Positions 1-64,000 of a DNA stretch of 64,000 nucleotides are shown here, one piece after another. The stretch comes from an uncultured Bacillota bacterium (GTDB taxonomy: Bacteria; Bacillota; DTU025; MWDF01): NCBI GenBank assembly GCA_963823655.1, contig CAWGMK010000013.1, positions 466,912 through 530,911 of the forward strand, given 5' to 3'. Under the pieces are notes generated by a model that worked only from the letters and a program-made list of their open reading frames with translations, made no database searches and had not been told where the DNA came from. The position numbers and the translations under genes were made by a program. How positions within the stretch are numbered: position 1 is the stretch's first letter; every line of letters begins with the position of its first letter.

Positions 1-1
1 C

Positions 2-250
2 ATCGGAATCAAGGGTATCAGAAGGAAGCTGGCCATCATGATCCTCCAGGAGGCAGACAAGGCAGGCTCCCTTTCCTTCAGGTCCGAAATGAACAGGGGC
101 CAGATGGCCGACTACTTCTTTGTAACAAGGCCCGCACTCAGCCATGAGCTTTGCCTTCTGAGGGATGACGGCGCCATCGAATTCCAAGGAAGGGAATTTC
201 GTATACTGAACCATTCCCTTCTGAAACGAATAGCCGAAAAAGACGTTTAA
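2..250 (+). CDS. Crp/Fnr family transcriptional regulator, C-terminal HTH (5' truncated by window)
   Basis: Frame open from base 2; translation ...IRRKLAIMIL...MNRGQMADYFFVTRPALSHELCLLRDDGAIEF matches a Crp-type HTH. Confidence 0.8.
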   Translation: MGIKGIRRKLAIMILQEADKAGSLSFRSEMNRGQMADYFFVTRPALSHELCLLRDDGAIEFQGREFRILNHSLLKRIAEKDV

Positions 251-285
251 CATTGTAAAGGCTTACAATGCTCGGAGGTTTTCCC

Positions 286-1271
286 ATGGTCGTCATAACC
301 GGAGCTACTGGTCATATTGGTAATGCGCTGGTGCGCGAGCTTGCCTCCGACGGAGTAGATATCAGGGCGCTGGTGCTTCCCGGTGAGACGACAAAATCGA
401 TCGATGGGCTAGGAGTCGAATATTTCAAGGGCGACGTACGCGATTACCGGTCGCTCATCAGGGCTTTCAAGGGGGCTGAGGCTGTCTATCACCTGGCCGG
501 GCATAGTATCGATCGGTTCAGGCAAGAAGAAGCTGTTAAGGGACGTAAACGTGCAGGGGCACCATGAATGTCTGCGACGCATGCCGCGACCTTGGAATAC
601 CCAGGCTTATATATGTCAGCTCCATCCACGCTTTCAAGGAGCCCCCAAGAGGCACCCTTATTTCTGAGACCAAAGACTTCGACCCAAAGCATGTGGGGGG
701 CAACTACGCGAAATCCAAGGCTGAGGCAACTCGCTATGTGCTCAAGTGCGCAACAGAAGGGCTGAATGCGGTTATTGTGCACCCTACCGGGGTCATCGGC
801 CCCTATGAGTATAAGCTTTCCAATATGGGGCAGCTCTTCGTGGATTTCATGCGGAGCAGGCTTTATGCGATAATCGATGGCGCCTATGATTTCGTCGATG
901 TAAGAGACGTCGCCAAAGGAATTGCTCTTGCCGCAAAATTCGGCCGAAAAGGCGAGAACTACATCCTCTCAGGTGAGCAGATAAGCGTGAAGAGCATGAT
1001 GGAAGTACTGTCCGGAGAGACCGGAATAAAGGCGCCGACAAGGATAATACCCTGCTGGCTTGCACAGTTCACCGGTTTCTTCGCGGAAATCTACTACAAG
1101 GCCCGCAAGCAGCAACCCTTGTTTACCTCATATTCCGTCTCGACCCTGTCCAGCAATTCGATGACTAGCTCAGGCAAAGCTCTGAAGGAATTCGGCTACA
1201 AATCGAGGCCGCTGAGAGAGACGATCAAGGATACTGTCACCTGGCTAAAGGAGCATACTATTAAAAAGTAG
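286..1271 (+). CDS. NAD-dependent epimerase/dehydratase (dihydroflavonol-reductase-like extended SDR), split by indels near 498 and 557
   Basis: GATGHIG Rossmann motif, YAKSK catalytic motif, GGAGG RBS before ATG 286; breaks fall in G runs. Confidence 0.85.
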
Positions 1272-1301
1272 CGGCAAACATCGCCAAAGGTTCAGGTTAT
1301 C

Positions 1302-1343
1302 ACCCGCCATAGGTTATAATTCCTATGGCGGGTTTAGTTTTTT
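1302..1343 (+). terminator. Intrinsic-terminator-like hairpin with TATAAT in its loop
   Basis: ACCCGCCATAGG (1302-1313) / CCTATGGCGGGT (1322-1333) followed by a T-rich tract. Confidence 0.6.
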
Positions 1344-1368
1344 AGCCTGATCCTGGAGGTAGATAGTT

Positions 1369-3085
1369 ATGCAAGCCGAGAATTTCTTCCTGCTTTTCGG
1401 AGGTTTGGCGCTTTTCATATACGGCATGATGCAGATGGGCGAAGCCCTGGACAGAAGACAGCTGGCGAGAACATGCGAAGGATACTGCAGCTTCTTACCT
1501 CAAATCCCCTTCTCGGCGTGCTTGTCGGCGCCTTGGTTACGATGATAATCCAAAGCTCAAGCGCCACAACTGTAATGGTAATAGGCTTTGTCAGCGCGGG
1601 CTTGATGACGCTTAGGCAATCTGTTGGGGTCATCATGGGTGCAAATATAGGCACCACGATAACCGCCTGGCTGGTGGCAATCAAAATCGGCGATTACGCC
1701 TGGTTGTTCGCAGCCGTCGGTTTCCTCTTGATGTTCGTCGGCAAGAAGGCCAAGGTCCGTTACATCGGCCAGCTGATATTCTCATTCGGCGTCCTCTTCA
1801 TTGGCTTGAATACCATGGGCGCGTCTATGAAACCCCTTGTTAAGAACGAATTTTTCCTGAGCCTGATGGAGAAATCGGCCAACTACCCGATACTCGGCCT
1901 TCTGATGGGGACCTTTTTCACTACTCTAATCCAAAGTTCAAGCGCATCCATCGGTGTGCTTCAAACTCTTGCCAGCGCCACCGATAGCACCGCCTCTCCT
2001 GCCGTGATTAGTATCATGCAGGCCTTCCCCCTTCTTATCGGAGCTAACATCGGGACAACGATCACCGCTTTCCTCGCTTCGATTGGAGCCAGGAAAGAGG
2101 CCCGACGGGCCGCTTTAACGCATACCGTATTCAACCTTGTAGGGGGCGGCAGTTTTCATGCCGCTATTCTATCTTGCGGCGAGGGCCGGGCTTCAAAACT
2201 GGCTTTCTAGACTTCTTAGGAGTGGATGTAGCGACCGCGGGGGGTATAAGAAGCGGAATAGCCGCTATGCACTCGATTTTCAACATTTCGAATACCCTCT
2301 TGCTGCTGCCTTTCATCTGGCTTCTGTGCAAGCTTGTGACTCTGGTAGTCCCCGGCAAGGATACTTACGAACAGCGTACCACGCTCTATCTTGATTACAA
2401 GGTAATCGGCACATCGTACGTCGCCCTAGACTTGGCCACCAAGGAATTGGCCAGGATGGCCGAGTATTCAAGGCAGATGTCCCTTGATGCCAAGAAGGCT
2501 TTGATTAACCTGGATAATCAGGCGATGAAGAGAATCCTGGAAATCGAGGATATCGTGGACCTGCTAGACAAGGAAATCGTGAAGTATATGTCCACCATGA
2601 TGTCCAGAAAGATCATGACCGACCATGACTCGCTAAGGGTAGCGGGCCTTATGCACGTCACAAGCGACATCGAGCGGATAGGCGATCACTGCACCAATAT
2701 CGGTGAGCTGGCCCTTGAGGTGTCCGAGGATGGCATCAAGTTCTCCGACCAGGCGGTTGCAGAGCTTAATACAGGCTTTGACAAGGTACTTTCCATAGTG
2801 GACCAAAGCATATCCTCATTGAGGAATAACGATATCGACCTAGCAATCAAGGTGATTATGGCAGAAGCCGACCTTGACGATATGGAGGCGGCGATGAGGA
2901 CCAGCCATCTGAAGAGGCTCAATGATGGCCTGTGCAATCCCAAGAGCGCCGTAATTTTCCTTGATGTAATGCACAACATGGAGAGAATCGGCGACCACTG
3001 CAAGAACATAGCCGAGGTGGTCATAAGCGACAATAACCTGGACGTTGAGAAGCTTGAAAGGGACATTGCTATAAAGCAGCCCTGA
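1369..3085 (+). CDS. Na/Pi cotransporter family protein with C-terminal PhoU domains (frameshifts near 1450 and 2140-2240)
   Basis: Two IQSSSA...GANIGTT repeats and two PhoU-type ERIGDH motifs; GGAGGT RBS before ATG 1369. Confidence 0.9.
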
Positions 3086-3112
3086 GCATAGAATATTATT
3101 GTAGGCACATAG

Positions 3113-3143
3113 AAGGGAGGCGGGCTTACCGACCTCCCTTTTA
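3113..3143 (+). terminator. Rho-independent terminator
   Basis: AAGGGAGG...CCTCCCTTTT after the Na/Pi gene. Confidence 0.6.
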
Positions 3144-3171
3144 AATGTGTCGCTTGCTGGGGGTAATTTCC

Positions 3172-4259
3172 ATGGATTTCGTATTGCCGAGATATAGGCA
3201 CCCGAGCTTCGAAGGCGCACAGTTCAAGAGCGCCCCTGATGCCAGGTTCGAGCCTGCACCGGACGCCGGCATTGCCCCTGACAACTTCCATGCGACATCG
3301 ATATATCCTGAGTACTTCAAAGTGCAGGGCCAGTGGAAGCTCGCTCCCGTGAGCCGCATGGATTGCGCAGTGGTGCAAAAAGGCGAAGAGCTGCTCATTA
3401 CGGAAATCCGCAGGATAGAAAAGGGCGAACTTGTTCTTGTCGGGCGCAATGACGATCATACTGAGGGCATATATATCCACAGCGATCCTTTCGAGACCGA
3501 CAGAAAGCAGCTTGGAGACCCATTCTCCTTCCGCAGCAGCAGGTCGCGCGAGACGCCTATGTCCAGGGATTACGAGTGCCTGGAGGCTCTTCTGGACCAT
3601 GAAAGCGACTACGGCCACATCTCATGGGTCCTGGGTCCCGCCGTTGTCTTCGACCATTACTCCAGGCAGGTCATGGCGGGCCTTATCCAGGCGGGCTACG
3701 TCCACTCCATCCTAGCGGGCAATGCAGTAGCCACACATGATATCGAAGGCGCGGTATTCGGCACAGCGCTCGGCAACGACATTCACACCAATATGCCGGT
3801 GCCCAAGGGCCATTACTGCCATATCGATACAATAAACATGATCAAATCAGCCGGTTCCATAGAGGAGTTCATAAAGCAGCGGCAGATCACCGACGGCATC
3901 ATGGCGGCGTGCGTAAGGCATGGCGTGCCATATGTCCTGGCGGGCTCCATAAGAGACGACGGCCCCCTTCCTGAGGTCCACCGCAATGTTTATGAAGCCC
4001 AAGACGCGATGCGCAAATACACAGACAAGGCAACGACGATAATCTGCATGGCGACGCAGCTTCATTCGATTGCCACGGGCAACATGACCGGCATGCTTTA
4101 GAAAAGTCGGGGATGAGATCTCGGCCGGTCTACTTCTACATAGTCGATACGACGGAGTTTGCAGCAAACAAGCTTAAGGACCGCGGCTCGCTCAGCGCAA
4201 TCGCGATAACCACAAATGTCCATGACTTCCTGGGGAACATCTCCCGGCGCCTTCTGTAA
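3172..4259 (+). CDS. LOR/SDH-domain (TIGR00300-like) protein, related to ArgZ/AgrE ornithine cyclodeaminase C-terminal region; frameshifts near 4095-4120
   Basis: Motifs APDARF, SRMDC, LAGNAVATHDIE, LAGSIRDDGPLP, LHSIATGNM; continuation ...ANKLKDRGS...TNVHDFL ends at TAA 4259. Confidence 0.75.
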
Positions 4260-4274
4260 GCTGCCATCATCTTA

Positions 4275-4305
4275 CCCGGGCCAACACGGCCCGGGCTTTA
4301 CTTTT
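4275..4305 (+). terminator. Rho-independent terminator
   Basis: CCCGGGCC-aacac-GGCCCGGG plus T-rich tail. Confidence 0.65.
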
Positions 4306-4350
4306 GCCGCTTTATATTCATATATTCTTATATATTGATATATCATTCGT

Positions 4351-4385
4351 AAAAGAAATCGGCCCTCTTTTCAGGAAGGGCCGAT
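4351..4385 (-). terminator. Rho-independent terminator of the 2-hydroxyacid dehydrogenase gene
   Basis: ATCGGCCCT/AGGGCCGAT stem with a U tract on the minus strand. Confidence 0.65.
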
Positions 4386-4405
4386 CGGACTTTATTTGAG
4401 TCTTC

Positions 4406-5368
4406 TTACTTCTTGTTGACTACGTTGACGGGGCTGCCCGCCTTGAAGCGGGCCAGGTTGTCTATGGCAGTCGCAATGAGCCTGGTCCTTGCTTCCTTCT
4501 GGGCTCCTGCGATATGTGGCGTGATTACGGTGTTCTTCGCGGACAGCAGGGGATTGTCTGCCTTTGGAGGTTCTACGGAAATAACGTCAAGTCCAGCAGC
4601 GCTTACCTTGCCGCTGTTAAGCGCGTCCGCCAGGTCCTGATCGACTACGAGAAGGCCTCTTGAAGTATTGATGATCTTGACCCCGTCCTTCATCTTCGCG
4701 ATGGAGTCTTTATTGATCATGCCCTTGTTGGACTCGAACAGCGGGCAATGGAGGCTAATAACATCCGACTTAGCATACAGCTCATCCAGCTCGACGTATC
4801 TTACGCTGTCGCTTTCAAGCGAGGCGTCCTTATGGTTGTCGTTTGCGAGCACTTTCATGCCCAAGGCTAGGGCGATCCTGCCCACTGCCTGCCCTATCTT
4901 GCCGAAGCCTATGATGCCTATGGTCTTTCCTGCCAGCTCGTTAAGCGGGTAATCCCAGTAGCAGTAGTCCAGGCACTTGGACCACTTCCCGCTCTTGACG
5001 CTTTCGCTGTGGCCTTCTACGTGCAGCATGAGGGCCAGAAGCAGCGCGATGGCATGCTGAGAGACGGCATTGGTGCCGTAAGTGGGCACATTGGCCACAG
5101 CAATTCCAAGATCCCTTGCTGCATCAACATCCACAACATTATAGCCGGTCGCCAGGACCCCGATGTATTTCAGATCCGGCAGAGCTTCTAGTGTCGCCCT
5201 TGTCATAGGGGCCTTATTCAGCAATATGGCAGTGGCGCCCTTCGCCCTTTCGACTATCTGATCAAGCGGCGTCCTGTCGTACACTTCGACTTCGCCCAGC
5301 TCATAGAGCGGCTTCCAAGAAATATCCCCGGGGTTTACAGTATACCCGTCCAGAACTACGATCTTCAT
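4406..5368 (-). CDS. D-2-hydroxyacid dehydrogenase (glycerate dehydrogenase/hydroxypyruvate reductase-like)
   Basis: GIIGFGKIG, LHCPL, INTSRG, LDVISVEPP and TPHIAG motifs. Confidence 0.9.
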   Translation of the reverse strand: MKIVVLDGYTVNPGDISWKPLYELGEVEVYDRTPLDQIVERAKGATAILLNKAPMTRATLEALPDLKYIGVLATGYNVVDVDAARDLGIAVANVPTYGTNAVSQHAIALLLALMLHVEGHSESVKSGKWSKCLDYCYWDYPLNELAGKTIGIIGFGKIGQAVGRIALALGMKVLANDNHKDASLESDSVRYVELDELYAKSDVISLHCPLFESNKGMINKDSIAKMKDGVKIINTSRGLLVVDQDLADALNSGKVSAAGLDVISVEPPKADNPLLSAKNTVITPHIAGAQKEARTRLIATAIDNLARFKAGSPVNVVNKK

Positions 5369-5445
5369 CCGAAACCTCCTGAAAAATCATTCTAACTATA
5401 GATTATCCGATATTGAGGGGCTTGCTTCAAGTGCAAAGCCTTCCA

Positions 5446-6782
5446 CTAACCCTTCTCCACGCTTTCTATGTACTTCTCGACGTCGAACTTGCTCCTTGCG
5501 CCTTCGTACGACATATACCTGATCATGCCGAAGATGGGCCTCTCCCCCCATGGCCTGTCGTGCACGCCTCCAATTGACCATGCAATGCCTGCATAGCCGT
5601 TCGGGTCCCTGCCGTCCAGGCTGTACGAGTCATTTAGGCGCAAGGCCTTATTCATTGCACGAATCCGGAGAATCGGACCATTCCAGGATCTTCTTCGCCC
5701 AATACATCCTCAGATAGCCCGGCATCGCGCCAACCCTTATCATCTGGCGCTGCGCAGCGTTCCACAGCCTGTCATGCGTCCTTGATGCCTCCAGCTCCTC
5801 ATAGCTGTAGTCGTAGTCTCTCATGTCGCTCCTATGCTTATCGAGCGTACCCCTCGCCCAGGGGGGAAAGCTGCCTGCACTGTCATACTCCTCGCAATAG
5901 CGGCAGAAGTTCTCCGCAAGCTCGCGCCTTATGAAGGCCTGTTCTATGAATTCCTCCGAACCGGGCCCCGCGTGAAGCATCGCCTCCGTAACCACCCTCT
6001 CGCGCTTATCTGACCGAAGTGGATATATGGTGAAAGCCCAGATTGAGCCCCTTCATTGGGATCGTTGGAGACGGGATAACGGGGAGAGTCCTCAATTCCA
6101 GAAACTGGGCAAGCCTGTGCATGGCAGCCCTCTCGCCTGAAGTAATACCGCCAAAGCCATTCCCCACTCCAAGCAGCCGCAGCTCCTTTTTATTCAGATT
6201 GCCTCACTTGCCTTGCCCATCCCCTTCGAAGGCAATGGGTGGGCAGCTAAAGGAGGAACCGGATCAAGGAACTCACTCATCAGCCTGTTCAACTTCGGCC
6301 TTATAGTGTAAGCGGCATACTCCCTCTTTCCGGAGGCAATCGTAACCGGCACAATATTGTGCGAGTCGACAACATGATTCTTCACGTCAGACAGGTTTTC
6401 CAGCTCGGACTTCCACGAGCGCGACGGCCTAAGCGGGCTTGCATCCATTACAATCAGGCCGGCCCCAATGCGCCTGCTAAAAGCGGCTACCTCCCTGCCC
6501 GGGCTTCCTTTCAGAAGGCAAAAAGGGATCCCGCGCTCTTCCAGCTTATCTGCCACTTCCATTAATCCGCGCAGCATGAAGGCATAATGGCCGGAAGAGG
6601 CGCGCTTAATCTCATCTGTGAGGCAGAACGCCACGTTAAGCTGCCTTCCGGCGTTGATTGCCCATTGTTGGGCATATGCCGAGCCCAGTTATCCTTGCTC
6701 CTTTGCTCCCCTGCTCATCCAATAAAGGACAGGTCCCTGCCCTGTCCTCTTGCTTGTTGTGCTGATTTCCTCTTGGATCCAT
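5446..6782 (-). CDS. phr: Class II CPD deoxyribodipyrimidine photolyase (several frameshifts)
   Basis: N-terminal GPVLYWMS...[57 protein letters not shown]...GGVHDRPW. Confidence 0.85.
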
Positions 6783-6790
6783 TGGGGAGA

Positions 6791-7773
6791 TCAAATCCTT
6801 TCGACTTTAAGGTACTTTCCAAGGTCTCCGCAGATTTCAAGCCCAGTGTTCCCGCTTGTCCCCTCGAAAACAAGGCCTTCCGAGCGGTCGGTAAGCCTTA
6901 CTTTAACAACCGCGGTAATGCTCTCCTTTATCACCCTTGTCATCATGCCGTTCTTGGGCGCTGCCAGCTCACCCGCCTTGTCATATGACGCCTCAAGCTC
7001 CAAAAGAAGCCGGCCCTTCGTAACCGCGGCCTCCAGCGAAGCCTCCCCCCACCCTCACATGGCGCGTTCTTGCGAAATTGTAGGTGGCGAAAAGCATGAA
7101 CTTGCCGTCAATAAGCAGGAATGAGATAAGCCCCGGGAAGTGCCTGCCCAGCCAAGGTATGCTTGCCAGCGAGAACATGAAGGAGGCAGGTTTTTCGAAG
7201 TGGTTGGCCTGCATCCAGGTCCACGCGTCAGGAAAAGACCTGCCCCAGTCCTTCTCGATGTAGCCTTCCCCGCCTGAGAAATCCGTCTCTTCGCCGTCAA
7301 CAAACATCGATCCGCTTATCGTATGGCTGATATTTACGACACCATGGTAGCACTCCATGCCCGGGGCGAAGGTAAACGGCCCCATTATGCCGGGGAAGGG
7401 CCGCCTTTTTTCTGGGAATCTCAATATGTTCGAAAAGCCTATGTCGGCATTGATGCACCCGCTTGTGGTCTGCAAGGCGCAACCTCATGCCCTGCCTGCT
7501 GAACGAGTTGGGGCCAATTCTCACGTCGAAAAGGCCATCTGCAGCGTTGAATTCTGCCACAGGATACCTGAAATAGTGGACCTTTCCTGTAACTGCGTTT
7601 ATACACTGCACAAAAGCGTGCAATTCCTCAAGGCTGCCCCCGAGCGAAATCCCGGGGATCACTGCAAATGCATTCTTGCGCCCCTTGTCTATAAGCTTGA
7701 AATACCACCCCTCGAAGTAGTGCCTCCTTCTTAATGAACCCTGGAAGACCTCTGGGTGCCATGACTTCAGCAT
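6791..7773 (-). CDS. Tocopherol cyclase family protein (two frameshifts)
   Basis: YFEGWYFK, GIMGPF, MECYHGV and GYIEKDWGRSFP motifs across three ORF fragments. Confidence 0.8.
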
Positions 7774-7938
7774 CGGAACCTACCCCCGGAACATCTTAGT
7801 AACGCCCAATTCAAACATCAAAATCAAAATTCTACAAGATTCCCGTAAAGGACAGCCGACTCACAACGGGGCTTTTCAGCGCAGCTATGCCCGGTCGGGC
7901 CGCAGTAATGCAATCACCGGCCGGGCATTAGTAAGGGC

Positions 7939-8276
7939 TTACAATGTGACTATAGTGTAACCTTCGTCAATGTAGCTGGCCATGGGGGATGGCCGCTCAT
8001 ATCCCCGTTCAATTTGTAGCCGTTTACCTCAAGGTAATCGTGTGCACCAGTTGCCCTTGAGCATGCTTTGCAGACACAGTCTATCAGGCCCTCCTCCTTG
8101 GCTTTTAGAAGCAGGCTTCCTTTTGCCTCATCCATGTCTTTCAAGGTCTTGGTGGCAGTACCCTCGACAACTATAAGGGCTTCATGCCCCCCCTTCCTTA
8201 ATTCCAGCGCGTTAAGGATCACATGCGAAAAGCACATTGTCTCGCCCTTGAAGGCGAAGAATGCGAACTTGCCCAT
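7939..8276 (-). CDS. DsrE-like small cytoplasmic protein (C-terminal indel; restored end ...GYTIVTL*)
   Basis: MCFSHVILNALEL, VEGTAT, CVCKACS and MSGHP motifs. Confidence 0.65.
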
Positions 8277-8425
8277 GATCAGCCCTCCTTTTATGTAAAA
8301 ATCGATTGCATGTCGTATTATTGTATAGTTTAATATTTCTGCATTACATGGGATTCACCTGCAAGCGCAAAACGGTCCCTGCAATTGACTTAGCCTGCCG
8401 TAATGGCAGGACATGAGGAGAAACC

Positions 8426-9235
8426 ATGGGAGAAAATGATGTAATCAGCCTTTCTGCGCAGCCCTGGTCATCGGCCGATGTGGAGTCCATGTCAAGGCTG
8501 CTCGGAATAGGCGAAGGGGATACGGTCATCGTCCACACCAAGATGTCCTCGATGGGCTGGGTCTGCGGCGGAGCGCAGGCGGTCATCGAGGGTCTTGTAG
8601 CGGCAGTCGGCGAATCCGGAACGCTTGTGCTTCCCGCGCATTCAGGCGGCAACAGCGATCCTTCTTTCTGGAGCAACCCTCCGGTGCCAGAAGCCTGGTG
8701 GGACAGGATACGAGAGACGATGCCCGCATTCGACCCCCGCAAGACTCCGATAAGAGGAGTGGGTTCCGTACCGGAGCTTTTCAGGACATGGCCGGGTGCA
8801 CTTCGCTCGAACCATCCCACCGCATCATTCGCGGCGCTGGGTAAGCAGGCCCTTTTCATTACTTCAGGCCATGAATCGCTCATGGCGTTCGGCGAGGACT
8901 CCTCTCTTGCAAGAGTCTATGAGCTGGACGGCAAGGTCTTGCTGATAGGAGTCGGCCACGACAACAATACTTCCATGCATCTGGGCGAGTTCAGATCGGG
9001 TACCTGCAAGACCATGGTGCAGGGAGCGGCAATCATGAAGGACGGAAGGCGACAATGGGTCAGCTTCGATGAGATCGATATGGATTCGGACAGATTTCCC
9101 GCTATAGGAGCCGCTTTTGAAGAAGCCGGGGGCATCGTGTCCCGTGGCAAGATATGCCAGGCCGATTGCTTGCTGTTCAGGCAGAGAGCCATCGTGGACT
9201 TCACGGCAAGTTTCCTGCGGGCAATGAAGGAATAG
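8426..9235 (+). CDS. AAC(3)/YokD family N-acetyltransferase
   Basis: GDTVIVH, GWVCGG, RSNHP and NNTSMHLGE motifs. Confidence 0.9.
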   Translation: MGENDVISLSAQPWSSADVESMSRLLGIGEGDTVIVHTKMSSMGWVCGGAQAVIEGLVAAVGESGTLVLPAHSGGNSDPSFWSNPPVPEAWWDRIRETMPAFDPRKTPIRGVGSVPELFRTWPGALRSNHPTASFAALGKQALFITSGHESLMAFGEDSSLARVYELDGKVLLIGVGHDNNTSMHLGEFRSGTCKTMVQGAAIMKDGRRQWVSFDEIDMDSDRFPAIGAAFEEAGGIVSRGKICQADCLLFRQRAIVDFTASFLRAMKE

Positions 9236-9310
9236 GGCGGCTTTGTGTGGAATTTTCTTTAGGAACGAAGGCTTTCGGGCCCGGACTTAAGAATAGGTGG
9301 ATTTGGACCT

Positions 9311-10928
9311 ATGACAGATACGATGCCAGCAAATGCACAGGAGCTTTTAAATCAGGCAGAGGTCCTAAGCCGGACCAGCACAAGCGCGGCAATCGCGAAG
9401 GCCAAGCTCGCCTACTCGGCTGCGCTCGATGCGAACGACCAGCTTACAAGGCTGAAGTCCCTGATAATGATGGGGCGTTGCTCTTTCATGTCGGGCCGTA
9501 CGGGCGATGCCATCAAATGGCTGTTGGAGTGCATCTCGACGGCGGATACCCTAAACATGCCCGAGCAGATGGCGGAGGCTTTCAATCAGCTTGGAAACAC
9601 TTACCTGGTAATCAAGGACTACGGCAGGTCCATATCATGCTACCTTGACTCTCTGGATATCATGAAGGACAACGGATTTGAGAGTATGGAAAGCCGCGTG
9701 CTGAACAATATCGGCGCGCTGTACCTTGATCTGGAGGATCTCGACCACGCCGCCGACTACTTCCAGCAATCCTATGAGATGGACGCATCCACATCCCAGA
9801 AATCCGTGATACTCCTTTTGAACCTGGCAAGCATCTACGCCAAGAAAAAGGCCTTCGAGAAGGCCGACTTCTATATGAAGAAGGCACAAGAGGCCCTTAC
9901 CGAGCCTGAAGACCTGCTGATGCTGTCCTGGTTCTACCTGACAGACGGCGAGGTGGCCCAGGCGAAAGACGACATAGAGGCCGCCATCAAGCATTACAAG
10001 GCCGCTTTCGATATTTTGAGCAAGACGGGCGACGCCTTCAACGAATGCGACATGAGCATCAGGATAGGCCTGCTGCTGCTCGATGCTGGCAGGTGCGACG
10101 AGGCTCTTGAGGTCCTTCTGCAGACATACGAGAAATGCAACATGTTCAAAGTCCATGAAACCAGCAAGAAGATAGCCGGGCTGATCGCCAGGTGCTACAG
10201 CAATGTTCGCGAGGACGAGAAGGCCCTCAGATTCTATATACTCCAGAGCATGCACACCGAGCAGTCCGAAAAGGAGCACATTGAAAACCAGAGGAAGAGC
10301 GTCCTTTTGCAGGTCCAGCAGCATGAGACCAACCTGGAAAGGCTCAGGCTCAAGCAGCTGAGCGAGGAGCTCATGAGGACCACCGACGAGCTCAAGGAGG
10401 CATATGCCACGCTGGAGAGGCAGGCGATAATCGACTCCCTTACCGGCATCAGGAACAGAAGGTCTATGGATTCGCTGCTTGACTCGACATGGAAGCAGTG
10501 CCAGGACGAGAGCCTGCCCTTTACTTTGATGCTTGTGGACCTGGACTGTTTCAAGAACTTCAACGACTATTACGGCCATCCGGCCGGCGACGAAAACCTA
10601 AGGATAATCGCTTCCTGCCTAACCGAGGCCATCGGTGACGAGAGGCTCATCGGCAGGTACGGCGGTGACGAATTCGTCGCCGTACTGCCCGACGTAAGCG
10701 GCGAAGAGGCAAGGAATATCGGCAACAAGATGCTGGATAATGTAAGGTCCAAGAATCAAACACGAGCGCAATGACGCTTCAAGCATACAGACTGTCACTG
10801 TCGGCGCAATATGCCTCGTCCCAAGCCGGGACGATGTCCCAGGTTCGGCCCTGCATATGGCGGATACCGCGCTGTACGACGGCAAAAAACAGGGCAAGGA
10901 CAGGCTGGTCCTCTACTGCAGGGAATAG
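9311..10928 (+). CDS. TPR-repeat diguanylate cyclase (GGDEF), frameshift near 10760
   Basis: TPR-like helical repeats, DSLTG, DLDCFKNFNDYYGH, intact RYGGDEF; alternate frame gives ADTALYDGKKQGKDR ending TAG 10928. Confidence 0.85.
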
Positions 10929-10940
10929 GAGATGTAAAGC

Positions 10941-11405
10941 ATGCCCGATTTTATGGGAATTGCCATCGAAGAGGCCAAGGCCGGAGTCCTGAAGGGGCAC
11001 GGCGGCCCATTCGGCGCTTGTATAGTAAAGGACGGAAAGCTGATTTCATCGGCGCATAACCAGGTCCTCAGATACAACGACCCCACCTTGCACGCTGAGA
11101 TGCAGGCCATAAGCGAAGCTGCCAGAAAGCTGGGCCGCTTCGACCTGTCCGATTGCGAGCTATATACAAGCTGCGAGCCCTGCCCCATGTGCCTTGGCGC
11201 CATATACTGGTCGAGGATCAAGAAGGTCTACTTCGCCGGCACAAGGGACGACGCCGCAGACGCAGGCTTCGACGACAGGAAGTTCTATGAGGACATGGGA
11301 AGCGGCGGCTGCCCCGACGGCGTAGAGCTTAAACAAATCGACAGGGAACGCGCCATGGAGGCGTTCTCCTCATGGAACAGCAAACCGGACAGGAAGATAT
11401 ACTAA
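10941..11405 (+). CDS. Guanine/nucleoside deaminase (cytidine deaminase-like superfamily)
   Basis: GGPFGA, HAE, PCPMC zinc motif and GFDD tail typical of GuaD-type enzymes. Confidence 0.85.
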   Translation: MPDFMGIAIEEAKAGVLKGHGGPFGACIVKDGKLISSAHNQVLRYNDPTLHAEMQAISEAARKLGRFDLSDCELYTSCEPCPMCLGAIYWSRIKKVYFAGTRDDAADAGFDDRKFYEDMGSGGCPDGVELKQIDRERAMEAFSSWNSKPDRKIY

Positions 11406-11424
11406 GCCGCATCAAGGAGGACAG

Positions 11425-12078
11425 TTGAAGCCGAAAGTCACCATATTCAGCATGATTACGCTCGACGCCGGCTATGTCTCCGGCTTACTTGACGTGGACT
11501 TGTACTATGAGGCCGGCTACGCGCTCGGGGCGGATGCCGTCATGGCAGGCGCCGACAGCATGCTCGAAGGGCTTGCGGGCTTCGGACAGGCTCCGTGCGA
11601 TGAGACGCTTCCGGAAGAGAAACGTCACGACTTCAACCTTCCCTGGCTGGTCATAACCGACAGCCGCGCAAGGCTTATGGGCAAGCTGGGCCACTACAGG
11701 AATATGGAGTATGTACGAGACGTCCTGGTCCTGGTCTCAAAGGCGACGCCCAAAGAATATATCGATTACCTTGAGAAGAACTCATATGAATACTACGTAT
11801 CGGGCGATGACAGGTGCGATATGTCAGAAGCCCTAGATCAGCTGAATCTGTATTGCCACATCGAGCATATAAGGGTCGATGCCGTCGGCAGCCTTGCGGC
11901 TTCGCTGCTTAACGAGGGCCTGGCGGATGAGCTATGTGTAATCCTTGCCCCTTACTTGCTGCAATCCCCTTCTCTAAGGGCATTCGATGGCCTTAATAAA
12001 GACATCCGCCTCTTCCCGGTCTCGTCTGGGCCGCTTAGAAACGGCTACTTGATCACTACGTACAAAATAGAAAAGTAG
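11425..12078 (+). CDS. RibD C-terminal (DHFR-like) reductase family protein
   Basis: KPKVTIFSMITLD, DAVMAGADS, VITDSR and LADELCVILAPY. Confidence 0.75.
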   Translation: MKPKVTIFSMITLDAGYVSGLLDVDLYYEAGYALGADAVMAGADSMLEGLAGFGQAPCDETLPEEKRHDFNLPWLVITDSRARLMGKLGHYRNMEYVRDVLVLVSKATPKEYIDYLEKNSYEYYVSGDDRCDMSEALDQLNLYCHIEHIRVDAVGSLAASLLNEGLADELCVILAPYLLQSPSLRAFDGLNKDIRLFPVSSGPLRNGYLITTYKIEK

Positions 12079-12190
12079 CGGAAAGCAAGCGAAACGGCCC
12101 GGAGCATAATCTGCATTCACATGCCGGGCAGTACATTTTTGCGCGCTTCGTTTTGTTTACCTACAATTATTGCCACCTTCGCCGTTCGCC

Positions 12191-13396
12191 CTATAAGCCT
12201 GCCAGGGAGCCGAGGAAATCCTCGCAGATGTCCTTCTTGTCCTCTATTCCTACCGACACTCTTATCAAGCCCTCGCTGATGCCAAGCTTTAGCCTCTCCT
12301 GTTCGCCTAAGCCCCTGTGCGATGTTGACGCCGGGTGGCTCACTGTCGTAGCATAGCTTCCCAGGCTCGGGACGAATGAGGCCATCTTGAAGCCCGATAT
12401 GAGCTTGTCCACGGCAGCCCTGCCGCCTTTGAGCTCAAAGCTGAGCATTCCGCCGAAACCGTTCTTAAGAAGCCTGTTTGCCGCGCTTCCCCGCTTGCGG
12501 CCCTCAATTCCGGGATAATATACCTTCTCTACCTTCTCCGACTTCTCAAGTGCCTGGGCAAGCGCTGCGGCGTTCTCGCAGTGCCTGGCCATCCTAACGC
12601 CAAGGGTCCTCATGCCCCTGAGCAACAGCCATGCCTCAAAGGGGGAAAGAACGGGGCCGAAGAGCGTCTTCGCGCTTCTTATGGCGTCAATCAGCTGCTT
12701 AGAATCTGCCGCCGACTCCCCCACCGATACCGTCCCCGCCATCACGTCATCATGCCCGTTCATATATTTCGTGCAGCTGTGAATGCTTATGTCCGCACCT
12801 AGTTCAAGCGGCTTCAGAAGCAATGGCGTGGCGAAAGTGTTGTCGACTGCAAGCAATGCGCCCGCGGCATGGGCCAATTCCGCAAGCTTAGGTATATCGG
12901 CCACTTCCATCAGCGGATTCGATATGCACTCGCAAAACAGCAGCCTGGCACCTGGCGCCAGCGCCTTTTCCACCGCCTTGAGGTCGGTGATGTCTACGAA
13001 TTCCGCGCTCACGCCCCGCCTTTTATGCTCGGCAGCCAGCATGCTCCTGGTCGCGCCGTACAATATGGAAGCCGAGACTATCCGCTCGCCTGGACTTACC
13101 GCCCCTTCAAAGGCAATCGCCGTCGCAGCCATGCCGGATGCACATGCTACGCTACCCGAGCTTCCCTCAAGCTCGTCCACGAGCTCTTCTACCGCCTCAA
13201 CGCTGGGATTCGCCATCCTCGAATAGACATATCCCCTGTCTTTGCCGGTCCATACGTCGTCAACCTGGTCGAGCCCGCTGAACCTGAACACGGCCGATGC
13301 GAAAATCGGCGCTACTTCCGGCTCAGAGGCCGACTTGCCCGACCCTCTTGCCGCGTGTACAACTGCGCTGCCCTCTGAGAGCTTCCCCTTTTTCAT
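12191..13396 (-). CDS. PLP-dependent Cys/Met metabolism enzyme (methionine gamma-lyase/cystathionine gamma-synthase family)
   Basis: YSRMANP, ASGMAA, DNTFATP, PLP lysine in HSCTKYMNGH, IRVSVGIED. Confidence 0.9.
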   Translation of the reverse strand: MKKGKLSEGSAVVHAARGSGKSASEPEVAPIFASAVFRFSGLDQVDDVWTGKDRGYVYSRMANPSVEAVEELVDELEGSSGSVACASGMAATAIAFEGAVSPGERIVSASILYGATRSMLAAEHKRRGVSAEFVDITDLKAVEKALAPGARLLFCECISNPLMEVADIPKLAELAHAAGALLAVDNTFATPLLLKPLELGADISIHSCTKYMNGHDDVMAGTVSVGESAADSKQLIDAIRSAKTLFGPVLSPFEAWLLLRGMRTLGVRMARHCENAAALAQALEKSEKVEKVYYPGIEGRKRGSAANRLLKNGFGGMLSFELKGGRAAVDKLISGFKMASFVPSLGSYATTVSHPASTSHRGLGEQERLKLGISEGLIRVSVGIEDKKDICEDFLGSLAGL

Positions 13397-13501
13397 CAGG
13401 AACACCTCGAATCTCAGCTTTGTATGCCTTCTATTGCCCCACCCGCCACTAACCGATAGTATTAGTAATATATTAGCATTCTAACCCAGGAGGAGGAGCA
13501 A

Positions 13502-14038
13502 ATGGCATTAGTCGAGGCGAATTACCGCGATTCGGTGTTGTTCAGGCGCCGCTCGATAAGGAAGTTCAAGGATGAGATGCCGCAGCAATGGCAGCTTAAT
13601 GCCGTTTTAGAGGCTGCGATGTGCACCCAGACCGCCTGTAACCAGATGCCTTTTGAGCTGATGCTGGTAGACGACAGGAAGTTGCTGGACAGGCTTCAGG
13701 CGGCCCTCCCCTTTGCCAGGCTGAATACAGCGCCGGCAGCGATTTTGGTCATGTCGCAGCCGAACTGGAAAGTAAGGATTCACCCGTGCGGCATGTTCAT
13801 TCAGCAGGACCTGGCCGCCGTGAGCCATCAGATCTGCCTTGCGGCCATAGAATTCGGGCTGGGCGCATGCTGGTGCGGCCTGTTCCCTGTGAAGCTCATG
13901 GCATCGGCCGCGGCCAAAGTGCTGGGCATACCGTCCGATGTGATGGTAGTTTCGATAATCCCCATCGGCATTCCGGCCGAGCAGAAGGAGCCCAATTCGA
14001 AGTGGATGCCAGAGAAGCTGCACAGGAACGGTTACTGA
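13502..14038 (+). CDS. Nitroreductase family protein
   Basis: RRSIRKF, NQMP and GLGACWCG; AGGAGG RBS. Confidence 0.85.
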   Translation: MALVEANYRDSVLFRRRSIRKFKDEMPQQWQLNAVLEAAMCTQTACNQMPFELMLVDDRKLLDRLQAALPFARLNTAPAAILVMSQPNWKVRIHPCGMFIQQDLAAVSHQICLAAIEFGLGACWCGLFPVKLMASAAAKVLGIPSDVMVVSIIPIGIPAEQKEPNSKWMPEKLHRNGY

Positions 14039-14178
14039 GAACATTGCTGTTAAAGATATTTATGCTCATATGGCAATATGCGGATATGGGTAAAAATGAT
14101 AAATTTTTGCAGCTTGAAGGATTATCGGTGCCAAATTAGAATATAGTATTTGTTATATGTAGCCATTTGGAGGTACGG

Positions 14179-14877
14179 ATGGTGGAGAGGCTCATGGGCA
14201 ATGGGCTCGATGAAAAGATGGCAGCCAAGCTCGAAGGGCTGATCGGCCGCATGGCAGGCGTTATCGCCGCCAAAGTGATCACCGACAGCTCCAGCAGGCC
14301 TGTCGAAATCCACGTCCTCACGAACCTCCAGAGGACTCCCAAGCAGGTGGCAAGGGATGTGCAGTCCTGCGCGGCGTCTGCTTGCGGCGTACAAGTCGAC
14401 CACAGGATAATCAGCGTTGCGCAAGTAAGCGACGATGCCGTTGGGGCGCCCGGCGTAAGGCTGAAAATCAAGGGTTTGAGCCTCACTCTGGACGAAAATA
14501 CGGTTACGATAAAAGTCGGGCTCACCTACAAGGGTTCCCTCTTCGAGGGCTCATCGTCGGTGATGTCCAAGGCGCAGGGCAAATACGCAGCGGCGTCGCT
14601 TGCCTGCGTAAACTGCCTTCACAAGTTCCTCGGAGTGGATTACGTATTCTCCGTAGTCGATGTGCAGAAAACGAAAATTGCGGGCATGGACGCCTTTAAC
14701 GTAGTGCTCAATCACATTTACGACGGCCGCCAGACGCTTCTGACAGGTGTTGCGCTGGTCCAGGACGATGACTATATGGCGGTGATCAAAGCAACACTGC
14801 ATTCGGTTAACAGGGTTCTCGACAAAGCGTGGCGAAATGGCAGGCAAGTCGATCAGGAAGCGAACGCAGATCTTTGA
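14179..14877 (+). CDS. Hypothetical soluble protein; C-terminus resembles a LeuA-type allosteric domain
   Basis: GGAGGT RBS; EIHVL...PKQVARDVQS...DHRIISVAQ; ends TGVALVQDDDYMAVIKATLHSVNR. Confidence 0.7.
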   Translation: MVERLMGNGLDEKMAAKLEGLIGRMAGVIAAKVITDSSSRPVEIHVLTNLQRTPKQVARDVQSCAASACGVQVDHRIISVAQVSDDAVGAPGVRLKIKGLSLTLDENTVTIKVGLTYKGSLFEGSSSVMSKAQGKYAAASLACVNCLHKFLGVDYVFSVVDVQKTKIAGMDAFNVVLNHIYDGRQTLLTGVALVQDDDYMAVIKATLHSVNRVLDKAWRNGRQVDQEANADL

Positions 14878-14959
14878 TAGCCCAATAAAAGGCCGGACGT
14901 AGCGGAGCGTAACAGCCCATCCACTAGCGAAGATGGAGCAATGGAAAGGGGCTGTTCAA

Positions 14960-15052
14960 ATGCGCAAATTAATGGCAATCATGGGCACCATACTCGCCTT
15001 CGTGCTGGTAGCTGGTGCCAACTGGAAAATATTGCCTCCTCTTACGAAGTAG
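14960..15052 (+). CDS. Unannotated 30-aa small peptide MRKLMAIMGTILAFVLVAGANWKILPPLTK, signal-peptide-like precursor
   Basis: Read directly from the DNA; GGAAAGGGG RBS 8 nt upstream; basic n-region, hydrophobic h-region, VAGA site; too short for the ORF track. Confidence 0.7.
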   Translation: MRKLMAIMGTILAFVLVAGANWKILPPLTK

Positions 15053-15115
15053 ACAGGCAGCCATAATTAGCGGGATCTGTCCGGTCTTGCGGGCTATCAT
15101 CATGTGAGGTCCTAG

Positions 15116-16439
15116 ATGTCCTCTTACAGGTTCAGCGACAAGCACTTCAGGTATCTGGTAATCGCCGCAGGAGCTGCGGCGCTTGTTTATGTTACACTAA
15201 CGCAGCCTATCAAGTTCGACTTTGCGAGCTTCGCATTCCTTGCCCTTATGGCAACGCTTGCGGAATCCCAGCCGGTTGTAACCGACAAGGACAAGACTAT
15301 ATCGGTCGGTTTCGCCTTCGATTTGTGCGCGCTGCTGCTTTACGGGCCTTTGGCGGCGGCATGGGTCGTATTCATATCGAGCATATTCAGCATAACCCAT
15401 GTTAAGAACTGGGGCTACCTGCACATTTTCAATACCCCGCCGGATTATCTGCTTTTCAACGCGATGAATCTGGTCCTGAGCATAATTACCTGCGGATATG
15501 TCTACCAGCGCATGGGCGGCATCTCGCTGGTTTCTCACGGAAATGCCGCAATTCCTAGCATCGGCGCAGTGCTAGGAAGCCTTGGGAACCACGTTTTCAG
15601 CATGGTAGTGGCCATAATGGCCCACATAATGGTCAATACCTCGATAATCTCTGTGCACATCTCGATTGCGACCGACCAGAAGGCGATGATAGCCTGGGCA
15701 TACAGCTTCCTCTGGTCCGTCTTCAACCTTCTTATCGTCGGGATGATGGGCGTGACCATCGCCGCGGTTTATACAAGCTATGGCCCGCTGATGGTCATCT
15801 TGTTCATGATCCCCCTGTTATTGGCCAGAAACTTCTTCGTACAGAATGTGAAGATGCGCGAGATCTACCTGAACACTATCATGGCCCTCACATCCGCAAT
15901 CGAAGCCAAGGATATCTATACGCGGGGCCATTCCGAGAGGGTGCAGAAGATCAGTGCAATGATCGCAAAGGAGATGCGCCTGCCGACAGGGCAGCTCGAA
16001 ATGCTCAGATATGCCGCCATATTGCACGATATCGGCAAAATAGGAATTAGCGAAGCCATTCTGAACAAACCCGCAAGGCTTACCAAGGAAGAGTACGCGA
16101 AGATCATGGAACACCCTGCAATAGGGGCCAAGATAGTCGAGGAAGTGGACTTTCTCAATAGAGCCTCCAAGATAATTAAGAGCCATCATGAGTGTTTCGA
16201 CGGTTCCGGCTACCCTGATGGGATAAAAGGCTCGGACATTCCGCTTGAAATCGCAGATCCTCTCGGTTGCCGACGCATATGATGCAATGACCACCGATAG
16301 GCCCTACAGGGAGGCATTCACTGATAGAAGCGCGTGGGAGGAGCTGGAGCGCAAATCTGGCACCCAGTTCTCACCTGAGGTTGTTCGTGCATTCAGGAAG
16401 GCAGTGGACAAGAAGCAGGAGATCACCAATGCTTTTTGA
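15116..16439 (+). CDS. Multi-TM membrane-sensor HD-GYP c-di-GMP phosphodiesterase (frameshift near 16250)
   Basis: Several hydrophobic segments, then KDIYTRGHSERV, LHDIGKIG, HHECFDGSGYPDG, VADAYDAMTTDRPYR, GTQF. Confidence 0.9.
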
Positions 16440-17010
16440 GTCCGTGTTATTCGGCCTTGCGGCAGGTATACTGCTAGGAGGCAGCATAAAGGAAATCTTC
16501 AGGGCGAGCTTCAGGAGGCTGCCCTTGATTTTCATCGCGGCGGCCATCGATATCATCTTATCCTCTGCTTTTGGCGCGAAGGTTGCGTCACTGGGCGATT
16601 GGGCGCTTATTGCGGCAACCCTTCTTCAGGCGCTGCTGCTAGCCCTGTTCGTAATATCCAATATCGGCATGCCGGCGCTTTGGCTAATAGGCCTTGGTGG
16701 GATCATGAACTCGGCGGCCTCCGCCTTCAACTGGGGCAGGATGCCGATAAGCCCGCAGATCCTCGAAATCGCGCCGGACTCGCCTTACACATTGGCATTG
16801 CTCGCAGGTAAAGTACACAATTACGCCTTAGCGACGGAGCAGACTAGGTTGCTTTTCCTGTCCGATATAATCAACTTCAGAGGATTTACCCTGTATATGA
16901 TAAGCGCCGGCGACATTGTGACGTCTGCCGGGCTTATAGTCCTTATAATTTCGCTTATGCTGCCTCAAAACAGAAGGCCTGCAAGCTTCGATGATGGCCA
17001 TCGTCAATAA
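16429..17010 (+). CDS. DUF5317-like membrane protein
   Basis: Start overlaps the HD-GYP stop; GILLGGS, NWGRMPIS, LLFLSDII and SAGDIV motifs; several TM segments. Confidence 0.75.
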   Translation: MLFESVLFGLAAGILLGGSIKEIFRASFRRLPLIFIAAAIDIILSSAFGAKVASLGDWALIAATLLQALLLALFVISNIGMPALWLIGLGGIMNSAASAFNWGRMPISPQILEIAPDSPYTLALLAGKVHNYALATEQTRLLFLSDIINFRGFTLYMISAGDIVTSAGLIVLIISLMLPQNRRPASFDDGHRQ

Positions 17011-17022
17011 GAAAAGTTCGGA

Positions 17023-18600
17023 CTAGTCTTGCCGCCCGGGCTCACCTTCGGCTAGCTCAATGCCTGATTTCGTAAAGTCTCCATAGAATTCGGCTTCCGC
17101 CTTGAAAGTTATGGTGAGCTCCCTCACCTTCCCGCCTTTGAAACTGTCCTTTGAACCCATCAACACCAATTCACCAATCGGCCTTGCCGCCGCCTTTTCA
17201 AACAACCTTGCTGCGGCCTCGCTGACAGCTTCGCCTGGCTTCGCGTATGTCCACGGCAGCTCGGCCTTCTGGGCAGCGCCCCTTTTTACGACAGCATGCT
17301 TTCCCCCTGCGCTGATTATTACCCTCACCTTTATGCGAACCGGCTCATATCTCGCCTGCTCCGATGGGGTATAGTACACCGAACCTACGAATTCGTCTGG
17401 CAGGTATTGCTGCTCTACCCAGCCCCCCGGGAAATCGTGGGGGTATTTGTACCCTATGCCTTTGCCGATCTTCTCCGCGCCCTTGTATCCTCCGGACTGC
17501 AGGTGTGCGGGCACCTGCCCCAGCGGCTTGTTCTTTAGATCCTCGATGGCGGCATCAATCGCCGACACGACGGCGTTGCTCTTCGGGGCGGTTGCAATGT
17601 GCAATGCGGCCTGAGCCAGCGTAATCCTCGCCTCGGGCAATCCGACATGCTCTACTGCATATGCCGCAGACGCTGCTACCATCAGCGCTGTTGGATCCGC
17701 CATACCGACATCCTCGGAAGCGTGGATCAATATCCTTCTTGCTATGAACCTCGGATCCTCGCCGGACTCGATCATCCTCGCAAGGTAATGGAGCGCTGCG
17801 TCCGGATCCGATCCTCTCATGCTCTTTATGAAGGCCGATATGACATCGTAGTGTATGTCGCCCTGCATGTCATATTTCAAAAGCGTCCTGCCAAGTATCT
17901 CGGCCACCAGCGCCTTCGTCACAAGCGCATCTTCGGCAACGATTGCTGCCATCTCAAGCACATTGAGCGCTATCCTGGCGTCGCCTCCTGCGTGAAGCGC
18001 TATGTAGGCTATTGCCTCCTGCTCGAACCCGATTCCCGAGCCTCCGAGTCCCCTTTCCTCGTCTTTGGCCGCACGCCAAAGCAGAGTCTCAAGTGAATCG
18101 GTGCCTATGGGTTTAAGCATGAAGATCCTCGATCTTGACACCAAGGGAGCTATAATGTCGAAAAATGGGTTCTCGGTGGTAGCGCCGATCAGGCAGATTG
18201 AGCCGTCCTCAACGGCCGGCAACAGCGCGTCCTGCTGTGACTTGTTGAACCTGTGGATCTCGTCTATGAACACCACGGTGCGCGTGCCCTGCATAGCCAG
18301 CTCATCCCTTGCTGCACCCACGACGCGGCGTATGTCGGCAACGCCCGAGTAAACGGCGTTCAGCCTTTCGAATTTCGAGCTTGTGAGGTTGGCGATGACT
18401 TCGGCAATCGTAGTCTTGCCCGAGCCTGGCGGCCCGTAAAGTACCAATGAGCCCAGCTTGTCGGACTCTATCGCCTTTCTGAGCGGTTTGCCTTTACCTA
18501 GAAGGTGGTCCTGGCCTACGACCTCGTCAAGGCCCCTCGGCCTCATCCTTGCGGCCAAAGGCATCGCCTCTGTACCTGCTTCGAAGAGCATGCGGGCCAA
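17023..18600 (-). CDS. rarA: Replication-associated recombination protein A (MgsA/RarA AAA+ ATPase) with ~100-aa C-terminal extension
   Basis: PLAARMRP, GPPGSGKTT, IDEIHRFNKSQQDALLP, SAFIKSMRGSDPDAA, YKYPHDF. Confidence 0.92.
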   Translation of the reverse strand: MARMLFEAGTEAMPLAARMRPRGLDEVVGQDHLLGKGKPLRKAIESDKLGSLVLYGPPGSGKTTIAEVIANLTSSKFERLNAVYSGVADIRRVVGAARDELAMQGTRTVVFIDEIHRFNKSQQDALLPAVEDGSICLIGATTENPFFDIIAPLVSRSRIFMLKPIGTDSLETLLWRAAKDEERGLGGSGIGFEQEAIAYIALHAGGDARIALNVLEMAAIVAEDALVTKALVAEILGRTLLKYDMQGDIHYDVISAFIKSMRGSDPDAALHYLARMIESGEDPRFIARRILIHASEDVGMADPTALMVAASAAYAVEHVGLPEARITLAQAALHIATAPKSNAVVSAIDAAIEDLKNKPLGQVPAHLQSGGYKGAEKIGKGIGYKYPHDFPGGWVEQQYLPDEFVGSVYYTPSEQARYEPVRIKVRVIISAGGKHAVVKRGAAQKAELPWTYAKPGEAVSEAAARLFEKAAARPIGELVLMGSKDSFKGGKVRELTITFKAEAEFYGDFTKSGIELAEGEPGRQD

Positions 18601-18627
18601 ACTGCTAACACTCCCCCCGGTATATAA

Positions 18628-18811
18628 GAAGGCCCCGCGGTGCCGTATTGCGGTGTTTTTCTTCCCTGTCCACGACAGGTGGATGCCCCACTCCCAGCTT
18701 TTTGGGTCCGCCACTTGGCGGCATGCTAGCCACTGTTAGATGAGGGCTTCCTATTCTTTGCTTGTAGGAAGAAAATCCTGTGCAACACGTACACTACAGG
18801 GTCAAAGCTTC
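18628..18811 (-). ncRNA. ssrS: 6S RNA
   Basis: Pairing ends CCCUGUAGUGUACGUGUUGC / GCAAUACGGCACCGCGGGG, internal GGGAG...GGGCAUCCACCUG; usual position upstream of rarA; TATTAT -10 at 18819-18824. Confidence 0.8.
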
Positions 18812-18896
18812 TGCCTTCATAATACACCCTGAGGCTGCATTTGGTAAGGCTTATAAATGATTTGATATCATTACGAACATCAAAACGCGTACGTTC

Positions 18897-19472
18897 CTAG
18901 AGCTTCCTTGAGCCGGGCTTGTATGGAGCCGAGCCCTGCTTGCATAGAGGGCACTCCTCGGCAGGCCACGAGGCCACTTCCAGCTTCAAGACGCTGTAGA
19001 GCGGATAACCCAAGTCCGCCTTGCCGCCGCTGCGGTCAACAAGGCAGGCGATGCCCACAACTTCGCAGCCCATAGCCTTTGCCAGGTCCGCCACTTCCCT
19101 GGAAGAGCCGCCGGTCGTGACGACATCCTCGCATACCAGCACCCTTTCGCCGGGCTTCAGTGAAAAGCCCCTCCTCAGGCTCATCCTGCCCTCTTCACGC
19201 TCCGCGAATATCGCTCTTGACCCCAGCTTCCTTCCGAGCTCATAAGCAAGCGTAATGCCCCCCATGGCCGGCCCTATCGCAACGTCGATTTTCCCGTCGG
19301 GAAGCTTCGACGCGATGATTTCAGCAAGCTCGGCGCAAAGCCCCGGGTGCTGCATTACAAGTGCGCACTGAAGATACCTGTCGCTGTGCCTTCCCGAAGT
19401 AAGCAGGAAGTGCCCGTTTAGTATCGCGCTGTTGTCTTCGAACGCTTTGAGTACCTGTTTCTCATCCATCAT
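18897..19472 (-). CDS. pyrE: Orotate phosphoribosyltransferase
   Basis: GHFLLTSGRHS and PRPP loop VCEDVVTTGGS. Confidence 0.93.
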   Translation of the reverse strand: MMDEKQVLKAFEDNSAILNGHFLLTSGRHSDRYLQCALVMQHPGLCAELAEIIASKLPDGKIDVAIGPAMGGITLAYELGRKLGSRAIFAEREEGRMSLRRGFSLKPGERVLVCEDVVTTGGSSREVADLAKAMGCEVVGIACLVDRSGGKADLGYPLYSVLKLEVASWPAEECPLCKQGSAPYKPGSRKL

Positions 19473-20182
19473 AGCCCGGCCTCCATCTCCTCGATGATCA
19501 TCGCAAACGCCGCTGCCGGATCCGCTGCCTTGGTTATCGGCCTGCCGACCACTATGTAGTCGGAGCCCGCCGCCATCGCGTCTTTGGGCGTGAATACTCT
19601 CTTCTGGTCGCCCTTCGCGGACCATTCGGGCCTTACTCCCGGTGTTACGAGCCTGAACCCGGCTCCGAACTGCGCCTTCATCGGCTTTATCTCGTGCGGG
19701 GAGCATACTACTCCGTCCATGCCGCTATCTTTGGCAATCGCGGCAAGCCTCATTGCAGCAGCGGTCGCCGTGTCGTCCGAGAAGCCTACCTTCTTTATAT
19801 CGGCATCATCCAGGCTGGTAAGTATCGTAACGGCTATCAGGCTTGGCTTATTGCGCCCGGCTGAAGCCTCATCCCTCGCCTTCACTGCGGCTTGGAGCAT
19901 CGCAGGTCCGCCCGACGCATGGACGTTCATCATGTCCGCGCCGCTTAGAACTGCCTGGCTGACTGCGCCGGCTACTGTCTGGGGTATGTCGTGGAACTTC
20001 AGGTCCAGGAATACTTCCCTTCCCATCTTCTTAAGAGCGCCCACTGCCGCCCCCGCGCTTGCAAGGTACAGCTCAAGGCCCACTTTGAAATGCCTGGCCT
20101 CCGGCAACGCCGCAACAAGCGCCTCCGCCTCCTGCCATGTTGGGAAATCGAGCGCCACGATCAGCCTGTCCTCTACCCTCAT
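19469..20182 (-). CDS. pyrF: Orotidine-5'-phosphate decarboxylase
   Basis: LIVALD, KVGLEL, DLKFHDIP, TPGVRP and VVGRPI. Confidence 0.95.
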   Translation of the reverse strand: MRVEDRLIVALDFPTWQEAEALVAALPEARHFKVGLELYLASAGAAVGALKKMGREVFLDLKFHDIPQTVAGAVSQAVLSGADMMNVHASGGPAMLQAAVKARDEASAGRNKPSLIAVTILTSLDDADIKKVGFSDDTATAAAMRLAAIAKDSGMDGVVCSPHEIKPMKAQFGAGFRLVTPGVRPEWSAKGDQKRVFTPKDAMAAGSDYIVVGRPITKAADPAAAFAMIIEEMEAGL

Positions 20183-21112
20183 TTTGCACCGATCCTTCCC
20201 GGGTGCGCGGCCCCCGCCGCCTCCCGTATGTTCTTGATACCTTCCGCCTTGCAATAGCCTTCAAGACCTTCGATGATCCTCGGTATGCACATAGGGTCCG
20301 CCAGCTGCCCTGTCCCAACTGCTACTGCCGTCGCCCCCGCCATTATGAACTCCAGGGCGTCCTCCCAGCTAGGATATCCCGCCAAGGCCGATAATCGGCA
20401 CTTTTACCTTTTGCGAAGCCTGCCATACCATCCTGAGCGCTACCGGCTTTATGGCGGGCCCCGACAGCCCTCCGGTCAAGTTGGCAAGCACCGGCTTTCC
20501 CGTCCTTATGTCTATCTTCATTCCCAACAGGGTATTTATCATGGAAAGCGCGTCTGCGCCCTCGGCCTCGCACGCCAATGCGATTTCACAGATATCCGTA
20601 ACATTGGGCGAAAGCTTGATTATAAGAGGCATTTTCACCGAGCGCCTTACCTCTTTGACAAGAAGGGCAGCGGTTTTGGCCTCTGCGCCGAAGGAAAGCC
20701 CGCCCTCCTTCACATTTGGGCAGGATATGTTTATCTCCAGGGCGTCCGCCGCCCCCGCTTCTTCTATCGCCGTTGCGACTAAAACGTAATCTTCAACCGA
20801 GGAGCCCGCGACATTCACGATGATGTTAGTATCGATTGCCGCAAGCTTGGGCGCAATCTGCCCTAGGAATGCCTCCAGCCCGGGATTTTCAAGCCCGATG
20901 GCATTAAGCATGCCGGATGCGGTCTCGCAAATCCTCGGCGGAGGGTTGCCGATTCTAGGAAGCGGCGTTACCGCCTTTACCACGACGGCCCCCATTATGC
21001 CGGGATCGAAGAATTCCTGAAAGCAGTCGCCGAAACCGAAGGTGCCCGATGCGCTCATTACAGGGTTCTTCATTATTAGCCCTGCAAGCTCTGTTTTTAA
21101 AGCGTCGCTCAT
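20179..21112 (-). CDS. pyrD: Dihydroorotate dehydrogenase class 1B catalytic subunit (frameshift near 20375)
   Basis: [29 protein letters not shown] and [10 protein letters not shown]. Confidence 0.93.
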
Positions 21113-21880
21113 TTAAGCACCTCCTCAGCTTTGAATACCGGGCCGTCGGCGCAGACCTTCAGCCATCCGGCACCCTTCCTCGCCTCATCGCAGGTGCAGC
21201 CGTTGCACGCCCCGACCCCGCATCCCATGATCGTTTCCAGCGAGACCTGCAAGGGTATGTTATGGAAGGCTGAGCAGGGATTTTACTGCCTTGAGCATCT
21301 GTATGGGCCCACATGCGTAAGCAGAATCGAAGCTTGCATGTTCAAGCAGCTTTTGCAGCGGAGCGGTTACGAAACCTGAATCTCCCAGGCTTCCGTCCTC
21401 GGTGGCGATTACGCAGCTTGTCGCAAGCATGTCCGACTCCATTAGGCACAGCTTGTTGCGCGCTCCGGCGACCAACATTGCTTTACCGCCCTGCCTTTCG
21501 ATCTCGTCCTTAAGAAAGAGCAGCGGCGCAATCCCGGTGCCACCGCCTATCAATAAACTGCTTCCCACACTTATTTCAAAGCCCTTGCCGTAAGGGCCTG
21601 AGAGGCTCAATAGATCGCCGGCCCGCGTTCCTGCAAGCCACGCGGTCCCCTTGCCAACGACGGCGAACCTCAGCGTAATCAGCCCTTCTGGCGTGTTTGC
21701 GCCGGAGACTCCGAACGGCCTTCTAAGAAGGCTGTCCTTGGCCCCGGATTCGACCATCACGAACTGCCCGGGCAAAGCCGCGCCTGCAATCTCCGGGGCA
21801 TGAAGTACCAGCCTCCTCATGCCTTCGGCGATTTCACACGCCTCTACGACTTGCGCTTCGTCAATCTGCCACTTTGCCAC
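21109..21880 (-). CDS. pyrK: Dihydroorotate dehydrogenase electron transfer subunit (frameshift near 21270)
   Basis: [22 protein letters not shown]; continuation [11 protein letters not shown]...VCADGPVF. Confidence 0.9.
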
Positions 21881-21892
21881 TGCCCGGACCTC

Positions 21893-24800
21893 CTATTGCC
21901 TTACTGAGTATTCTTTGAGGGATCTTACTCCGAGAGGGGCTTTGCCGCCCTTCTCCTTTACATGCCCGATGACATCTAGAAGGCCCTTTGCAGTATCCAG
22001 CGAAGTAAGGCAGGGTATGTTGAACTCAACGGCCGCCCTTCTTATCCTGAAGCCGTCTTTCAGGGGCTGCTTGCCCTTAGCCGGCGCGTTGATTACAAGG
22101 CTTACCGTACCTTCCCTGATGAGCTCCAGCACGTCCTTGCCGCCGGATCCTATCTTGCCCACCTCGAAGACCTTAAGGCCCCTTTCTGTCAAAAACTTCG
22201 CTGTTCCGGAAGTAGCCCAGACCGAGAAGCCCATCTCTGCGTAACCGCGGATGATCGGCAGAGCCTCCTCCTTGTCCTTGTCGGCAAGAGTGGCAAGTAT
22301 CGATCCGGTTTCGGGTATCTTGTAGCCCGCCCCCATGAAGGCCTTCATCAGCGCCTTCTTGAAATCCTTGTCGAGGCCTATGACCTCGCCTGTGGATTTC
22401 ATCTCGGGGCCCAAAGACACTTCCACGTCCGTGAGCTTGTTGAAGGAGAACACTGGCATCTTAACAGCGTAAACCCCTGCTTCCTCCCACAGCCCGCCCT
22501 TGTAGCCCAGCTGCTGGAGCGTGCTTCCAAGGGAAATCGCCGTGGCCAGCTTCACCATCGGAATGCCCGTGACCTTGCTCATGAAGGGCACCGTCCGGCT
22601 CGCCCTGGGGTTGACCTCGATTATGTAGACCTTGCCCTTGTGGATTACGTATTGAACGTTCATGAGCCCTTTAACCTTCAGGGCCCGGGCAAGCCTCACG
22701 GTTGTGCGCACGATTTCGTCCTTCTCCTCTTGCAGCAGGTTTGAGGTAGGATAGATCGCCGTGCTGTCGCCTGAGTGCACGCCTGCGCGCTCCTGGTGTT
22801 CCATTATGCCGGGTATAAGCACTTCGACCCCGTCGCTCACCGCGTCGACCTCGACTTCCCTGCCAATGAGGTATCTGTCCACAAGCACGGGATGGTCATT
22901 GGACACTTTCACGGCCTCTGTCAGGTATTCCTCCAGGTCCTGCTCGTTGAAGACTATCTCCATGGCCCTGCCGCCGAGCACATAAGACGGCCTGACAAGC
23001 ACCGGGAAGCCCAGCTGGGCAGCTATGCCCTTCGCCTCCGAGCGGGATCTGGCCATGCGCCCCGCAGGCCTTGCGAAACCGAGCTCCTCTAGCAGCTCGT
23101 CGAACTTCTCCCTGTCCTCGGCCGCGTCAATGTCCTCCACGCTAGTGCCCAGTATCTCAACACCGTGCGCCGCAAGAGGGCCTGCGAGGTTTATCGCCGT
23201 CTGCCCTCCGAACTGCACCATCACGCCCATGGGCTTCTCGTTGTCGATTATATCCAGGACATTCTCCAGCGTAAGGGGCTCGAAATAGAGCCTGTCGGAT
23301 GTGTCCGGGTCAGTTGAGACCGTCTCCGGGTTGGAGTTGATGATTATCGACTCATAACCCATGCCCTTCAGTGATACCGAAGCTTGCACCGAGCAGTAGT
23401 CGAACTCCACCCCCTGCCCGATCCTTATCGGGCCGGAGCCCAGCACGACTACCTTCTTCCTGTCTGTGGGCTTTGCCTCATTCGTCTCGCCGTAAGCTGA
23501 GTAGAAATAGGGGGTCCTTGCGTCGAACTCTCCGGCGCAGGTGTCCACCATGTGGTAGCACGGGGCAAGCCCGCGGCGCAGCCTCTGCTGCCTGAGCTCG
23601 TCTTCCGTGCAGTTTAGAAGCTTTGAGAGCTGGTAGTCCGAGAAGCCGCACTTCTTGGCCTTCAGCCAATCCTCCTGCGTCCACTTGTGTTTCGTGGCGA
23701 GCACGCCCTCAAGCCAGACTATATGCTCGATGTTGTCCAGGAAGAAAACATCTATTCTAGTGGCCTTGTGTATCTGCTCGATACTTACTCCGCGCCTTAA
23801 GGCCTCCGCGATGGCGAACATCCTCTCGTCGTCGCCGCGGTCCATCTTCTCCATCAGCTGCTGGAGGCTCATCTTCTCCATCTCGGGCACTAGAAGCCCC
23901 GTGAAGCCCGCCTCAAGCGAGCGTACGGCCTTAAGGAGTGCAGCCGGGAAGTTCCTGCCGAGCGCCATTACTTCGCCTGTGGCTTTCATCTGCGAACCCA
24001 GCTTCCTGCCCGCCCCCCTGAACTTGTCGAATGGCCAGCGCGGGACCTTCGCCACAACGTAGTCGACCGACGGCTCGAACATGCAGGAGGTGTTTCCCGT
24101 TACGTCGTTTACTATCTCGTCTAGACAGAGCCCGAGCGCTATCTTCGACGCCACCCTGGCTATCGGGTATCCTGTCGCCTTTGAGGCCAAAGCGGAAGAC
24201 CTGCTGACCCTGGGGTTAACCTCGATGAGGTAATAGGCCGCGCTGTCGGGGTCGAGCGCATACTGTATGTTGCAACCGCCCTCTATCTTCAATGCCCTGA
24301 TTATCCTTATAGCCGAGCTCCTTAGCATCTGATAGTCCCGGTCAGAGAGGGTCTGGGTGGGGGCGACCACTATGCTATCGCCTGTATGTATGCCTACGGG
24401 GTCCACGTTTTCCATCGAGCAGACCACGATGCAGTTGTCCTTGGAGTCCCTGATTACCTCGAACTCTATCTCCTTCCAGCCCGCGACGCTCCTTTCGATG
24501 AGAAGCTGCTTGTTCATGGAGTATATCAGGCCTTTGGACGCGACTTGCACCAATTCCTCGGGGTTGGACGCGAAACCGCCGCCTGTGCCGCCCAGCGTAT
24601 ATCCGGGGCGCACTATGAGCGGATAGCCAAGCCTCTCGGCAAGCTCAAGCGCACCTTCCACGCTGTCAACTATGCCGCTGCCCGGCACAGGCTCTCCGAG
24701 CTGCTGCATGGTTTCTTTGAAAAGCTCCCTGTCCTCGGCCCTTTGTATCGAATCTACCGGCGTGCCTAATAGCCTCACTCCGTATTTCGCCAGCACCCCG

Positions 24801-25114
24801 CGCCGGTCCAGCTCGACAGCCATATTTAGCCCCACCTGGCCTCCCAGCGTGGGCAGGAACCCGTCGGGCCTCTCCTTCTCGATGATCTCTTCAACAGCTT
24901 CGGGTGTTATCGGCTCCAGGTACACCTGGTCCGCCATGTCGATGTCGGTCATTATCGTGGCGGGGTTGGAGTTTACAAGGACTACGCTTACGCCTTCCTC
25001 CCTCAAGGAGCGGCAAGCCTGCGAGCCTGCATAATCGAACTCCGCCGCCTGGCCTATGACGATGGGTCCCGAGCCTATCACCAATACCTTCTTTATCGAG
25101 TTATCTCTTGGCAT
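21893..25114 (-). CDS. carB: Carbamoyl-phosphate synthase large subunit
   Basis: [17 protein letters not shown], duplicated ATP-grasp halves, C-terminal MGS domain. Confidence 0.97.
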
Positions 25115-26192
25115 ACAGGCCACCTCTTTCGTCCATAAGCTCCGAGAATTTTATGAAAAGGCCTGCTGTGTCCCCGGGGCCCGGGAAGGCCTCCGGATGG
25201 AACTGCACGGAGAATACAGGAAGCTCCTTGTGTCGCATACCCTCCACAGTGCCGTCATGCAGGTTGTAATGCGTAATCTTCCAGTCGCGGGCAAGACCGT
25301 CCGGATCCAGCGCGTAGCCGTGGTTTTGCGAAGTTATGTAGCACTTGTCGGACTCGGTGTCCTTCACAGGATGGTTGCACCCTCTGTGGCCGAACTTCAT
25401 CTTTGCAGCTAAAGCGCCCGTAGCAAGGCCCAGCAGCTGATGGCCAAGGCATATGCCCATGATTGGGGTACCGTTGGACATTATCTCCCTGATAACCGGC
25501 AGGCAGTACTCTACATCGTTCGGGTCTCCGGGCCCGTTGGACAGGAGCACGCCCGAGGGCGAACCCTCCATTACCTCAGCGGCAGAGGCCCATGCCGGCA
25601 GCACCCTGACCCTGTTGCCCGACGCCACCAAAGAGCTGATTATATTGGCTTTTGCTCCGAAATCCATCACGCATACCAGCCGGCTTCCCTCGCCCACCTC
25701 ATAGGCCGTCTTTGTGGATACGGTCTTAACAAGCAGCTTCCCGTCGCCGGCCTCAAGGCCCCTTGCCTCCTCGGCAAGGGCTGCAGGGTCGGCCTCGCAT
25801 GCGATTATGCCCAACATGGTCCCATTGCGCCTTATGTGCAGGGTAAGCGCCCTTGTGTCCACGCCCTTCATGCCTACTACGCCGTTTTCGACGAGGTATG
25901 TGTGCAGCTTCTTCTCCGCCCGGTAGTTGGAGGGCTGCCCGCAAAGCTCGGTCACCATGAGCCCTTTCGCGTGGCACCTGTCGGACTGGACGTCCTTGGA
26001 GTTGGTGCCGTAGTTGCCCGCCATCGGGTAGGTCATGTTTATAAGCTGCCCCTCATATGAAGGGTCGGTAAGCATCTCCTGGTAGCCAGTCATGCCGGTG
26101 TTGAAGACGACCTCCCCGCTCACTCTGCCTGACATGCCTATCGATTTGCCCTTAAAGACGGTCCCGTCCTTCAAGGCCAGATATGCGATCAT
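25101..26192 (-). CDS. carA: Carbamoyl-phosphate synthase small subunit
   Basis: [28 protein letters not shown] and QFHPE. Confidence 0.97.
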
Positions 26193-27490
26193 ATTCTCAC
26201 TCTCCTGACTTCTCCGCCCAGCATTACAAGGCTTCCGCCGATTATTGTGGCGTACGGCCAGCCGCTAAGCTTCATGCCCGCGACCGGGCTGTTCTTTCCC
26301 TTCGAAAGGAACTGGGCCGGGGCCGCCTCGTAAGATGCGCCCGGGTCAATTATCGTTATGTCCGCAATCGATCCCGGAGCCAGGCTCGGCGCCCTCAGCC
26401 CGAGCGCTTTGGCGGGACCTGCGGTAAGTCTGGATATGAAGTCAGACGGATGCATGCCAAGGCCAACTACTAGCGCAGTCCACGAAAGCGCGACGGCAGT
26501 CTCGATGCCCGAAATCCCGTTCGGTGCGAGCTTGAACTCCTTGAGCTTCTTCTCGTCCGACCACGGCGCATGGTCCGTGGCTATTACCTCTATCAGGCCG
26601 GATCTTACGGCCTCGGCCACCGCAGCCCTCTCTTTTTCGGACCTGAGCGGCGGGCTTACCTTGGCGTAAGTGTTGTACCCTTCAAGTAGCTCGTCCGTAA
26701 GGGCTATGTGATGCGGCGTGGCTTCAGCGGTGACGTTCGCCCCCAATTCCTTAGCCCAGCGGTACAGCTCGGCCGAAAGCCCTGTGCTTAGATGCGCCAG
26801 ATGCAGCCTTCCTCCGGTCCTTATGGCCAGCACCAGGTCCCTTGCCACCATGCACTCCTCTGCCGCCGGGCTAAGGCCCGCAAGTCCGAGGCGAGTTGCA
26901 ACGGCTCCTTCCGCTGCCTCCCATTCACCGGCGAGCGCCGGCTCTTCGCAGTGCTCTATGATAGGCTTGCCGACGATCTTGGAATACTCAAGGGCCCTTC
27001 TCATGACCTCCGGGTTAGAGACGGGGCTTCCGTCGTCCGAAAAGGCGACTGCGCCCATCTTCGCCATGCCCCACATCTCGGCCAGCTCCTCGCCCTTGCG
27101 GCCCTTGGTAATCGTCCCTATCGGCATCAGCCTGACATACGCGTCCTGCCTTGCCTTCATCATCATGTACTCGACCATGACGGGGCAGTCAATCGCCGGT
27201 GTCGTATTTGGCATCGGGCATACTGCGGTGAACCCGCCTGCTGCCGCGGCCTTTGTGCCGCTTTCGATTGTCTCGTCCGATGAGCCGGGCTCCCTCAGGT
27301 GGGTATGCATATCGATGAAACCGGGCGCAATTATCTTGCCCTGAGCGTCGATAATCTCGCCGGCATCAGCCTTGAGATCCGCGCCAAAGCCTATGACAGA
27401 GCCGCCCGATATCGCAATGTCGGCTACTAGATCGAGCCCTCTTGCAGGGTCTATTATCCTGCCGCCTTTTATTAGCAGATCGGCTTTCAT
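26189..27490 (-). CDS. pyrC: Dihydroorotase
   Basis: DMHTHLREPG, MPNT, ATPHH and ATDHAP. Confidence 0.95.
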   Translation of the reverse strand: MKADLLIKGGRIIDPARGLDLVADIAISGGSVIGFGADLKADAGEIIDAQGKIIAPGFIDMHTHLREPGSSDETIESGTKAAAAGGFTAVCPMPNTTPAIDCPVMVEYMMMKARQDAYVRLMPIGTITKGRKGEELAEMWGMAKMGAVAFSDDGSPVSNPEVMRRALEYSKIVGKPIIEHCEEPALAGEWEAAEGAVATRLGLAGLSPAAEECMVARDLVLAIRTGGRLHLAHLSTGLSAELYRWAKELGANVTAEATPHHIALTDELLEGYNTYAKVSPPLRSEKERAAVAEAVRSGLIEVIATDHAPWSDEKKLKEFKLAPNGISGIETAVALSWTALVVGLGMHPSDFISRLTAGPAKALGLRAPSLAPGSIADITIIDPGASYEAAPAQFLSKGKNSPVAGMKLSGWPYATIIGGSLVMLGGEVRRVRI

Positions 27491-28413
27491 CAGCAGCTCC
27501 TCCTTATCATCATGTCCAGAAGCGCCATCCTGACGGCGACCCCGCAGCTGACCTGGTAGTTTATCTGTGACTGCGGGCCGTCGGCGGCCGGCGTCGATAT
27601 CTCCACTCCCCTGTTTATGGGGGCAGGGTGCATCACCAGGGCCCCTTTTGAGGCCATGGCGATCCTTTCAGGAGTAAGCCCGTAAATCTTGTGGTATTCG
27701 GAAACCGTAGGGAACATGCCGGCCTTCTGCCTTTCCATCTGCACTCTAAGCATCATCACGACATCCGCGCCTTTGAGGGCCTCTTCCATCGAGTATGTCA
27801 GCTTGCATCCCATCATTTCGGGGCCGTCCGGCATCAGCGTGGGAGGGCCGGCGAATACGACTTCCGCACCCATCTTGGTGAGGCATGCAGCATTGGCCCG
27901 GGCTACCCTGCTATGGGAGACATCGCCGATTATGGCGACTTTCCTGCCCGCTATGCTTCCCAGCTTGTCGAGCATGCACATCAGGTCCAGCAGCGCCTGA
28001 GTGGGATGTTCATGTGAGCCGTCGCCGCCGTTTATTACCGGAGGCTCTACGTAGCTTGCGAAGAGGCCGGATGCTCCGGACATGGGGTGTCTTATAACAA
28101 AAAGGTCCACACCCATCATCTGAAGGGTGAGACCCGTGTCCTTAAGGCTTTCTCCTTTTGTGACGCTCGAAGTTGCGATCTCCACGTTGAGCACTTCTGC
28201 CCCCAGGTACTTGCCTGCCATTTCGAAGGAGCACCTGGTCCTCGTGGAAGGCTCGAAGAAGAGGGTTGCGATGCTTTTCCCCTCGAGCAGCTTAAGCCGG
28301 GCCCCCTGGTCTATAACCTTCGCCTTATAGTAGGACGCCCTCTCCATTATCGATACTATCTGTGCCTTGTCCAGGTCCTGGATGCTTATGAGATCGTAAG
28401 GCAGCATGCTCAT
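27490..28413 (-). CDS. pyrB: Aspartate carbamoyltransferase catalytic subunit
   Basis: FFEPSTRTR, HPTQALLD and HPAPINRG. Confidence 0.96.
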   Translation of the reverse strand: MSMLPYDLISIQDLDKAQIVSIMERASYYKAKVIDQGARLKLLEGKSIATLFFEPSTRTRCSFEMAGKYLGAEVLNVEIATSSVTKGESLKDTGLTLQMMGVDLFVIRHPMSGASGLFASYVEPPVINGGDGSHEHPTQALLDLMCMLDKLGSIAGRKVAIIGDVSHSRVARANAACLTKMGAEVVFAGPPTLMPDGPEMMGCKLTYSMEEALKGADVVMMLRVQMERQKAGMFPTVSEYHKIYGLTPERIAMASKGALVMHPAPINRGVEISTPAADGPQSQINYQVSCGVAVRMALLDMMIRRSC

Positions 28414-28461
28414 ATCTTCATCCCCTTCTCGTCGGCGAGGCTCCCGTCAGGGCGCAGGACA

Positions 28462-28560
28462 TAAAAAAGCCTGCCGTCCCTTTGAGAGGTACAGGCAGGC
28501 GCATGCTTCTAAGTCACCAGCTCCGCCTTTGCCAGCCTCACAGGACTGAGTTAAAAGCGC
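28462..28560 (-). promoter_or_regulatory. PyrR-binding attenuator leader (binding loop plus terminator)
   Basis: AGUCCUGUGAGGCU at 28534-28547 matches the ARUCCNGNGAGGYU consensus, preceded by UUUAA; GCCUGCC...GGCAGGC-U6 terminator at 28462-28500. Confidence 0.88.
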
Positions 28561-28576
28561 GGTCTTTGCTAAAGGA

Positions 28577-28605
28577 ATTATGCCTTCCGTGGCTTGCTAA
28601 GTCAA
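28577..28605 (-). promoter_or_regulatory. SigA-type promoter of the pyr operon
   Basis: TTGACT-17 nt-CATAAT directly upstream of the PyrR leader. Confidence 0.7.
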
Positions 28606-28634
28606 GGGAAATTCACGTCGATTCGATGTCAGGC

Positions 28635-29894
28635 TTACGCTTTTCCCTTAATATGGGCGACTATTGCGTCTATAGGCACATCCACCTGGGTGCCGGTAGC
28701 CATTTCCTTCACTGATGCCACGCCCTTTGCGATCTCATCGTCGCCAATAATGGCAACGTAGGCTGCTCCCAGCTTGCCGGCGTATTTCATCTGTGCTTTC
28801 AGACTTCTTCCCAGGGTGTCGAACTCGGAGGAGATCCCGCTGTCGCGAAGCGCGAACGAGATTTCCATGGCTTTGGCCGCCCCAGACTTGCCTATGCCCG
28901 CTATGAAGGCCCCCAGGGCATCTTCCTGCTCCGCCAGGCCGCCTTGCGCCTTGGCTACTGTAATGAGCCGTTCCATGCCGCAAGCAACCCCTACAGAGGG
29001 TGTGGGAGCCCCTCCCACTTCCTCGATAAGGCCGTCGTACCTTCCGCCCCCGCCGATGGCGTCCTGCGATCCTAGGCCCTCGCAGGTGAACTCGAAAGTT
29101 GTCTTGGTGTAATAGTCGAGACCTCTTACAAGCCTGGGATCGAGCATGTAGCTTACCCCGAGCGCGTCCAGGTGCGATTTCAGCTGGGAGAAATGGGTTG
29201 AGCATTCCTCGCACAGGAAGTCCTCCACCCTGGGAGGCTCGGGCATTGCCGCCCTGCACTCGGGCGACTTGCAGTCGAGAAGCCTCAATGGGTTCGCCTC
29301 GAACCTCTTGTTGCATGATTCGCAAAGCTCGCCAAGCTTCGGCCTGTAGGCATCCCTTAGCGCTTCCTTGTAGCCGGGCCTGCACTGAGGGCATCCTATG
29401 GAATTCAGGTGCACTTTAACCTGCTTGATGCCAAGCAGTTTGAAGTAGTCTATGCTGAAGCGGATGATTTCCGCGTCGGCCATGGCGGACGCGGAGCCCG
29501 TGTACTCTATCCCCATCTGGTGGAACTGGCGGAAACGGCCTGCCTGGGGCCTTTCGTACCTGAACATGGGGCCCATATAGAACAGCTTTGTCGGCTGCGC
29601 TTGGGCGTTCAGGTTGTGCTCCACATATGCCCTCATCACGGGGGCCGTGTTCTCAGGCCTGAGCGTGATGCTCCTGCCGCCCCTGTCGCTGAAGGTGTAC
29701 ATCTCCTTTTCGACTATGTCCGTGGCCTCTCCCACACCGCGCACGAAAAGCTCCGTATGCTCGAATATGGGGGTCCTTATCTCGGAGTAGCCGTAAAGTT
29801 GGGCGAGCTCCTGCAGCAGCCTTTCGGCCTTCTGCCAGCTTATCGCCTCTTTGTACATTATGTCCTTTGTTCCCCTTGGGGCCGTAATATCCAT
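28635..29894 (-). CDS. hisS: Histidyl-tRNA synthetase
   Basis: APRGTKD, LRPENTA, FRYERPQAGRFRQF, LVRGLDYY and GGGRYDGL. Confidence 0.97.
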   Translation of the reverse strand: MDITAPRGTKDIMYKEAISWQKAERLLQELAQLYGYSEIRTPIFEHTELFVRGVGEATDIVEKEMYTFSDRGGRSITLRPENTAPVMRAYVEHNLNAQAQPTKLFYMGPMFRYERPQAGRFRQFHQMGIEYTGSASAMADAEIIRFSIDYFKLLGIKQVKVHLNSIGCPQCRPGYKEALRDAYRPKLGELCESCNKRFEANPLRLLDCKSPECRAAMPEPPRVEDFLCEECSTHFSQLKSHLDALGVSYMLDPRLVRGLDYYTKTTFEFTCEGLGSQDAIGGGGRYDGLIEEVGGAPTPSVGVACGMERLITVAKAQGGLAEQEDALGAFIAGIGKSGAAKAMEISFALRDSGISSEFDTLGRSLKAQMKYAGKLGAAYVAIIGDDEIAKGVASVKEMATGTQVDVPIDAIVAHIKGKA

Positions 29895-29973
29895 CGTCGA
29901 CGCACCTCTTGCTTAGTATATAAGTCGCTGGACGGGTTTCCCCGCCCAGCTTAACTACTGCTACTAGTATTTG

Positions 29974-31135
29974 TTACGGAGTTGTGGTCGTATCCGTCTC
30001 GTTCTGCGCCGCCGCCTCTTCCTCCTGGACCTTCAGCGCCTCGGTTACCGCCTGCATGAACCTCTCGTTGATCTTCGTGGTGTCCATGCCGTCGGCCTTC
30101 ATGTCCTCGATGACATAGTTTATGGTCTGGAGCACTCCGATGTTCGTGCCGGCCAGCTTGATTGCAGATTCAATGTCAGCATAAGTCGCATCGTCGAGCT
30201 TCTGCATCGCGTTGATCTCGGCCCTGGTCAGGTAAATGGTGAAGTCCTCACCGATTTCCATTGCCTTGCCGATGCTTATCATCGCATCCTCATAAGTGCC
30301 CTTCTTGGCCTGAGCAATCGCCAGGCTGCACCAGAGGTACGGGTCCTGCTCGCTCTCCTTAAGAGCTGCCTTGTAGAACCCGATGCTGCCGTCGAAGTCC
30401 TCCGCCTCAAGTGCGCGGTATCCGAGCACCCTTGCGTCCTTCACTTCGATCTTGTCTGCGGCTTCGGCTTCTGCGCGCAATTTGGCGACGTACTCATCAG
30501 TCGCCGTCCTCTTGCGCTCATATTCAAGCGTGCTGACAATCTCTTCTTTGATGTCTTCCAGCACAAGGGCTGGAATTGGATGCCTTGCGCCTGTCGAACT
30601 CGGTCTGGATCTCGGCGTCGGTGACGGGAGTATACTCCGCCTTCAGGCTGATATATGTGTCATACAGGGTGTTATCCGCAACATATGTCCTGAATGTGCT
30701 CTCGGTGAACGCCCAGTTGTTTAGGAAGCTTGTCCAATTGTCCTCGCTTCCGGCGGATATCGATTCCTTCTGCTCTGCAACGGCGGCGTCGATCACCTCT
30801 TTGGAGAGGTTGACCCTCTCTGCCGCAGCGGCTGCAAGGACCAATTCCTTGTCGACTACCATGTCGATGACTGATGAGCGCAACTTGTCGAGCTGATCGT
30901 ACCTTACTGCCCCGAACTGGCTTCTAAGCTGCAGCTGGCTGATATATTCACGCTCGTACTCAAGCCTTGTTATCTTCCTGCCGCTGGCTACTGCGGATAT
31001 GGCGCTCCAGTATTTATCGGTTCCTGCTGTACCGCCGCTGCCCTGGAACAGGCCGGGAAGTACCATTGCGAGCACCAATACTGCTGCCAAAACCACTATT
31101 ATTGCCCCTGCGTTCTTGCGCATCTTAATCATCAA
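29974..31135 (-). CDS. Membrane-anchored SurA N-terminal-domain protein with C-terminal TPR (frameshift near 30560)
   Basis: N-terminal MRKN plus TM anchor, SurA_N-like helices (KITRLEYE, VIDMVVDKELVL, VTDAEI), TPR-like region. Confidence 0.6.
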
Positions 31136-31213
31136 TCGAGTAGCCCCCAGTCATCTTTACAGAATCTATAGTATTGTAATCTAAAATATCCCATTAGTCA
31201 ATGCTTACCCAGC

Positions 31214-31855
31214 TTAAATGCTATTTAATAGGGCTGTTACCCTGTCTTTTTCCCTGCCTACGGAGGTCTCGGGCCCATGCCCCGGCAATACCCTCGTTTC
31301 GTTTGGAAGCGTAAACAACCTGTTTATTATCGAGTTTCTCAGCTCCTGTGCGCTTCCGCCGACAAGGTCCGTCCTACCGACACTAGCAAAGAATAACGTA
31401 TCGCCGGAGAAAAGCGTCGCATATTCCGGAAGGTAATAGCTGACCCCGCCCTCCGAGTGCCCGGGCGTGTTCACCACCCGCACCACGATGCCCGAGAAAT
31501 CAAGCTCCTCGCCGTCTTCAAGCATGACGTCCGCCGCCCTGAAACCCTCAGGTTTATTGGCCAGCAGGCCGAACTCGTCTTTAGGTGCCAGCATCCTGGG
31601 CGCGTCTTTCTTTCCTGCATATACCGTAGCCCCCGTTTCCTCACGAAGCTCGCCGACGGCGCCGATATGGTCGGGATGGAAATGCGTTACCAATATTGCG
31701 TCCAGTCCAAGCCCCATGCCGAACAACTTTCCGAGGACTTTAGCCTCGTTTGCGCCCGGATCCACCACGAATGCCCTGTCAGATCCCTTGATGCTTACAA
31801 TATAGCAGTTGGTCTGTATCGGCCCTACCAGCAGCCTTACTACTTCTAATCCCAC
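31214..31855 (-). CDS. MBL-fold metallo-hydrolase (glyoxalase II-like)
   Basis: THFHPDHIG, TPGHS, GDTLF and PGHG. Confidence 0.9.
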   Translation of the reverse strand: MGLEVVRLLVGPIQTNCYIVSIKGSDRAFVVDPGANEAKVLGKLFGMGLGLDAILVTHFHPDHIGAVGELREETGATVYAGKKDAPRMLAPKDEFGLLANKPEGFRAADVMLEDGEELDFSGIVVRVVNTPGHSEGGVSYYLPEYATLFSGDTLFFASVGRTDLVGGSAQELRNSIINRLFTLPNETRVLPGHGPETSVGREKDRVTALLNSI

Positions 31856-31863
31856 ACCACACC

Positions 31864-32313
31864 TCAAAATTGCCTGCTGCTGTCGAGCAGGATGGTTACA
31901 GGCCCGTCGTTAATCAGCTCCACGTCCATATGCGCCCCGAATTCGCCGGATCGGACTTCAAAGCCCTTCTCCCTGAGCTTTTGCATAAAAGCCTCGTACA
32001 GCAGGTTGCCGAGCTGGGCGCCCGCAGCCTCCGTAAATGAGGGCCTCCTGCCGCCCCTTGCGTCCCCATAAAGGGTGAACTGCGACACGACCAGCACCGA
32101 GCCTCCGACATCAACAAGCGACAAGTTGAACTTGCCCGCCTCGTCAGTGAAGATCCTCAGGCCGGCGACTTTGTCCGCCATATATTGCGCTTCCTTGTCG
32201 GTGTCCTCGCGAGATACTCCGAGCAATACCAGGTAACCTGCTTGTATCTCACCGGTGATCCTGCCATCTACTTTGACCGACGCTGACTTAACCCTCTGTA
32301 TGACAGCTCTCAT
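31864..32313 (-). CDS. dtd: D-aminoacyl-tRNA deacylase
   Basis: [13 protein letters not shown] and NDGPVT. Confidence 0.96.
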
Positions 32314-32320
32314 ATGCAGA

Positions 32321-34459
<2,139 letters not shown>

Positions 34460-34469
34460 CCTTGCGGCC

Positions 34470-36207
34470 TCAATTTCCGCGCGGCACGTCTGGGCTGTGC
34501 CTTATGTCGCGAAGTACCAGCTGGAGGTACTCATTGCTGTTGTATCTGGATATATCCATCACATAAGCGACGTCTACCGGATACTTGCCGTCGCTGAAAT
34601 CATCTATCCTGCTGCCCATATTGTAGCCGATCGCGCTGAGCATTACGCCCTCCCTGGAAAGCCTCATCCTGAGGTGCTTCCCATCGTTGCCGACCGTGCG
34701 AATGTCGTTGATCTCTAGCTTGTTGGTCACGAATACGGGCTCAGGATTGGAGAGTCCGTAGGGCTGCAGCATGCTGATCTCCCTGGCAAGTTCCAAAGTA
34801 ACCCTCTGGGGCCTGAGCACCGCGTCCACCTTCAGCACGGGGCTGAGCTGGCTTGCGATTATCTGCTGCGAGGCTACGAAGTTGATCTTCTCCTTGAAGA
34901 TATCCACCATGTTGGACTTCAGCGTAAGGCCTGCCGCCTGGGCGTGCCCCCCGAAACGTATGAGGCAGTCGGAGCACTCGGTAAGCGCCGCATGAAGGTC
35001 GAATTCCGCCTATGCTCCTGCCGGAGCCCCTTCCCTCGCCGTTGGCAAGGGAGATGAGTATCGCCGGCCTATTGTAGCTCTCCACCATCCTTGATGCTAC
35101 AATGCCTACCACGCCCTGATGCCAGCCCTCGGAGGCGAGCACGATCACATTGAGGGAGTTTATGTCCTGCTCCTCAAGCAGGTTCACGGCCTGCTCGGCG
35201 ATTACAGCTTCTATCTCCTGGCGCCTTCTGTTCTCATCGGCCAGCATGGAGGCAATTTCTGCCGCCCTGAACTGGTCGTCGGTCAAGAATAGCTCCACGG
35301 CGACTGCGGCGTCGCCCAGCCTTCCTACGGCATTAAGCCTGGGAGCCAGCGTGTAGCTTATGTTGGTCGCGGACAGCGGCCTTCCGTACAGGTTGCAGCT
35401 TTCCAGGAGGCTCGACAGCCCCGGGTTGTCGGTCTGCGTCATCTGCCGCATCCCGAAATATGCTATGGCCCTGTTCTCGCCAACCAGAGGCACCATATCC
35501 GCTATGGTACCCAGGGAGACAAGGTCGATGTATTTCAGCGGGTCGATGGAAGCATCCGCCCCCATTAGGCTGTGCACGGCCTGGCAGAGCTTGAAAGCCA
35601 CGCCAACGCCGGCTAGCGTATCCTGCCCGAGGCTGTCGGTCATAAGCTTCGGGTTCACCACCGCCGTACACTTCGGTATGTTCTCGCCGGGCTGGTGATG
35701 GTCCGTGATTATTACATCTATGCCCAGTTCCTTAGCCCTTTCGACCTCGTCGTACGCGCCGATTCCGCAATCTACCGTCACAAGAAGCCTGATGCCTGCC
35801 GAGGCTGCCTGCTCGATCGCCTCAATGTTAATGCCGTAGCCCTCCTCGAGCCTCTTCGGTATGTAGGACTGCACCTCGGCGCCGTGCTCGATAAGGCATC
35901 TCATAAGAGTCGCCGTAGCAGTTATGCCATCAACATCGTAATCGCCGTAGACCATGATCTTCTCATGGGCGTATATGGCTTTTAGTATCCTGGTCGCCGC
36001 CTTCTTCATGTCCGGCAGCTCCATACAATCCGATATATGCGCAAGCGACGGGTTTAAAAAACGCTGCACGTTCTCGAAATCCGTTATACCGCGGTTGAAC
36101 AGGAGGCCCGCCATGGTCTCTGTAACGCCGAAAAGCCGTGCATGCTCCTTGCGCTGCGCGACATCCAACTCGTTCCTGAGCTCCCATTTCTTCCTGGCTC
36201 TGGCCAT
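34470..36207 (-). CDS. recJ: ssDNA exonuclease RecJ (frameshift near 35000)
   Basis: YGDYDVDG, TVDCG, TDHH, GTIADMV, PRLNAVGRL and PYGLSNPEP. Confidence 0.93.
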
Positions 36208-36298
36208 TTAGGGCCTCCTTGCTTCATGTCTAACATTATAAATATATCATAATAGCCCCCGGCCATTCACATCGATATGCGCATTATGCCGATATCGA

Positions 36299-37033
36299 TT
36301 AATCGCCCGTCCTGACCCTCCGATTCGAGGCGAGCAGCCTTCGAGACCTCCAATCCGGCATGTTCGCCGTCAAGAAAGCCTTAAACCCGGCCTGGTGGTC
36401 CGGATGTTCAAGGTGCGCAAGTTCGTGCATTACTATGTAGTCGATGAACTCGGGCCTTTCGGCAAAGAGCCGCAGGCTAAGAGTTATGCGCTTCTTCCTT
36501 ATGTTGCAGCTGCCCCATGTGGCGCGCATGTCCCTGATCGCAAGCTCCGGCTTTCCATGCCCGAGCGCCGCAAGGATCGGGTAGTGCATGTCAAGGGATT
36601 GCTCGAAATACCTTAGGGCTTCTTTCCTAAGCCATCTTTGCAGCCGCCTTGAAAGCATGGCATCGTCCGCCTGGTCCGCTGTGCAAATGGCGATCTTACC
36701 GCCTTCCATTGCAATAGATTCGATCCTGCCTGCCCGGACTTGGACTTCGGCATCTTTCCCCAGCAACCTGACCGATTGAGGAAGCTCCTCGGAGTCCTTT
36801 CCGCTTTGCCTCCTGCTTCTCTGCTCATCCATCCTCTGGACTGCAAGAGCCAGCCAACCGGCCCTCTGGTCCAGGAACGCCTGGATCAGAGGCTCCGGGG
36901 TCCCGTATGGCACCGAAAGCCTTATTTGGCCGTTAAGCAGCACCCTTAGGCGGAGCGATGTTATCTTCTTGCTTGTACACTCCACCAGGAAAGCCTTGCC
37001 GGCGCAGGAAACGCGGTAGTTCTTAACCCTCAT
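36299..37033 (-). CDS. YgjP/DUF45-like zinc metalloprotease-family protein
   Basis: MRATWGSCN and YIVMHELAHL (HExxH). Confidence 0.85.
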   Translation of the reverse strand: MRVKNYRVSCAGKAFLVECTSKKITSLRLRVLLNGQIRLSVPYGTPEPLIQAFLDQRAGWLALAVQRMDEQRSRRQSGKDSEELPQSVRLLGKDAEVQVRAGRIESIAMEGGKIAICTADQADDAMLSRRLQRWLRKEALRYFEQSLDMHYPILAALGHGKPELAIRDMRATWGSCNIRKKRITLSLRLFAERPEFIDYIVMHELAHLEHPDHQAGFKAFLTANMPDWRSRRLLASNRRVRTGD

Positions 37034-37060
37034 CTGGAGCTTCCCTCCGGGATTTCAAAT

Positions 37061-37093
37061 AAGAAGCGGAAGGCCTGAGCCCCCCGCTTCTTT
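37061..37093 (-). terminator. Terminator-like hairpin after secF
   Basis: AAGAAGCGG...CCGCTTCTT inverted repeat. Confidence 0.5.
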
Positions 37094-37112
37094 GCCGAAT
37101 AAGATATCCTTT

Positions 37113-38003
37113 TTACCTTGACTTCGGCTTCGCTTCGCCCATAAGCCTTCTCCAGTCGTACCAGAGGGGACCGGCCACGAACAGCGATAAGTAGACGCCG
37201 ACAAGAAGGCCCACAAGCAGGGACAAAGTGAAGTCCCTGATGGTTGCAGAACCGAAGATGAACAGCGCGAGCACACCGATGAGAGTCGTAATCGTTGTAT
37301 GCATCGTACGGCCCAGCATCTCATTGATGCTCCTGTCCGTCATCTGCGCGAGGTCCTCTTTCTTGCTGCTCTTCAGGTTCTCCCTTATCCTGTCGAATAT
37401 GATGATCGTATTGTTCACGCAGTAGCCTACCAGGGTAAGCATACCTGCTATGAAGGCCGAGTTGATCTCCTGCCTGGTCACTACGAAGGCGCCTATTGTG
37501 ATGAGCACCCCCGCTACCAGAGTAAGTACGGAAACGGCGGCGAAGCGGTACTCGAACCTGAGGGCGATGTATATCAGGATGCCCAGAGATGCGATAAGCA
37601 CCAATTCTATGGCGGTCTTGGTCAGCTCGCTGCCGATTCTGGGGTCTACCTGGTCTATGCCGTGGTTTACAACGCCTTCGAAGGAAGCCTTAAGGGCATC
37701 CATGACGGCCCTCTGTCCGTCCGTATCAAGGCTGGGGACCCTCAATGTGAATTCCTTGTCCCCTACCTTCTGCACCATGGCCTTGCCCAGGCCAAGTTCA
37801 GCTGTCGCAGGCGTATCGAGAGCCGCGGTTATCTCCTCCACTGTTACGTCCCCGCCGAACTCAAGCCAGAAGAGCGTGCCGGAGGTGAAATCTATGCCGA
37901 GGTTCATACCGGCCGTAAGTAGGCCGACTATGCCTCCAATTGCCATTATCAGGGTCAGGGCGTACCATATCTTCCTTGTCTTTACGAAACTGAAATTTTT
38001 CAT
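37113..38003 (-). CDS. secF: Protein translocase subunit SecF
   Basis: LGIDFTSG, GYCVNNTIIIFDRIRE and RTMHTTITT. Confidence 0.93.
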   Translation of the reverse strand: MKNFSFVKTRKIWYALTLIMAIGGIVGLLTAGMNLGIDFTSGTLFWLEFGGDVTVEEITAALDTPATAELGLGKAMVQKVGDKEFTLRVPSLDTDGQRAVMDALKASFEGVVNHGIDQVDPRIGSELTKTAIELVLIASLGILIYIALRFEYRFAAVSVLTLVAGVLITIGAFVVTRQEINSAFIAGMLTLVGYCVNNTIIIFDRIRENLKSSKKEDLAQMTDRSINEMLGRTMHTTITTLIGVLALFIFGSATIRDFTLSLLVGLLVGVYLSLFVAGPLWYDWRRLMGEAKPKSR

Positions 38004-38007
38004 GCCT

Positions 38008-39255
38008 CTACCTCCTAGCCCCGAAGAACTTGATGCCGAGGCCAGGTGTTACTACTAGCGTCAGCAGCGCCCTTGTGAGGATTACCGCAGTGAACATGCT
38101 CGCCAGGACTCCTATGATGAGGGTGACCGCAAAGCCCTGGACACGGCCCGAGCCGAAGTAGAACAGGATCGCGGCGGTGATTATCGTGGTGGCGTTGCCG
38201 TCGATGATCGCAGTCATAGCCTTATGGAAGCCGGCATCGATGGAGGCCCTTATGCTCTTTCCGGCCCTCAGCTCGTCCTTGATTCTCTCGTAGATGATGA
38301 CGTTGGCGTCAACTGCCATGCCTGTCGAAAGAACGAACCCTGCAATGCCTGCGAGGCTAAGCGTACCGTTGATCGCCATGAACACGGCAAGCACGATTCC
38401 GGAATAAATCATCAGGGCAATGCCTGCCAGAAGGCCGGGCATCCTGTAGATGATGATCATATAGAGGAATATCAGCGCAAGGCCGAAAGCTCCCGCGTTA
38501 AGGCTGCTCCTGCTCATATCCGCTCCGAGCGTAGGATCCACGAAACGGGTCTCCTTATGCTCGACGGGGGCAGGCAGGACGCCGCCTCTTAGTATTGCCG
38601 AAATCGAAGTCGCGGATTCAATCGTGATATCCCCGCCGCTTATCTCGGCCTTGCCGTTGGGGATGGCACTGTTGATGACTCCGCTTACTACTTCCTGGCC
38701 GTCCAGCTCGATGCTTATCGTCTGGCCGATGTTGTTCCTGGTTATCGTCGCAAACTTGGAGGTGTACTCCGAAGAAAGCTCAAGGTGAACTGCCGGCTTG
38801 TTGTCATTGCTTGAGTAGCCGGGCGTCGCCTTAGAAAGGATGGTAGGCCCTGACATTATGGACTGGCCGTTCAGTTTGAACTCCAGCAAGCCCTGCTTGC
38901 CTACAACGTCGAGAGCCTGATCGAGGCTTGTGACACCGGGAAGCGATACCGTGATGCGCCTCCAGTTCTCGCCGCTCATCTTCTCGATTATTGGTTCCAC
39001 GACTCCAAGTGAGTCAATCCTCTTCTCCATTGCCGCCCTGGTGTCCTCAACTACCTGGGCGTCGATTGCGCCCGTAGCCGTGTCCTGTACCTCAAGTACC
39101 AACATGACTCCGCCCTGGAGGTCCATGCCCAGCTTGAGCCAGCTCTTTCCGTCCGTCTCCTTCAGCCTTGCCCTCGCCTGGATGTAAATGAAACCTCCGG
39201 TGATTGCGATTACAAGCAGGATTGCAATGGCATTGGTCAGTTTGTTACGGTTCAT
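38008..39255 (-). CDS. secD: Protein translocase subunit SecD
   Basis: LGMDLQGG, GMAVDANVIIYERIKDE and DGNATT. Confidence 0.94.
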   Translation of the reverse strand: MNRNKLTNAIAILLVIAITGGFIYIQARARLKETDGKSWLKLGMDLQGGVMLVLEVQDTATGAIDAQVVEDTRAAMEKRIDSLGVVEPIIEKMSGENWRRITVSLPGVTSLDQALDVVGKQGLLEFKLNGQSIMSGPTILSKATPGYSSNDNKPAVHLELSSEYTSKFATITRNNIGQTISIELDGQEVVSGVINSAIPNGKAEISGGDITIESATSISAILRGGVLPAPVEHKETRFVDPTLGADMSRSSLNAGAFGLALIFLYMIIIYRMPGLLAGIALMIYSGIVLAVFMAINGTLSLAGIAGFVLSTGMAVDANVIIYERIKDELRAGKSIRASIDAGFHKAMTAIIDGNATTIITAAILFYFGSGRVQGFAVTLIIGVLASMFTAVILTRALLTLVVTPGLGIKFFGARR

Positions 39256-39332
39256 TGGCCTACCTCATTTCAGATGAATATGCATTATGAAACTGCAAGA
39301 TAGCTTTGAAAAGCGAAGTGACTGCCGAGGGC

Positions 39333-40013
39333 CTAGAGGAACTTCGACCCGTTGACTACTATCGAGAACTGGCAGCCCAGATAGGCTGCGGCCTTCCGGC
39401 TGATGGTCATCCTGGTCATGAAAAGCTCGAAATACTCCATGACGGAAGTCACTTCGTTGTCGATATTCAGGTTCAAGGTTATCCTCTTATGTTCGCCGTC
39501 CACATCTAGAAAGGAGTTGGTGACGCTGTAGCAGACTCTGTCGTGCACATCGAACTCCGGATCGTCGCGCTTTACTTGCACGCGGGTCCTGTGCACATCG
39601 GTCTTGTCCGCTAAGATTAGCGCCGCCGAGATGTGGTTGACCACATGCCCTATCTCCTCCTCGTGGTTGCCGAGCGCCGATACAACTATCGCGACTTCGT
39701 CCGGGTCCATCCCCATGTTAATAAGCACAGGGGCAGCAAGAGTCGCACTTAGGGTGCCGTGGTGCTCCCGATTTATGGAGTTGCCGATGTCATGTATGTA
39801 GCCTGCTATTGCGGCCAGCTGCGCGTCCCTTTCAGGGAAGCCCAGCCTCTTCATGACATTCTCGGCTATGTCGGATACTAGCTTGGCATGCCTTAATCCG
39901 TGCTCGGTGTAGCCCATCGCCTTGATGTTCTTCGCACCGCGGTTCAGAAAGGCCATTATTATAGGGTTCTCCCTGACATCCTTCAGCACTACCAGCTTCT
40001 TCTCCAATGCCAT
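39333..40013 (-). CDS. HD-domain phosphohydrolase
   Basis: GYTEHGLRH, HDIGN, NHEE and ADKTDV. Confidence 0.85.
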   Translation of the reverse strand: MALEKKLVVLKDVRENPIIMAFLNRGAKNIKAMGYTEHGLRHAKLVSDIAENVMKRLGFPERDAQLAAIAGYIHDIGNSINREHHGTLSATLAAPVLINMGMDPDEVAIVVSALGNHEEEIGHVVNHISAALILADKTDVHRTRVQVKRDDPEFDVHDRVCYSVTNSFLDVDGEHKRITLNLNIDNEVTSVMEYFELFMTRMTISRKAAAYLGCQFSIVVNGSKFL

Positions 40014-40077
40014 CACCCCCGCATGGTTAAGGCCGCGCCGGCTTGGAAGCAGGCGCGGCCCGCACACCTGAGCCGTA

Positions 40078-40854
40078 TTACAGATACTCTATCGCGAACT
40101 GGTCCAAAGGCCCGAAGGGCAGGAACAGTATCCAGCTGATCGTTTCGCCCTTAAGCCCCGCTATTGCCGGGTCCTTCTGCCAGAAGGGCATTATCGCAAA
40201 CGACCTGACGCCGGTTCCGGCCTTCAGCAGGCCGTCTGTTACGTTAGCGGGCACGATGGCGTAGTAACGTTTCTTAAATACGCCGTCGATCTCCACCACC
40301 GAATAGCTCTCCTGCATGGGCATTATATACCTGTCCAGCTTGCTGTCGTTGGCGATGAAGATGTCGTATTTTATCTCGTCGCCTATCTGCAGGTAACCCA
40401 ATACGCTAAGAGTCACTCCGGCTATTGTCTCGGCCTTCTTGAAAAGCCCTTTGGAATAGTTGTTGGACACCCAGTCGCTGCCGACTAGCTTGTCGTCCAC
40501 TACCGCGTTCTTGCCGACTCCGATGTTCTTGACCTTGACGTACCTGGGTACAAGCCTGCCTTCTTTATTTGTGTAGTAGACTTTTACCCTTACGCCGTCG
40601 CCGAGCTGCTCGGATTCGACTTTTACGATAGCTGTGAAGCCGTCAGCGGCGCCGCTTTTAGCCTCCACGAACTCCACGAAACTTAAAGCCGCATCTGAAG
40701 AGAGCAGCTTGGCATCCGCCCAGTTGCCCTTCTGGAACGCAGTAACATATGCCGCAGCCGTTGTCTCCGCCGCGCTGTCAGCGGTTACGGCCACAAGGCT
40801 TGTTGCTGCAACCAGACACATAGCAACTGCAATAAGTAACAGTCGCTTCTTCAT
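40078..40854 (-). CDS. Secreted hypothetical protein
   Basis: MKKRLLLIAVAMCLVAA signal peptide; GAGGAGG RBS; open frame. Confidence 0.7.
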   Translation of the reverse strand: MKKRLLLIAVAMCLVAATSLVAVTADSAAETTAAAYVTAFQKGNWADAKLLSSDAALSFVEFVEAKSGAADGFTAIVKVESEQLGDGVRVKVYYTNKEGRLVPRYVKVKNIGVGKNAVVDDKLVGSDWVSNNYSKGLFKKAETIAGVTLSVLGYLQIGDEIKYDIFIANDSKLDRYIMPMQESYSVVEIDGVFKKRYYAIVPANVTDGLLKAGTGVRSFAIMPFWQKDPAIAGLKGETISWILFLPFGPLDQFAIEYL

Positions 40855-40882
40855 AAGAGGAGCCTCCTCTTTCTTAAAAGCC

Positions 40883-41209
40883 TCAGGACTTCTTCTCGGC
40901 CGGCTTCTCTGCAAATCCGGGCTTGCCCTCTACGGCGTTGATGCCCCATTTCTTAACGCGGCAGAGCATCTCCTGTGAGCTGTCATCCGCGATGTTGATG
41001 ATGAGGTCGTCGTCCTTTACGTCCACTATGACGGCCCTGAGGCCTCCGATCGTTATAACCCTGTTGTCTTTCCTAAGCGATGCCATCATGGCCTCGCGCT
41101 TTTTCTTCTGCTGCTGCTGGGGCCTAATCGTGAGGAAATACATCATCGCGAAAAGGGCTACGACCCAGATGATAAGGAATGCTGAGCTGCCGGATCCTGT
41201 AGTTGTCAT
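40883..41209 (-). CDS. yajC: Preprotein translocase subunit YajC
   Basis: YFLTIRPQ and VITIGGL. Confidence 0.93.
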   Translation of the reverse strand: MTTTGSGSSAFLIIWVVALFAMMYFLTIRPQQQQKKKREAMMASLRKDNRVITIGGLRAVIVDVKDDDLIINIADDSSQEMLCRVKKWGINAVEGKPGFAEKPAEKKS

Positions 41210-41335
41210 TCATATACCTCCAGATTGTTATTGGTAGATTTAACTACTACATTTTACGCTACATGTGTCCTATTAACAATATTATCTGTGAAACTGCTGA
41301 AAGAGGTCGGGTTCAGGCAGCCCCTGCGCGCAATG

Positions 41336-43498
<2,163 letters not shown>

Positions 43499-43500
43499 GC

Positions 43501-44424
43501 TCAAATATCTTCCCCTCCGTCATCGTATCCGAACCTTCCCAGCTGCGTTGGATCCTGTCTCCACTTGTCGCGGACCTTCACCCACAACTGCAGGTTTACC
43601 CTGTTTCCCAGAAGCGCTTCCATGTCAAGCCTCGCCTCGGTGCCTATCTCCTTGAGCATGGAGCCCTTTGCGCCGATAATTATCCCCTTCTGGGAATCGC
43701 GCTCCACGTAAATGACGGCGGATATGTCGATGATGTCCGAGCCCCTGTTTTGCATGGACTCCACTGCTACTGCCACGGAATGGGGTATCTCATCCCTTGT
43801 AAGCCTGAAGACTTTCTCCCTTATCAGCTCCGATACGATGAACTCCTCCGGATGGTCCAGCTCCATGCCCTCAGGGTAGAAACGGGGACCCGGCTGCATC
43901 ATCGATGAGACGTCTGCGAGCAGCTTCTCAAGGCCGGCTCCGGTCTGCGCTGAGACCAGGTAATGCCTTTCGAATCCCGCAAGCCCTGAGAACCTCTGCG
44001 TAGTTGACTCATGTTCTGCGCCCTCGACAAGGTCCGATTTGTTTAGCACCAGCCACACATGCGAGCCGGATAATGCCAGCTCCTCGGACACATAGGCGTC
44101 CCCCTTGTGCTCGGGTATGCTTACATCCACAACGAAAAGGACCAGGTCCACATCCCTTGCCGCGCTCCTCGCCTGGCTGTTCATCCTCTTGCCAAGAAGG
44201 TGCTTGGGTTTGTGTATTCCCGGCGTATCCATGAATATGACCTGCAAGTTCGGCTTATTCAGTATTGCAGCTATCTTGTTTCTGGTCGTCTGCGGCTTAT
44301 CGGACGTGATGACGACCTTGTGACCGATAAATGAGTTGATCAGCGTCGATTTGCCCACATTGGGCCTGCCGATCATGCCCACAAAACCTGAGCGGAACTG
44401 CTCAGCCGTAGTTTCCTTTTCCAT
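43501..44424 (-). CDS. era: GTPase Era
   Basis: [23 protein letters not shown] and KH-domain IIIGAKG. Confidence 0.96.
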
Positions 44425-44431
44425 TAATGAC

Positions 44432-44836
44432 CTACCTGTCTTTCAGCCTTAGAGGGCCGAAGTGCCAGGGCAGCATCTCGTCGAGCCTGTGCGAGACGGG
44501 CTTGCCCTCCTCGTCCTCTAGGATTACCTCTAGTCCCGGGTTGAACTCCACTAGTGTCTGCCTGCATTGCCCGCAGGGCTCTGCAGGGCCGTTGCCGCTT
44601 CCGACAACGGCAATCGCCAGAAATTCCCTGACGCCCTCTGAGATCGCCTTCAACAGGGCGGTCCTTTCGGCGCATATCGTACAGCCATATGCCGCATTCT
44701 CTACATTGCAGCCCTGCCAGACTGAGCCGTTGACGTCAATCAAGGCCGCTCCCACTTTGAAATTGGAATAAGGCGCGTAGGCCATTTCCCTGGCCTGCCT
44801 TGCCGAAACAAGCAGCTTTTCCCTGTCGATTGTCAA
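44432..44836 (-). CDS. cdd: Cytidine deaminase
   Basis: AYAPYSNF, NVENA, CAE and PCGQCRQ. Confidence 0.95.
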   Translation of the reverse strand: MTIDREKLLVSARQAREMAYAPYSNFKVGAALIDVNGSVWQGCNVENAAYGCTICAERTALLKAISEGVREFLAIAVVGSGNGPAEPCGQCRQTLVEFNPGLEVILEDEEGKPVSHRLDEMLPWHFGPLRLKDR

Positions 44837-44901
44837 AAGATAGCACCTCGCCCAAACCTGCCGTCTTGCGGCATGATTTATATGATGCGGCCTTTCGGCC
44901 C

Positions 44902-45378
44902 TTATTGCTCCCTTTGAAGCCCGAAGGCGGCCAGCACCGTCTCCTCGGCCAGCCTCATCTCAGCCTTATCCACCTCGTTCTCGTGGTCGTAGCCCAGCAG
45001 ATGCAGCACTCCGTGCACAGAAAGGAAGGCCATTTCGCGCTCGAGAGGATGCCCGAACTCCAGGGCCTGCCTTGCGGCCGTTTCCGTCGAAATTACTATA
45101 TCGCCGAGCATGGCGGGCATCCCGGGCCCTGAATCCGAGTCCTCGCCCTCAAGCTGGGGGAATGAGAGCACGTCGGTGTGCATGTCCTTGCCCCTGTAGT
45201 CCGAGTTCAGCCTCCTTATGGACAAATCGTCCGTAAGCAGCACCGATACCTCGTACTGTCCGTCGGGGGCGAAGGTCTCCACGGCCTTTTTTATCGCAGC
45301 CTCCGACAGCTTAACAAGATGTTCGGCCTCCAACAGCCCCTCGGGCTCTATTGCGATGTCGATAAGGATTTCATGCAT
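44902..45378 (-). CDS. ybeY: rRNA maturation endoribonuclease YbeY
   Basis: TDVLSFP, LGDIVIS and HGVLHLLGYDH. Confidence 0.95.
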   Translation of the reverse strand: MHEILIDIAIEPEGLLEAEHLVKLSEAAIKKAVETFAPDGQYEVSVLLTDDLSIRRLNSDYRGKDMHTDVLSFPQLEGEDSDSGPGMPAMLGDIVISTETAARQALEFGHPLEREMAFLSVHGVLHLLGYDHENEVDKAEMRLAEETVLAAFGLQREQ

Positions 45379-45386
45379 CTTAACTT

Positions 45387-47550
45387 CTACTCTTCCTCTC
45401 CGGCCTTCTCTGGCTCATCAAGTTCGTCAGCTTCGCTGTCCTTCGCGAAAATCGGCACCTGTCCGGGATAAGCGATCCTCTCATGCTTGACCCCGCATAT
45501 AGTGCCAACGAAGCTGTCCTCTATCAATTGCAGGTCCTTCAATGTCAAAGGCGTCTCATTCAGGTCGCCGGCATAAAGCCTCTCCCTGAGCAGGCTGTGT
45601 ATTGATTCCCTGACTTCGTCCGGGTCGCTCGACTTGGATGCCCTTGCTTTCGCCTCGCAGATGTCTGCAAGCATGATCAGGGCTGCCTCCGCTGTCTGGG
45701 GTTTCGGCCCCGGATAGCAGTACTTGGATTCATCCGCCATCGTGCCGTACTTGCCCATCGCCTTATGATAGAAGTACCACACCTTCGAATCCGCATGATG
45801 CTGCGCGATTATGTCCACGATGCCGGCAGGCAGGCTGTGCAGCTTCGCCAGCTCTATTCCGTATGTGACATGCCCGACGATTATTCCGGCCGACACTTCA
45901 GGCGGCAGCTCGTCGTGGGGGTTGACCTTGTTGATCTGGTTTTCAACAAAGAATTCAGGCTGCCTGATCTTGCCGCAGTCGTGATAAAGCGCCGCCGCCC
46001 TGACAAGAAGTGAATCTGCACCTATCTTGGAGGCCGCGGCCTCCGCAAGGTTACCGACGATTATGCTGTGGTGGTAAGTGCCAGGAGCCTCCATCATTAA
46101 CTGCCTCAGCAGCTCGTTGCCGGGGTTGGAGACCTCGATGAGCCTGAATGGGGAGGAAAGCCCGAGCGCCGCCTCTGCGAATGGCATGGTGCCGAGGCAA
46201 AGGACAGCGCTGATCAGCCCGTTCGCGATAGCTGCCGGCAGAACACCCGCGTCTATCTTGTCGCCCGAGAATGCGGCAACTGAAGCTGCAGCGATTAGCG
46301 TTGCGCCTGCTATGTAGACTGCACCCTTGACTATGCCGAAGCGGTCCACCCTTCCTTTTGCGGTGTGTATCCCCATGAAAATTCCCGCAATAGGTGCGAC
46401 CAGGGACATGAGGCTGCCCTGGAACATGAATGCGTTGAAGATGGTGACCGCAAGGCCGGTCGCAATGCCCGCCTTCTGGTCTACCATGAGAGTAAGCGTC
46501 ATGGCTATGAACGCTATTGGCACATAGATTGCTCCATATCGGCCGAAGAATCGGTAAGAAACCCAAGATATGAAGACGCTTACGCTCACAAGAATGAGAA
46601 TAAGAACAAGCTTCTTGATGTTCCTGATGCCGTCCGTTTCGAGCCAGCCCATGAAGGCGGAATGCACCACTAGCACCATGGCTACGGCAATTGCCAGCGA
46701 CAGCCTCGCCCAGAACGGCTCCATCCCGACCATAAGGCCGAGGGATTCGGTTAGCTCAAGATGGTTTTCCACCACAATCTGCCCCTGCTTGACGATGACC
46801 GCACCTTTTTGGATATATACTGGCTGGACATTGTCCTCCGCCTCTTCCGCGCCTCTTTCGAGGGCTGCCATGTCGACTGCGGTATTGACTTCAAGGAAGG
46901 AATTCGCAATCATGCTCGCCAGGGTTGAAGTCTCTTCATCAAGCCCAAGATGGACGAGGGCGGTTTTCGTCATGGACTTCTCTCCCGCAAGGGTGGAATC
47001 AAGCACCTTCTTGCTCTTCAAGACGGAAACAACATACCTTCTGATCGTCGAGACCGCCTCATTGTAGCGCCCGTTCTCTAAACCCAGGAAGTACTCCAGC
47101 GCAGCTTTGTCTATAACAGGAAGCGATGCTGCCGCCAATGACTTCTGCAAGTTGCCCAGAACATTTAATGGGCCCTTTACATAAGCGGCCCTTGCCTCAG
47201 CAAGCTGAGTATATAATGCATCCAGTCTGTTTTCTGCAACAACGGAGACGGCCTCGTTTATCTTCATGAATGAGGGCCTGTCGACCGATGATAGTAGGAA
47301 GTTCTTCCTGGCCTCTTCCCTCAGGACATCCGTATCAACCTGGTTCAGCACGGTTTTGTGGGCGATAACCGACCTCATTGCGGGCTTCCCTAGCTCAAGC
47401 TTCACAGCCGGCGGCGTCAGGTTCGTCGCCAGAAGTATGAAACAAGCCCCCCAAGTTAACAGGTAGGCAAGTGGCCCTTATCCAGTTATCGCCGCGACGC
47501 CCCCTAAACCATGTCCTGAAAATCGGGCTTCTAACCGATTGGTTCTTCAT
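45387..47550 (-). CDS. pgpH: 7TM-HD (HDIG) phosphohydrolase, PgpH-like c-di-AMP phosphodiesterase (5' frameshift near 47480)
   Basis: Extracellular region, TM helices, APGTYHHS, YHDCGK, QHH, YPGPKP; canonical phoH-pgpH-ybeY order. Confidence 0.8.
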
Positions 47551-48578
47551 TGACGGCTCTCCGTTTCATTGCCGGCGAAAAGGCTGCCATTCCTGTTTTC
47601 CTCAAGCGCTTCATAGGCCTTGATTATCCTCTGCACGAGCTCGTGGCGCACCACATCCAGCTCGGAGAGGAAGACGACTGCTATTCCGTTGACCCCGTTG
47701 AGGACGCCCGCGGCCTCTACCAGGCCCGACGCTTGCCCTTTCGGGAGGTCGATTTGGGTAATGTCCCCCGTAACCACGACTTTGGACGAGAAGCCCATCC
47801 TTGTAAGGAACATCTTCATCTGCTCCCTGGTGGTGTTCTGCGCTTCGTCGAGGATGATGAAAGCATCATCAAGGGTCCTGCCCCTCATATAGGCGAGCGG
47901 GGCGATTTCCAAAGCGCCCTTCTCCTTGAGCTTGTCGAAACCTTCTATGCCCATGATGTCCCAAAGGGCATCGTAAAGCGGCCTCAGGTACGGATCGACT
48001 TTCTCCTGTATGTCACCGGGAAGGAAGCCCAGCTTCTCGCCTGCCTCTACTGCCGGCCTCGTCAGGATTATCCTATTGACCTGGCGGGCCTTGTACGCGG
48101 CGACCGCCATCGCCACAGCAAGGTAGGTTTTCCCAGTGCCTGCAGGCCCGATGCCGAATGTCATGCTGCTTTCCTTCATCGCATCTATGTATATCTTCTG
48201 GCCCAAAGTCCTGGGTCTGATCTGTTTTCCCCTGCTTGTGACCTGTATGATGTCGCTGAATACCGACATGAGCGACGCACCTTTGCCGTCTCTTGCCATA
48301 TTCAGGGCATGTTTTGCGTCCCTTGCGCTCACCTTGTTACCCGATCTTATGACATTCCTGATGTCCTCGAGCACGCACAGGGCCATGTCCACATCGCCCT
48401 CATCACCTTTGATGAGAATTTCCGATCCCCTCGCGTTCGTGCTTACCTTGAGCTCCGCCTCTAGTAGATGGAGTATGTCGTCGCCGGTGCCGTACACAAG
48501 GGATGCCTCGGATGCGTCATATACAGTGAATCTTGCTTCCTTCTCTATTTTCCCGTCCTCCGTATTGCCCGCAGGCAT
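47547..48578 (-). CDS. phoH: PhoH family ATPase
   Basis: GPAGTGKT, RPAVEAGEKLGFLPG, YMRGRTL and DEAQN. Confidence 0.94.
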   Translation of the reverse strand: MPAGNTEDGKIEKEARFTVYDASEASLVYGTGDDILHLLEAELKVSTNARGSEILIKGDEGDVDMALCVLEDIRNVIRSGNKVSARDAKHALNMARDGKGASLMSVFSDIIQVTSRGKQIRPRTLGQKIYIDAMKESSMTFGIGPAGTGKTYLAVAMAVAAYKARQVNRIILTRPAVEAGEKLGFLPGDIQEKVDPYLRPLYDALWDIMGIEGFDKLKEKGALEIAPLAYMRGRTLDDAFIILDEAQNTTREQMKMFLTRMGFSSKVVVTGDITQIDLPKGQASGLVEAAGVLNGVNGIAVVFLSELDVVRHELVQRIIKAYEALEENRNGSLFAGNETESRQ

Positions 48579-49427
48579 TGATTTCTAATGGCATGCCCAG
48601 CCGAGCTTATGCCGGCTGGGCTCTTTATCATTCTCGGATATGGCCAGACTAGAAACGCTTCCTTGCACCGTAGGTCTTTGATGGCCTCATACGCAATAGG
48701 TCTTCCCATTATCTCGGACCATACCACGGCATCAGCCATCTCCTTCATGTTGATTCCACCTACTAGGTCTACTCCCCGGGGTTCTCCTTGGGTTGAGAGG
48801 GTTAGCAGCTGCGCTTCCAGGCCGGCACCCTCCTGGTTTTCGGATTCATCCCAGGCATCGCACATCTCATCCGCTTTCCAAGTGCCGGACTCCTCTGAGC
48901 CTCGGCCCTCGAGGGACTCATTTTGCATGCCGGCCGAAAGGAGCTCCATCTGGAATGGCGTCAGGTTGCCGTACTTATCCTTTTCCCTGCTCTCGTACAT
49001 AGTTTCGGAGCTGGTTCCCTCAAGGCTTCCGGTCATGCTCTCGCCATATTCTTCGCTTGAAGATTCCCCTTCCGCCGCAGCATCGCTTGCGGGCAGAGAG
49101 CCCGTATAATCCTCAAAGCGCGACCTTCTGGCCTGTGCTGTCGCAGGCTTTGGGGCGGTTCTTGCCGGCGCTTGGGAGGAGCCAGCCACTTGAAGGGGCG
49201 GGGGTCCTTGAAGTCTGGCCCCTGTCCTCCTGAGCAGAGCGCTCCTTTTCTTCCATCGCCTTTCTAAGCTCCTCAAGCCTTGAGAGCACCGTCTGCTGGT
49301 CGAAACCCTTGCCCTGGCTGGAGGCGGCCTTCTTTACGGCTTTCCCTATCCTCGTGATTATCGAAATCACGAAGATGAACCAGAAAAGGCCGAAGATCAA
49401 TGGCAACAGATCGAAATTAAACTCCAT
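48545..49427 (-). CDS. YqfB-like membrane-anchored acidic protein (frameshift near 49200; true 3' end uncertain)
   Basis: N-terminal TM, low-complexity acidic middle, AVVWSEIMGRP motif; follows floA. Confidence 0.55.
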
Positions 49428-49451
49428 GGAGGGTACACCTCCCACCTTCTC

Positions 49452-50453
49452 TTACTTGCCGCTCTCCAGTGAAGATTCCTCAAGGCCCGGGCCCTTCTGG
49501 CCTACTTTGGCGATGCTTTCCCTCATCTGGGTGTCTGATTGAACGTTAAGGAGGTTGTAGTAATCCATGACGCCAAGCTTGCCCTCTCTAAGGGCGAATG
49601 CGAGCGCCTTGGGTACTTCGGCTTCAGCCTCTACGACTTTGGCCTTCATCTCCTGTACTCTTGCTTTCATCTCCTGCTCAACTGCTAAGGCCGCAAAACG
49701 CCTCTCGGCGGCCTTGGCCTGCGCGATGTTCTTGTCGGCCTCGGCCTGGTCCATCTGCAGCCTGGCGCCTATGTTCCGGCCGACATCGACGTCGGCTATG
49801 TCGATAGATAGAATCTCGAAAGCGGTCCCGATGTCCAGGCCCTTGGAAAGGACCGTGCGCGATATCATATCCGGGTTCTCAAGGACTACTTTATGGCTTT
49901 CCGCGGAGCCTACCGTCGTTACAATGCCCTCGCCTACCCTGGCGATAACTGTGGCTTCGCCGGCGCCTCCTACTAGCCTTTCGATGTTGGCGCGCACGGT
50001 GACCCTTGCCTTAGCCCTAAGCTCGATGCCGTCTTTTGCCACTGCAGCAACTACGGGCGTTTCGATTACCTTGGGGTTGACGCTCATCTGAACGGCCTCA
50101 AGCACGTTCCTGCCTGCAAGGTCGATTGCGGTAGCGCTTTCGAAAGTGAGGTTGATGTTCGCCCTCTGGGCTGCGATTAGCGCGTCAATAACCTTGTCGA
50201 CGTTACCGCCGGCAAGATGATGCGCTTCCAGCTTATCGACGCTTATCGGTATGCCGGCTTTGACCGATTTGATCATCGGCAGGATTATCCTTGCCGGGGA
50301 AACGCGCCTGAGCCTCATGCCGACGAGGGTGAACAGGCCGACCCTGACTCCTGCGGCTAACGCTGATATCCAAAGCCCCACAGGGATGAAATTCAGGATC
50401 AGAATCAGGAATATGAATACGAGAACGGGAAAGAATAGAACGATAAGATCCAT
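49452..50453 (-). CDS. floA: Flotillin-like protein FloA (YqfA/UPF0365)
   Basis: [26 protein letters not shown] and GVMDYY. Confidence 0.93.
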
Positions 50454-50483
50454 TTTGCAAGCCTCCCTTTTCTCAGTCTGCTA

Positions 50484-50786
50484 CTAAACCTTCCTTACCA
50501 GGGCCCTGCCGGCCAGCATACCGATTATTATGACCTCGGTCCCCGGTTCGATGAACTCCCCTTCTGACGTAGCCTCATAGGGGATGTTTTCGACGAAAAT
50601 TACTCCCACAGGCCTTAACGTTTTCGATACTGTGGCCTTTGTACCTGCCTTCGGCAATGCGGCCTCATGGGATATTGCGCTTCCGGCTTCAATCCTTGAG
50701 GAAAGCGTGGCCTTCCTGAAGACGATAACCGCGATTACAACCAATGCAATGCAGATGGCAATGAGAAGGATGCTTCCGGCTTCCAT
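50484..50786 (-). CDS. Short NfeD-like protein (TM plus OB-fold)
   Basis: TLRPVG...YEATSEGEFIEPGTEV...LVRKV. Confidence 0.75.
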   Translation of the reverse strand: MEAGSILLIAICIALVVIAVIVFRKATLSSRIEAGSAISHEAALPKAGTKATVSKTLRPVGVIFVENIPYEATSEGEFIEPGTEVIIIGMLAGRALVRKV

Positions 50787-50788
50787 CG

Positions 50789-52132
50789 CTAAGCACCGCC
50801 CTTCAAATCATCGGCAGGCGTTGTAGCCCTTCTGACGATTACCTTCATCCCATCCACTTTCTCTACAACGATATCTGTGCCAGGCGCAAGGAACTCGCCT
50901 TCCGATATGACGTCGACCCTTGCCGTACCGAAGTAAGCTGTGCCGACTGGCCTAAGCGTGGTATAGACCTTTCCATGCTCACCGACTGAAGGCATGCCTG
51001 CGCCGATAATCGCCTTCGGCCCGGTAGGTATCTGCTTGCCCGTAACCTCGGTAAGTATAAGCCTGCCGAAGAAGCTGTTGCCTTTCACTCCTCTTCGCTC
51101 CAGGCTGCGCACCAGCACGATTATCGCAACGATCGCGAAAGCCAGCGCAATGCTTACTGACAGCAGTGCCTCCTGCGGCGTCGGGTAGGAGAGGTAAAAG
51201 CTTGCGAAAATGCCAATCAACCCAGAGACACCAAGGACGCCGAAACCGGGTATGAACAGCTCCGTTATCAGCAGCGCAAGTCCTGCTACGAACAGGATCA
51301 CTATCTCCCATCCGGCCATGCCGGTGATAAGCCTTCCGTAGAAGAACAGCGCGAAACCAACGATGCCTAAGCCTCCGAAAATTCCGAAACCGGGCACGAA
51401 TGCCTCTATGATAAGCCCAAGCACGCCCATAACTAGCAATATCTCGGATGCAACCGGAGATGTGAGGAATTGGCCCAGCCTCTCCCTGTTGTTCATCGCT
51501 ATGTCGAGCCGCTCCAGCCCGGCCAGTCCTGCGGCGGCGGCAAGCCCCTCAAGGTCCTGGTGCACGCCGTCGGCGAAGCCTATCCTCAAGGCGTCCGCTG
51601 ACCCCAGCGTAAGGATCTTGCCCTCCTCGGTAATGCCTTCCACGGAAATGTCGCTGTCGACCATGGCGCCGGCAACGGCGGGGTCCTTGCCCCTCTCGGA
51701 GGCAGTGCTTTCGAACTGCTGCCTGTAGGCCGATATGTATTTCTCCTCAGCGGGCCTGGTCTCCGCGGCCCCGATTGATGCACTGCTTTGCATATGAAGC
51801 TCGGTGCAGCTTAACGCTATGAGGGCGCCTGCGGACCACGCCTTCTGGTTTACGAAGGCAATGGTGCGGATCCCGCTCGCCAGTATTTCATCCCTTATCC
51901 TGTTGGATGCGTCCACCAGGCCGCCATATGTGTCGATTTCGAAAACAACGGCCTGGGCGTCGGCCTGCTCGGCCTCTTCCAACACCCTTCTTATATAGAC
52001 CAGCGTCCCGTCGTCGATATCTCCCTTTATGGGTACGACGAAGTAGGAGCCCTCATCAGCGGCGGATGCCGCAAGAAGGCTCGTTGACAGGGCGATTGCC
52101 AGCATCAGGACGTAAAACAACCTCTTGCTCAA
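50789..52132 (-). CDS. Long NfeD membrane serine protease (YqeZ-like)
   Basis: IDTYGG, AWSAGALIAL, repeated PGFG TM motifs, C-terminal LRPVG OB-fold. Confidence 0.9.
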   Translation of the reverse strand: MSKRLFYVLMLAIALSTSLLAASAADEGSYFVVPIKGDIDDGTLVYIRRVLEEAEQADAQAVVFEIDTYGGLVDASNRIRDEILASGIRTIAFVNQKAWSAGALIALSCTELHMQSSASIGAAETRPAEEKYISAYRQQFESTASERGKDPAVAGAMVDSDISVEGITEEGKILTLGSADALRIGFADGVHQDLEGLAAAAGLAGLERLDIAMNNRERLGQFLTSPVASEILLVMGVLGLIIEAFVPGFGIFGGLGIVGFALFFYGRLITGMAGWEIVILFVAGLALLITELFIPGFGVLGVSGLIGIFASFYLSYPTPQEALLSVSIALAFAIVAIIVLVRSLERRGVKGNSFFGRLILTEVTGKQIPTGPKAIIGAGMPSVGEHGKVYTTLRPVGTAYFGTARVDVISEGEFLAPGTDIVVEKVDGMKVIVRRATTPADDLKGGA

Positions 52133-52283
52133 GACGCAACACCTCTATCTGCCAGCGGGATATATATTCCCATATTCATTATATCAAGTTACAGGGACAA
52201 TGATTATAAATCGAAATTGGCAGCACTTTCAAGAAACAAGAAACGCTGGGCTTCTGCCCAGCGCCTCGATATCGATCTTCGTT

Positions 52284-52460
52284 TTAGCGGAAACGCCTCT
52301 TGCGGGCTGCCTCGGACTTCTTCTTCCGCTTTACGCTAGGCTTCTCGTAATGTTCCCTCTTGCGTATCTCCGCCAAGACGCCTGACATCTGGCACTGACG
52401 CTTAAAACGGCGCAGCGCACTATCAAGGGTCTCGTTCTTTCCTACTCTGACCTCTGCCAT
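52284..52460 (-). CDS. rpsU: 30S ribosomal protein S21 (absent from ORF track)
   Basis: Manual translation [23 protein letters not shown]...[24 protein letters not shown], 58 aa; GGAGGG RBS. Confidence 0.96.
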
Positions 52461-52583
52461 ACGGACTCCCCTCCCTCCGGGTTTGGATTCACGGTCTGCT
52501 AGTTAAGCTGATCCGTATGACCTTGCAAATAGCAAGTTCTTTTAATATGTTATTCCAATATGTGCTCCATTGTCAATTGATTA

Positions 52584-52922
52584 TCAGCCCGGCGGCCAAC
52601 CGAAGGCCCTTCCGCCCAGAAGGTGCATATGAAGGTGCGGAACGCTTTGACCCCCGTTTATGCCGGAGTTCATGACCAACCTGTATCCGCCCTCTGAAAT
52701 GCCGAGCTCTTTGGCGAGCCTGATCGCTGCAACCGCCATCCTGCCCAGCAAAGCTTCTTCCCCGGATGCATCGTTAAGCCCGGATATGTGCCTTTTGGGC
52801 ACTATGAGCACGTGTACCGGCCCCACAGGGTTGACGTCCTTGAAGGCGGCAATCCCCTCATCCTCGAAAATCAGGGTTCCCAGCTTCTTCGCCGCTATCT
52901 TGCAGAAAATGCAGTCATCCAT
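52584..52922 (-). CDS. HIT family nucleotide-binding protein
   Basis: DCIFCKI and HLHMH triad. Confidence 0.93.
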   Translation of the reverse strand: MDDCIFCKIAAKKLGTLIFEDEGIAAFKDVNPVGPVHVLIVPKRHISGLNDASGEEALLGRMAVAAIRLAKELGISEGGYRLVMNSGINGGQSVPHLHMHLLGGRAFGWPPG

Positions 52923-52946
52923 GTCTACCCCTCCATTCCAAAGGTG

Positions 52947-54267
52947 CTATTCGACATGCTCGCCGGCGGCTCCTTCGCCCGAAGCGGAGCTAATCCTGAC
53001 GGATGCCATGCCCTCGAGGCTTTTTGCCGATGTGAAGCAAACCTTAACATACTCGCTAGTATACCCCTCATATGTAAATCCGCCCGAAGCGTTCGCTGCC
53101 TCGGATTCAATGACGACTTTATAAGTCCTGCCCACCATCTTCTCATGATGGTCCTTCGCGATTGCGGATGCTTCTGCTATCAGCCATTTAACCCTTTGGT
53201 TCTTTATGCCCTCGGGCACCTGGTCATTCATAGCGGCGGCAGGCGTTCCTGCGCGCTTTGAGTATGGGAATACGTGTACGTGGAGAAAGCCGACCCTCTT
53301 GACCAGAGCCACGGTGTTTTCGAACATCTCATCGGTCTCGCCCGGAAAGCCGACTATGACATCGGTGGTAAGTCCGATGTCCCCCAGCCTTTCCCTGGCT
53401 TCGGCCACGGTTTTTTCGAAGTAATCCGCATCATAGTGCCTGTTCATGGACTTGAGGATAGAATTGTCCCCTGACTGCAGCGGCAGGTGCAAATGCATTG
53501 CCAGCTTGGGTTCGGATGCGAAAAGGGCTGATTAGGTCATCGGTCAGCTCGGTAGGCTCCAGTGAGGACAAACGTACCCTGCTGATGCCATCGGCCTTGC
53601 ATACTGCCTTTATCGCGTCCGTAAGCCCCGGCTTGCCCCCGAAATCCCTTCCATAGCAGCCTAAATGTATGCCGGTCAGGATCACCTCGGCATACCCCGC
53701 TTCAGCGAGCCTTTTGGCCTCGTCCTCAATGCTTTGGATGCTCCTGCTCCGGACATGCCCTCTTACGTAAGGGACATAACAGTATGAGCAGTATGCATCG
53801 CAGCCGTCTTCTATCTTCAGATAAGCCCTCGACATCCCGTCGGCGCCTTCAGCTTGAAGCTCTTCATAAGCTCCGAAATCATCAGCGTCGCCTATAATAT
53901 TAGACGCAGGGCCTTTCCTGCCGGACTCCAGGGCCTCTTCGACCGCGTTAACGAGCCCCAACCTGTCTGATGCCCCAGAGGCTATGCCGACCCCTTCAAT
54001 GGCCGTTGCGGCAGTCGGGTTACCTTGCACGAAGCAACCGGCGGCAACTATAAGGGCTCCGGGATTATTGCGCACTGCCCTTCTTATCATCTGCCTGGAT
54101 TTCCGGTCCGCCTCGCCCGTCACAGTACAGGTATTCACTATTATCGCGTCCGCCGGTTCGCCCTCCTGGACTACGGCGAAGCCGCGCTCAATGAAGGCTT
54201 TCTGCATCGCCTGCGTATCATACTGGTTTACTTTGCAGCCCAAGGTGATGAAGGAGACCCTTCTCAT
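52947..54267 (-). CDS. mtaB: tRNA ms2t6A37 methylthiotransferase (frameshift near 53520)
   Basis: TLGCKVNQYD, NTCTVT, radical SAM CDAYCSYC, HLPLQSG and IVGFPGET. Confidence 0.93.
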
Positions 54268-54758
54268 CTGCTTTTACCCTCGGCTTTTTTAACAATGCCG
54301 AGCAATGGGATGCCAAGAGCTAGTACGGCCACGGCCTCTCCGACGGCAACGGCCAGCATTGAAGCGGGAACGGTCAGGTTGAGGCCCCCGAGGACTACCT
54401 CGGGCATGCCATACACGAATGGAAGGTAGCCCCCGACGACCAGCCCATTGATTACTATCGGGGCCGCGTATCCGGGGATCTTACCTCTGAATTTGTATGA
54501 GATAAGGGCCGCAAGCAGGGTCGCCAATGTGCCGAATACCACATCAATCAACCCTACAGGCCCTAGCAGGTTTGCAATAAGGGCTCCTACCGCAAGCCCG
54601 GGGATAGCTTCAATCCATATCATCGGAAGAAGCGTCATGGCCTCCGCAATACGAACTTGAAGAGGCCCGTAGGATATTGGAGAAAGCGCCAGGCATAAAG
54701 CCACATATATTGCGGCGATAGCAGCCGCCCTAGTCATCGTCCTTGCGTCCAGCTTCAA
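54264..54758 (-). CDS. queT: QueT family queuosine-precursor transporter (ECF S component)
   Basis: AAIAAIY, PISYGPLQVRIAEA, DVVFGTLAT and VAVGEA. Confidence 0.85.
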   Translation of the reverse strand: MKLDARTMTRAAAIAAIYVALCLALSPISYGPLQVRIAEAMTLLPMIWIEAIPGLAVGALIANLLGPVGLIDVVFGTLATLLAALISYKFRGKIPGYAAPIVINGLVVGGYLPFVYGMPEVVLGGLNLTVPASMLAVAVGEAVAVLALGIPLLGIVKKAEGKSR

Positions 54759-54861
54759 TCGAAGACCTCCAAAACAGTTTTACCAAGATAAGTTAGCACA
54801 AAAGAGGCCTCATGTCCAACTGAAGCCGTCAGCTACTATGATCCTGTAGCTTGTGCTGCGT

Positions 54862-55504
54862 CTAATCCTCAGGCATTATAATTGCGGGATTGATTGAATC
54901 AAACCAAAGCATGAAATCGCCGACAACCTTTCCATCTGACGATTCCAAGACTCCCTCCATCTCGAAATCTATGCTCGAGCCGTTAACGGTAAGGTCATTG
55001 GTCGCAGTCACTATGCTGTCAATGAGAGTGTCGTAAGCTGAGACTCCGATTATCGAACTTAGTAGCACTTGTGCTTCAGCTGCGATTGTCAACCCGCTAA
55101 TGCCCATATCGGACCAGAAATCGATAAGCTCGTAACGCCCTGTAACAGTGAACGTATCTCCGACAGTATCCACAGCATAGCTATCGAAGCTTAAAGCCGT
55201 CTCAAGATATGCGCCTATGTCTTCCAGGGCGGCATCTATCAGGTCCTGGATTCATGCTCATACTCATCAGAAGCCCTTCAAGTTCGATATTAAGATATTT
55301 GGGTTCCTTAAGGGTGCTGCCCTCTGTGCTTACATCCATCTCAATCTCACATTTTTCAAGTGAGCCGTTCATAATGTCCCCGTTCGGTCTGATTCCATAT
55401 GAGTCGGATCCTACTAGCGTAAACAGCATAGTGCAGCCAGAAAGCGTAATCATCATTGCCATTGCCATAATTAGCAGCGCAATCCTTCCTATACCTAGCT
55501 TCAT
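54862..55504 (-). CDS. Hypothetical lipoprotein, paralog 1 (frameshift near 55220-55250)
   Basis: Signal peptide with LSGC lipobox; similar to the two upstream ORFs. Confidence 0.65.
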
Positions 55505-55538
55505 ATGCCTTACCTCCCGAAGATCGCCTTAGCCCTTT

Positions 55539-56159
55539 CTATAGTATGAATATCGAGTACAGTGTAAAGTCGCAGTCCAGCGTGCCAATCACTCTGCCAG
55601 TGAAAGTTTCCAGGCCGCCCTCAAGCTTAAGATCCACTATCGTATTTAAGGGAAGCTCATCGTCGCAGATAAGCTCCATTTCAGCCACCAGCGCGTCGTA
55701 GAAGGCTTCCCCGATTACTGAGCTAAGGTCAAGTTCGACGGGCGCCAGCGCCGTTGTGCCACTAGAGACGTGCGGCAACAAATCCCAGAACTCGGGGATT
55801 TCTATCTCCTTCTCTATCCAGAACGGATTTCCCGCAGAAGTGCTGCCGCTATAAGAATCGAAATCGAGGTGGTCATACATCGTCCCTGACAGCGAATCGG
55901 CTAGAGTATCGATCTCCTCCGCGGTCTTTGTCGAATTTGTTACATCGCCCGATATCCTCAAAATGAGTACATCCGGCCATTTCGGGATGAAACCAGTCAT
56001 TGAGACCAACACCTTTGCCGGCCCGCCTTCCAAACCGGCCACATAGACGTGATAATCCTCCTTGCCTACTATCGTGAACCTTATAATGCAACCGGCCAGC
56101 GACAATGCAAGAAGGACCGCTGTTGCCGCCAAAACTGCCCTGACAAGCCTCTTTTTCAT
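55539..56159 (-). CDS. Hypothetical lipoprotein, paralog 2 (intact)
   Basis: MKKR...LSLAGC lipobox; AGGAGG RBS. Confidence 0.75.
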   Translation of the reverse strand: MKKRLVRAVLAATAVLLALSLAGCIIRFTIVGKEDYHVYVAGLEGGPAKVLVSMTGFIPKWPDVLILRISGDVTNSTKTAEEIDTLADSLSGTMYDHLDFDSYSGSTSAGNPFWIEKEIEIPEFWDLLPHVSSGTTALAPVELDLSSVIGEAFYDALVAEMELICDDELPLNTIVDLKLEGGLETFTGRVIGTLDCDFTLYSIFIL

Positions 56160-56368
56160 GTCCCCAACCTCCTAACATTATATATTCGGCAATTAGACTA
56201 TTCTATATTCGTAGTATTAATCCTCCAGAAGTTGTCGTTTTACAGCGTGCGAGCTCGAATAGGCAGCCCCTGAGCAAAAAGAAGCGGCTTGACTCAGACT
56301 ACAGTCCAAATCAGGCCGCCTATTTGATATAAGGTTTATCAGCCCTTGGTTATTTGTCCAGTGTGAAC

Positions 56369-57015
56369 CTACGGCAACTCAACCAATGAGCCATTGAGGA
56401 AGAAGGTAATCGACATATCGCCTACTAGCTTGTCCTTCTCGACATTCACCAGGACGCCATCCAAGCTCAACTCAACTACATTGCCGTTAGGGATGCTTGC
56501 GGCATGCCTGCTGAAGACCTGCGACCACCTGAGCGTACTGATCCTGGCCAATTAGGGTACTGAGGTCAAGAAGCAACTGCGGTTGATGCCCGCCGCTCCC
56601 AAGCATTTCCTTCCAATCGGGAATAACCATAACGGCAGTGACTTTGTACATATTGTCCAGGCCTAGCCCGTCTTCTTCCATATCTAATTCTTCGAAATCG
56701 TGATCGCCACCGTTGTATAGCTCATTGTAAAGCTCAAGCTCTATTGTGTTTGCAAGCTCAACGTTCGGATCAATTACCAAAGGCAGCGAAGTAGTCACTG
56801 TTCCGGACAGCACTATGGTGAGATGGTCCGGCCATACGGGCCACAGGCCTTTGATGCTCACATCGACCTTTATCGGGCCGTTAGTGATGGCTGTGCTCGT
56901 AACATTGTAGTCATCCAGATCCGGTTACATGGAACACCAGGTTGCACCCGGCCAGAGACAACATCATGATCAGGACTGCTGCTACGGAAAATGCGCGAAC
57001 CATATTCTTCCTCAT
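56369..57015 (-). CDS. Hypothetical lipoprotein, paralog 3 (frameshifts near 56915 and 56550)
   Basis: MRKNMVRAFSVAAVLIMMLSLAGC lipobox read from the DNA; GGAGGA RBS; shares WPD.L motif with paralog 2. Confidence 0.65.
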
Positions 57016-57054
57016 AGTCAAATCCTCCTCCGCTACGCTTAGTTGAATAATCTT

Positions 57055-57079
57055 ACGGGAGGCAAGCTATGCCTCCCGT
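57055..57079. terminator. Perfect hairpin downstream of trxA
   Basis: ACGGGAGGCA-agcta-TGCCTCCCGT; U tract is weak. Confidence 0.5.
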
Positions 57080-57091
57080 TGAGTCTCGTAT

Positions 57092-57409
57092 TTACTTAAG
57101 CAGGCCCTTTGCCTTCGAATCAAGCGTCGTTGCGGGCGTTACGCCCACCATCTTGTCGACTGCCTTGCCATCCTTGAAGTAGATGAGAGTGGGTATGCTC
57201 TGTACTCCGAACTGCTGGGCGGTTGTTACATGATCGTCAACGTTGATCTTGCATATCTTCACATCCGCGTTCAATGTTGAAAGCTTGTCGAGTTCGGGTG
57301 CCTGCATACGGCAAGGGCCGCACCAGGGTGCCCAGAAGTCCACCAGGACGAGTCCCTTGTGGTCCAGAACTTCCGCCTTGAAATTGCTGTCATTGATCTC
57401 ATGTGCCAT
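57092..57409 (-). CDS. trxA: Thioredoxin
   Basis: VDFWAPWCGPC and SIPTL. Confidence 0.94.
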   Translation of the reverse strand: MAHEINDSNFKAEVLDHKGLVLVDFWAPWCGPCRMQAPELDKLSTLNADVKICKINVDDHVTTAQQFGVQSIPTLIYFKDGKAVDKMVGVTPATTLDSKAKGLLK

Positions 57410-57473
57410 TCGTATCACCTATCCTTTTTTATTAACGAGTTATTAAATGATTATATCATTTCTCGTTTACAAA

Positions 57474-58220
57474 TTATACTTCGCAGGCATCCAGTTCTCC
57501 TGCTATATACATCACTGCCGCCCCCGCGGCGACAGGAGCCGTCTCCGTTCTGAGTATCCTCGGCCCGAGGCTGATCGTCAGCGCCCCCAGAGACCTTGCA
57601 TGTTCGGCCTCCTTAGTAGTAATGCCACCTTCAGGGCCTATTACCAGGCATATTTCGCCCGCTTCCCTAATGCTTTCCTCAATATCACGGAGCGACTTCG
57701 ACCTCTCCTCTTCCCAGAACATGAGGATCAGCGCGCCTCGCTTCGATGCGGACTCAAGTGCTTTGCCCAGCTCAACGACATCTTCTACCACAGGAACCTT
57801 CATACGGCCGCTCTGCTTTGCCGCTTCATGGGAAAGTTTGCGCCATCTTGCAAGCTTTCCGGCAGAAACATCCCGCACAATGCACCTTTCGGTGAGCGCC
57901 GGGACGAAAGATGCAAAGCCCAATTCTGTGCACTTCTCAATGATGTAGTCCATCTTCTGGCCCTTGGGCAGACCCTGAACGAGTGAATACACCTTGGAGG
58001 TCTCCGTGAAAAACCCCGAACTTGCGGCGTTTTCCAGCATGACCGAACCGTCCTCGAAACCAACTATCGCACAAGTCGCGGGCTCGCCCTCCGGCAGCAC
58101 TATGTCAAGCTTGTCGCCCGGCTTCTTCCTCAGGACCATCTGTATGTGCCTGGCGTCCTCGCCCTCAATGGCAAGCCGGCCGCTAAGATCTTTTGCCTTC
58201 TGGGCGAAAAACCTCCTCAT
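57474..58220 (-). CDS. rsmE: 16S rRNA m3U1498 methyltransferase
   Basis: HIQMVLR, EKCTELG, EAAKQSGR, IGPEGG and LGPRILRTETA. Confidence 0.94.
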   Translation of the reverse strand: MRRFFAQKAKDLSGRLAIEGEDARHIQMVLRKKPGDKLDIVLPEGEPATCAIVGFEDGSVMLENAASSGFFTETSKVYSLVQGLPKGQKMDYIIEKCTELGFASFVPALTERCIVRDVSAGKLARWRKLSHEAAKQSGRMKVPVVEDVVELGKALESASKRGALILMFWEEERSKSLRDIEESIREAGEICLVIGPEGGITTKEAEHARSLGALTISLGPRILRTETAPVAAGAAVMYIAGELDACEV

Positions 58221-59158
58221 TTGCCCGGTTTCCTTGCCACAAGGCATACCCAGTCGCCCTCTTGCGCCCTGTCCGCTATCTCAAGCCCCGAGCGCTCCAA
58301 TGCGGATTTTACATCAGGCTCTGTCTTCTGGATGTAGCCGGAAGTGATGAAAATTCCACCAGGGCTCAACAGCGCTGCCGCCGGTCCCGTCATATCTATC
58401 ACAGGGCCTGCCAGTATGTTCGCCACGATTACGTCGAACGGGCCCGCCTGCCCCTTCAGAAGGTCGCCTTTGACGACTTTGACCTTGTCAGCGACCTTAT
58501 TTACGCTGACATTATCGGAGGCGCATTTGACCGCCACCTGGTCGATATCAATTGCTACCACCACGCCCGCTCCAAGCATCGCCGACGCTATTGCCAGGAT
58601 GCCGGTGCCAGTGCCTACATCAAGGACCCTCTCGCCGCCTTTGATGTACTTCTCTAGCATGTGGGCACACCCTGCCGTAGTAGCGTGTTGCCCCGTCCCG
58701 AAGGCCTGGCCCGGGTCTAACCTAATAACAAGGTCCTCCGGCAGGGCATCAGGGTTCTCCCAAGTTGGGCTTACAAGCAGCTTGGATCCCAGCCTGAAGG
58801 GCTTGAAGCTCTGTTTCCACCCCGTCCATTCGGCTTCGTCAACCATGCGCACATTAATGCTTATGACATCCTGACCTGTGCTGCTGCAGTTAATCTCCTT
58901 GTCCAGTCTCTTTCTCATCTCGCTAAGAAGTGCTGCAAGCTCCGCTTCGTCGTCCGGGGCAAAGAAGCGCACAATGGCGTTGCCTTCCCTTTTCATGCTC
59001 CCCAGTTCCAATTCAGAAAGCCCGCCATCCCTCTTTGCCTCGTCTATAAGGGAGGGGTCTAGAACTGCAACTCCCGCCGGGGCGTAATCCGATGCGATCG
59101 ACGCTACCTCCTCGGCCGCGTTGCACTTCACCTCTATGCTAATTTCTGCCCATCTCAT
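58217..59158 (-). CDS. prmA: Ribosomal protein L11 methyltransferase
   Basis: LDPGQAFGTGQHATT, DVGTGTGILA and ANILA. Confidence 0.94.
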   Translation of the reverse strand: MRWAEISIEVKCNAAEEVASIASDYAPAGVAVLDPSLIDEAKRDGGLSELELGSMKREGNAIVRFFAPDDEAELAALLSEMRKRLDKEINCSSTGQDVISINVRMVDEAEWTGWKQSFKPFRLGSKLLVSPTWENPDALPEDLVIRLDPGQAFGTGQHATTAGCAHMLEKYIKGGERVLDVGTGTGILAIASAMLGAGVVVAIDIDQVAVKCASDNVSVNKVADKVKVVKGDLLKGQAGPFDVIVANILAGPVIDMTGPAAALLSPGGIFITSGYIQKTEPDVKSALERSGLEIADRAQEGDWVCLVARKPGK

Positions 59159-59163
59159 ATTGG

Positions 59164-60348
59164 CTATCTCTTCTTCCTTCCCAAGAGCCTGTCCAGCACG
59201 CCCTGCTCCTCGTTGACCGAGTAGCCGCCTGCTTCTGCAAGCTGCCTGTAAAGCTCCTTTTCCTTCGCGTTGAGCTTATCAGGCGTCCTAACTTTTATAA
59301 GAACCCTCATGTCCCCGACGGCGCCGCCGCGGACATTGGGCAATCCTTTTCCCTTTATATTCAGCACTTTTCCGGTTTGCGTACCGGAGGGCACTTTCAA
59401 TTCCACATCATCGGTGAGCGTGCCCACCTTCAGCGATGCTCCCAGCGCCGCCTGGGGAAAGGAAATCTCCTGCTCCTGAACCAGGTCATTTCCCTGGCGC
59501 GTGAACTTCTCGTGCGGTTTCACCTTGATATGTACCAAAGCATCGCCAGCGTTGCCGCCCCTGGAGCCAGCGTGGCCCTGCCCTGCGGCCCTTACGACCA
59601 TGCCGTTGTCGACGCCAGCCGGTATCTTCACATTAATCGTGGCGCTGCGCCTGAGCCTTCCCTGACCGTCGCAATCGGGGCACGGCTCCTGTATGAAGCT
59701 GCCTGTGCCTGCGCACTGCCCGCAGGGCATAACGCTTTGCATGGTGCCAAGGAATGTCTGCTGGTAGCTTCTCACCTGCCCTGTGCCGTTGCACTTCGGG
59801 CATTTCTGCGGCTTTGTTCCGGGCTTTGCACCGCTTCCGGAGCATGTAGCACAACTTTCGACCCTGTTAAGTTCGAAGCTCCTCTCGGTTCCCGTCAGCA
59901 CTTCAGACAAAGTTAGGTCGGCCAGCACTTCAATGTCCGCGCCCTCGGCAGGCCCTCTCCTCTGGCCTCCACCGAAACCGCCGAAAGCGCCTCCGAATGC
60001 GCCGCCGAAGAACTGGTTGAATATGTCGAAGGGGTTGACGTCGGAGAAATCACCGTTGCCGAAACCGCGCTCCGAATCGTGCCCGTACTGGTCGTACCTT
60101 GACCTTTTCTCGGGGTCCGATAGGACGCTATAGGCCTCGTTTATTTCCTTGAACCTCTCCTCTGCGCCCGGATCCCCGGGGTTCGCGTCCGGATGGTGCT
60201 GCCTTGCTAGCTTTCGGTAGGCCGCCTTAATGTCCGTATCCGCGGAAGCTTTATCGACGCCTAATACCTCGTAGTAATCCCTCTTGTCAGCCGTCTTGAA
60301 CACCGCCTGTCGAATATTCTTGAGCACAATGGGCACCATAATGCCCAA
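59164..60348 (-). CDS. dnaJ: Chaperone DnaJ (start codon uncertain)
   Basis: KRDYYEVLGV, HPD, G/F region and four CxxCxGxG repeats. Confidence 0.95.
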   Translation of the reverse strand: MGIMVPIVLKNIRQAVFKTADKRDYYEVLGVDKASADTDIKAAYRKLARQHHPDANPGDPGAEERFKEINEAYSVLSDPEKRSRYDQYGHDSERGFGNGDFSDVNPFDIFNQFFGGAFGGAFGGFGGGQRRGPAEGADIEVLADLTLSEVLTGTERSFELNRVESCATCSGSGAKPGTKPQKCPKCNGTGQVRSYQQTFLGTMQSVMPCGQCAGTGSFIQEPCPDCDGQGRLRRSATINVKIPAGVDNGMVVRAAGQGHAGSRGGNAGDALVHIKVKPHEKFTRQGNDLVQEQEISFPQAALGASLKVGTLTDDVELKVPSGTQTGKVLNIKGKGLPNVRGGAVGDMRVLIKVRTPDKLNAKEKELYRQLAEAGGYSVNEEQGVLDRLLGRKKR

Positions 60349-60373
60349 GCACCCCTTATTTGATCATCAAATT

Positions 60374-61417
60374 CTACTTTTCGAAGCTTGCCCTTTCGAG
60401 CAGCTCGCTAATCCCCTCGGCCATGAACCTTACTAGGGCGATTGCCTTTGAGTAATCCATCCTGGTAGGCCCGACCACGCCGATTGTGCCAATAACTCTG
60501 CCCGGCTGGCCGTAGCTTGCGGTGACCAACGAACAGTCCTTCAGCTCCTCTTGTGCGTTCTCAGAACCTATCCTCACATTTATGCCCGCCCTGTCGCCCG
60601 ACATCACATTTAGAAGGTGCGCTTGCGATTCCAGGAGCCTTAGCACCGGCCTTGCGCGTTCGATCTGCTTGAACTCGGGCTGGTCCAGGAAATAGGCGAT
60701 GCCTTCGGTGTGGACCCTCTCCTCTGGCTGGCACATGCCTGAGTTGGTGAGTATTTCCAGCGCTTGGCTCACAAGGTCGGAATAGGCAGAAAGCTCGGTC
60801 CTTATGTTCCTTATGACATGCCTTGTCAGCTCTGTGAACGACAAGTTCCTCAGGTGTTTGTTTAGTATTGCCGTAACCCTGTCCAAATCGTTCTGGCTGA
60901 GGGAATTCTCCACGCTCAGCAGCCTGTGCTCAATTGCCCCAGAGGATGTCACGACTATCATCATTATGTCAGCGTCGCTAATGGTCGCCAGCTGGACATG
61001 CTTTATTATCCCGCATTGCATGCCGGGCGAAAGCACCACTGCCGCGCAGTTGGCAAGCTCCGCCAGGACTTTCGCCGCCGCCCTAGACAGGGACTGTATT
61101 TCACCCCTGCGCCTGGAGTATTCGGCAAGGACCCTTTGCATGTCGTCTTTAGCGAGGGGCCTATCCTTCATAAGAACGTCTACGTAGAACCTGTAGCCCT
61201 TCTCGGAGGGCACCCTGCCGGCGGAAGTATGAGGCTGTTCCAAGTAGCCCTCGTACTCCAAATCCGCCATCTCATTCCTGATCGTAGCTGCGGACAGCTC
61301 TGTCAGGTATTTCCTTGAAATGGTACGCGAACCTACAGGCTCTGCCGTGGATACGTAATCCTCGGTAATAGCCTGGAGAATGCCCTTTTTCCTGCTGTTC
61401 ATCCCTGTTTCCGGCAT
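60374..61417 (-). CDS. hrcA: Heat-inducible transcription repressor
   Basis: EPVGSR, SAATIRNEMADLE, PHTSAGRVPS and GPTRMDY. Confidence 0.95.
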   Translation of the reverse strand: MPETGMNSRKKGILQAITEDYVSTAEPVGSRTISRKYLTELSAATIRNEMADLEYEGYLEQPHTSAGRVPSEKGYRFYVDVLMKDRPLAKDDMQRVLAEYSRRRGEIQSLSRAAAKVLAELANCAAVVLSPGMQCGIIKHVQLATISDADIMMIVVTSSGAIEHRLLSVENSLSQNDLDRVTAILNKHLRNLSFTELTRHVIRNIRTELSAYSDLVSQALEILTNSGMCQPEERVHTEGIAYFLDQPEFKQIERARPVLRLLESQAHLLNVMSGDRAGINVRIGSENAQEELKDCSLVTASYGQPGRVIGTIGVVGPTRMDYSKAIALVRFMAEGISELLERASFEK

Positions 61418-61437
61418 TTCGCGCCTCCACTGGGGCT

Positions 61438-61464
61438 TTGGCACTCTGCCTTGCCGAGTGCTAA
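61438..61464 (-). promoter_or_regulatory. CIRCE element (HrcA operator)
   Basis: TTAGCACTC-N9-GAGTGCCAA, one mismatch to the consensus. Confidence 0.92.
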
Positions 61465-61468
61465 ACAT

Positions 61469-61497
61469 AAACTACAATAACACGGGGAACATGTCAA
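61469..61497 (-). promoter_or_regulatory. SigA-type promoter of hrcA
   Basis: TTGACA-17 nt-TAGTTT immediately upstream of CIRCE. Confidence 0.65.
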
Positions 61498-61508
61498 GAA
61501 GACAGGGG

Positions 61509-62675
61509 CTAAACAAGCTTGCAGAACAAGGAGTTGGAGAGCATGAAGCCCTTATCGGTAAGTGTAATGTTGCCGTTGTCCCTAACTAAAAGAAGCCCGT
61601 TGGCCTTCCCCCAAGCCAGGGCCTTCATGTTTTCGTCGGTCAGCCGCTCATGGTACCTCTCCTCTATATCGGAAAGGCTTGCGCCGGCTACAGTCCTTAG
61701 AGACATGATGAGCGCGTCAGACATCGCCTTTGCCCTGTCGAGGGCCTCAAAGCCCTCCTCGCAGGAAAGCCCCGCCTCTGCGAGCTTTATGTAAGCGTCC
61801 GGGTCCTTTATGTTCCAGGATCTGACCAGCTTCCCGGGGTCGTAGGAGTGTGCCGCAACGCCTATGCCAAGATAGGGCATATCGGACCAATAGGCCAGGT
61901 TGTGAAGAGATTCGAAGCCGGGTTTGGCGAAATTGGACACTTCATATCTCAAAAGCCCCATGCCCTCCAGCCACTCTCGGGAGATATCTAGAAGGTCAGC
62001 TACGGTGTCATCATCAGGGACCTGTATAAGCCCCGCTTCCACCTGGGCCTTCAATGGGGTGCTATCCTCAAGGCTCAGCCCGTAACAGGAAACATGCTCG
62101 GGCCCTAGGGCCGCTATGCCCTTGAGGGTCTCGATCAGGCTGTCCGCATTCTGCCCTGGCAGTCCGACTATGATGTCAACGGAGACCGATCGGGGCTTCG
62201 CACACCTGGCGGCGGCGAAGGCTAGTTCCGCGTCCTCCGCAGAGTGTATCCTGCCAATAGATTTAAGCTCAGAATCCACAAGGGATTGCACCCCTATGGA
62301 GAACCTGGTTATACCCGATTTTACAAGGCTTGATGCGCTTCTGTGGTTAAAAGTGCCGGGGTTGGCCTCCACGCTTGCTTCAAGGGGAATACCCCAGCCA
62401 AGAGACGACATGCAGGAAATGGAGTCGGATACGAGCCTTTCAAGCTCGCCGTCCTTCAGCATTGTGGGAGTGCCTCCGCCTATGAAAAGGGTCCAGCCTT
62501 CGAAGCCCTCGGGCCGCTCAAATGCCCTGCGGCCCAGCTCCGAAAGCGCTGCTGTCACATATGATGCGGCAAGTACTGCCTCCGGCCTGCCCGGATAGGA
62601 AACGAAGGCGCAGTAGCTGCATTTTTTAAGGCAGAAGGGTACATGTATGTAGACGCCAAGGCGCCTTTGGCTCAC
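61509..62675 (-). CDS. hemW: Radical SAM heme chaperone HemW (HemN-like)
   Basis: [32 protein letters not shown] and HNLAYW; lies between lepA and hrcA. Confidence 0.9.
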
Positions 62676-64000
62676 TCCTCGTCCTCCCCTGCCGATAGAA
62701 CAGCCATGAAGGCCTCCTGAGGAATCTCGACGTTTCCGACCTGCTTCATCCTCTTCTTGCCCTCCTTCTGCTTCTCCAGCAGCTTCCTCTTGCGGCTGAT
62801 GTCGCCGCCGTAACACTTGGCCAGCACGTCCTTCCTCATCGCCTTCACTGTCTCCCTGGCGATGACCCTTGCGCCGACTGCTGCCTGAACGGGCACATCG
62901 AACATCTGCCTGGGGATAATCTTCCTCAGCTTAGAAACGAGGATCCGTCCTCTGGACACGGAGGATTTATATGGACAATCGAGGAAAGGGCATCCAGCGG
63001 CCTTTCGTTAACAAGCACGTCGAGTTTTACCAGCCTCGCCGCCCTGTACTCCATCAGCTCGTAGTCCATCGAGGCATAGCCTCTAGTCTTGCTCTTGAGC
63101 TTGTCGAAGAAGTCGTAGAGAATCTCTGCGAGCGGCATCTCGAACTGCATGCTTACCCTGTTGGGCGAAAGAAAGCTCATGTCCTTGTATATGCCGCGCC
63201 TTTCGATGGAAAGCGTCATAACAGCCCCAATGTATTCCGAGGGAGTCAGCACAGTAAGCCTGACTATGGGTTCCGCTATCTGCTCGATCTCGGCGACCGA
63301 GGGCAAAGCTGCGGGGTTATCTATCCAAATCTCACCCCCATTGGTCTTGGTCACCTGATAGATGACCGAAGGGGCTGTTGTGATGATGTCCATGTCGTAT
63401 TCGCGCTCAAGCCTTGCCTGCACAATTTCAAGGTGAAGAAGGCCTAAGAATCCGCATCTGAAACCGAAGCCGAGCGCCGCCGAGCTTTCAGGTTCGAAGG
63501 AGAGGGCCGCATCGTTTAGCTTCAGCTTCTCGAGCGCTTCTCTTAAAAGGCCGTATTCGTTGTTCTCGACGGGGTAAAGCCCTGTGTATACCATAGGGTG
63601 CACCTGTCTGTAGCCGGGGAGCGGATCTATGGCAGGGTTTGCCGCAAGCGTGACGGTATCTCCAACCCTTGAGTCTGACATGGTCTTTATCTGCGCCGCT
63701 ATGTAGCCTACCTCGCCTGCTCCGAGGCTGAGCATAGGCTTCATCTCTGGTATGAATACGCCGACTTCAATCACATCGAACTCCATGCCGGTGCTCATCA
63801 TCCTGATCTTGTCGCCGGGCTTCACTGTGCCTTCCATCACCCTGAGATATGTGATGACGCCCTTGTAGGGGTCAAAGTGGGAGTCGAATATCAAAGCCTT
63901 TAGCTTGTCGTCCTGGTCGCCCTTCGGGGGGCTGACGCGATCTACTATCGCCCTTAAAACCGCCTCCATGTTTCGCCCGTCTTCGCGCTTATCCTTATCA
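62672..64000 (-). CDS. lepA: Translation elongation factor 4, 5' truncated by window (frameshifts near 62955 and 63975)
   Basis: [24 protein letters not shown] and [31 protein letters not shown]. Confidence 0.95.

Follow-up and report, generated by a model that had tools for sequence, protein, structure and literature searches.

KdpF (29 aa), CydX (37 aa) and AcrZ are small single-pass subunits that pack against a polytopic membrane protein, and MgrB and SafA are small membrane proteins that regulate the sensor PhoQ via its membrane or periplasmic part. The SHP/Rgg, ComS/ComR, PrgQ/iCF10 and Phr systems use precursors of 21–40 aa with an active C-terminal end, sensed after re-import by cytoplasmic RRNPP receptors, and depend on Eep/PptAB, or on Sec together with extracellular proteases. 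Many HD-GYP enzymes carry membrane sensor domains; to our knowledge, the signals that these domains sense are not known.

The closest described enzymes are the MASE9-HD-GYP proteins TM1467 of Thermotoga maritima and HdgA of Streptomyces venezuelae (bioRxiv 10.1101/2021.11.05.467447), which have the same integral-membrane N-terminal domain joined to HD-GYP as the protein encoded by gene 3 of the locus described below. In the main text of the paper that defined MASE9, Galperin and Chou infer from sequence that the domain binds a ligand within the membrane. That main text treats the domain only: it does not mention a micro-protein, a leader RNA, the family of a 232-residue protein here called hyp232 or a link with DUF5317, and the words “neighborhood” and “small protein” occur nowhere in it. 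Literature searches found no description of a c-di-GMP module containing the small ORF; the original prediction, made for this DNA from its letters alone, had stated that no characterised system of this composition was known to it. The module of micro-protein, RNA and MASE9-HD-GYP is uncharacterised; the MASE9-HD-GYP family itself was already known.

The window, i.e., the whole stretch of 64,000 nucleotides that was analysed, holds four co-oriented genes at 14179–17010, all on the + strand. The features of the locus are the following:

14114–14142, + strand: promoter-like match TTGAAG–17 nt–TAGAAT within the AT-rich spacer, from a consensus scan
14179–14877, + strand: gene 1, hyp232, a 232-aa cytoplasmic protein of an unnamed family
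14876–14965, + strand: leader RNA motif (covariance model R1, 37.9 bits)
14960–15052, + strand: gene 2, micro-protein of 30 aa (MRKLMAIMGTILAFVLVAGANWKILPPLTK), from conservation, codon-position pattern, Shine-Dalgarno sequence and profile surveys
15116–16439, + strand: gene 3, probable MASE9-type membrane domain and HD-GYP, with a +1 insertion, from HD_5 matches and homologues
16248–16250, + strand: run of A with one extra base (frameshift), from alignment with six intact relatives
16429–17010, + strand: gene 4, DUF5317 membrane protein (PF17248, E 7.1e-25)

In its layout, the locus agrees with the original prediction. The four genes lie on one strand behind an AT-rich region (GC 0.34 at 14050–14189 vs 0.55–0.61 to both sides), and the ATG of the DUF5317 gene at 16429 overlaps the HD-GYP stop at 16437–16439. 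The one promoter-like match inside the spacer rests on consensus, four such matches having been found in the region where 3.2 are expected. Contigs from an RNA library (run X16) cover no more than parts of gene 1 and gene 3, and could derive from DNA. The original prediction contained neither the frameshift of gene 3 nor the probable MASE9 identity of its membrane domain, and it did not mention a conserved leader RNA or the role of gene 1 as a conserved partner. The locus is best explained as a single copy of a module that is widespread and uncharacterised and the five parts of which would be hyp232, the leader RNA, a micro-protein of 24–30 residues, the MASE9-HD-GYP phosphodiesterase and DUF5317.

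The micro-ORF upstream of HD-GYP is a real gene, linked to hyp232-associated MASE9-HD-GYP genes. It is 82–87% identical in all six same-genus genomes, compared with 59–77% for the three neighbour genes; in the same-genus alignment, the variable columns fall mostly in third codon positions (7/3/24 of 31 codons), and residues 12–28 of the micro-protein are identical in the seven genomes of the genus. A profile built from 12 seeds (threshold of at least 10 bits in the gap between hyp232 and HD-GYP) matched this gap in 71 of 73 loci seeded with hyp232, and a Shine-Dalgarno sequence precedes the micro-ORF in all 71 loci listed. Three low-scoring loci have divergent small hydrophobic ORFs at the same place, and the one match off the gap, among 9388 small ORFs, also lies directly after hyp232. 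An independent survey seeded with Pfam MASE9 covered 74 places in 62 of 201 genomes: the micro-ORF occurs in 47 of the 50 places with hyp232 upstream and in only one of the 24 without, with no off-target match among 5774 small ORFs. With both surveys pooled, the 15,162 small ORFs include a single off-site match. The shortness, hydrophobicity and low complexity of the ORF might suggest that it is a chance open frame of the intergenic spacer, as might the absence of nine of ten exact micro-protein sequences looked up in a collection of 15 billion proteins; this reading is refuted by the codon positions and both profile surveys, the Shine-Dalgarno sequences also speak against it, and we give it practically no credence.

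The scan of homologous loci proposed with the original prediction yielded ORFs of 24–30 aa directly upstream of membrane HD-GYP genes in several phyla; they begin with basic residues, continue as a hydrophobic stretch and end, after a small-G-A motif, in an aromatic/basic tail. As homologous loci across phyla carry it, the small ORF is a true and specific part of the module. It consistently sits shortly upstream of the HD-GYP start; in one locus (L111), hyp232 is divergently oriented, while the micro-ORF and the RNA remain with HD-GYP. DUF5317 is not visible in eight of 75 and 12 of 50 micro-ORF loci in the two surveys, some of which lie at contig ends. In the MASE9-seeded survey, the MASE9-GAF-GGDEF and MASE9-GGDEF proteins are without a micro-ORF, which indicates that the micro-protein is not a general need of MASE9. 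None of 3332 large ORFs turned out to fuse the micro-protein in frame to MASE9.

Ahead of the micro-ORF lies a leader RNA that covaries and is not represented in Rfam 15. In model R1, the window segment is the sole match in the 2.3-Mb genome. The outer helix P1 pairs 14911–14918 with 14949–14956, overlapping the Shine-Dalgarno G-run at 14945–14951; the inner hairpin pairs approximately 14917–14921 with 14932–14936 and has the loop UAGCGAA at 14925–14931, and AGCGGAGCG lies at 14901–14909. In the unfitted alignment, 71.8% of the pairing cells can pair, vs 62.9 ± 1.1 in shuffled alignments (reached by none of 500) and 37–50% when the alignment is slid; two-sided changes occupy 87 cells vs 44.6 ± 7.5. 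Six of the eight P1 pairs have changes on both sides. The covariation repeats on 29 matches, i.e., the window, which is in the seed, and 28 loci of the MASE9 survey, which possibly share species with the seed. None of the 4227 covariance models of Rfam 15 matched 13900–17200 at E ≤ 1, or eight loci at E ≤ 0.1.

The multi-TM membrane HD-GYP protein foreseen at gene 3 was confirmed, and its membrane domain is probably MASE9-type. HD_5 (PF13487) is matched by all 61 homologues and MASE9 (PF20972) by 27 of the 61 (best E 4.7e-15). The window’s own protein gave no MASE9 match at E ≤ 0.1, nor in the genome search at E ≤ 1e-5; an Atlas feature search scores gene 3 at 0.90 to MASE9 clusters. Judged by these comparisons, the HD-GYP of the locus probably belongs to the known MASE9-HD-GYP family, from which hydrolysis of c-di-GMP by its product is predicted. 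Its HD and GYP motifs had originally been called intact. The HD metal-binding and HHExxDGxGYP motifs are indeed visible in the translation; the gene is not one open frame. It is split into ORFs at 15116–16282 and 16245–16439, which divide the HD_5 match at profile position 126 (E 2.2e-25 for residues 260–378; E 1.1e-6 for the second ORF), and the last conserved Asp-containing stretch of HD-GYP lies after the frameshift. The window has three A at 16248–16250 where all six same-genus genes have two, these being intact and 1323 nt each. Metagenome contigs of approximately 94–96% identity also omit one base at 16248 (one of two contigs in run X1, the single contig in run X4); no run contained half or more of the sampled words. 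With the frame broken here, the enzyme is either mis-assembled or inactive, the extra A being, on the evidence of these alignments, either an assembly error or a real inactivating mutation.

The protein of gene 4, described originally as DUF5317-like, is a member of PF17248 (88.2 bits vs a cut-off of 25, profile positions 3–151 of 151). Five helices are predicted for it, and its residues 100–159 form a conserved loop, which the charge count puts outside the cell; the AF2 model has a pLDDT of 93.3. Invariant in 53 sequences are G18, M105, P106, D146, S159, G161 and D162, of which the two Asp lie in LGD-like and SIGD-like motifs. In GxGD-type intramembrane aspartyl peptidases, the two catalytic Asp are in facing membrane helices, the second within GxGD. 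In the DUF5317 model, D146 is in a loop/strand region, and D162 stands where the last helix begins. Searches with Pfam, with Foldseek (best E 2.5) and with VIA (designed helix bundles as the best match, Z 7.4) revealed no likeness to a peptidase, and presenilin, SPP and prepilin peptidase are absent from the Foldseek and VIA match lists. Literature searches found no paper on DUF5317.

An anchored logo of 110 unique micro-protein sequences has G at −1 in 108 and A, S or G at position 0; small residues recur at −10, −7 and −3, and Leu at −12, −9, −6 and −4. K or R stands near the N-terminus in 109 of the 110. The tail, 4–6 residues in 93 of them, has an aromatic residue at +2; 55 sequences have K/R at +3, and 85 have W or I at +4. 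Cys occurs in only ten and Asp or Glu in five. The span from the conserved Lys at −14 to the K/R at +3 is only approximately 16 residues, a length below that expected of a membrane helix and usual in signal peptides. Signal peptidase I requires small residues at −3 and −1 and is blocked by Pro at +1. As a pattern in the logo, a Sec-type signal peptide is present, with a basic n-region, a hydrophobic h-region and small residues at −3 (G/A/T/S/C) and −1 (A/S/G) before the tail; a few members (L075, L085) have Pro at +1. The TIGR04429 Phr_nterm model is matched by five of 68 members (best E 9.5e-5). The mean pairwise identity of the core is 0.48 (820 pairs, 41 loci), compared with 0.48 for the HD-GYP domain, 0.27 for MASE9, 0.29 for DUF5317 and 0.19 for the tail, the most variable part of the micro-protein. 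Different lineages repeatedly show almost the same tail, e.g., NWKII.

We consider it somewhat probable that the micro-protein is a single-pass membrane partner of the MASE9 domain, and favour this over an Agr-like secreted signal, which we regard as possible but unlikely. In the latter case, the micro-ORF would encode a signal-peptide-like precursor cut after G-A by signal peptidase I or, at the outer face, by DUF5317, and the released aromatic/basic peptide of 4–10 residues, or the stub, would be sensed by MASE9 and alter c-di-GMP hydrolysis. The n-h-c layout with its small residues at −3 and −1, the Phr_nterm matches and the variable tail are in its favour, and size and layout recall the SHP, ComS and PrgQ precursors of 21–24 aa; moreover, the DUF5317 loop with M105, P106, D146 and D162 would lie outside, on the G-A side, and the start of DUF5317 overlaps the HD-GYP stop. 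However, G at −1 is more constant than the −3/−1 rule requires, the tails are mostly very short and often carry K/R at +3, and Pro at +1 in L075 and L085 would block signal peptidase I. Furthermore, a core as conserved as the catalytic domain, with residues 12–28 identical throughout the genus, together with recurring tails, is unlike diversifying pheromone precursors. The original prediction had by implication assigned the processing step to DUF5317, a proposal that finds no support, given the missing peptidase likeness and the micro-ORF loci in which DUF5317 is not visible. The three-part logic of Agr that it had drawn is likewise unsupported. The locus resembles Agr in combining a small ORF with genes for a membrane protein and a membrane receptor, but gene 4 matches only DUF5317 in Pfam and AgrB is matched nowhere else in the cluster, HD-GYP takes the place of an AgrC-type histidine kinase in the membrane protein, and the features of AgrD-like precursors (amphipathic N-terminal helix, the thiolactone Cys/Ser five before the cleavage site, acidic C-terminal tail) are lacking in the 110 members, whose high conservation differs from the hypervariable Agr peptide. 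With SHP and Phr, the micro-proteins share the basic N-terminus, the hydrophobic body and the matches to TIGR04429; in contrast, genes for Eep/PptAB, Sec or extracellular proteases were not noted in the parts of the loci examined.

The micro-ORF could also act in cis, its RNA-gated translation or membrane insertion controlling translation of HD-GYP and DUF5317 in the manner of MifM, with a peptide that has no lasting partner. The pairing of P1 with the Shine-Dalgarno region of the micro-ORF and the constant position shortly upstream of HD-GYP fit such a leader ORF, which we nevertheless judge very unlikely: amino-acid conservation is position-specific across phyla, down to the last residues, and exceeds what a spacer ORF needs, and in the window a separate Shine-Dalgarno sequence, 63 nt further down, serves HD-GYP. 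We know of no arrest motif in the micro-ORF. A small hydrophobic ORF whose ribosome-binding site is hidden in an mRNA helix is also reminiscent of a type I toxin–antitoxin toxin, yet the fixed operon position between two conserved signalling genes in more than 70 loci of several phyla, and the single copy in this genome, make that reading extremely unlikely.

For the membrane partner of MASE9, the pattern of small residues and Leu, with G at −1, is evidence from sequence for a helix of the packing type, and the conservation of the hydrophobic core at the level of the catalytic domain may be counted in the same direction. Co-folding of the micro-protein with the TM domain, a check suggested originally, gave weak support: the score of 0.39 stands against 0.01 for the best of three controls, the one in which the MASE9 chain was replaced; at least 95% of contacts are common to the runs, and the partner pLDDT is at least 57. 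These runs used their own alignments and three chains, unlike the calibration, in which 58 of 80 solved complexes and two of 110 mismatched pairs passed the mark, among them, at scores of at most 0.60, only seven of the 80 and both passing mismatches. Against a membrane partner stand the span of approximately 16 residues, the fit to the −3/−1 rule, the Phr_nterm matches and the variable tail, as well as the weak co-folding, the lack of a fusion and the MASE9-GGDEF types without a micro-ORF.

As a partner of MASE9, the micro-protein would insert with its basic N-terminus inside and its G-A/aromatic/basic end at the outer leaflet, and its stripe of small residues would pack against the MASE9 membrane domain. 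By analogy with KdpF, CydX and MgrB, it may thus act within the membrane as a genetically encoded subunit or “ligand” that determines how active the phosphodiesterase is. DUF5317 could be an additional partner in the membrane, with its invariant acidic loop also on the outer face. How much micro-protein and enzyme is made would be set by the leader RNA, which is perhaps read by hyp232 via AGCG repeats, or by a small ligand. As with KdpF, CydX and AcrZ, a single hydrophobic helix of 25–40 aa is encoded next to its partner and often left unannotated; the partners of those proteins are transporters or oxidases, whereas here a second-messenger enzyme is concerned and binding is predicted. The likeness to MgrB and SafA is that of a small membrane protein modulating a membrane sensor. 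MgrB differs in that it is not encoded beside PhoQ, targets a histidine kinase and has functional periplasmic cysteines; in the present locus, the predicted output is c-di-GMP hydrolysis, and Cys is rare among the micro-proteins (10/110).

A gene for a micro-protein fixed upstream of one large MASE9-HD-GYP branch provides a concrete and testable candidate for an intramembrane partner. Three further uncharacterised parts that travel with it, i.e., the hyp232 family, DUF5317 and the covarying leader RNA, are herewith defined, and together they outline a widespread c-di-GMP control circuit in Clostridia, Thermoanaerobacterales, Desulfosporosinus, Armatimonadota, Chloroflexota and others. In its most far-reaching form, which we consider quite unlikely as a whole, the module would switch c-di-GMP by means of a peptide that it encodes itself and that acts within the membrane: the micro-protein would be the physiological MASE9 ligand, and DUF5317 a new membrane enzyme or chaperone that cuts or withdraws it at G-A in the outer leaflet, toggling the phosphodiesterase and perhaps releasing a short aromatic signal outside, while hyp232 would be an RNA-binding sensor of the AGCG repeats in a new class of leader RNA, setting the dose.

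The hyp232 protein itself is a conserved partner of the module and belongs to a large unnamed family: in a profile search, 3882 representative proteins reached E ≤ 1e-3 and 714 reached E ≤ 1e-30, and there is no match in Pfam or NCBIfam. In the AF2 model (pLDDT 92.5), the C-terminal domain resembles in fold the regulatory domain of LeuA/citramalate synthase, with two beta-beta-beta-alpha units (Foldseek: 1sr9_B, E 2e-5, and 3f6g_B, E 1.2e-4; VIA: 3f6g_B, Z 9.9, rmsd 3.0, 109 of 115 residues aligned, model residues 93–215); as no family matches at the sequence level, this is a likeness of fold and not membership. The N-terminal domain of the model is ferredoxin-like.

Four genes lie on the + strand between an AT-rich spacer (GC 0.34 at 14050-14189) and a convergent gene, as the original prediction had described them, and the overlap that it had reported between the HD-GYP stop and the DUF5317 start is borne out:

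14179-14877, + strand: gene 1, 232 aa, without a Pfam or NCBIfam match
14960-15052, + strand: gene 2, a 30-aa ORF (micro-ORF); a 39-aa form from 14933 is likewise open
15116-16439, + strand: gene 3, a multi-pass membrane protein carrying HD-GYP (HD_5, E 2.2e-25)
16429-17010, + strand: gene 4, DUF5317 (E 7.1e-25); its ATG overlaps the gene 3 stop

The convergent 563-aa ORF (17023-18714, - strand) has an AAA+ ATPase-like start, with a GPPGSGKTT Walker A motif recognised by eye, and a C-terminal stretch of about 120 residues.

The membrane HD-GYP enzyme had been noted for its intact HD and GYP motifs; its catalytic domain is recognisable by the HD_5 match, but the frame is broken. The two pieces are ORFs 15116-16282 and 16245-16439, between which the Pfam match is interrupted at profile position 126. 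Aligned with six intact genes from the same genus, of 1323 nt each, the window shows one extra A in the A-run at 16248-16250, a base also absent from contigs of about 94-96% identity in two public sequencing runs. Because the window's own strain was found in no run (in none were at least half of the sampled words present), the extra base may equally well be an assembly error or a true mutation that inactivates the enzyme. Contigs from run X16, a metatranscriptome library, overlie 14229-14468 (gene 1; 2 differing letters) and 15142-15351 (gene 3; 3 differing letters), uncovered stretches carrying no meaning in such comparisons; as carry-over of DNA is possible, they hint only weakly that a close relative transcribes these genes.

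Judged by comparison of sequences, the small ORF is a gene. The order of all four genes is kept in six of six same-genus genomes, among which the small protein is 82-87% identical; gene 1 reaches 65-72%, gene 3 in its membrane and catalytic part 75-77%, and DUF5317 59-70%. Over 31 codons in seven sequences, the variable columns are distributed over the codon positions as 7/3/24, that is, 24 of 34 are third positions, and residues 12-28 are invariant. A purine-rich Shine-Dalgarno sequence precedes the conserved ATG of the 30-aa form, and the same holds for the starts in 71 other loci. Nine of 10 exact micro-protein sequences are absent from a collection of 15 billion proteins; the one present is the window's 39-aa form, labelled "hypothetical protein".

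The micro-ORF extends well beyond this genus. Other families of the phylum supplied eight loci in which gene 1, HD-GYP and DUF5317 are kept, and in all eight the gap contains a 24-26-aa ORF of the same pattern. With a profile built from 12 sequences, we scanned all ORFs of 15-90 aa in six frames in 80 loci found by means of gene 1; profiles detect an HD-GYP gene downstream in 75 of these, and DUF5317 too in 67 of the 75. The small ORF anticipated for homologous loci is indeed there: a match of at least 10 bits lies in the gap of 71 of the 73 loci in which tblastn detects the downstream HD-GYP gene. Outside the gap, one of 9388 distinct small ORFs scores as high (in locus L095), and it, too, directly follows gene 1. 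Three low-scoring loci (L107, L116 and L118) have divergent small hydrophobic ORFs at the same place.

A second survey, independent of gene 1, was seeded with the Pfam model of the MASE9 membrane domain on 201 genomes of the phylum and yielded matches at 74 places in 62 genomes. The micro-ORF occurs in 47 of the 50 MASE9 places with gene 1 upstream and in one of the 24 without it; there were no off-target matches among 5774 small ORFs. GAF and/or GGDEF outputs replace HD-GYP in five of six scanned MASE9 places lacking gene 1. By these counts, the micro-ORF is conserved far beyond the genus and specific to the pair of gene 1 and HD-GYP. Carriers, named as in the sequence records, are mainly Clostridia and their relatives, among them cultured Thermoanaerobacter, Desulfosporosinus and Clostridium subterminale strains, and further include Armatimonadota, Chloroflexota, one Atribacteria MAG, one Sumerlaeota MAG and one actinobacterium. 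In a Frankiaceae locus, gene 1 is reversed and the micro-ORF still stands ahead of HD-GYP.

The arrangement varies in several loci. Tandem pairs of HD-GYP genes occur between micro-ORF and DUF5317 in L097, L104, L109, L085 and L075, and in the Chloroflexota loci L095 and L107 the order is DUF5317, gene 1, RNA motif (see below), micro-ORF, HD-GYP. One genome (G023; L037 and L156) carries two modules on one contig: the one consists of a gene-1-like gene, a weak RNA-model match (12.7 bits), a divergent 33-aa ORF (1023-1124) and HD-GYP, and the other of a micro-ORF (10.2 bits), HD-GYP and DUF5317, without gene 1 or an RNA-model match. The gene 1 homologues in L058, L077 and L115 have no nearby HD-GYP, micro-ORF or credible RNA motif (the sole RNA-model match among them, in L115, scores 11.7 bits, E 0.46), and the family therefore also exists in other contexts.

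Comparison of the gap sequences between gene 1 and the micro-ORF revealed a conserved motif, with the order AGCGRAGCG, 5' strand of an outer helix (P1), inner hairpin with loop UAGCGRA, spacer and Shine-Dalgarno. The 3' strand of P1 consists of the last G's of the Shine-Dalgarno and the bases that follow; the sequence of P1 differs between lineages while complementarity is kept. The two helices were drawn by eye from the sequences and then tested by counts and controls. In a plain MAFFT alignment of 56 loci, 71.8% of cells pair, versus 62.9 ± 1.1 in shuffled controls, none of 500 of which reached the observed value; with the partner slid, 37-50% pair, controls that are flattered because the structure derives from these same sequences. 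Changes on both sides of a pair number 87 cells versus 44.6 ± 7.5 and affect six of the eight P1 pairs, one of which is UA in 18, CG in 16 and UG in 6 sequences. The inner helix is less well aligned (58.7% of cells paired). RNAalifold predicted no pairs on MAFFT alignment A6, and the single-sequence fold of the window's leader reaches a z of only -1.75.

A covariance model built from the MAFFT leader alignment matches exactly one place in the 2.3-Mb genome, 14876-14965 of the window. Within the MASE9 survey it matches another 28 loci, each with gene 1 upstream, and of the loci that lack gene 1, 23 were searched and none is matched. Further occurrences of the motif precede the divergent ORF of L116 and the Frankiaceae micro-ORF, and one lies at the contig end of L114. 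On the model matches, an alignment fitted to the model, the covariation score is 0.316 versus 0.135 ± 0.019. Neither the window nor any of eight loci searched matches an Rfam 15 family. The simplest reading is that the leader RNA would act as a translational control element, be it a riboswitch or a protein-binding site. The gene 1 product could be its binding partner, since the AGCG units are repeated and the RNA is seen only where gene 1 is present.

The gene 1 family comprises 3882 representatives at E ≤ 1e-3, and its structure model is confident (pLDDT 92.5). The N-terminal domain is ferredoxin-like, with Z 7-8.3 to the C-terminal domains of CDF transporters and similar common folds. The C-terminal domain is similar in fold to the regulatory domain with which LeuA and citramalate synthase bind leucine or isoleucine (Z 9.9, rmsd 3.0 over 109 residues), a LeuA-type match also returned by Foldseek (E 2e-5). 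Its first beta-beta-beta-alpha unit is, in addition, similar to the dsRBD-like domain found in ribosomal protein uS5 (Z 6.2-6.8). A PDB sequence search with the gene 1 profile gave a single chance-level row (E 2.1).

By profile comparison, the membrane domain of gene 3 probably belongs to MASE9: PF20972 is matched by 27 of 61 aligned homologues (best E 4.7e-15). The copy in the window has diverged too far for a PF20972 match, but its Atlas score to MASE9 clusters is 0.90. In the definition by Galperin and Chou (bioRxiv 10.1101/2021.11.05.467447), MASE9 has eight predicted membrane segments and a hairpin lying within the membrane; they suggested ligand binding within the membrane, and their account of the domain mentions no gene neighbours.

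As a protein search with DUF5317 yielded 17 close relatives only, a diverse alignment was built from the loci. The model (pLDDT 93.3) has five helices and a structured loop at residues 100-159; the invariant M105, P106, D146, S159, G161 and D162 cluster in this loop and where the last helix begins. Counts of K and R assign the C-tail and loops 16-30 and 78-81 to the inside; by the positive-inside rule, the conserved loop would thus be outside the cell. No related solved fold, peptidase or other, was found with Foldseek (best E 2.5) or in the all-against-all VIA comparison (best Z 7.4, designed helix bundles). The two invariant Asp residues had prompted a reading as a GxGD protease, for which their placement in the model, Foldseek and VIA offer no support. 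In genome G158, a single 604-aa frame (L149:1399-3210) joins MASE9, HD_5 and DUF5317, with the Pfam order confirmed. We set this fusion aside as evidence because eight consecutive A adjoin its junction and the DUF5317 N-terminus would be inside, against the charge count; the fused frame may be an assembly indel.

A logo of 110 unique micro-protein sequences was anchored on the G-A motif, in which G occupies -1 in 108 sequences and A, S or G occupies 0. In 109 sequences K or R lies close to the N-terminus, and 52 have Lys at -14; Leu recurs at -12, -9, -6 and -4, and small residues at -10, -7 and -3. The tail, of 4-6 residues in 93 sequences, has an aromatic residue at +2 in 75, K or R at +3 in 55 and W or I at +4 in 85. 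Tight helix-helix packing would predict such a small-residue stripe and near-invariant Gly, and a membrane interface would predict the aromatic and basic end. Mean pairwise identity over 41 loci is 0.48 for the micro-protein core, equal to that of the HD-GYP catalytic domain, 0.27 for MASE9, 0.29 for DUF5317 and 0.19 for the micro-protein tail.

The MASE9 domain, DUF5317 and the micro-protein as the partner were co-folded as three chains, a set-up unlike that of the calibration. The score was 0.39 (0.37 and 0.47 in other runs), the runs sharing at least 95% of contacts with a partner pLDDT of at least 57; the best of three controls, in which the MASE9 chain was replaced, gave 0.01. In the calibration, 58 of 80 solved complexes and two of 110 mismatched pairs attained the mark; those attaining it at 0.60 or under were only seven of the 80 and both of these mismatches. 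The model weakly backs the micro-protein as a partner.

Because of the packing-type pattern, the conservation of the core and this weak co-fold support, we lean towards a micro-protein that crosses the membrane once and partners the MASE9 domain. Processing or secretion of the peptide, which we consider rather improbable, would accord with the short hydrophobic span, the variable tail, residues at -3 and -1 that would suit signal peptidase I, and matches of a Phr signal-peptide model to five of 68 members. It would also fit the absence of any natural fusion with MASE9, none of 3332 large ORFs exceeding 5.2 bits; a micro-protein-like stretch seen by eye on the second HD-GYP of L037 was rejected as a fusion, a separate 33-aa ORF filling the gap. 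The Agr-like mechanism originally proposed, with HD-GYP as receptor and DUF5317 as peptidase, is unsupported, and every defining test of the Agr analogy failed; a micro-protein working like a peptide signal in some other manner is still conceivable.

The MASE9-HD-GYP enzyme family and DUF5317 are known entries; new are the micro-protein family, the leader RNA and the association with gene 1 and DUF5317. The original interpretation is right in part: a peptide gene is coupled to a c-di-GMP enzyme, in a composition that was, as supposed, found described nowhere, a statement based on literature searches, the text of Galperin and Chou so far as available, and Rfam 15. Literature searches on HD-GYP in connection with small proteins, operons and candidate riboswitches, at the level of abstracts and with supplements and subscription journals outside their reach, gave no description of the module, and no paper on DUF5317 (PF17248) was found. 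C. difficile has small membrane proteins behind c-di-GMP riboswitches (PMC13724677); these are, to judge from the available part of that paper, longer, four-helix proteins of a different family. PF17248 and PF20972 both occur in the same two of 14 control genomes, those of Thermotoga maritima and Thermus thermophilus, and for this reason the module may exist there as well.
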